A stretch of DNA of 32,194 nt from an uncultured Dechloromonas sp. (GCA_964459735.1 CAYWNX010000001.1:1-32194); one strand, 5' to 3'. Shown: positions 1-32,194, numbered from the stretch's first letter. The notes: a model not told the origin generated them from the sequence alone. Program-made: numbers and translations.

Positions 1-338
1 TAATCCCAGTAATCGACCAGGGTTTCGCCCTTGACCGCGAAGACCGGGATGTTCTGTGCGGCGATGGCGGCAGCAGCATGATCCTGAGTCGAGAAAATAT
101 TGCACGAAGCCCAGCGAACTTCGGCACCGAGGGCGGTCAACGTCTCGATCAGCACGGCGGTCTGAATGGTCATGTGTAGCGAACCGGTTATGCGGGCGCC
201 CTTGAGCGGCTGGCTCTTGGCGAATTCATCACGAATCGCCATCAAGCCAGGCATTTCGGTTTCGGCAATGCGGATTTCCTTGCGACCCCAGTCGGCAAGG
301 TTGATGTCAGCGATAACGCAGTCTTTGAATTCAGCCAC
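1..338 (-). CDS. ahcY: Adenosylhomocysteinase (SAH hydrolase), 5' part; runs off the window
   Basis: Manual translation from GTG at 338 (AGGAG upstream): [33 protein letters not shown]...[42 protein letters not shown], containing the AhcY signature. Absent from the ORF track because the stop lies outside the window. Confidence 0.97.
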
Positions 339-409
339 AGTAAGCTCCTGATGAACTGTGGCCGGGAGGGATGCTCACCCGGCATCCCGTGCCCGGCACG
401 GGGTTGATT

Positions 410-466
410 GGGTGAGCGCCGTTTAAACCGAGCCTGGGAGAGTTTTCCTGCAGCGCTCCTCGGTAG
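410..466 (-). promoter_or_regulatory. SAH riboswitch aptamer
   Basis: Minus strand reads CCGAGGAGCGCTGC-aggaaaactctcc-CAGGCTCGG-ttt-AAACGGCGCTCA. This matches the SAH riboswitch consensus (P1 CCGAG/CTCGG, pseudoknot GAGCGCT/GGCGCTC) and lies directly upstream of ahcY. Confidence 0.93.
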
Positions 467-473
467 GCTGAGG

Positions 474-479
474 ATTATA
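474..479 (-). promoter_or_regulatory. Probable sigma70 -10 element for ahcY
   Basis: Perfect TATAAT on the minus strand about 8 nt upstream of the SAH aptamer; no good -35 match. Confidence 0.55.
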
Positions 480-486
480 AACCGTT

Positions 487-1692
487 TTAAATTTTGTCGC
501 CTAGCCAGTAGCGGTCGATATCGTTTATTCCCCATTTGGCAGCATCCTCATGACCGGCAATTTTTTCGAGGCTGCGTGCCAGATCGATGGTTTCCGGCTT
601 GATATAGGCTAGTGATTTGCTCGAGAAAAAGACCCGGACTTTCGGTTTGAGCAAGGACTGTTCGCCCTGTTCAACCACTACCCCCAGTTTGCCGGATTCA
701 AGTCGAATGAAGGAGCCGATCGGGTAGATGCCAAGACTTTTGACAAATGCCTGGAATACGAAGGGATCAAAGTGCCCTTTCCATTCTGCCATCCGCTTGA
801 TCGATTCGGCAGGACACCAGCCTGCCTTGTAGGGACGGTTGGAGGTAATGGCGTCGTACACGTCGCAAACAGTACCCATCTTGGCGTAAAGGCTGATTGT
901 TTCACCGCTCAATCCCTTCGGGTAGCCGCTGCCATCAATTTTTTCGTGGTGATGCAAGCAGACATCTTTGGCCATTTCACTGATGCCAATGCCGCTTAAC
1001 AGTAGTTTGTAACCTGCTTCCGGATGAGTTTTAACCAGTGCAAATTCCTGGTCAGTTAATTTTCCCGGCTTGTTCAGTACCGTCAGCGGAACTGTCGCCT
1101 TGCCAAGATCGTGAAGCAGGCCGGCCATGCCTGCATCGCGTGTTTGCTGCTCATCGAGGCCGAGTTTGCGGGCAAGGGCAATCATCAGTGCGCATACCGC
1201 CACCGAGTGCATAAAGGTGTAGTCATCTGCCGTTTTCAGGCGAGCCAAGCTGATCAGTGCTCCCGGATTGCGCAATATGGAGTTGGAAATTTCTTCGACC
1301 AGTGGTTCTGCTGCTTCTGCCTCGATGGCCTTGCCCATGCGCGCCTCCTGAAACATTGAGAGGACGGCTTCCTTCCCTTTGGCACAGATTTTTGCGGCGC
1401 GTTTAACTTCCTCACCAAAGGAGGCTTTTTCCAGAAAAAGGGGTGAAGTCGGTGGTTCTTCTTTCGTCAATACAGTTACAGATTGAGTGGCCGCTTCTCC
1501 GGGGTCGAGATCTCGACCCTTGGCGACATCTATCCAAATTTCCCTGATTGGACTTTCAAGAATCCGCCTGATGTCGTTTGGATCAGTCAGGATAAAGCTG
1601 CTCCGCCAGAAGGGATGATCCAGCCACGCACCGCAGAAGGCTTGCAAGTGCATGCCGAGGCGGATTTGGGTGGAGGTAATTTTTTTGAGCAC
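487..1692 (-). CDS. HD-GYP c-di-GMP phosphodiesterase with DUF3391-like N-terminal domain
   Basis: 401-aa ORF with motifs YTFMHS, GLLHDLGK, HHHEKIDGSGYP and DVYDAITSNRPYK. GTG start without an obvious RBS. Confidence 0.9.
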   Translation of the reverse strand: MLKKITSTQIRLGMHLQAFCGAWLDHPFWRSSFILTDPNDIRRILESPIREIWIDVAKGRDLDPGEAATQSVTVLTKEEPPTSPLFLEKASFGEEVKRAAKICAKGKEAVLSMFQEARMGKAIEAEAAEPLVEEISNSILRNPGALISLARLKTADDYTFMHSVAVCALMIALARKLGLDEQQTRDAGMAGLLHDLGKATVPLTVLNKPGKLTDQEFALVKTHPEAGYKLLLSGIGISEMAKDVCLHHHEKIDGSGYPKGLSGETISLYAKMGTVCDVYDAITSNRPYKAGWCPAESIKRMAEWKGHFDPFVFQAFVKSLGIYPIGSFIRLESGKLGVVVEQGEQSLLKPKVRVFFSSKSLAYIKPETIDLARSLEKIAGHEDAAKWGINDIDRYWLGDKI

Positions 1693-1709
1693 ATTTGTTA
1701 AATTTAACG

Positions 1710-1738
1710 AAAAAGGGAGTCGAAGCGACTCCCTTTTT
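1710..1738. terminator. Bidirectional intrinsic terminator downstream of metK
   Basis: AAAAAGGGAGTCG-AAG-CGACTCCCTTTTT: perfect inverted repeat with A/T tails on both sides. Confidence 0.88.
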
Positions 1739-1757
1739 GGGCCTGGTCTGAAACCGC

Positions 1758-2921
<1,164 letters not shown>

Positions 2922-2976
2922 TGCAACTCCATTCGGTCCTTGATCCGGCGTTACCGGCTTCGGACCACGAGCGGGC

Positions 2977-3033
2977 GACGCTTTAGCAGCATTTATGAAT
3001 CGCCCCGCAAGTTGTCTGTTTAACTCGGCGATT
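2977..3033 (-). promoter_or_regulatory. SAM-II-like riboswitch aptamer in metK leader
   Basis: Minus strand AATCGCC-GAGTTAAACAGACAACTTGCGG-GGCGATT-CATAAATGCTGCTAAAGCGTC. P1 is a 7-bp stem, followed by the ATAAA..GCTAAA tail. UUGC can pair with GC(U)AA and GAC with GUC, as in SAM-II pseudoknots. Confidence 0.72.
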
Positions 3034-3040
3034 GCATAAT
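3012..3040 (+). promoter_or_regulatory. Putative sigma70 promoter for the lipid A acyltransferase operon
   Basis: TTGTCT (3012-3017), 17 nt, CATAAT (3035-3040). Confidence 0.45.
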
Positions 3041-3066
3041 ATTAATCTTTTCGTGGCGGCTTTCAA
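3039..3066 (-). promoter_or_regulatory. Putative sigma70 promoter for metK
   Basis: TTGAAA (3066-3061), 16 nt, TAATAT (3044-3039). Predicted start falls at the 5' end of riboswitch P1. Confidence 0.55.
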
Positions 3067-3079
3067 CCCCCGGGGTTAC

Positions 3080-3922
3080 ATGGTTTTTATTTTCAGAGTG
3101 TTAAGCCGCCTGCCCTTGGGCCTCGTGCACCTGCTGGGCGGCTGGCTCGGCCGCCTGACTTATCTACTTTCACCGACCTATCGACGTCATGTGCGGGAAA
3201 ACATGGCGCAAGCCGGCCTCGATTCTTCTCTCTACAGCGCGGCGGCCGCCGAGTCGGGCAAGCAGATGCTGGAGTTGGCGCGCATCTGGTTACGGACCTT
3301 GGAAGAGGCTAATGCCCAGGTGGTCGAGGTGTGTGGCCGGGAATATGTCGAGGCGGCGCAACTGGCTGGCAAGGGCGTCGTTTACCTGACGCCGCATTTG
3401 GGATGTTTTGAGATTACGGCGCAATATCTGTCGACTTTTGGCGATATCACCGTGCTTTATCGGCCGCCGCGCCAGGCCTGGATTCAAAATATGATTCTCG
3501 GCGGTCGCCAGCGCGAAAAGCTGCACCTTGCTCCGGCCGATCTGACGGGGGTGCGTTCGCTGATCAAGGCGTTGAAGAAAGGCCAGGCAGTCGGCATGTT
3601 GCCGGATCAGGCGCCGAAGGTTGGCGAAGGCGTTTGGCTGAGTTTTTTTGGCAAACCGGCCTATACGATGACGCTGGCGGCGCGCCTGACTGAAACAGGG
3701 GCGACGACACTGATGGCTTGGGGCGAACGTTTGCCGAACGGGCGCGGCTATCGCCTGCATTTTCACCCGCCGCGGCAAGCGCTGAGCGGTACTACGGTCG
3801 ACCGGGCCCAGCAGATCAATTTAGAGGTTGAAGCTTTGGTGCGTGAATGTCCGACGCAGTATCTCTGGGGTTATAACCGCTACAAACAACCAAGTGGCGC
3901 TGAAGCGCCACCGGTGGGGTGA
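3080..3922 (+). CDS. Lipid A late acyltransferase (LpxL/HtrB family), copy 1
   Basis: TPHLGCFE catalytic H-x4-E motif, LPDQAP, FFGKPA and QYLWGYNRYK. ATG at 3080 preferred over the 3032 ORF start, which overlaps the riboswitch and promoters. Confidence 0.88.
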   Translation: MVFIFRVLSRLPLGLVHLLGGWLGRLTYLLSPTYRRHVRENMAQAGLDSSLYSAAAAESGKQMLELARIWLRTLEEANAQVVEVCGREYVEAAQLAGKGVVYLTPHLGCFEITAQYLSTFGDITVLYRPPRQAWIQNMILGGRQREKLHLAPADLTGVRSLIKALKKGQAVGMLPDQAPKVGEGVWLSFFGKPAYTMTLAARLTETGATTLMAWGERLPNGRGYRLHFHPPRQALSGTTVDRAQQINLEVEALVRECPTQYLWGYNRYKQPSGAEAPPVG

Positions 3923-4803
3923 TTTTCTTGAAGCTGGTTTTTACTTACATTCTGGTTGGCTTTCTCTGGTTGTTGCACTGGTTGCCGCTGCCGGTATTGA
4001 GAGCCTTGGGTAGCTTGCTCGGTCGTTTGCTTTATGCCTTTGGTCGCGAGCGGCGCAAGGTGGCATTGATCAACTTGCGTCTTTGTTTCCCGGAAAAGTC
4101 GGAAGCGGAGCGCGAGGACTTGGCGCGCCGACATTTTATTGCCTTCAGTCGGGCCGTGCTGGACCGGACTCTTGGCTGGTGGGCTTCGAGGGAACGGCTG
4201 GAGCGCATCGTCCGGATTCATGGCGTCGAGCATCTCAATGATCCCGATGGCAAGCCGGTCATCATCCTTTCGCCGCATTTTGTCGGACTGGATGCAGGTG
4301 CGACGCGGATCTCGATGTTTGTTCGGGGTTGCAGCGTTTATTCAAACCAGAAAAATCCGGTTTTCAACAAGCTGCTTTATGATGGACGGATTCGCTTTAC
4401 CGAAGCTGTGCTGCTTTCCCGGCAGGATGGAATGCGCAAGATCATCAAGGCAATGAAGGACGGCTTCAAGTTTTACTATCTGCCGGACATGGATTTTGGT
4501 CCCAAGGAATCGATATTCGTACCGTTTTTCGGTGTGCCGGCCGCGACCATTCCCGGGGTTTCCCGGCTGGCGCGCCTAACCGGGGCCAGGGTGGTCGCCA
4601 GTATCACCCGTCAGGTTCCGGATGGCTACGAAGTAGAGGTGACGCCAGCCTGGGAGAACTTCCCGGGGGAGAGTGTCGAAGCTGATACGGAGTTTGTTAA
4701 TCAGTTTATCGAGAGCCAGGTGCTGCTTATGCCGGAGCAGTATTTTTGGTTGCACAAGCGTTTCAAGACCCGGCCACCCGGAGAAAAAAGGTACTACAAA
4801 TGA
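3919..4803 (+). CDS. Lipid A lauroyl/myristoyl acyltransferase (LpxL/LpxM family), copy 2
   Basis: SPHFVGLD H-x4-D motif, LPDMDFG, VPFFG and PEQYFWLHKRFKTRP. GTGA overlap with the upstream gene. Confidence 0.9.
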   Translation: MIFLKLVFTYILVGFLWLLHWLPLPVLRALGSLLGRLLYAFGRERRKVALINLRLCFPEKSEAEREDLARRHFIAFSRAVLDRTLGWWASRERLERIVRIHGVEHLNDPDGKPVIILSPHFVGLDAGATRISMFVRGCSVYSNQKNPVFNKLLYDGRIRFTEAVLLSRQDGMRKIIKAMKDGFKFYYLPDMDFGPKESIFVPFFGVPAATIPGVSRLARLTGARVVASITRQVPDGYEVEVTPAWENFPGESVEADTEFVNQFIESQVLLMPEQYFWLHKRFKTRPPGEKRYYK

Positions 4804-5303
4804 ACAGCCTGAATATCGCCATCCGCCGTGTAACCCCGCCCGATGTGCCCGCCATCTCGGCGCTGGCCCGCGAAATCTGGCAGGCCACCTATCCGGGTAT
4901 CATCACGCAGGAACAAATCGACTTCATGCTCGAGCAGCGTTACGGCCACGAGCGGCTCTACGATGATCTGGAGGACGCCGACAAGTGGCTGGATCAGGCC
5001 TTTCAGGGTGAGCGCCGGGTCGGTTTCGCCTTCAGCGAAATCTACAAGGGCGAGTTCAAGCTGGACAAGCTCTACATTCATCCGGACGTGCAGCGCAAGG
5101 GCGTCGGTGGCCAGTTGATCGAGCATGTTGCGGCGCGGGCGAAGAAACTGGGCTATCCCTGCGTCATTCTGGCGGTGAACAAGCGCAACGAGAAGGCGAT
5201 TGCTTCCTACAAGAAATATGGCTTTGTGGTCCGCGAGGCAATCGTCGATGACATCGGTCACGGTTTTGTCATGGACGATTTCGTGATGGAGAAGGTGCTT
5301 TAA
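4800..5303 (+). CDS. GNAT family N-acetyltransferase
   Basis: LYIHPDVQRKGVGGQL (acetyl-CoA motif A) and VNKRNEKAIASYKKYGF (motif B). ATGA overlap at 4800-4803. Confidence 0.9.
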   Translation: MNSLNIAIRRVTPPDVPAISALAREIWQATYPGIITQEQIDFMLEQRYGHERLYDDLEDADKWLDQAFQGERRVGFAFSEIYKGEFKLDKLYIHPDVQRKGVGGQLIEHVAARAKKLGYPCVILAVNKRNEKAIASYKKYGFVVREAIVDDIGHGFVMDDFVMEKVL

Positions 5304-5307
5304 GATT

Positions 5308-5336
5308 TTGAGGCAAGCAACTGTCTCTGCTATTCT
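5308..5336 (+). promoter_or_regulatory. Putative sigma70 promoter for dapF operon
   Basis: TTGAGG, 17 nt, TATTCT with TGn extended -10. Confidence 0.5.
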
Positions 5337-5362
5337 TTTTTAATTAACCAGCGGAGCAGCTT

Positions 5363-6193
5363 GTGAAGCTCAAATTTTCCAAAATGCATGGTCTGGGCAA
5401 CGATTTCGTTGTTCTCGACGGCATTCGTCAGCAGGTTTCCCTGACTCCGGCCCAGCTGCGCTTTCTGGCTGACCGGAATTTCGGCATCGGTTGTGACCAG
5501 ATTTTGCTGGTCGAAAAACCGAGCCAGCCGGGGGTCGATTTTCGTTATCGCATCTTCAATGCCGATGGCAGCGAGGTTGAACAGTGCGGTAATGGGGCAC
5601 GCTGTTTCGTCCGCTTTGTGCATGATGTCGGGCTGACCGACAAGCGCGAGATTCGTGTCGAGACACAGACCGGCATTATCGGCCCGCGCCTGGAAGAAGA
5701 CGGCAATGTTACGGTCGACATGGGAATTCCCCGATTTTTGCCGAATGAAATCCCCTTTCTGCACGACGATGATGTGGTGATTTACTCGCTTGATGTGGCT
5801 GATGAAACGCTGGAAATCAGCGTCGTTTCAATGGGCAATCCGCATGCCGTACAGGTGGTCGATTCGGTTGATCGGGCGCCGGTCGCCGAGCATGGGCCGC
5901 TGATTGAAAATCACCAGCGTTTCCCGCAGCGGGTCAATGCCGGTTTCATGCAGATTGTCGATCGCCACTCAATCAAATTACGCGTTTATGAACGCGGTTC
6001 AGGCGAAACGCTGGCCTGCGGGACGGGGGCTTGTGCGGCCGTTGTCACCGGTATTCGGCGTGGTCTGCTTGATTCCCCGGTGCGCGTTACGACGCGGGGC
6101 GGTGATTTGACCATTGCCTGGGGCGGCTCCGGTCAGCCTGTTTTGATGACCGGCCCTGCGGTGACGGTCTTCTCTGGAGAAATTGAATTATGA
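5363..6193 (+). CDS. dapF: Diaminopimelate epimerase
   Basis: [28 protein letters not shown] and [13 protein letters not shown]; both catalytic Cys present. Confidence 0.98.
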
Positions 6194-6861
6194 GTGCCCT
6201 GTTCCCCGAAGATGTCGCGGACTATCTGAAGAACAACCCCGGTTTTTTTGAACAATACGCCGACCTGATGGCGCAGATTTTCCTGCCGCATCCGCATGGC
6301 GGCCGTGCCGTTTCGCTGGCCGAGCGCCAGATGCTGACGCTGCGCGACAAAAACCGGCAGGCTGAAAGCAAACTGGCCGAACTGACTGCTTTTGGCGAGG
6401 AGAACGATGCGATCAGCGAAAAAGTGCATCGTCTAGCGGTCGGTCTGGTGGCCGCCGAGACTTTCCAGGCGGTCATTCATCTGCTGAACTTCCACCTGCG
6501 CGACGATTTTCTCGTGCCGCATGTAGCGCTTCGTCTGTGGCACAAGCCGGATGGCGTCGATGGGCTGCCCGAGTTTGCCGCCGTCAGTGAAGAGTTGCAG
6601 GTCTTTGCCGAAACGCTGGCTCGGCCGTATTGCGGTTCCACCGCCGGCTTCGGTACGGCTTCGTGGTTCGGGGAAAGCGCCAATCACATCCGTTCGCAGG
6701 CTTTGATCGCCTTGCGCAACGGGGGCGGCACGATCGGCATGATCGCTCTCGGCAGCGAAGAAGCGCAGCGCTTTTACGCCAATATGGGCACCCTTTATCT
6801 CGAGCGACTCGGCGAAATGGTTTCCGCTGCGCTCGCCAGGGTGACCAAGAGCGTGCTGTGA
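6190..6861 (+). CDS. DUF484 (YigA-like) protein
   Basis: [27 protein letters not shown] and [11 protein letters not shown]; canonical position between dapF and xerC. Confidence 0.88.
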
Positions 6862-6868
6862 GTCTGCT

Positions 6869-7765
6869 GTGAACCAAGCGGCTACGGCCGTCGCTGCCTA
6901 TCTGGCCGAACTGGCCGAGCAACGGCGGCTGTCGCCGCATACCGTCAGCAATTACCGGCGCGATCTGGCGCGCTTGTTGAATCTGGCCGGGGAAACTTCA
7001 CTGGCCGAGTTGCAGGTTCATCACATTCGCCGCTTTGCCGCGCAACTGCACGGCCAGGGGCTTTCCGGACGTTCGCTCGCCCGCCTGCTCTCCGCCTGGC
7101 GTGGTTTCTTCAACTGGCTGGGTCGTGGTGACGCTGTGCGCGCCAACCCGTGCGAAGGCGTTCGCTCGCCGAAATCGCCCAAACATCTGCCGAATGCCCT
7201 CTCGGTCGATGAGGCGGCGCGCTTGCTGCAGCCTGCCGATGACGGCGACCCGGTGCTGCTGGCACGGGATACGGCGATGTTCGAGCTTTTCTATTCCTCC
7301 GGGCTACGCCTGGCCGAGTTGGCGGCGCTCGATTGCGCCGCGCTTGATGCCGCCATCAATGAAGGTGAAGTTCGCGTTCTCGGCAAGCGCAACAAGGCTC
7401 GGCTGGTGCCGGTTGGCCGCAAGGCACGGGAAGCGCTGGCGGCCTGGGCGGCGCTACGTGAGACGCTGGCCGGGGCGGAAGAGCCGGCGCTTTTTGTCAG
7501 CCGGCGCGGCGGACGGATCAGCCATCGGATGATTCAGTTGCGCCTGGCGCAACTCGCCTTGCAACTCGGCTTGCCGCGCCACGTGCACCCGCACATGCTG
7601 CGCCACTCCTTCGCCTCGCATGTCTTGCAATCGTCTGGCGACCTGCGCGCGGTGCAGGAAATGCTTGGCCACGCCAGTATTGCCTCGACGCAGGTCTACA
7701 CGCATCTCGATTTCCAGCATCTGGCCAAAGTCTACGACTCGACGCATCCAAGGGCCAAACGTTAG
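6869..7765 (+). CDS. xerC: Tyrosine recombinase XerC
   Basis: SSGLRLAEL, LGKRNKAR and HPHMLRHSFASHVLQSSGDLRAVQEMLGH...TQVYTH; dapF-DUF484-xerC synteny. Confidence 0.95.
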   Translation: MNQAATAVAAYLAELAEQRRLSPHTVSNYRRDLARLLNLAGETSLAELQVHHIRRFAAQLHGQGLSGRSLARLLSAWRGFFNWLGRGDAVRANPCEGVRSPKSPKHLPNALSVDEAARLLQPADDGDPVLLARDTAMFELFYSSGLRLAELAALDCAALDAAINEGEVRVLGKRNKARLVPVGRKAREALAAWAALRETLAGAEEPALFVSRRGGRISHRMIQLRLAQLALQLGLPRHVHPHMLRHSFASHVLQSSGDLRAVQEMLGHASIASTQVYTHLDFQHLAKVYDSTHPRAKR

Positions 7766-7813
7766 GCAATTGTTACGGTCAACCGCTAAAAACGCCTGAA
7801 AATCAAGCTTTAA

Positions 7814-7842
7814 TTGACCTTTTCTCTACCACCCTCTATGAT
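7814..7842 (+). promoter_or_regulatory. Sigma70 promoter for the small basic protein
   Basis: TTGACC (7814-7819), exactly 17 nt, TATGAT (7837-7842); both hexamers 5/6 consensus. Confidence 0.75.
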
Positions 7843-7881
7843 TGATGGTTCTGAAAATTAGCCGGATTCAAGGAGTTAGTC

Positions 7882-8034
7882 ATGGCAATTACCCGCACCC
7901 GCCGTTCTTCCCTGGAGCGCCGTTGCGTCTCCAAGTCCACCAAGCGCCTGTTCAAGGGCACCGGCAAGACCATGTTCAAGGTCGTTTACGCCGCTGAATG
8001 CCATTCCCGGAATCGCAAGGCCCTGGGCGCTTAA
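7882..8034 (+). CDS. Small basic hypothetical protein (50 aa), not in ORF track
   Basis: AAGGAG RBS 6 nt before ATG; MAITRTRRSSLERRCVSKSTKRLFKGTGKTMFKVVYAAECHSRNRKALGA*; strong C/G third-position bias; flanked by a promoter and a terminator. Confidence 0.78.
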   Translation: MAITRTRRSSLERRCVSKSTKRLFKGTGKTMFKVVYAAECHSRNRKALGA

Positions 8035-8053
8035 GTTTGTTCAAGCATGTTGG

Positions 8054-8091
8054 GCCCCGGTTACTGCAAGGTAACCGGGGCTTCTTTCATT
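8054..8091 (+). terminator. Intrinsic terminator
   Basis: GCCCCGGTTAC-TGCAAG-GTAACCGGGGC (11-bp stem, GCAA tetraloop) followed by TTCTTTCATT. Confidence 0.85.
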
Positions 8092-8107
8092 TGAGGTCGA
8101 GAAAAAT

Positions 8108-9301
8108 ATGGCTCAGCTGATTCTCATGCCGGGTAAGGAACGTTCCGCGTTCAAGCAGCATCACCCGTGGTTGTTTGCCGGTTCGGTCGGGCGGCTGGAA
8201 GGCCGGGCACGGCCGGGCGATACGGTGGATGTGCTGGCCGATAATCTGCGCCCGCTGGGCAAGGCAGCGTACAGCCCGAAGTCGCAGATCCGTGCCCGTT
8301 TCTGGACCTTCGACCCGGAAGAATCAGTCGATGATGCTTTTTTCAAACGCCGCATCGCGACTGCCGTGGCGCGCCGCCAGGCGCTGCCCGAGTTGCGCGG
8401 CCAGCAGGGCTTGCGCCTGATTCATGCCGAATCGGATGGCTTGCCCGGCGTCATTGCCGACCAGTACGCCGATACGATCGTGGTTCAACTGACCTCGGCC
8501 GGCGCCGATAAATGGCGCAATGCGATTGTGGCCGGGCTGGTCAAGGCAACCGGCTGCGCTCGGATTTACGAGCGTTCCGACTCCGATGTGCGTGGTCTGG
8601 AAGGCCTGGAGCCGACGACGGGCTGGATCTATGGTGAAGCTCCGACTGCGCCGTTGGCGATTGACGAAAACGGCATCAAGCTGGCGGTCGACATCGCCGG
8701 CGGCCATAAAACCGGTTTTTACCTCGACCAGCGCGACAACCGCGCCTTGCTCGGCCAATTGTCGGCCGGCAAGGATGCCCTGAACTGTTTCTGCTACACC
8801 GGCGGTTTTTCCCTGCAGGCGCTGGCTGGCGGCGCGGCGAGCGTGCTGTCGATTGACTCTTCTGGTCCGGCGCTGGCGCAGGCGCAGGCCAATCTGGCGC
8901 TCAATCCGCAACTGCCGGCTGAGCGTGCCGAGTGGCGGGAAGCAGATGTGTTCCAGGCGCTGCGCGATTTCCGCAAGGAAGGGCGTTTGTTTGATCTGAT
9001 CGTGCTTGATCCCCCCAAGTTTGCACCGTCAGCGGCGCATGCCGAACGGGCGGCAGGGGCCTACAAGGACATCAATGTGCTCGGTTGTCGCTTGCTCAAA
9101 CCGGGCGGCTTGCTGATGACCTATTCCTGTTCCGGCGGTATCGGGCTGGAGTTGTTCCAGAAGATCGTCGCGGGGGCCGCCGTCGATTCCGGCCGTGAGG
9201 CACGCATCGTCAGGCGTCTGGCTGGTTCGGCCGATCATCCGGTAGCCTTGAACTTCCCGGAAGGCGAATATCTCAAAGGCTTGCTCGTTCAGGTCGATTA
9301 A
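8108..9301 (+). CDS. rlmI: 23S rRNA m5C1962 methyltransferase RlmI family
   Basis: PUA-like N-terminus HHPWLFAG, ESDGLPG, GHKTGFYLDQRDNR, FCYTGGF, LDPPKF, TYSCSG and PEGEYLKG. Confidence 0.9.
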   Translation: MAQLILMPGKERSAFKQHHPWLFAGSVGRLEGRARPGDTVDVLADNLRPLGKAAYSPKSQIRARFWTFDPEESVDDAFFKRRIATAVARRQALPELRGQQGLRLIHAESDGLPGVIADQYADTIVVQLTSAGADKWRNAIVAGLVKATGCARIYERSDSDVRGLEGLEPTTGWIYGEAPTAPLAIDENGIKLAVDIAGGHKTGFYLDQRDNRALLGQLSAGKDALNCFCYTGGFSLQALAGGAASVLSIDSSGPALAQAQANLALNPQLPAERAEWREADVFQALRDFRKEGRLFDLIVLDPPKFAPSAAHAERAAGAYKDINVLGCRLLKPGGLLMTYSCSGGIGLELFQKIVAGAAVDSGREARIVRRLAGSADHPVALNFPEGEYLKGLLVQVD

Positions 9302-9310
9302 ACTCAAGCC

Positions 9311-9592
9311 GTGAATTCGTTGCGCCATCTCCTTCTTGTTGCCGTTCTCCTCTTCGCCCAACTGGCGGCGGGGGTGCATGCCGTCGGGCATGCGGCGGAC
9401 AACGAGCCGGGCTTGCCAACGCATGCCTGCGAGCTTTGTCTGGCCGCGCACGACCTCGGTTCGGCGTTGCACTCGCTGGCGGCCTTGCCGCCGGTGGCAC
9501 TTGCCGTGCTGGTGCCTGAGTCGCTGCAATCGCACGACCGCAGCGCTTTACCACCCCCCGCCGCACCGCAGCGCGGCCCGCCTAACGCCTGA
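9311..9592 (+). CDS. DUF2946/CruR-like leader (uORF) peptide with His/CxxC motif and C-terminal RGPP
   Basis: 93 aa: hydrophobic signal-like N-terminus, HAVGH, HACELCLAAH, Pro-rich linker and QRGPPNA*. Lies directly upstream of a metal-uptake operon. Confidence 0.8.
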   Translation: MNSLRHLLLVAVLLFAQLAAGVHAVGHAADNEPGLPTHACELCLAAHDLGSALHSLAALPPVALAVLVPESLQSHDRSALPPPAAPQRGPPNA

Positions 9593-9659
9593 AAACGCCC
9601 TATTTTTGTTGTCGACCGCAGCATTTTGCTGCCGCTGACGTTCGTTGCGTTTTCAGGAG
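9588..9659 (+). promoter_or_regulatory. SD-sequestering hairpin (putative translational attenuator)
   Basis: CCTGAAAACGC (9588-9598, contains the uORF stop) is the exact reverse complement of GCGTTTTCAGG (9647-9657, overlaps AGGAG SD 9655-9659). Inner hairpin GCAGCA-TTT-TGCTGC at 9618-9632. Confidence 0.72.
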
Positions 9660-9665
9660 AATTCC

Positions 9666-11087
9666 ATGTTGCCCAAGCCATTTGCCTTGGCTGCGCTGCT
9701 TGCCGCCTCGTGCGGCGCGCAGGCGGCCGGTGATGCCGATCTTGCCGCCATCCGCAGACAGATCGATGAGATGAAAAAGACCGACGAGCAGCGGATTGCC
9801 GCGCTCGAACAGAAACTGCTGCAGGCTGAAGCACAAACCAGAGAAAGCAAACCGTCAGAGCCGGTGCCGGTTGCCGAAAATCGCGCTGTTGCGCCGTTGA
9901 CCGCAAGCGCCAGCGGCTTCAACCCCGAGGTTTCGCTGATTCTGCAGGGGCAGTACAAAAACATGAAGGATGTGGCCGAACGCGGTATTACCGGTTTCGT
10001 CCCGGCCGGCGGCCACGACCACGGTGAAGGCAGTATTGAAGGCATCAACAAGCGGGGTTTCTCGGTTGATCACACCGAACTGGTGCTGGCCGCCAATATT
10101 GATCCCAATTGGCGCGGTCAGGCGATCATTGCGGTGCTGGATGACTCGGCGGAAGTCGAGGAGGCATGGTTCCAGTCGCTCGGCCTGGGTCAGGGTATCG
10201 GGCTGAAGGGCGGCCGCTTCCGCTCGGGTATCGGCTACCTTAACGAGCAACACCCGCATATGTGGGATTTTGCCGATGCGCCGCTGATGTATCAGGTGAT
10301 GTTCGGGACGCACGGCAGTTACGCCCAGGATGGGGTGCAGCTCAAATGGCTGGCCCCGACGCCGGTTTTTCTGGAATTCGGTGCCGAGTTCGGGCGTGGC
10401 GCCAATTTCCCCGGGACTGACCGCAACAAGAATGGCACAGGCGGCGGGGCCTTGTTCGCACATCTCGGCGGCGATGTCGGTGTCGCGCATAACTGGCGAG
10501 CCGGCATTTCGTACCTGAAGACGTCGGCGCAGGAGCGTGAGGCGCATTTCGAGGATGTAAACGGCGTTGAAGCGCAGGGTGCCTTTGGCGGCGACTCGAC
10601 GACATGGGTGGCCGATTTTGTCTGGAAATGGGCGCCGAACGGCAACCCGAAATATCAGAACTTCAAGTTCCAGAGCGAGTACTTTGCCCGCAAGGAAAGC
10701 GGCTCACTGACTTGCATGGATGAAGAAAATGCCGGCAATGCCTGCAACCCGAACCTGGACGGCAGCTCAGTAACCAGCCACTACCTGACGCGCCAGTCCG
10801 GCTGGTATGCCCAGGGCGTCTTCCAGTTCACGCCCAACTGGCGCGGCGGTCTGCGCTATGAGCAACTCGACAGCGGCAGGCGTGATTTCGGCGAAAATGC
10901 CAACTACCTTGTCGTTGATAGCTATCGCCCCAAAAAGGCGAGTGCGATGATCGACTACAGCTGGAGCGAGTTTTCGCGCGTCCGCCTGCAATTCGCGCAG
11001 GACAAGTCGATGCTCGGTATTACCGACAATCAGCTTACTGTCCAATACGTCATGAGCTTGGGCGCCCATGGCGCGCACAAGTTCTAG
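9666..11087 (+). CDS. Outer-membrane beta-barrel, putative metal-uptake porin/receptor
   Basis: AGGAG RBS before ATG 9666; signal peptide (AQA), coiled coil, FNPEVSLILQG, His loop GGHDHGEG, alternating beta-strands and C-terminal SLGAHGAHKF ending in Phe. Confidence 0.8.
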   Translation: MLPKPFALAALLAASCGAQAAGDADLAAIRRQIDEMKKTDEQRIAALEQKLLQAEAQTRESKPSEPVPVAENRAVAPLTASASGFNPEVSLILQGQYKNMKDVAERGITGFVPAGGHDHGEGSIEGINKRGFSVDHTELVLAANIDPNWRGQAIIAVLDDSAEVEEAWFQSLGLGQGIGLKGGRFRSGIGYLNEQHPHMWDFADAPLMYQVMFGTHGSYAQDGVQLKWLAPTPVFLEFGAEFGRGANFPGTDRNKNGTGGGALFAHLGGDVGVAHNWRAGISYLKTSAQEREAHFEDVNGVEAQGAFGGDSTTWVADFVWKWAPNGNPKYQNFKFQSEYFARKESGSLTCMDEENAGNACNPNLDGSSVTSHYLTRQSGWYAQGVFQFTPNWRGGLRYEQLDSGRRDFGENANYLVVDSYRPKKASAMIDYSWSEFSRVRLQFAQDKSMLGITDNQLTVQYVMSLGAHGAHKF

Positions 11088-11098
11088 GGAGCCGGCCA

Positions 11099-11995
11099 AT
11101 GAAAAAACAGATATCCGCTTTGTTGTTGGCGCTGGCCGTCTTGCCGGCCTGGGCCAATCTCAACGTCTTTGCCACGGTGCCCGAATGGGGGGCGCTGGCC
11201 AAGGAAATCGGCGGCGAGCAGGTGACGGTCTACACCGCGACCACTGCTTTCCAGGACCTGCACCGGATCGAAGCCAGGCCCTCGCTGCTCGCCCAGGCGC
11301 GCCGGGCGCAACTGATCGTCGCGGCCGGGGCTGATCTGGAAATCGGCTGGCTGCCACTGGTCGTCCGCGATTCGGGAAATTCGGCCATTCAGGCCGGTCG
11401 ACCGGGGTATTTCGAGGCGGCCAGCTACGTCAATCGCCTCGACGTGCCGACGGTGCTCGACCGGGCTCACGGTGACGTGCACGCGGCTGGCAATCCCCAT
11501 ACCCACCTCAACCCGCACAACGTGCTGAAAGTCGGCGAAGCCCTGGCGACGCGAATGGCCGAACTCGATGCCAACAATGCCACGGTCTATCAGAGCGGCT
11601 TCAAGACCTTTGCCGGCAAGTGGCAGGTGGCGATGGCGCGTTGGGAGAAAGAGGGCGCACCGTTGCGCGGGGTGCCGGTGCTGGTCCATCACTCGTCCTT
11701 CGTTTACCTGACGCACTGGCTGGGCATGAAGGAGGTTGGGTCGCTTGAGCCAAAGCCCGGCGTCGAGCCGAGTAGCGGTCATCTGAGCAGCCTGTTGAGC
11801 CAGCAGCAAACGACACCGGCCAGAATGGTCTTGCGCGCCGCCTACAACCCGGAAGGTCCGAGTCAGTGGATCGCCGGCAAGACCGGCATCCCGGCGGTGC
11901 TGCTGCCTTATACGGTGGGTGGCACGGCCGAGGCGAAAGACCTGTTCGGTTTGTTTGATGACACGCTGCAACGCTTGTTGAAAGGCTTACGTTGA
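11099..11995 (+). CDS. Metal ABC transporter substrate-binding protein (cluster A-I, ZnuA/TroA-like)
   Basis: Signal peptide, QDLH, GADLEIGWL, HGDVHAAGNPH, HHSSFVYL and LEPKPGVEPS. Confidence 0.9.
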   Translation: MKKQISALLLALAVLPAWANLNVFATVPEWGALAKEIGGEQVTVYTATTAFQDLHRIEARPSLLAQARRAQLIVAAGADLEIGWLPLVVRDSGNSAIQAGRPGYFEAASYVNRLDVPTVLDRAHGDVHAAGNPHTHLNPHNVLKVGEALATRMAELDANNATVYQSGFKTFAGKWQVAMARWEKEGAPLRGVPVLVHHSSFVYLTHWLGMKEVGSLEPKPGVEPSSGHLSSLLSQQQTTPARMVLRAAYNPEGPSQWIAGKTGIPAVLLPYTVGGTAEAKDLFGLFDDTLQRLLKGLR

Positions 11996-12570
11996 GTTTT
12001 TTGTTGACCATTGAGCAGTTGGTAGCCGGCTGGCAGCAGCCGGCCACCCAGCCTTTCGACCTGACGCTCGCGGCGGGTGAAATTGTCGGCCTGACCGGCC
12101 CCAATGGCGTTGGCAAAAGCACGCTGCTTGCCGCCATGGCTGGGCGGGCAAGGGTTTTTTCCGGACGGATCGAACAGCAACCGGGTTTGCGCCTGGCCTT
12201 GCAGACACAGGATGTCCCGCCGGTCGATGGCCTGCCGCTTTCCGGCCGTGAATTGCTGGCCTTGACCGGCGCCAGCGCCGAAGGTTTGCCGCCCTGGCTG
12301 GCCGAGCGCATCGATATCCGCCTGGATCGCCTTTCCGGTGGCCAGCGTCACTATCTCGCGTTGTGGGCAATTTTGCAGGCGCCGGCCGATCTGGTGCTGC
12401 TCGATGAGCCGACCAATAATCTCGATGCCGCCGGCGTGGCACACCTGACGGCGCATCTGCGCGAAAGGGCGGAAGCGGGGGCGGGCATGATTGTCGTCAG
12501 CCACGATGCCGCCTTTGTCGAAGGTGTCTGTGATCGTGTTCTGGTGCTGGAGGCTGGCGATGTGGAGTGA
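11992..12570 (+). CDS. ABC transporter ATP-binding protein (ZnuC-like, short)
   Basis: Walker A GPNGVGKST, signature LSGGQ, Walker B LVLLDEP and H-loop VSHD; TTG start overlapping the upstream stop. Confidence 0.88.
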   Translation: MSFLLTIEQLVAGWQQPATQPFDLTLAAGEIVGLTGPNGVGKSTLLAAMAGRARVFSGRIEQQPGLRLALQTQDVPPVDGLPLSGRELLALTGASAEGLPPWLAERIDIRLDRLSGGQRHYLALWAILQAPADLVLLDEPTNNLDAAGVAHLTAHLRERAEAGAGMIVVSHDAAFVEGVCDRVLVLEAGDVE

Positions 12571-13324
12571 ACTTTTTCTCGTGCCATTCCTGACCGGCCT
12601 TTGTCTGGCCATTTTGTTGCCGCTGCTTGGTTGCTACCTGCGGCTGCGTGACGAATGGTTGGCGGCACTGGCCTATTCCCATGTTGCGGCCGCCGGTGCC
12701 TTGCTGGCGCTGGTAAGCGCCATGCCTCCCGCTTTGGGCGGGATTGCGGCCGCCGGTCTGGCGGGCGCGGGCAAGCGATTTTTCGCCCACAAACTGGCTG
12801 GTGGCGCCAGTTATGCCTTGCTGCTGCTTGGTGGCTGGGCGGTGGCGGTGTTGTTGGCCGCCAATCATCCGATGGCCGAACGCCTTGGTCATGCCTTGTT
12901 CGACGGTCAACTCTATTTTTCCGGCAGCGAACAACTCTGGCTGGTCGCAATTTGTAGTTTTGTTGCCCTGCTGCTGCTGCGCCTTCTCGCCAAAAATTTG
13001 CTGCTGGCGCATGTTTATCCTGATTTTTTCCGCATTCGCGGTCTGCTCGCCTGGCCGACACAGAGTGGTTTTGATCTGCTCGCCGCCCTGGTGCTGGCCT
13101 TGGCCACCATGAGCATGGGCGTCATGGGTGCCTTTGCCCTCGTCTTCATTCCGCCCTGGCTGGCTTTCCGGCGGGCGCCTGACTGGCGGGCCGGTTTGTG
13201 GCTGGCACTGGCAATCGGTCTGCTTGCCTACATCGCCGCCTTTCTGCTCGCGCTTGGCCTGGATCAACCGTTTGGACCGGTGCTGGCGCTGGTTTTGATT
13301 GTTGTCGGTCTGGTCATTGCATGA
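12560..13324 (+). CDS. Metal ABC transporter permease (ABC-3/ZnuB-like)
   Basis: ATG 12560 with GGAGG upstream; highly hydrophobic; LGCYLRLR..LAALAYSHVAAAG, LFDGQLYF and LDQPFGPV. Confidence 0.85.
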   Translation: MWSELFLVPFLTGLCLAILLPLLGCYLRLRDEWLAALAYSHVAAAGALLALVSAMPPALGGIAAAGLAGAGKRFFAHKLAGGASYALLLLGGWAVAVLLAANHPMAERLGHALFDGQLYFSGSEQLWLVAICSFVALLLLRLLAKNLLLAHVYPDFFRIRGLLAWPTQSGFDLLAALVLALATMSMGVMGAFALVFIPPWLAFRRAPDWRAGLWLALAIGLLAYIAAFLLALGLDQPFGPVLALVLIVVGLVIA

Positions 13325-13369
13325 GCCGGGACGGCGTGCTAAAACGCTTCCTCTGTACGCGGAGTGCTT

Positions 13370-14680
13370 ATGGTTTTTTCCTTTTTCAAGAAGCAGCCCC
13401 AGAAGATGCCGGAGCGTCCGGCGGCCCGCCCGCGCCCTCCGGAGCCGCGGCCTGAGGTTCTGGCGCCTAAACCGCTGATTGTCGAAGTCGAGCCGTTGGC
13501 CGAGCCTTTGCCGGATCTCGAATTCACCTCAAGCAGCCCGACGTCGGCCTTGTCGGTGGCGAAAAAAATCGATTCCGTTTCACCTGCAACGCCGTTCAAG
13601 GCGCCCGCCGAGCTTGCCGACCTTGATTTTTCCGTCGATGACTTTGACCGCGACTTTACCGAATCCAGCGTCATGGCGATTGATGTTGAAGACGGCGGTG
13701 ATCCGGTGCAGGCGGATATTGAGCAGGTCGTCGTGATGTTTGCCAACAATCAAGACTCCGGTGCCCGGGCACTGCTGGAAATGCTTATCAGGGCGCATCC
13801 GGTCAGTGAAGGGCGGCGTTTCTGGACCCTGCTTTTTGATTTGCTGCAGATTACCGGTGATCGTGCGGCCTTCGAGAAACTGAGCCTCGAATTTACCGAG
13901 ACCTGTGAAATCTCTCCGCCATCCTGGCAACAAGAGCAGCCATTGGCGGTCAGCAATGGCAATGGTGTCGGCTCCAGGGTTTTTGTGCTGCAGGGGGTGT
14001 TGACCGCAGACGGTGCCCAGCCGGTGGCTGAGTTGGCCAAACTACTCAGCCAGCCGGGGACCGGGAAGCAGGAAATCACGGTGGATTGCGGCAAGCTGAT
14101 TGGCTGTGATGACGAAGTGGCTGGCCAACTGGCCGAACTGCTCAGCCAGGCCCGGCGTCGTGGCCCGGTGGTGATGCTTGAAAATGTCGAGGGTTTGCTC
14201 GGCCGGCTCAGCGAACGCCTGATCGTTGGTGAGGTCACGCACGCACCGGCCTGGCTGCTTTTGCTGGAGTTGCTGCAGCGCCATTCAACGCAGGATGTTT
14301 TTGAGGAGCGGGCGGTCGATTACGCCGTCACTTTTGAACTGTCACCGCCGTCGTGGGAAAGCTTGCCCGGTACTGTCGCTAAATCGACCACAAATCCCGG
14401 TCGACCGCAGGATGACGCCTACTATTTTTCCGGTGAGCTAAAAAACTCGCATTTCGACGAACTGGTTGAAGTCTTCAAGCTGATAGATCAGCCGGTTCTC
14501 GACTTTTCCGGTGTTCGCCGGATGGACTTCTTCTCGGCCGGGCAACTGGTCAATCGGTTAGCGCCTTACAAGGCTGCAGGGCGGGAGATTGTCATTCGCA
14601 GCCCGAACCATCTGGTGGCTGAACTGATGGCCGTCGTCGGCCTCAACAAACAGGCACGTATCATCGTTCCCAAGTCATAA
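13370..14680 (+). CDS. STAS-domain protein with duplicated helical/STAS architecture
   Basis: GGAG RBS before ATG 13370; C-terminal STAS-like YFSGEL..VLDFSGVRRMDFFSAGQLVNRL..LVAELMAVVGL; a second STAS-like segment centrally. Confidence 0.75.
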   Translation: MVFSFFKKQPQKMPERPAARPRPPEPRPEVLAPKPLIVEVEPLAEPLPDLEFTSSSPTSALSVAKKIDSVSPATPFKAPAELADLDFSVDDFDRDFTESSVMAIDVEDGGDPVQADIEQVVVMFANNQDSGARALLEMLIRAHPVSEGRRFWTLLFDLLQITGDRAAFEKLSLEFTETCEISPPSWQQEQPLAVSNGNGVGSRVFVLQGVLTADGAQPVAELAKLLSQPGTGKQEITVDCGKLIGCDDEVAGQLAELLSQARRRGPVVMLENVEGLLGRLSERLIVGEVTHAPAWLLLLELLQRHSTQDVFEERAVDYAVTFELSPPSWESLPGTVAKSTTNPGRPQDDAYYFSGELKNSHFDELVEVFKLIDQPVLDFSGVRRMDFFSAGQLVNRLAPYKAAGREIVIRSPNHLVAELMAVVGLNKQARIIVPKS

Positions 14681-14696
14681 GCGTTAGGAAAAAATC

Positions 14697-15233
14697 ATGG
14701 AGCAATATCACGGCACGACAATTCTGTCGGTGCGGCGCGGCAACTCGGTCGCCATGGGTGGCGACGGACAGGTCACGCTGGGTAATGTCGTCATCAAGGC
14801 CACCGCCCGCAAAGTCCGGCGTCTGTATCAGGGACGTATTCTGGCCGGGTTTGCCGGCGGTACGGCCGATGCTTTTACGCTCTTTGAGCGTTTTGAATCG
14901 AAGCTGGAAAAGCACCAGGGCAATTTGATGCGTTCGGCTGTCGAACTCGCCAAGGACTGGCGTTCGGATCGCGCCCTGCGCCGGCTGGAGGCCATGCTTT
15001 CGGTCGCCGATCGCGAAAACTCGCTGGTGATTACCGGTAACGGCGACGTGCTGGAACCCGAATATGGCATTGTTGCCATTGGTTCCGGTGGCTCCTATGC
15101 CCAGAGTGCTGCCCGTGCACTGCTTGAGAATACCGAGCTGTCGCCGCTTGAAATCGTTACCAAGTCGCTGGAAATTGCTGGCGACATCTGTATTTACACC
15201 AACCGCAATTTCACGATCGAGGTTCTGGAATGA
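14697..15233 (+). CDS. hslV: ATP-dependent protease peptidase subunit HslV
   Basis: MEQYHG|TTILSVRR (N-terminal Thr nucleophile), [18 protein letters not shown] and AIGSGG. Confidence 0.98.
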
Positions 15234-16567
15234 CGGCAATGACCCCGCAGGAAATCGTCCACGAGCTGGACAAACACATCGTCGGCCAGAACAACGCCAA
15301 GAAGGCAGTCGCCATTGCACTGCGCAATCGCTGGCGGCGAGCGCAAGTGGCCGAGCCGCTGCGGCAGGAAATCACTCCGAAAAACATCCTGATGATCGGG
15401 CCGACCGGTGTCGGCAAGACGGAAATCGCCCGTCGGCTGGCTCGGCTGGCCAATGCGCCGTTCATCAAGATCGAAGCGACCAAGTTCACCGAGGTTGGTT
15501 ATGTTGGCCGCGATGTCGAGACGATCATCCGAGACCTGGTGGAAATCGCCATCAAGTCGCACCGCGAACGGGCGATGAAACAAATGCGAGCCCGGGCTGA
15601 GGATGCCGCCGAGGAGCGCGTTCTGGATGCCTTGTTGCCACCGGCCCGTGGCCCCGGTTTCTTTGCCGAAAATACGGGGGCGACGGAAGAGAGCGCGACG
15701 CGGCAGAAATTCCGCAAGAAGCTGCGCGAAGGAGAATTGAACGACAAGGAAATCGAGATCGAAGTCGCGGCGCCCGGCATGCAGGCCGAAATCTTTGCGC
15801 CGCCCGGCATGGAAGAATTGACCCAGCAGATTCAGGGGATGTTCCAGAACATCGGTGGAGGCAAGAAGAAAACCCGCAAGCTGAAAATTCCCGAAGCCTT
15901 GAAGTTGCTCACTGACGAGGAAGCCGCCAAGTTGGTCAATGACGAGGATGTGAAGCTCGAGTCGGTCAAGGCCGTCGAGCAAAATGGCATCGTTTTTCTC
16001 GATGAACTGGACAAGATCGCCAGCCGTTCGGAAATGCAGGGTGCCGATGTCTCGCGCCAGGGCGTGCAGCGCGACTTGCTGCCGCTGGTTGAAGGCACGA
16101 CAGTGTCCACCAAGTACGGCATGATCAAGACCGACCACATTTTGTTCATTGCCTCCGGTGCTTTTCATCTTTCCAAGCCCTCCGACCTGATTCCCGAATT
16201 GCAGGGCCGCTTCCCTATCCGTGTCGAACTGGACTCGCTATCGGTTGCCGATTTCGAATGCATCCTGACCCAGACCGATGCTTGTCTGACCCGGCAATAT
16301 CAGGCGCTGCTCGAAACCGAGGGGGTGCAGCTTGAGTTTGCGGCGGACGGTGTCCGGCGCCTGGCTGAAATTGCCTATCAGGTGAATGAGAAAACCGAAA
16401 ACATCGGCGCCCGTCGGCTGCATACGGTAATGGAAAAGCTGCTTGAGGAAATCTCCTTTGCGACTGGCAAGGCTGGGCAGGAGAAGTTGGTCATCGATGC
16501 CGCCTACGTCAATTTGCGACTGGGTGAACTGGCAGCCGACGAAGACTTGTCGCGTTACGTGCTGTGA
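15230..16567 (+). CDS. hslU: ATP-dependent protease ATPase subunit HslU
   Basis: [29 protein letters not shown] pore loop and [10 protein letters not shown]. Confidence 0.98.
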
Positions 16568-17451
16568 CCGACGAAAGCCTCAGTTTCCGCCTGCTCGCCA
16601 TCCTCTTCCCGATTTTCGGGATTGTGGCGGCAGGTTATTTCTATGCCCGTCACCACAAGCCGGAAATGGCGGTGGCCAACCGGCTGAACATGGATATTTT
16701 CGTGCCGGCGCTGGTGTTCGCCGCGATGGCTGGCAAGTCATTCGATCTGGTTGCCTACGGGCCGCTGGCGCTCGGCGGTTTTCTCGTGCTGGCGATCTGC
16801 GGTCTGCTTACCTGGCCGATTGCCCGGTTGATCGGCGTGCAACCGAAGACGTTGGTGCCGCCGATGTTGTTCAACAACTCCGGCAACATCGGCCTGCCGC
16901 TCGCCGTGCTGGCTTGGGGCGAAGTGGCACTGCCGGCGGCGGTCATTCTCTTCATGGTCGAAAACACCCTGCACTTTTCCTTCGGTGCCCGTCTGCTTGA
17001 TCCGAAAACACGGCTATTGACCCTGTGGCGCATCCCCGTGGTTTTTGCCGCAATTGCCGGGTTGACCGTAGCAATCTTCAAAATTCCCATCTGGCAGCCT
17101 TTGGTGATCGCCATCAAGATGCTGGGTGACGTTTCGGTGCCCTTGCTGCTCTTTTCGCTCGGGGTGCGGATGACCGACGTGTCTTTTCGTGAATGGAAAG
17201 TGGCGACTGGTAGTGCCGTGCTGCGCCCGATCGCCGGTATGCTGATTGCCGCCGGAGTGATCCAGCTGCTCGGCATGCAAGGTCGCGAAGCAGCAATGTT
17301 GCTGGTCTTCGGTGCCTTGCCGCCGGCGGTGCTCAACTTCCTGTTTGCCGAACGCTACAAGCAGGAACCGGAGCGCGTCGCATCGATTGTGCTGATCGGC
17401 AATCTGGCGGCGCTGCTCTTTCTGCCGCTGGCGCTAGCCTGGGTACTATGA
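16564..17451 (+). CDS. AEC (auxin efflux carrier) family transporter
   Basis: About 10 TM segments; [26 protein letters not shown] and [14 protein letters not shown]. Confidence 0.87.
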
Positions 17452-17814
17452 GTTGCCGTAACGGTTGATTTGTCGGCGGTCGCGCTTGGTCGGGCGACCG
17501 TGCAAATCAGCGGCCGGGTCAACGACCAGCTTGCGGGTTTCCCGTTGTATTTCACGGGCCGCAATGCTTGCCGGGCTTTCTTCATAGAGTAGTCGCGCTT
17601 CGGGGGCTGGGCCGCGTTTGTCCGAGAGGGCGCGAACACTCACCTCCCAGCGAACTTCGCTGTTACTGATTTCCAGACGGTCGTCGACTTTGACCTCACG
17701 TGAAACCTTGACGCGGCTGCCATTGAGCTGCACCTTGCCACCGGTGATTGCGTCAGTGGCGAGCGTGCGCGTCTTGAAAAAACGCGCCGCCCATAGCCAT
17801 TTATCAAGGCGCAC
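17446..17814 (-). CDS. hslR: Ribosome-associated heat shock protein Hsp15 (S4 domain)
   Basis: RLDKWLWAARFFKTR, KRGPAPEARLLYEES and GRPTKRDRR. Confidence 0.93.
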   Translation of the reverse strand: MRLDKWLWAARFFKTRTLATDAITGGKVQLNGSRVKVSREVKVDDRLEISNSEVRWEVSVRALSDKRGPAPEARLLYEESPASIAAREIQRETRKLVVDPAADLHGRPTKRDRRQINRYGNS

Positions 17815-17822
17815 GGCGGCGC

Positions 17823-19085
17823 TTATTGCGGCAGCAGACTTTCGCCGGCATAAAGCTGTTCAACCGTTTCGCGCTGGCGGATGACAAAGGTCCGATCGCC
17901 ATCGACCATTATTTCAACTGCCCGCGGCCGGGTGTTGTAGTTTGAGCTCATCGCCATGCCGTAGGCGCCCGCCGACATGACGGCCAGCAGGTCACCCGCT
18001 TCAATGCAAAGCGGCCGAGCCTGACCGAGAAAGTCACCGGTTTCGCAGACCGGACCAACGACATCGTAGGAAGGGCAGTCGCCGGTACGCGGCACTACCG
18101 GCAGAATGTCGTGCCAGGCCTCATAGAGCGCCGGCCGCATCAGGTCGTTCATGGCGGCGTCGATGATGGCAAAACTCTTGCCTTCACCTGGCTTCAGATA
18201 TTCGACACGGGTCAGCAGCAAGCCGGCATTGCCAACCAGACGGCGACCCGGCTCCAGAACCACCTTCAGACCGCGGCCGGCCAGCTTGTCGAGCAAGGGG
18301 GTCAAGTAAGATGCCACCGTCGGTTGTACCTGCTCGTCCTTGTACTTGATTCCGAGGCCGCCACCAAGATCAAGGTGATGAATGTGAATACCTTCTGCGG
18401 TCAACTGGTCAAGCAGGGCCAAAATGCGGTCAAGCGCCTCGACGAAGGGTGCGGGGTCGAGCAATTGCGAGCCGATGTGGCAGTCGATGCCGGCGACCTC
18501 GATATTCGGCAAGGCGGCGGCGCGACGATAGAGTGCCAAGGCGTCCTCGTAGGCCACGCCAAATTTTGCTTCCTTGAGGCCGGTCGAGATATACGGATGT
18601 GTTTTCGGGTCAACGTTGGGATTGACGCGCAGGCTGACCGGTGCCTGCTTGCCGGATTGACCAGCCACTTCATTGAGGCGTTCCAGTTCGGCGGCGGATT
18701 CGACGTTGAAGCAGAAAATGCCGACATCAAGAGCCTGTTTCATCTCTACAGCAGTCTTGCCAACCCCGGAGAAAACTACTTTTTTCGGATCGGCGCCCGC
18801 GGCCAATACACGCTGCAATTCACCACCGGAAACGATGTCAAACCCGGCGCCCATGCGCGCAAAGATATTGAGGACGGCAAGATTGGCGTTGGCTTTAACG
18901 GCAAAGCAGACAAGCGCACCGTTGCCGGCGGGGTGGCTACCCAATACGTCTTGGAACTCGTGCAGCGAGGCTTCCAAAGCGGCCCGTGAATAGATGTAGG
19001 CCGGTGTGCCGAACTGTTCGGCAAGCTCGGGGAGGGCAACGGATTCGGCATGCAGGACGCCGTTTTTCAGGGTAAATGAGCTCAT
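17823..19085 (-). CDS. lysA: Diaminopimelate decarboxylase
   Basis: FAVKAN (PLP Lys), FDIVSGGE, HIGSQ, LDLGGG, EPGR, GPVCETGD and GAYG..MSSNYNTRPR. Confidence 0.98.
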   Translation of the reverse strand: MSSFTLKNGVLHAESVALPELAEQFGTPAYIYSRAALEASLHEFQDVLGSHPAGNGALVCFAVKANANLAVLNIFARMGAGFDIVSGGELQRVLAAGADPKKVVFSGVGKTAVEMKQALDVGIFCFNVESAAELERLNEVAGQSGKQAPVSLRVNPNVDPKTHPYISTGLKEAKFGVAYEDALALYRRAAALPNIEVAGIDCHIGSQLLDPAPFVEALDRILALLDQLTAEGIHIHHLDLGGGLGIKYKDEQVQPTVASYLTPLLDKLAGRGLKVVLEPGRRLVGNAGLLLTRVEYLKPGEGKSFAIIDAAMNDLMRPALYEAWHDILPVVPRTGDCPSYDVVGPVCETGDFLGQARPLCIEAGDLLAVMSAGAYGMAMSSNYNTRPRAVEIMVDGDRTFVIRQRETVEQLYAGESLLPQ

Positions 19086-19264
19086 TTTGGGTTTGCTTTT
19101 GTGTCCGTGCTAACATCCGCTGCGTCTGTTTTGGCTGCGGGTTTTGCCGCTTTTGGGGTGCCGAACAGAGGTTCTGGAGCTGGGCCAGGCGGTAGTTGGA
19201 GGGGGCCTTTCATGCCGCAGGCGGCAAGGCCAATAGTCAGTAAAACGGCAGCTATTCGGGTCAT
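19082..19264 (-). CDS. lptM: Small lipoprotein, LptM/LppL family
   Basis: ATG 19264: MTRIAAVLLTIGLAACGMKGPLQLPP. Lipobox LAAC followed by the GxKGPLxLP motif; located between cyaY and lysA. Confidence 0.85.
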   Translation of the reverse strand: MTRIAAVLLTIGLAACGMKGPLQLPPGPAPEPLFGTPKAAKPAAKTDAADVSTDTKANPK

Positions 19265-19306
19265 TGGCGACGGCGCTGTCAGTAAAGATTGGGATGGTAG
19301 CACACG

Positions 19307-19624
19307 ATGGATGACAAGGAATTCAACAGCTTGGCCGATGTTACGCTGACTCGAATCGAGCATGCGCTGGAGGCTAGTGAGGCCGATATTGATTTCGAAC
19401 TGGCTGCCGGCGGTGTGCTGGAAATCGAATTTGCCGATGGCAGCAAGATCATCGTCAATCGCCATGGCGTGGCACGCGAAATCTGGGTGGCTGCCAAGGC
19501 GGGTGGCTTCCACTTTCGCTGGGATGGCGAAGCTTGGCGCGATACCCGCGATGGTGCCGAATTGATGGAAAAACTCTCCACTCTTGCCAGTCAACAGGCG
19601 GGCGAGAAAATCGTTCTTGGCTGA
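19307..19624 (+). CDS. cyaY: Iron donor protein CyaY (frataxin)
   Basis: MDDKEFNSLAD, GVLEIEF..GSKIIVNR and EIWVAAKAGGFHF. Confidence 0.96.
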   Translation: MDDKEFNSLADVTLTRIEHALEASEADIDFELAAGGVLEIEFADGSKIIVNRHGVAREIWVAAKAGGFHFRWDGEAWRDTRDGAELMEKLSTLASQQAGEKIVLG

Positions 19625-21934
19625 TTAATCGGCCGGCGGCTTGTCGAGTTCCGGCTTGGGTTCAGGTGTCGGCTCGTCCTCTTCCGGCGGGCGTTCCTTG
19701 GCCGCATTTTCCGCGTAAATATAACTACGTTCGCGTCCCTCGCCGGTCGTGATCAATCCTTCCGGTGTCTCAGGCAGTTGAATTGGAACATCCTTCAAGG
19801 CCCGGCTCATGTAGCCGATCCAGATCGGCAGTGCCGCAGCGCCACCGGTTTCCTTTTCACCCAGTTTTTTCGGCTGATCGAAGCCGATCCAGGCGCAGCC
19901 GGAAACGGTCATCTGGTAACCGCAAAACCAGGCATCAACATACTCGTTGGTGGTGCCCGTCTTCCCGGCCAGGTCGTGGCGCTTTAGCGCGACGGAGGCT
20001 TTGGCTGCCGTGCCATAAATGGTCACGTCGCGCAGCATTGCATCCATCATGAAGGCATTGCGTGGGTCGATCGCACGAATTGAGTCATCGCCGGCCTGAA
20101 CTTCAGCAGAGTGAGCCAAAACCTGGTTTTTCTCATTACGAATTTCGCGCACGATGTAAGGGTTGATCTTGAAGCCGCCATTGGCGAAGACGGCATATCC
20201 AGTCACCATCTGCCAGGGAGTGACCGAACCAGCGCCGAGTGCCATGGTCAGATAGGGCGGATGCTTGGCCGGATCGAAGCCGAAGCGTCCGGCGTAGTCC
20301 TGAGCGTAGTGCGTGCCGATGGATTGAAGTAGGCGGATCGACACCATATTCTTCGACTTGGCCAGGGCCGTCCGCATCTTCATAGGGCCTTCGTATTTGC
20401 CGTCATAGTTGCGTGGTTCCCAAGCTTGGGAGCCCGTTTGGGTGGCCGAAATGACAATCGGTTCATCAGCCAGAATGCTATTCGGACTGTAACCTTTTTC
20501 CAGTGAGGCGGAATAAATAAAGGGCTTGAAGCTGGAGCCCGGTTGCCGCCAGGCTTGGGTGACGTGGTTGAATTTGTTGCGATTGAAGTCGAAACCGCCC
20601 ACCAGTGCGCGAATGGCGCCATCCTGAGGCGCGATGGCGACAAAGGCTGATTCAACCTCGGGTAACTGGGATATCTGCCAGTTACCCTTGTCGTCCTTCT
20701 GGATGCGAACGATGGCGCCGCGCTTCAGGCGCTTGTTGGGTGGTGCCTTGTCATCCAGCATCCGGGCTGCGAACTTCATCGCATCTCCGCTCAATGTGAC
20801 GAATTCGCCACCTTTGCGGTAGACCTTGATCTGCTTTGCATCTGCAGCCAGCACTAGGGCAGGAATCAGGTCGCCGGCATCGTGGATGTCCTGCAGTGCT
20901 TCATCGATGGCTTCATCCTGATCGGAACTGATTTCCTTCATGTCCAGAAACGATTCGGCGCCACGATAGCCGTGACGGCGATCGTAATCCATGACGCCCT
21001 TGCGCAGGCTGTTGTAGGCAGCCTGCTGCTCATCCTTGATTAGGGTGGTATAAATCTGCATGCCGCGGGAGTAAACGTCCTCCGGAAAGCGCTCGGCAGC
21101 GATTTGGCGGGCCATTTCTGCGGCAAATTCGGCGTGCACTGCATACTCGGCCAGTTCGCGCTTGATAATCAAAGGCTCCTTAAGGGCAGCTTGGTGCTGA
21201 GCATCAGTGATGTGCCCCAGTTCATGCATCCGGCGCAAGACATACTGCTGGCGAAGTCGGGCGCGCTTGGGGTTGGCGATCGGATTATAGGCCGAGGGTG
21301 CCTTCGGCAGGCCGGCTAGCATCGCCGCTTCCGCGATGGAAATGTCCTTCAGCGGCTTGCCGAAATAAATCTGCGAGGCGGCAGCAAAGCCATAAGCGCG
21401 CTGGCCGAGGAATATCTGATTGATGTAAAGCTCAAAAATCTGGTCTTTAGAGAGATTGTTTTCGATCTTGAAGGAGAGTAGTGCTTCGTAAAGCTTGCGA
21501 CTGTAGGTTTTTTCACCGGTCAGAAAAAAGTTTCGTGCAACTTGCTGGGTGATCGTCGAGGCCCCCTGCTTCTTGCTGCCGCCCAGCAGATTGGTGCCTG
21601 CCGCGCGTAAAACGCCTAGGTAGTCAATGCCGCCATGCTCGTAGAAACGGTCATCCTCGGCAGAAAGAATGGCATGTTTCATGATGTTGGGTACTTCGCC
21701 GATTGTAACGACGGCCCGGCGTTCTTCGCCAAATTCACCGATCAGGTGATTGTCGGCCGTATATACCCGGAGTGGGATTTTGGGGCGATAATCAGTCAGC
21801 AGTTCGAGCGAAGGAAGGTTGGGATAGGTCAGCACCAGTATGATGATTGCGACCGCAATGCCAATGGCCACAAAGCCCAGCAAGGCGATGAGCGGATAAA
21901 GGATGAAGCGAAATGCCAAGGGGAGTGAAGGCAC
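19625..21934 (-). CDS. mrcA: Penicillin-binding protein 1A
   Basis: N-terminal TM; transglycosylase motifs EDDRFYEH, GASTITQQ, RKLYE; transpeptidase motifs SSFK, SKN, KTGT; divergent from pilM. Confidence 0.96.
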   Translation of the reverse strand: MPSLPLAFRFILYPLIALLGFVAIGIAVAIIILVLTYPNLPSLELLTDYRPKIPLRVYTADNHLIGEFGEERRAVVTIGEVPNIMKHAILSAEDDRFYEHGGIDYLGVLRAAGTNLLGGSKKQGASTITQQVARNFFLTGEKTYSRKLYEALLSFKIENNLSKDQIFELYINQIFLGQRAYGFAAASQIYFGKPLKDISIAEAAMLAGLPKAPSAYNPIANPKRARLRQQYVLRRMHELGHITDAQHQAALKEPLIIKRELAEYAVHAEFAAEMARQIAAERFPEDVYSRGMQIYTTLIKDEQQAAYNSLRKGVMDYDRRHGYRGAESFLDMKEISSDQDEAIDEALQDIHDAGDLIPALVLAADAKQIKVYRKGGEFVTLSGDAMKFAARMLDDKAPPNKRLKRGAIVRIQKDDKGNWQISQLPEVESAFVAIAPQDGAIRALVGGFDFNRNKFNHVTQAWRQPGSSFKPFIYSASLEKGYSPNSILADEPIVISATQTGSQAWEPRNYDGKYEGPMKMRTALAKSKNMVSIRLLQSIGTHYAQDYAGRFGFDPAKHPPYLTMALGAGSVTPWQMVTGYAVFANGGFKINPYIVREIRNEKNQVLAHSAEVQAGDDSIRAIDPRNAFMMDAMLRDVTIYGTAAKASVALKRHDLAGKTGTTNEYVDAWFCGYQMTVSGCAWIGFDQPKKLGEKETGGAAALPIWIGYMSRALKDVPIQLPETPEGLITTGEGRERSYIYAENAAKERPPEEDEPTPEPKPELDKPPAD

Positions 21935-21964
21935 AGTGTTGAGGATCAGGTTGTCGTTGCGCCG

Positions 21965-21970
21965 ATTATA
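21965..21970 (-). promoter_or_regulatory. Putative -10 element for mrcA
   Basis: Perfect TATAAT on the minus strand 31 nt upstream of the start; weak -35. Confidence 0.45.
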
Positions 21971-22000
21971 CGCTGTGGCCTGGCGGCGCCGTAAAAGTGC

Positions 22001-22029
22001 TTTACATGCCTAGGGGTTGTTGCTAGGAT
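22001..22029 (+). promoter_or_regulatory. Putative sigma70 promoter for pilMNOPQ
   Basis: TTTACA, 17 nt, TAGGAT with TGn extended -10. Confidence 0.55.
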
Positions 22030-22091
22030 TTGAAGTGAATTATTGGTTGTTTTGCTAACTACGTATTCTATAAAGACTTTTTGGGGGTCTG

Positions 22092-23177
22092 GTGGGCTTT
22101 GATATTTCCATGTTGTTGAATACCAAGGCGCGTCCCTTGATCGGATTGGACATCAGTTCGTCCGCGGTCAAGCTGGTTGAACTGACCGCCAACGGTAAGG
22201 ATGGCTACCGCGTCGAGCGTTACACCATAGAGGTGCTACCGAAAGACGCGGTGTCCGATGGCAATATTGCCAATCTGGAAGGGGTTGTTGATTGCGTCAG
22301 GCGTGCTTGGAAGCGTTTGGGAACGTCGACGCGCAATGTTGCAATGGCCTTGCCAGGCTCTGCGGTTATCACCAAGAAAATTATTGTTCCCGCCGGTCTG
22401 CGCGACGAGGAATTGGAAGCCCAGGTCGAATCGGAAGCCAATCAATACATTCCATTCGCGATTGATGAGGTCAATCTGGATTATCAGATTATTGGCCCCT
22501 CACCTTCCGTGCCGGACGAATTGGAGGTCTTGATTGCGGCCTCCAAAAAAGAACGGGTTGACGACCGTATCGCTGTTGCCGATGCGGCTGGTCTCAAGGC
22601 GGTCGTTGTTGATGTCGAGTCGCTTGCGGCATTGTCTGCCTTCGAACTAATTGAGCGCCAGTTGCCGGAGTCCGGGAAAAACCAGGTGGTGGCCCTGATT
22701 GATGCTGGTGCCAACGTCATGAATCTGACCGTGCTGCGCAATGGTTTGCAACTCTATGCGCGCGAACAGGCCTTCGGCGGCGGGCTGCTGACCCAGGATA
22801 TTACCCGGCATTATGGTATGACCTACGAGGACGCCGAGGCAGCCAAACGGGCCGGCAATCTACCTGAGGGCTATGAAGCTGAATTGCTCAACCCGTTTAT
22901 GGAAAATTTGGCGCTTGAAGTGTCGCGTGCCCTGCAATTTTTCTTTACTTCAACCCAATACAATCAGGTAAACCATATTGTATTGGCTGGTGGCTGTGCT
23001 GTTATTCCCGGTATTGACGAGGTTGTTGCAACTCGTACCCAGGTCAATACACTGATCGCCAATCCTTTCGCCAATATGATTGTTTCCGATCGGGTGCGGG
23101 CCAAGAGTCTGCTGGCCGATTCGTCGTCTCTGATGGTGGCTTGTGGTTTGGCTTTGCGGAGGTTTGATCCGTCATGA
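22092..23177 (+). CDS. pilM: Type IV pilus assembly protein PilM
   Basis: IGLDISSSAVKLVEL, IDAGAN and LAGG actin-like motifs; ACGLALRRF. Start could instead be ATG 22110. Confidence 0.96.
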   Translation: MGFDISMLLNTKARPLIGLDISSSAVKLVELTANGKDGYRVERYTIEVLPKDAVSDGNIANLEGVVDCVRRAWKRLGTSTRNVAMALPGSAVITKKIIVPAGLRDEELEAQVESEANQYIPFAIDEVNLDYQIIGPSPSVPDELEVLIAASKKERVDDRIAVADAAGLKAVVVDVESLAALSAFELIERQLPESGKNQVVALIDAGANVMNLTVLRNGLQLYAREQAFGGGLLTQDITRHYGMTYEDAEAAKRAGNLPEGYEAELLNPFMENLALEVSRALQFFFTSTQYNQVNHIVLAGGCAVIPGIDEVVATRTQVNTLIANPFANMIVSDRVRAKSLLADSSSLMVACGLALRRFDPS

Positions 23178-23752
23178 TCCGTATTAACCTCCTTCCGCAC
23201 CGTGAAGAAGCCAAAAAAGCGAAGCGCGAGCAGTTTTACCTCCTTACGGGTCTGGTCTCCGTTCTTGGCGCAATTATTGTTTTCGCGATCTATACCTTGA
23301 TTGACGGTCAAGTTACTGCACAGGCCAGTAACAATGATTTTCTTAAACAGGAAATTGCCGTACTCGACAAGCAGCTAGACCAGATCAAGCGGCTCAAGGA
23401 GCAGACGCAGGCGCTTCTGTCGCGCAAACAGGTTATTGAAAATTTACAGCGGGATCGTGGTGAGACTGTTTACCTGCTCGGCGAGATGGTCAGGCAGGTT
23501 CCTGACGGTGTCTTTCTCAGGACTCTCAAGCAGGATGGATTGAAGGTTAGTTTGACGGGCTATGCTCAATCCAATGCCCGGGTCTCTGCCTTGATGCGTA
23601 ATATTGATGCCTCTCCTTGGCTGGAGAGTCCGCAACTGGTCGAGGTTAAAGCGGGTATTCTCAATGGGCGTCGAATCAACGAGTTCAGTATGAATTTTGT
23701 ACTGACGCGGGCCAAGTCCGATGATGTCAAGAGTGGAAAGGCCGCCAAATGA
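23174..23752 (+). CDS. pilN: Type IV pilus assembly protein PilN
   Basis: MIRINLLPHRE motif, TM segment, GYAQSNARVSALMRN. Confidence 0.96.
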   Translation: MIRINLLPHREEAKKAKREQFYLLTGLVSVLGAIIVFAIYTLIDGQVTAQASNNDFLKQEIAVLDKQLDQIKRLKEQTQALLSRKQVIENLQRDRGETVYLLGEMVRQVPDGVFLRTLKQDGLKVSLTGYAQSNARVSALMRNIDASPWLESPQLVEVKAGILNGRRINEFSMNFVLTRAKSDDVKSGKAAK

Positions 23753-24414
23753 AAGCCAAGTCCATATCAATGCCCAAAATTGACTTTCAGCAGGTCCTTG
23801 ACGATTTTCGTCATATGAATCCCAACGACCCTGGGTCGTGGCATCGGATTCCCAAGGTAACCGTTCTGGCTGGTCTGTTCCTGGTTATTCTTGTTGCTGG
23901 CTGGTGGTTTGTCTGGAATGACCAGCTTACCGAGCTTGATAACAAGCAGCGTGAAGAGGAAACCCTTAAGCAGCAATTTTTGGATAAAAAGCGCCAGGCA
24001 GTCAATCTTGAGCTTTACACACAGCAGCTTGCCGACATTGATCGATCATTTGGCGCCTTGTTAAAGCAATTGCCGAATAAATCGGAAATTGAGGCTTTGC
24101 TGATAGAGGTCAACCAAGCCGGTCTTGGGCGTGGCCTGCAGTTCGAACTCTTCCGACCCGCTCAGGAGCAGATCAAGGACTTCTACGCCGAGTTGCCGAT
24201 TGTGGTCAAAATTAACGGGACTTATCACGATTTTGGTGCGTTCGCGGCTGATATCGCCAAGCTTCCACGGATTGTGACGTTGAACAACATATCGATTGCG
24301 CCCCTCAAGGATGGCGGCGTTTTGACGATGGATGCCACAACGAAAACCTTCCGTTATCTGGATGAAGAAGAGATCGCCAAGCAGAAAAAATCCGCACAAG
24401 GAGCGAAGAAGTGA
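23749..24414 (+). CDS. pilO: Type IV pilus assembly protein PilO
   Basis: TM segment, LLKQLPNKSE, FYAELP and LPRIVTL. Confidence 0.95.
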   Translation: MKAKSISMPKIDFQQVLDDFRHMNPNDPGSWHRIPKVTVLAGLFLVILVAGWWFVWNDQLTELDNKQREEETLKQQFLDKKRQAVNLELYTQQLADIDRSFGALLKQLPNKSEIEALLIEVNQAGLGRGLQFELFRPAQEQIKDFYAELPIVVKINGTYHDFGAFAADIAKLPRIVTLNNISIAPLKDGGVLTMDATTKTFRYLDEEEIAKQKKSAQGAKK

Positions 24415-24956
24415 AGCGAATATTGCTTACCGCCCTCTGTATTGCCTTGGTGGCCTGTTCCGGCGAGGGGCATGACGACCTGAAGCAGTGGATGGCAGAC
24501 AACACCAAGGGTCTACGCGGAGGTGTGCCCAAGCTGCCCGAGGTGATGCCCTACCAGCCGGTTCCATACGATGTTGAGGGTATGCTTGATCCATTCAAGC
24601 CGGGAAAGATTGAGCCAGAATCCAAACGCGGGCAGGGCGGGGGCAAGGGCGGCATTTTTCAGCCTGATTTCGACGCCCGTGAATTGCGTAACAGCCTTCT
24701 TGAAAAATATCCGATTGAATCGCTCAAAATGATTGGCTTCCTCAATATCAACAAACAGCCAATGGCAGTGGTGCAAGTGGAAGACAAGGTCAAGCAAGTT
24801 AAGGTTGGAGATTACATTGGCCTTGATTTCGGCATGGTGACGCAGATTTCGGACAAGGAAGTCGAACTGCGCGAATTGATTCAGGACTCTGCAGGTGACT
24901 GGAGCGAGCGCAAGAGCACGCTTTACCTACAGAGCAAGGAGGGAAGCAAGAAATGA
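24411..24956 (+). CDS. pilP: Type IV pilus lipoprotein PilP
   Basis: Lipobox LVAC, DPF, LEKYPIESLKMIG and GDYIGLDFG. Confidence 0.95.
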   Translation: MKRILLTALCIALVACSGEGHDDLKQWMADNTKGLRGGVPKLPEVMPYQPVPYDVEGMLDPFKPGKIEPESKRGQGGGKGGIFQPDFDARELRNSLLEKYPIESLKMIGFLNINKQPMAVVQVEDKVKQVKVGDYIGLDFGMVTQISDKEVELRELIQDSAGDWSERKSTLYLQSKEGSKK

Positions 24957-27142
24957 AATTCATCAACTACTCGCTGGTAGTCGCTTCGGCCTGCCTTGCA
25001 TTTGTTTCGCCGCTGAAGGCCCAGACACTCCCGGCCAATAGCATTGAAGCAATCAACGTTGCTCAACAGGGAAACGATATTGCCGTCAAGATTGACCTCA
25101 AGGAAGCGCTGACGTCGCCGCCAGCTGGCTTTAGCATTGCCAACCCAGCCAAAATTGCCCTCGATTTTCCGTCGACCGCAAACGGCTTGGGGAAAAATAG
25201 CCAAGTGGTAAATGAAGGCGACCTGCGCAGTCTGAACGTTGTGCAGGTAGGTGAGCGGACTCGCCTGGTGCTTAATCTTGGGCGCAATATGAATTACACA
25301 ACGCGCCTTGATGGCAAGTCGCTCTATGTGATGCTTTCACCCATTGCTCGGATCGGCGATTCGGCCGCCCAGCGCGCTACCCGTTTTGCTGAGGAAAGTG
25401 CTGTGGGCAGCAAGCATGCGCTGCGCGATGTAATGTTCCGTCGAGGCAAAGATGGGGAGGGGCGGATTGTTGTTGATCTCAGCGACGCCGGAACCGGCAT
25501 CGATATTCGGCAACAGGGTGCCAATTTGATCGTCGATTTCATGAAGACGTCGATACCGGAGCATCTGCGTCGCAAGCTGGATGTGGTTGATTTCGCAACG
25601 CCGGTTTCGAGCGTTGAAACCAGGGCGATGGGTGAAAACGTTCGCATGACGATTTCGCCGAAAGGGTTGTGGGAACATAACGCTTACCAGAGCGACAACC
25701 AGTTTGTCGTTGAGGTAAAACGCATTATTGAAGACCCGAACAAACTTGTTCAGGGAAGCAAGGTTGGTTACGAGGGGCCGCGGGTCAGTATCAATTATCA
25801 GAACGGTGATGTTCGCGCTTTGCTTCGTCTAATGGCGGAAGAACTGGGTTTGAACGCGGTGATTAGTGACACCGTTACCGGTATGACGACACTGGTGCTC
25901 AAGGATGTGCCGGCTGATCAGGTGATTGATATCATCTTCCAGCAAAAGGGTCTGGACATGCGCAAGAAGGGCAATATCATCATGATTGCCCCTCGGGATG
26001 AAATTGCCACTCGTGAAAAGCTTGAGTTTGAATCGAAGCAGCAAAACAGCGATCTGGAGCCTTTGAAGCTAGAGCAATTCGTCATGAATTATCAGAAGGC
26101 GGCAGATGTGGCGCGGCTCTTGTCCGGAATGGCCGTTGCCGGGGGAGCTGCTCCAGCAGCTGGGGCAAATGTTGCTGCTCAGCGCTTGCTGAGCAAGCGA
26201 GGAAGCGCCATTGCCGACCCGCAGTCGAATATCGTTTTCGTGAACGATATACCGTCGAAGCTTGAAGAGATTCGCAGCTTCATCAAAGCGATCGATATAG
26301 GTGCGCGACAGGTGTTGATTGAGGCACGAGTGGTTGAGGCGAACGACACGTTTAACCGGGAATTGGGCGTGAAAATGAATTTCCTGAGTCGCCGGGCTGA
26401 ACAGATTGGCAACAGCGGCGTTTACGTCGGTGGTGGCGCATATGCACCACCGACCTCAAGCTCAAGTTCGACGACTACCGGTGGTGTAACTACAACAAAC
26501 TCAACGTTTACGCCTGGTACCCAGACATCCGCCAATGCACTTGGCGTAAATTTGCCATCCTTTACCTCAACAGGTGGCACTCTTGCTCTGTCATTGTTCA
26601 ATGCCTCACTGACCAGGATTCTGAATCTCGAACTGGCAGCGCTGGAGTCGGATGGTATCGGCAAGATTGTTTCAAGTCCGCGGGTGATTACTGCCAACAA
26701 CGTCAAGGCCAAGATCGAGGACGGAACCGAAATTCCTTATGTCACGACGCAGACTACTGGCGGAGCGGTAACACAAACTGTCAGTTTCAAATCAGCCAAG
26801 CTTTCGCTGGAAGCGACGCCGCAGATTACACCTGAAGGGACGGTCAGAATGTTGCTGGTGGTCAAGAAGGAGGAACCGGACTATACCCGGGCGATTCTTG
26901 GTAACCCACCGATCAAAAGCTCCATTGTCGAGACCAACGTTGTGGTTGAAAATGGTGGAACCGTGGTCATCGGCGGAGTTTTTGTCACCGACAGTCAGAA
27001 TTCAGTTGAGAAGGTACCTTTGCTGGGTGATATCCCCTTCTTTGGCTGGATGTTCAAATACAAGAATGAGATCGGAAAGCGCCGTGAGTTGCTGGTCTTC
27101 ATTACGCCGCGGATTGTTTCCGACAAGCTTCGCTTTGACTGA
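24953..27142 (+). CDS. pilQ: Type IV pilus secretin PilQ
   Basis: AMIN domains, N0/N3 regions, QVLIEARVVE, PQITPEG and VPLLGDIPFFGWMFK..ELLVFITPRIV. Confidence 0.97.
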   Translation: MKFINYSLVVASACLAFVSPLKAQTLPANSIEAINVAQQGNDIAVKIDLKEALTSPPAGFSIANPAKIALDFPSTANGLGKNSQVVNEGDLRSLNVVQVGERTRLVLNLGRNMNYTTRLDGKSLYVMLSPIARIGDSAAQRATRFAEESAVGSKHALRDVMFRRGKDGEGRIVVDLSDAGTGIDIRQQGANLIVDFMKTSIPEHLRRKLDVVDFATPVSSVETRAMGENVRMTISPKGLWEHNAYQSDNQFVVEVKRIIEDPNKLVQGSKVGYEGPRVSINYQNGDVRALLRLMAEELGLNAVISDTVTGMTTLVLKDVPADQVIDIIFQQKGLDMRKKGNIIMIAPRDEIATREKLEFESKQQNSDLEPLKLEQFVMNYQKAADVARLLSGMAVAGGAAPAAGANVAAQRLLSKRGSAIADPQSNIVFVNDIPSKLEEIRSFIKAIDIGARQVLIEARVVEANDTFNRELGVKMNFLSRRAEQIGNSGVYVGGGAYAPPTSSSSSTTTGGVTTTNSTFTPGTQTSANALGVNLPSFTSTGGTLALSLFNASLTRILNLELAALESDGIGKIVSSPRVITANNVKAKIEDGTEIPYVTTQTTGGAVTQTVSFKSAKLSLEATPQITPEGTVRMLLVVKKEEPDYTRAILGNPPIKSSIVETNVVVENGGTVVIGGVFVTDSQNSVEKVPLLGDIPFFGWMFKYKNEIGKRRELLVFITPRIVSDKLRFD

Positions 27143-27165
27143 CCGTCAAGCAATCATGTAAACCG

Positions 27166-27190
27166 AGGCCGGCAATGCCGGCCTTTTTTT
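27166..27190 (+). terminator. Intrinsic terminator after pilQ
   Basis: AGGCCGGC-AAT-GCCGGCCT followed by a T run. Confidence 0.85.
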
Positions 27191-27222
27191 GTGCCTAGAC
27201 CAGAGTCAGATAGAATCCGGCC

Positions 27223-27750
27223 GTGGAAAATCGTCGAAACATATATCTCGTTGGCCTGATGGGGGCCGGCAAAACAACTGTCGGTCGGCAACTGGCCAGG
27301 CGCTTGGGGCGGCATTTTTACGACTCTGATCATGAAATTGTCGAACGCACAGGAGTGCTTATACCGACGATCTTCGAAATAGAGGGTGAGGAGGGGTTTC
27401 GCCGTCGTGAGGCGCAAACGATTGCCGAGTTGTCGGATATTGACAATATTGTGCTGGCAACTGGCGGCGGTGCGGTGCTCAATCCAGAAAATCGCAAGAT
27501 ACTTCACGAAACGGGTTGGTGCGTGTATCTCAATGTTCCGCCGGTGCTGCTCTATGAGCGCACAAAACACGACCGGAATCGCCCCTTGTTACAGGTAGAG
27601 GATCCTTTGGCCAAGTTGGAGGAACTTTACACGGCGCGTGACCCTCTTTATCGTGACGCCGCCCATTTCGTGGTCGAGGGTTCTCACTTGGTGGCTTCGG
27701 GCATTGTTCAGCAATTATTGCGGGAATTTAGCCGTTTATGCAAAACCTGA
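27223..27750 (+). CDS. aroK: Shikimate kinase
   Basis: [10 protein letters not shown]-loop, [19 protein letters not shown] and RPLL. Confidence 0.97.
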
Positions 27751-28847
27751 TTCAAACTTTGAATGTCGCGCTGGGCGAACGCGCCTATCCGATCCAAATC
27801 GGCTGTGGTGTCCTGAGCAAACCTGAACTAATCTTGCCTCACATCAAGCAAAAGAAAGCCGTGGTGGTGACGAATACTACGGTGGCACCGCTTTATCTCG
27901 AATTGCTGCGGTCGACGCTGGAAAAAGCCGGAATTTCAATGTTGCCGGTCATTCTTCCTGACGGCGAGCAATACAAGACATGGCAAACGCTGAACTTGAT
28001 CTTCGACGCCTTGCTCGGCGCACATTGTGAGCGAAGCACAACACTGATTGCGCTGGGTGGTGGGGTGATTGGTGATATGGGTGGCTTTGCGGCAGCTTGT
28101 TATCAGCGCGGCATGCCTTTTATTCAGGTGCCGACAACCCTGCTGTCGCTGGTCGACTCCTCGGTTGGCGGCAAGACAGCGATAAATCACCCTTTGGGCA
28201 AGAATATGATCGGCGCTTTTTATCAGCCGAAGCTGGTGCTCGCCGATATCTCCACCCTGGATACCTTGCCGGATCGCGAACTGAAGGCCGGGTTGGCCGA
28301 GGTCATAAAGTATGGCCTGATCCGCGATCCAGAATTTTTTGTCTGGCTTGAGGAAAATATCGAGAAGCTGCTGGCGCGCGATAAAGATGCACTGATTTAT
28401 GCCGTGCATCGCTCTTGCACTAACAAGGCAGAAGTTGTCGCTGCTGACGAGCGGGAAAATGGCGAACGGGCACTGCTCAATCTCGGTCATACCTTCGGTC
28501 ACGCGATTGAGACCGGCCTCGGCTATGGTGAGTGGCTGCATGGTGAAGCGATAGCCGCCGGCACGTTAATTGCTGCGGAACTGTCATGTCAGCTGGGGTG
28601 GTTGCCAGCCGAATCGGTACTGCGGATAGAGCGCCTGTTTGTTCGGGCGGATTTGCCCGTGTTTGGAGCGCCTTTGGGTGCGGCCAGGTACCTTGAATTA
28701 ATGCGTCACGACAAGAAGGTGCAAGACGGAAAACTGCGACTGGTTCTGCTCAAGGAAATTGGTCGGGCAGTCATGTCGGATGTGGCGGATGAGGCGCAGA
28801 TTAGTGCGGCGATTGAGGCGCGATGCACTCAAACAGGGAAGATTTGA
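27738..28847 (+). CDS. aroB: 3-dehydroquinate synthase
   Basis: [44 protein letters not shown] and HGEA. Confidence 0.98.
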
Positions 28848-28880
28848 GTTTTCCGGGCCGCATTGGTGCGTTGCAGCATC

Positions 28881-28909
28881 TTGAATCGACAGGGTTTTGC
28901 CAGTATATT
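28881..28909 (+). promoter_or_regulatory. Putative sigma70 promoter for gltB
   Basis: TTGAAT, 17 nt, TATATT. Confidence 0.55.
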
Positions 28910-28934
28910 TGATGGTTGCCTCAAAATTTCGTAG

Positions 28935-28969
28935 AGGCCGAGGCGGGAAATATGACTCTCGGCTTTTTT
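28935..28969 (+). terminator. Terminator-like hairpin between aroB and gltB
   Basis: AGGCCGAG ... CTCGGCTT stem with a 15-nt loop, followed by a T run. Confidence 0.5.
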
Positions 28970-29018
28970 CATTGTTGGCCCATTTATACCGGCCAAGCTA
29001 TTTGAAGGAATGCGTGTG

Positions 29019-32000
29019 ATGGAATCGGCTGTACCTGAGCGGCAGGGTTTGTATGATCCTGCAAACGAGCACGACGCTTGTGGCGTGGGCTTTGTAGCCC
29101 ATTTTAAAGGCCAGAAATCTCATAGCATCGTCGAGCAGGGTTTGTTGATCCTGAAAAATCTGGATCACCGCGGTGCCGTTGGCGCCGACCCCCTGCAGGG
29201 TGATGGTGCCGGCATTCTTATCCAGATTCCCGACCAGTTCTACCGTGAAGAGATGGCCAAGCAGGGCATCTCTTTGCCGCCTTTGGGCGAATACGGGGTT
29301 GGTATGGTTTTCCTGCCGCAGGAGGCTGCATCGCGCCACGCCTGCGTCGAGGAAATCGAACGTTCCGTCAAGGCGGAAGGCCAGGTTTTGCTCGGCTGGC
29401 GCGATGTGCCGGTGAATCGCGATATGCCGATGTCGCCGACGGTCAAAGCCAAAGAACCGGTGATTCGCCAGGTATTTGTCGGTCGCGGCCCGGATGTCTT
29501 TGTGACCGATGCGCTGGAGCGCAAGCTATATATTATTCGCCGTCGTGCTGCAAACGCCATCAAGTCGCTCAAGCTCAAGCACGGCCAGGAATTCTACGTG
29601 CCGTCCTTCTCCGCGCGGACAATGAACTACAAGGGTCTGTTGCTGGCTGATCAAGTCGGTGTTTATTACCTCGACCTCCAGGACAAACGTACGATTTCCG
29701 CCCTGGCACTGGTCCACCAGCGTTTTTCGACCAATACCTTCCCGACCTGGGATCTGGCGCATCCGTTCCGCTACATTGCTCACAACGGCGAAATCAACAC
29801 CGTGCGTGGCAACGTTAACTGGTTCAAGGCACGTGAGCAGGCAATTTCCTCGCCGATTCTCGGCGACGATCTGAAAAAGGTCTGGCCGTTGCATTACCCG
29901 GGTCAGTCCGATTCGGCTTCTTTCGACAACGCGCTTGAACTGTTGGTGATGGGCGGCTACTCGATGGCCCATGCTGTCATGCTGATGATCCCGGAAGCCT
30001 GGGAAAAGCACACGCAGATGGATGAAAACCGTCGCGCCTTCTACGAATACCATGCTGCAATGATGGAACCGTGGGATGGCCCCGCCGCCGTTGCGTTCAC
30101 CGATGGTCGCCAGATCGGCGCCACGCTCGACCGTAACGGCCTGCGTCCGGCCCGCTATCTGGTCACCGATGACGACCTCGTGGTCATGGCTTCCGAATCC
30201 GGCGTGCTGCCGATTCCGGAAAAGAAGATCGTCAAGAAATGGCGTCTGCAACCGGGCAAGATGTTCCTGATCGATCTCGAGCAGGGGCGCATCATTGACG
30301 ATACAGAACTGAAAGATTCGCTGGCCAAGGCCAAGCCCTACCGTGAGTGGATCGAAAAGATCCGTATCCGGTTGGACGAAATGCCGGCGCCGGCCGAAAA
30401 AGTTGATGTGGCAACGGCTTCGTTGCTTGATCGGCAGCAAGCTTTTGGTTACACGCAGGAAGACATCAAGATCATTCTTGAGCCGATGGTTCAGAATGGT
30501 GAAGAAGCGACCGGGTCGATGGGTACGGATTCCGCGTTGCCAGTCTTGTCGAACAAGAACAAGACGCTGTATGCCTACTTCCAGCAGTTGTTTGCTCAGG
30601 TAACCAATCCGCCGATCGACCCGATTCGCGAAGAACTGGTCATGTCACTGGTTTCCTTCGTTGGCCCGAAACCGAACCTGCTGAACACCACTGATATCAA
30701 CCCGCCGATTCGCCTCGAAGTTTCCCAGCCGGTATTGACCTGCACCAATATGGAGAAACTGCGCTACATCGAAAAATATACGGCCGGCAAGTTCAAGTCC
30801 CTGGAGTTGGATATTTGCTATCCGGTAGCCTGGGGCAAGGCCGGGATTGAGGCCCGTCTAGCTTCGCTGGCGGCCGATGCCGAAGATGCCGTGCGTTCTG
30901 GCGCCAATGTCCTGATCGTTTCCGATCGCAAGGTCGACGCCGATCACGTCGCCATCCCGGCGTTACTCGCTACTTCGGCGATCCATCAGCATCTGGTCAA
31001 AAAAGGTCTGCGAACCAGTGCAGGTTTGGTCGTTGAAACCGGCTCGGCACGTGAAACGCATCACTTTGCATTGCTCGGCGGCTATGGTGCCGAAGCAGTG
31101 CATCCGTATCTGGCACTCGAAACCATCGAGGCGCTGGCCAAGGGTGATGCCGAAACAGCCGAGAAGTATGTTTATAACTACGTCAAGGCAATCGGCAAGG
31201 GGCTGAACAAGGTCATGTCCAAGATGGGCATTTCCACTTACATGTCCTACACCGGTGCGCAGATTTTCGAAGCGATTGGCCTGCAAAAGGATTTCGTCGA
31301 GAAATATTTCACCGGTACACCGTCCAATGTCGAAGGGATTGGCGTCTTCGAAGTAGCCGATGAGGCAATTCGTCTGCACGAAGAAGCCTTCTCCGATAAT
31401 CCGGTGCTCACTACCATGCTTGATGCCGGCGGTGAATATGCTTTCCGCACTCGCGGTGAAGAGCACATGTGGACGCCGGACTCGATAGCCAAACTGCAGC
31501 ATGCAACGCGCTCCGGTCAGGTAGATACCTACAAGGAATACGCCAAGCTGATCAACGATCAGACGAAGCGTCACCTCACTTTGCGTGGCCTGTTCGAGTT
31601 CAAGCCGACAGCAACCGCTGTGCCGCTGGCTGAAGTCGAGTCGGCCAAGGAGATCGTCAAGCGCTTTGCAACGGGTGCCATTTCACTTGGTGCGATTTCC
31701 ACCGAGTCGCACACCACGTTGGCGATTGCCATGAACCGTATCGGCGGCAAGTCGAATACCGGTGAAGGTGGTGAGGATGCCAGTCGTTATGCACCGGTCA
31801 AGGGTGGGACAATGCTCTCCGATGTGGTTGGCAAGACCCGTATCGCGCGCGACCTGGAACTGAAGGAGGGCGACTCGTTGCGCTCCTCGATCAAACAGGT
31901 TGCTTCCGGACGTTTTGGTGTGACGACCGAGTATCTGGTCAATGCCGACCAGATCCAGATCAAGATGGCCCAAGGTGCCAAGCCGGGTGAAGGTGGTCAG

Positions 32001-32194
32001 TTGCCGGGGCACAAGGTTTCCGAATACATAGGCTTCCTGCGTCATTCAGTACCCGGCGTCGGCCTGATTTCGCCGCCGCCGCACCACGATATTTATTCAA
32101 TTGAAGATTTGGCCCAGTTGATTCACGATCTGAAGAATGCCAATTCGCGCGCTTCAATATCCGTCAAATTGGTTTCCGAAGTCGGTGTAGGTAC
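29019..32194 (+). CDS. gltB: Glutamate synthase large subunit, 5' part; runs off the window
   Basis: [25 protein letters not shown] (Ntn Cys), [52 protein letters not shown] and [13 protein letters not shown]. The reading frame at the start matches the frame at the window end. Confidence 0.98.

Follow-up and report, generated by a model that had tools for sequence, protein, structure and literature searches.

A candidate zinc-responsive arrest leader ahead of a porin–ZnuABC-type operon in an uncultured Dechloromonas sp.

Bacterial zinc uptake is usually read as Zur-controlled. In the window, by which we mean the whole analysed stretch of 32,194 nucleotides from an uncultured Dechloromonas sp. 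(GCA_964459735.1 CAYWNX010000001.1:1-32194), a metal-import operon stands behind a small reading frame with an arrest-type C-terminus. As a sequence-only reading had stated, the window holds no Fur-family gene (the sole PF01475 match of the genome sits on another contig) and no Zur-like palindrome of either form near the operon at up to two mismatches. This raises the question of which metal the operon serves and whether that metal is sensed by the ribosome on the leader.

The leader gene and the operon behind it

As outlined in Table 1, the leader is followed directly by four genes on the same strand, the last three matching PF01297, PF00005 and PF00950. The peptide itself carries the features previously described, i.e. 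seven histidines (6, 23, 27, 38, 47, 54 and 75), Cys40 and Cys43 as the sole cysteines, and R88-G-P-P91 followed by N-A-stop. The frame is under coding selection, with 1424/1278/2391 mismatches at codon positions 1/2/3 against 62 gap-free 93-aa orthologues, and 1445 synonymous versus 700 non-synonymous codons among those with a single change.

Table 1 Features of the leader–operon region, with positions counted from the first letter of the window
Feature	Position	Strand	Basis or remark
-10-like hexamer TAAACT, candidate leaderless promoter	9299..9304	+	ends 6 nt before GTG; no Shine-Dalgarno
Leader ORF, 93 aa, GTG start, candidate metal-sensing arrest peptide	9311..9592	+	
Hydrophobic core L7-A16 of signal or signal-anchor helix	9329..9358	+	sequence; predicted helix 3-29, pLDDT 83-90
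Conserved ligand set H23-xxx-H27 ... (H38)-x-C40-xx-C43	9377..9439	+	invariant or nearly so; putative metal binding
C-rich stretch, possible Rho loading site	9480..9600	+	C up to 0.46, G down to 0.22 (78-nt windows)
R-G-P-P codons; predicted P-site Pro90 (9578-9580), A-site Pro91 (9581-9583)	9572..9583	+	register by analogy to the CruR toeprint (PMC12992588)
5' arm, anti-Shine-Dalgarno CCUGAAAACGC, across leader stop codon, +11 to +21 from P-site	9588..9598	+	
Inner intergenic hairpin	9610..9640	+	predicted folding; present but variable in relatives
3' arm of stem with porin Shine-Dalgarno AGGAG (9655-9659)	9647..9659	+	
Outer-membrane porin-like barrel with N-terminal long helix	9666..11087	+	structure model, fold search
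Cluster A-I substrate-binding protein	11099..11995	+	PF01297, E 1e-35
ABC ATPase	11992..12570	+	PF00005
ABC-3 (ZnuB-type) permease	12560..13324	+	PF00950

The proposed survey of homologous neighbourhoods bore the arrangement out: of 80 diverse loci, picked so that each genus or family contributed roughly one, 72 have a leader in front of the same porin. Among close loci, many of them kin, 101 of 104 carry 5' of the porin a leader that combines CxxC with a C-terminal PP motif (110 were examined, and six with less than 500 bp upstream were too short). Counted by the leader match, whatever the operon, 4983 clusters match the family at E ≤ 0.001. In 45 diverse leaders only H23, C40, C43, P90 and P91 are invariant, with Q17 and H27 nearly so. 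The earlier term "His-enriched" was too loose, since H54 is replaced by Pro in 56 of 62 close orthologues and H75 is retained in only 33 of them, whereas H23 is invariant and H27 almost so; conservation thus suggests His23, His27, Cys40 and Cys43 as the ligands rather than all seven histidines. CxxC is present in 65 of the 72 diverse leaders, and the remaining seven lack the second Cys and retain three to six His. The distance from CxxC to the tail motif is 44 residues in the window leader and 43–47 in all 65 CxxC-bearing diverse leaders, the spacer being variable in sequence and fixed in length.

The porin-like product matches no Pfam family above cut-off. Its best fold match is OprP (Z 18.9, rmsd 4.3, 292 aligned; model mean pLDDT 58), and its homologues are named TonB-dependent receptor, carbohydrate porin or OprO/OprP porin in databases. 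A TonB-dependent receptor was rejected, because no plug domain (PF07715) was matched at E ≤ 1 and the best folds were porins, in a model that is poor at residues 60–151; the barrel is a porin-like fold that lacks a Pfam plug domain. In the true receptors behind DUF2946 hits the plug domain was matched. The importer is a ZnuABC-type cluster A-I set by its three Pfam matches and a His triad, His55/His134/His198 of the binding protein aligning with His residues of solved cyanobacterial ZnuA; all importer proteins miss the NCBIfam equivalog cut-offs. Upstream of the leader, TAAACT overlaps the stop codon of a methyltransferase gene and was not recovered as a promoter candidate by a sigma-70 scan. 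Among 85 close loci, 58 have a TAnnnT ending 6–7 nt 5' of the start, and in 26 of these the end of the upstream gene is not adjacent.

Arrest motif and predicted Shine-Dalgarno stem

Among the 72 diverse leaders the tail reads RAPP in 55, RGPP in 8, GAPP in 3, QAPP in 2, and RDPP, RSPP, RPPP and GPPP in one each. Arrest in four peptide contexts was most robust with RGPP, no tetrapeptide is more strongly avoided across 10 bacterial groups, RDPP, RSPP and RPPP support partial arrest (PMC12992588), and QAPP arrests (PMC10987492); by this comparison the variants of the family appear to be mostly known arrest-supporting ones. In the long open frames of the source genome RGPP was seen 9 times versus 19.7 expected. 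The anticipated conservation of RGPP and CxxC held for CxxC and, throughout, for the PP tail, but not for Arg, which is replaced in GAPP, QGPP, QAPP and GPPP leaders; of 103 close leaders, 14 carry GAPP, where Arg is missing, and 11 QGPP. Since Arg is irreplaceable in the tested ApcA, ApdA and ApdP (PMC12992588), some of them may arrest weakly or depend on context. Stalling at RAPP-like motifs is not universal. Members of the family are already present in the source data of PMC12992588 and are undiscussed in the available part of the paper, which reports no member as assayed; its main text contains none of the words 'zinc', 'ZnuA' and 'DUF2946'.

Within the intergenic gap of 73 nt, the leader stop region is predicted to pair with the porin Shine-Dalgarno in an 11-bp stem (-28.6 kcal/mol, z -3.63). 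Among 69 leaders, 47 have the Shine-Dalgarno paired with P+5..+22 and the other 22 fall below the pairing threshold; none of 51 control gene pairs of the source genome shows this pairing. The pairing probability amounts to 59% within P+7..+18 and to less than 4% per 6-nt bin outside P+1..+18; in these predictions the position of the stem in relatives is fixed relative to the P-site. With a ribosome footprint to +15, the calculated cost of opening the ribosome-binding site drops from 12.5 to 5.0 kcal/mol in the window, and 48 of 69 leaders show a decrease of 2 kcal/mol or more. Less in favour of the stem, equilibrium unpairing of the Shine-Dalgarno rises only weakly, the window going from 0.32 to 0.40 and the median from 0.04 to 0.28. 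The four pairs adjoining the Shine-Dalgarno show all four Watson-Crick types, with counts reached in 0 of 1000 shuffles, in 56 rows that were selected and registered by predicted pairing with kinship ignored, which biases the count towards the stem. RNAalifold returned no consensus structure for a MAFFT alignment of 31 diverse regions and, for 37 close regions, a 5-bp core alone without both-sided changes. The folding models point to the Shine-Dalgarno-hiding hairpin as the most likely regulatory output. Such a hairpin was absent from the sequence-only reading.

All 72 leaders have more C than G around the stall site (median +15 of 78 nt), whereas inside the porin gene the same holds for 36 of 72 (median +0.5). 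This C-richness would suit a zinc-sensing arrest that acts mainly through Rho-dependent termination, with the stem secondary, but it is partly explained by Pro/Ala codons, and both the short intergenic region (162 nt in cruR) and the Shine-Dalgarno pairing at a fixed P-site distance make this version rather improbable. Rho termination and the stem could coexist as layers. Furthermore, the leader product could be a small exported metal chaperone with an incidental PP tail and stem, as the signal-like N-terminus, the metal ligands and the loss of Arg in GAPP variants would allow; a spacer of fixed length despite variable sequence, a proteome-avoided tail motif and a stem position tied to the P-site render this very improbable.

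Zinc, Zur and other metals

The operon family is linked to Zur. Genes for Zur, ZrgA/B/E, ZIP and DUF1826 and Zur-like boxes (form after supplement rows of PMC2770081) cluster with the operon, and 35 of the 80 diverse loci hold a zinc marker or box. A Zur-type gene lies within 5 kb in 21 loci, COG0523 neighbours occur in 12 and ZrgA/ZIP in 7, and a Zur-like box with at most one mismatch within 3.5 kb is found upstream in 28 loci and downstream in none. V. campbellii possesses homologues of the porin (31% identical), the binding protein (36%) and the permease in the same order, as omr-znuAII-znuBII, with two exact Zur-like boxes and no leader, whereas the window has leader and stem and no box. 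The Vibrio operon of that name is Zur-regulated, and in V. parahaemolyticus it rises 283- to 1034-fold when zinc is limiting (PMC9817125); for the V. parahaemolyticus genes, orthology follows a statement in that paper rather than an alignment. The earlier suggestion of a metal other than copper was borne out comparatively and can be refined, as neighbourhood and Vibrio homologue make zinc most likely the metal.

An arrest switch of the same kind that senses and imports Cu, Ni, Co or Mn appears unlikely, even though several observations lean that way. V22-H23-A24 resembles a signal-peptidase site (99 of 149 representatives); cleavage there would sever His23 from His27, which counts against a zinc site of these ligands, and would expose an N-terminal V-G-H, Xaa-Xaa-His being a Cu(II)/Ni(II) motif. 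Solved Mn-binding proteins score near zinc ones against the binding protein, not every COG0523 protein is related to zinc, and a scan of recurrent and adjacent genes found PCuAC next to the operon in one locus and CbiM in one. In CruR, moreover, the CxxC senses copper, with a moderate zinc effect (PMC9426467). Against this stand the frequent zinc markers and boxes, the third ligand of the binding protein, which is His as in ZnuA, and the lack in the leader of the third Cys of copper-type DUF2946 hits. The leader as head of copper-homeostasis genes was rejected, as a ZnuA-family gene follows the porin in 78 of 80 diverse loci and PCuAC is a neighbour in a single one.

A zinc marker or box was found at 28 of the 72 leader loci, so Zur may do the sensing there, and neither in 44 within the 11 kb read. 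A leader that stalls and opens the stem might then monitor export, membrane or redox state (via a CxxC disulfide), or merely boost and localise translation, with zinc control being transcriptional where Zur exists. SecM-type peptides follow the same stem logic (PMC10987492), and a disulfide model has been put forward for CutF (bioRxiv 10.1101/2025.02.05.636593). We regard this as quite improbable, given that a disulfide needs neither the invariant His23 nor the near-invariant His27, that the leaders without CxxC keep three to six His, that a Zur gene, zinc marker or box accompanies seven of the eight leaderless loci, and that two queries found no Zur in 32 of 52 leader-bearing genomes of the genus. 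In the source genome (58% complete) three queries found no zur, and in the closed genomes G095, G456, G470 and G474, where the operon carries the sole PF01297 gene, Zur was found by neither of two queries. Tentatively, and with more doubt than confidence, one may read this as replacement of Zur by the leader in much of the genus: a constitutive leaderless transcript would be gated solely by a nascent His2Cys2 zinc sensor and the stem, controlling the only ZnuA-type importer of the cell. If so, these cells would sense zinc primarily at the ribosome, and the family would be a widespread form of post-transcriptional zinc control.

Known systems and the proposed switch

The closest comparison is CruR (Bp2923, DUF2946/PF11162) of Bordetella pertussis, a copper leader (PMC9426467) that arrests in vitro (PMC12992588). 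Both are small first genes with an export signal, CxxC, a spacer of about 45 residues (45 in CruR, where +5 abolishes regulation; PMC9426467), a C-terminal RAPP-like motif and a C-rich 3' part, and both head a metal importer; fixed spacing, mostly arrest-supporting tails and first operon position sustain the earlier view of a CruR-like architecture on a non-copper importer. They differ in the Q-x5-H-xxx-H of the leader versus the third Cys of CruR, in the genes behind them (porin and ZnuABC-type system versus TonB receptor and PepSY), in the spacer (73 nt with a predicted Shine-Dalgarno-hiding stem versus 162 nt with a Rho terminator) and in the probable metal, zinc versus copper. For CruR, arrest in scarcity and release by metal are predicted, and Rho-dependent termination was shown (PMC9426467), whose Table S1 has no Dechloromonas or Azonexus row. 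The suggested PF11162 search gave no match for the window protein at E ≤ 1; relatives match weakly (21 of 45 at E ≤ 0.5, best 1.1e-6), and orthologue G064 alone passes the cut-off (25 bits), so the families are distant kin. Of 24 DUF2946 hits of the same order, one carries Q-x5-H, versus 56 of 72 diverse leaders, and 22 have the semi-conserved third Cys upstream of CxxC; they are followed by plug-bearing TonB receptors, SCO1 or PCuAC. None of 45 leaders matches DUF2607/ZrgD (PF10795) at E ≤ 0.5.

RAPP/RGPP arrest peptides (ApdA, ApdP, RQH class) share motif, size and signal with the leader; the class is defined by demonstrated arrest at the third and fourth motif codons. CutF of Rhodobacter capsulatus is an exported leader too, and the ribosome stalled on it melts a stem, comparable to the one predicted here, that masks the Shine-Dalgarno of the next gene (PMC9973294). 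CutF has CxxxC and a PPP tail instead of CxxC and RGPP, and it stalls with copper to turn on a detoxifying oxidase, so the sign of the leader should be opposite. The rules for CutF-like list D of that paper (<150 aa, PP in the last 15 residues, same-strand gene within 1000 nt) apply to the leader (93 aa, PP 90-91, 73-nt gap; Sec signal judged from sequence and predicted helix). Some CutF-like proteins are predicted to sense Ni or Co before HupE/UreJ, and the available part of PMC9973294 names no zinc or ZnuA neighbours.

Taken together, we assign a probability of roughly 55% to a zinc-scarcity arrest leader that opens a Shine-Dalgarno stem and thereby switches on the porin-ZnuA-ZnuC-ZnuB importer; a stalling motif beside a predicted Shine-Dalgarno-hiding stem suggests that import is on when zinc is scarce. 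We infer arrest, metal binding, zinc as the metal, direction of the switch and sensing compartment as follows. If zinc is scarce, the leader ribosome would stall at R-G-P-P, its nascent chain likely entering the Sec channel via the N-terminal helix, and would keep the stem open, so that the porin Shine-Dalgarno is free and the four genes are translated. If zinc is plentiful, the His23/His27/Cys40/Cys43 site would close as the 44-residue spacer exits the tunnel, folding around the metal would pull the chain free, and the ribosome would terminate three codons on and depart; the stem would then re-form and turn translation off, after which Rho might also terminate the C-rich message.

As the CruR paper (PMC9426467) points out, neither copper nor zinc has a known riboswitch. 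A zinc-released arrest peptide would fill the missing post-transcriptional zinc control, extending to zinc a mechanism demonstrated experimentally for copper alone in the literature searched. It would also show the CruR/CutF scaffold switching metal, with Cys replaced by a His pair, and join the sign of CruR (on in scarcity) to the output of CutF (stem opening). The natural series of loci with box only, box and leader, or leader only, and of RGPP, RAPP, QGPP and GAPP tails, opens the question to direct testing, and the 93-codon cassette, at about 360 nt, would make a compact reporter for zinc. As the operon suggests, many database 'zinc-regulated TonB-dependent receptors' may be plug-less porins.

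Leader gene, conserved residues and family

Re-reading the sequence returned the open reading frame as the sequence-only reading had described it, with its start 9 nt past the stop codon of a gene for a PUA-methyltransferase and its end 73 nt before the barrel gene, which is followed by PF01297, PF00005 and PF00950 genes (Pfam). In 62 gap-free orthologues changes were concentrated on third codon positions, and codons with a single change were synonymous in 1445 cases and non-synonymous in 700; because of this predominance the leader is, judged from its sequence evolution, a real gene. Barrel homologues were named from Dechloromonas, Azonexus and Ferribacterium, and the barrel was present in 73/120 family genomes and in 72/300 class genomes, the latter tally taking in the window's genome and two unpublished ones (G235 and G157) that support no other statement made here. 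Of the close loci, 104 have sufficient upstream sequence, and in 101 of them the leader precedes the barrel; it does so too in 72 of 80 diverse loci (L140–L219; ~11 kb each, picked from barrel matches, 40 apiece from family and class, long contigs favoured), kin being non-independent in all these counts. A profile built from 45 leaders matched 4983 clusters at E ≤ 0.001 by the leader alone, irrespective of gene context. The ATPase gene occurs in just 28 of the 80 diverse operons, most of which have the Vibrio-like order porin, binding protein, permease; a permease of the same cluster was counted by eye in 77 of the gene maps. A leader with a His run, CxxC, HAPP tail and longer spacer precedes the same porin, ZnuA and permease genes on a Sulfurovum plasmid, so that the system extends to Campylobacterota.

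Features of the leader locus and of related loci
Feature	Location	Strand	Remark
Region of the 50-aa ORF	7814–8093	+	between xerC and a methyltransferase gene
Sigma-70-like promoter	7814–7842		flanks the 50-aa ORF
50-aa basic ORF	7882–8034	+	with Shine-Dalgarno
Strong terminator	8052–8083		flanks the 50-aa ORF
Leader	9311–9592	+	93 aa
Pro90 codon (predicted P-site)	9578–9580		Pro91 in A-site
Predicted stem	9588–9598 with 9647–9657		over porin Shine-Dalgarno
Barrel (porin) gene	9666–11087	+	473 aa
Binding protein, ATPase, permease genes	up to 13324		
Double-STAS protein gene, hslV, hslU	13364–16567		
Zur-like boxes, Vibrio campbellii	L223:3893–3907, 3927–3941		exact; no leader
Sulfurovum leader	L224:3306–3662		118 aa

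In 45 diverse leaders H23, C40, C43, P90 and P91 are invariant, and Q17 and H27 nearly so. The expected conservation of CxxC was thereby confirmed (65/72 diverse leaders carry it), and the idea of seven His residues as sensor had to be given up, since only H23 is invariant and H27 nearly so, and H54 is found in 1/62 close orthologues; H38 is retained in 61/62. The sequence of the spacer between CxxC and tail is variable and its length is 43–47 residues in all 65 CxxC-bearing leaders; according to the accessible part of PMC9426467 the CruR spacer is 45 and an extension by 5 abolishes regulation. The AlphaFold leader model (mean pLDDT 76, pTM 0.49) places H23 and H27 one turn apart on a helix of residues 3–29, with a short helix from 41, and Foldseek returned no match to it at E ≤ 0.001. 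V22-H23-A24, signal-peptidase-like in 99/149 representatives, could be a signal-peptidase site; the His persists even in leaders without a cleavable site, and AxA-like sequences were found in only 19/60 diverse leaders scored. Distant leaders without the second Cys (L194, L197, L198, L200, L202, L203; also L122, L123, L126, L127, L129) often carry H-x(3-4)-H-xx-H clusters, which suggests a His-for-Cys ligand swap. One leader (L007 / L143) has a (GHDH/GGDH)n repeat inserted between His pair and CxxC.

The anticipated conservation of the RGPP tail held for Pro-Pro throughout and for Arg in most leaders. Tails of the 72 diverse leaders are RAPP (55), RGPP (8) and a few other variants, for most of which arrest is supported in the parts available of PMC12992588 or PMC10987492. 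Of 103 close leaders, 14 end in GAPP and 11 in QGPP, which speaks against arrest, and the GAPP variants would suit a chaperone working without arrest, a reading we regard as very improbable. These GAPP tails put Gly where Arg is held irreplaceable, and R-Q-G-A-P-P stands in register with Q-R-G-P-P (L002, L004, L021, L048, L079, L096, L099–L101 and others); the string GAPP is absent from the accessible text of PMC10987492. It is possibly a new arrest motif or a weakened switch.

Pfam and NCBIfam searches gave no family for the leader. The suggested check against PF11162 (DUF2946) left the window leader unmatched, with 21/45 relatives matching at E ≤ 0.5. Q-x5-H is present in 56/72 leaders versus 1/24 scored DUF2946 hits from the same order (out of 30 such hits, 6 of them lacking a recognisable tail); 22 of these 24 differ from the leaders by an extra Cys, and TonB-plug, SCO1 or PCuAC genes lie behind them. 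By sequence, the leader family is a sister group of DUF2946 and no plain member. A protein-atlas search returned unnamed clusters and, as a lead only, one cluster with 20% PF11162. Membership in DUF2607 was rejected by profile search. Two RAPP leaders upstream of a 'carbohydrate porin' carry a DUF2607 annotation in the source data of PMC12992588, as far as available, and zrgD, of unknown function, which opens the Zur-regulated Vibrio zrg operon, is listed as DUF2607 in PMC9817125 (Table 1); ZrgD could itself be an arrest leader of related kind.

A predicted stem over the porin Shine-Dalgarno sequence

A predicted stem, absent from the sequence-only reading, joins 9588–9598 to 9647–9657 and buries three AGGAG bases and the eight bases before them (−28.6 kcal/mol, z −3.63; 1/200 shuffles as good). 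Single-sequence folds of close loci gave, among those listed, the same closure from different sequences. Pairing of the Shine-Dalgarno with P+5..+22, counted in nt from the Pro90 codon, exceeded a probability of 0.5 in 47/69 diverse leaders versus 0/51 control gene pairs (three of 72 leaders were dropped for a gap >210 nt or no Shine-Dalgarno, and 51 of 52 crudely called control pairs were used). The partners are concentrated at P+7..+18, where the entry channel of a stalled ribosome would lie. With a footprint to +15 the opening cost of the binding site fell from 12.5 to 5.0 kcal/mol in the window and by a median of 4.1 in relatives; equilibrium unpairing of the window Shine-Dalgarno increased little, from 0.32 to 0.40. 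In 56 Shine-Dalgarno-anchored rows, picked by predicted pairing and hence biased towards a stem, the next four pairs were complementary in 40–45 rows with all four Watson-Crick types, which 0/1000 shuffles equalled. RNAalifold found no consensus structure for 31 diverse regions, as two stem registers are intermingled in their alignment, and consensus folding of 37 close regions gave a 5-bp core in 35–37/37 with no both-sided change.

A cruR-like C-rich stretch occurs in 72/72 leaders, so that termination by Rho may add to the effect of the stem; Rho as the main output appears improbable. The Rfam scan of 7000–14000 yielded no family over threshold, i.e. no known riboswitch, and the promoter scan neither a sigma-70 site before the leader nor a terminator between leader and porin. 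A −10-like hexamer 6–7 nt upstream of the leader start in 58/85 close loci (26 without an adjacent upstream gene) points to a putative leaderless transcript headed by the leader itself; it is not general (11/72 diverse loci). Leaders preceded by zur (L230–L233; L088, L091–L095) have no −10 hexamer and a Shine-Dalgarno-like word. Two metatranscriptome runs contained only 8% of words; relatives' contigs, which show neither strand nor transcription, span leader and porin, one across 9332–9799, and were given no weight.

Metal of the importer and distribution of Zur

No plug was matched by Pfam, in line with the plug-less barrel proposed earlier; a TonB-dependent receptor was rejected on this ground and on the model (mean pLDDT 58), which is closest to 16-stranded porins (OprP: Z 18.9, rmsd 4.3, 292 aligned; at most about 1 Z lower are PorB, chitoporin and OmpT). 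His55, His134 and His198 of the binding protein align with His residues of a solved ZnuA, and a ZnuA-family gene comes next after the porin in 78/80 loci. Zinc-type neighbours in the 80 loci comprise a Zur-type gene (21), COG0523 (12), ZrgA/ZIP (7), ZrgB (7), ZrgE (5) and DUF1826 (3). For another sensed metal, which we consider unlikely, there are just one PCuAC and one CbiM as copper/cobalt markers in the scan of adjacent genes, which took in 52 cluster representatives together with 101 proteins, 100 of these drawn from a set of 121 singletons.

Zur-like palindromes (≤1 mismatch) lie upstream in 28/80 loci and downstream in none; candidate Zur sites in the part seen of the PMC2770081 supplement share the palindrome form. 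A zinc marker or Zur-like box accompanies 28/72 leader loci versus 7/8 leaderless ones. In Vibrio campbellii the three homologous genes come with two exact boxes and no leader; the accessible part of PMC9817125 names this cluster there and reports the V. parahaemolyticus one as strongly induced by zinc limitation. As stated in the sequence-only reading, the window has no Zur box, and its genome (58% complete) has Fur proper only among the Fur-family proteins found. The leader profile matched in 52 of 60 genus genomes, each at least 90% complete (counted by profile match alone). Betaproteobacterial Zur occurs in 4/60, each time directly upstream of the leader with an exact box (L230–L233). Another clade, of E. 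coli-like Zur, is present in 22/60, so that the idea of a genus devoid of Zur was dropped; in 32 of the 52 leader-bearing genomes two queries detected neither type. In four closed genomes of this last group the sole PF01297 gene is the one in this operon. Replacement of Zur by the leader in much of the genus is a tentative reading, at somewhat less than even odds; that the leader monitors export or redox state while Zur does the sensing seems quite improbable.

Proposed switch and relation to known leaders

At a probability of roughly 0.55 we favour, by analogy, a switch in which zinc scarcity would arrest the ribosome at RGPP, the arrested ribosome would keep the stem open and the importer would be produced. 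With zinc present, the His2Cys2 site would close once the spacer permits, a pull would release the chain and the stem would re-form. The sign of the switch (on in scarcity) is deduced from CruR and from the fact that the operon encodes an importer; for its output the grounds are the stem and the precedents of CutF and SecM-type peptides. Sensing by this leader may be periplasmic, like that of CutF, or independent of the signal, like that of CruR. The observation is real, and the kind of system is already known from CruR and CutF. Non-copper CutF-like proteins were predicted, with Ni and Co named, in the accessible part of PMC9973294, and the literature searched, outside whose scope lay most subscription papers and some supplements, named no zinc-sensing arrest peptide. 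New here are the position-fixed anti-Shine-Dalgarno stem with its control gene pairs, the linkage of the operon family to Zur genes and Zur boxes, the contrast of the leader family with copper-type DUF2946, and a genus where the leader often occurs without detectable Zur.

Two neighbours of the operon were recorded. The 50-aa basic ORF had no Pfam match at E ≤ 0.001 and is 88–100% identical among the matches shown of 68 tblastn lines. In many family members the double-STAS gene, with hslV and hslU next to it in that order, is found downstream of the operon.
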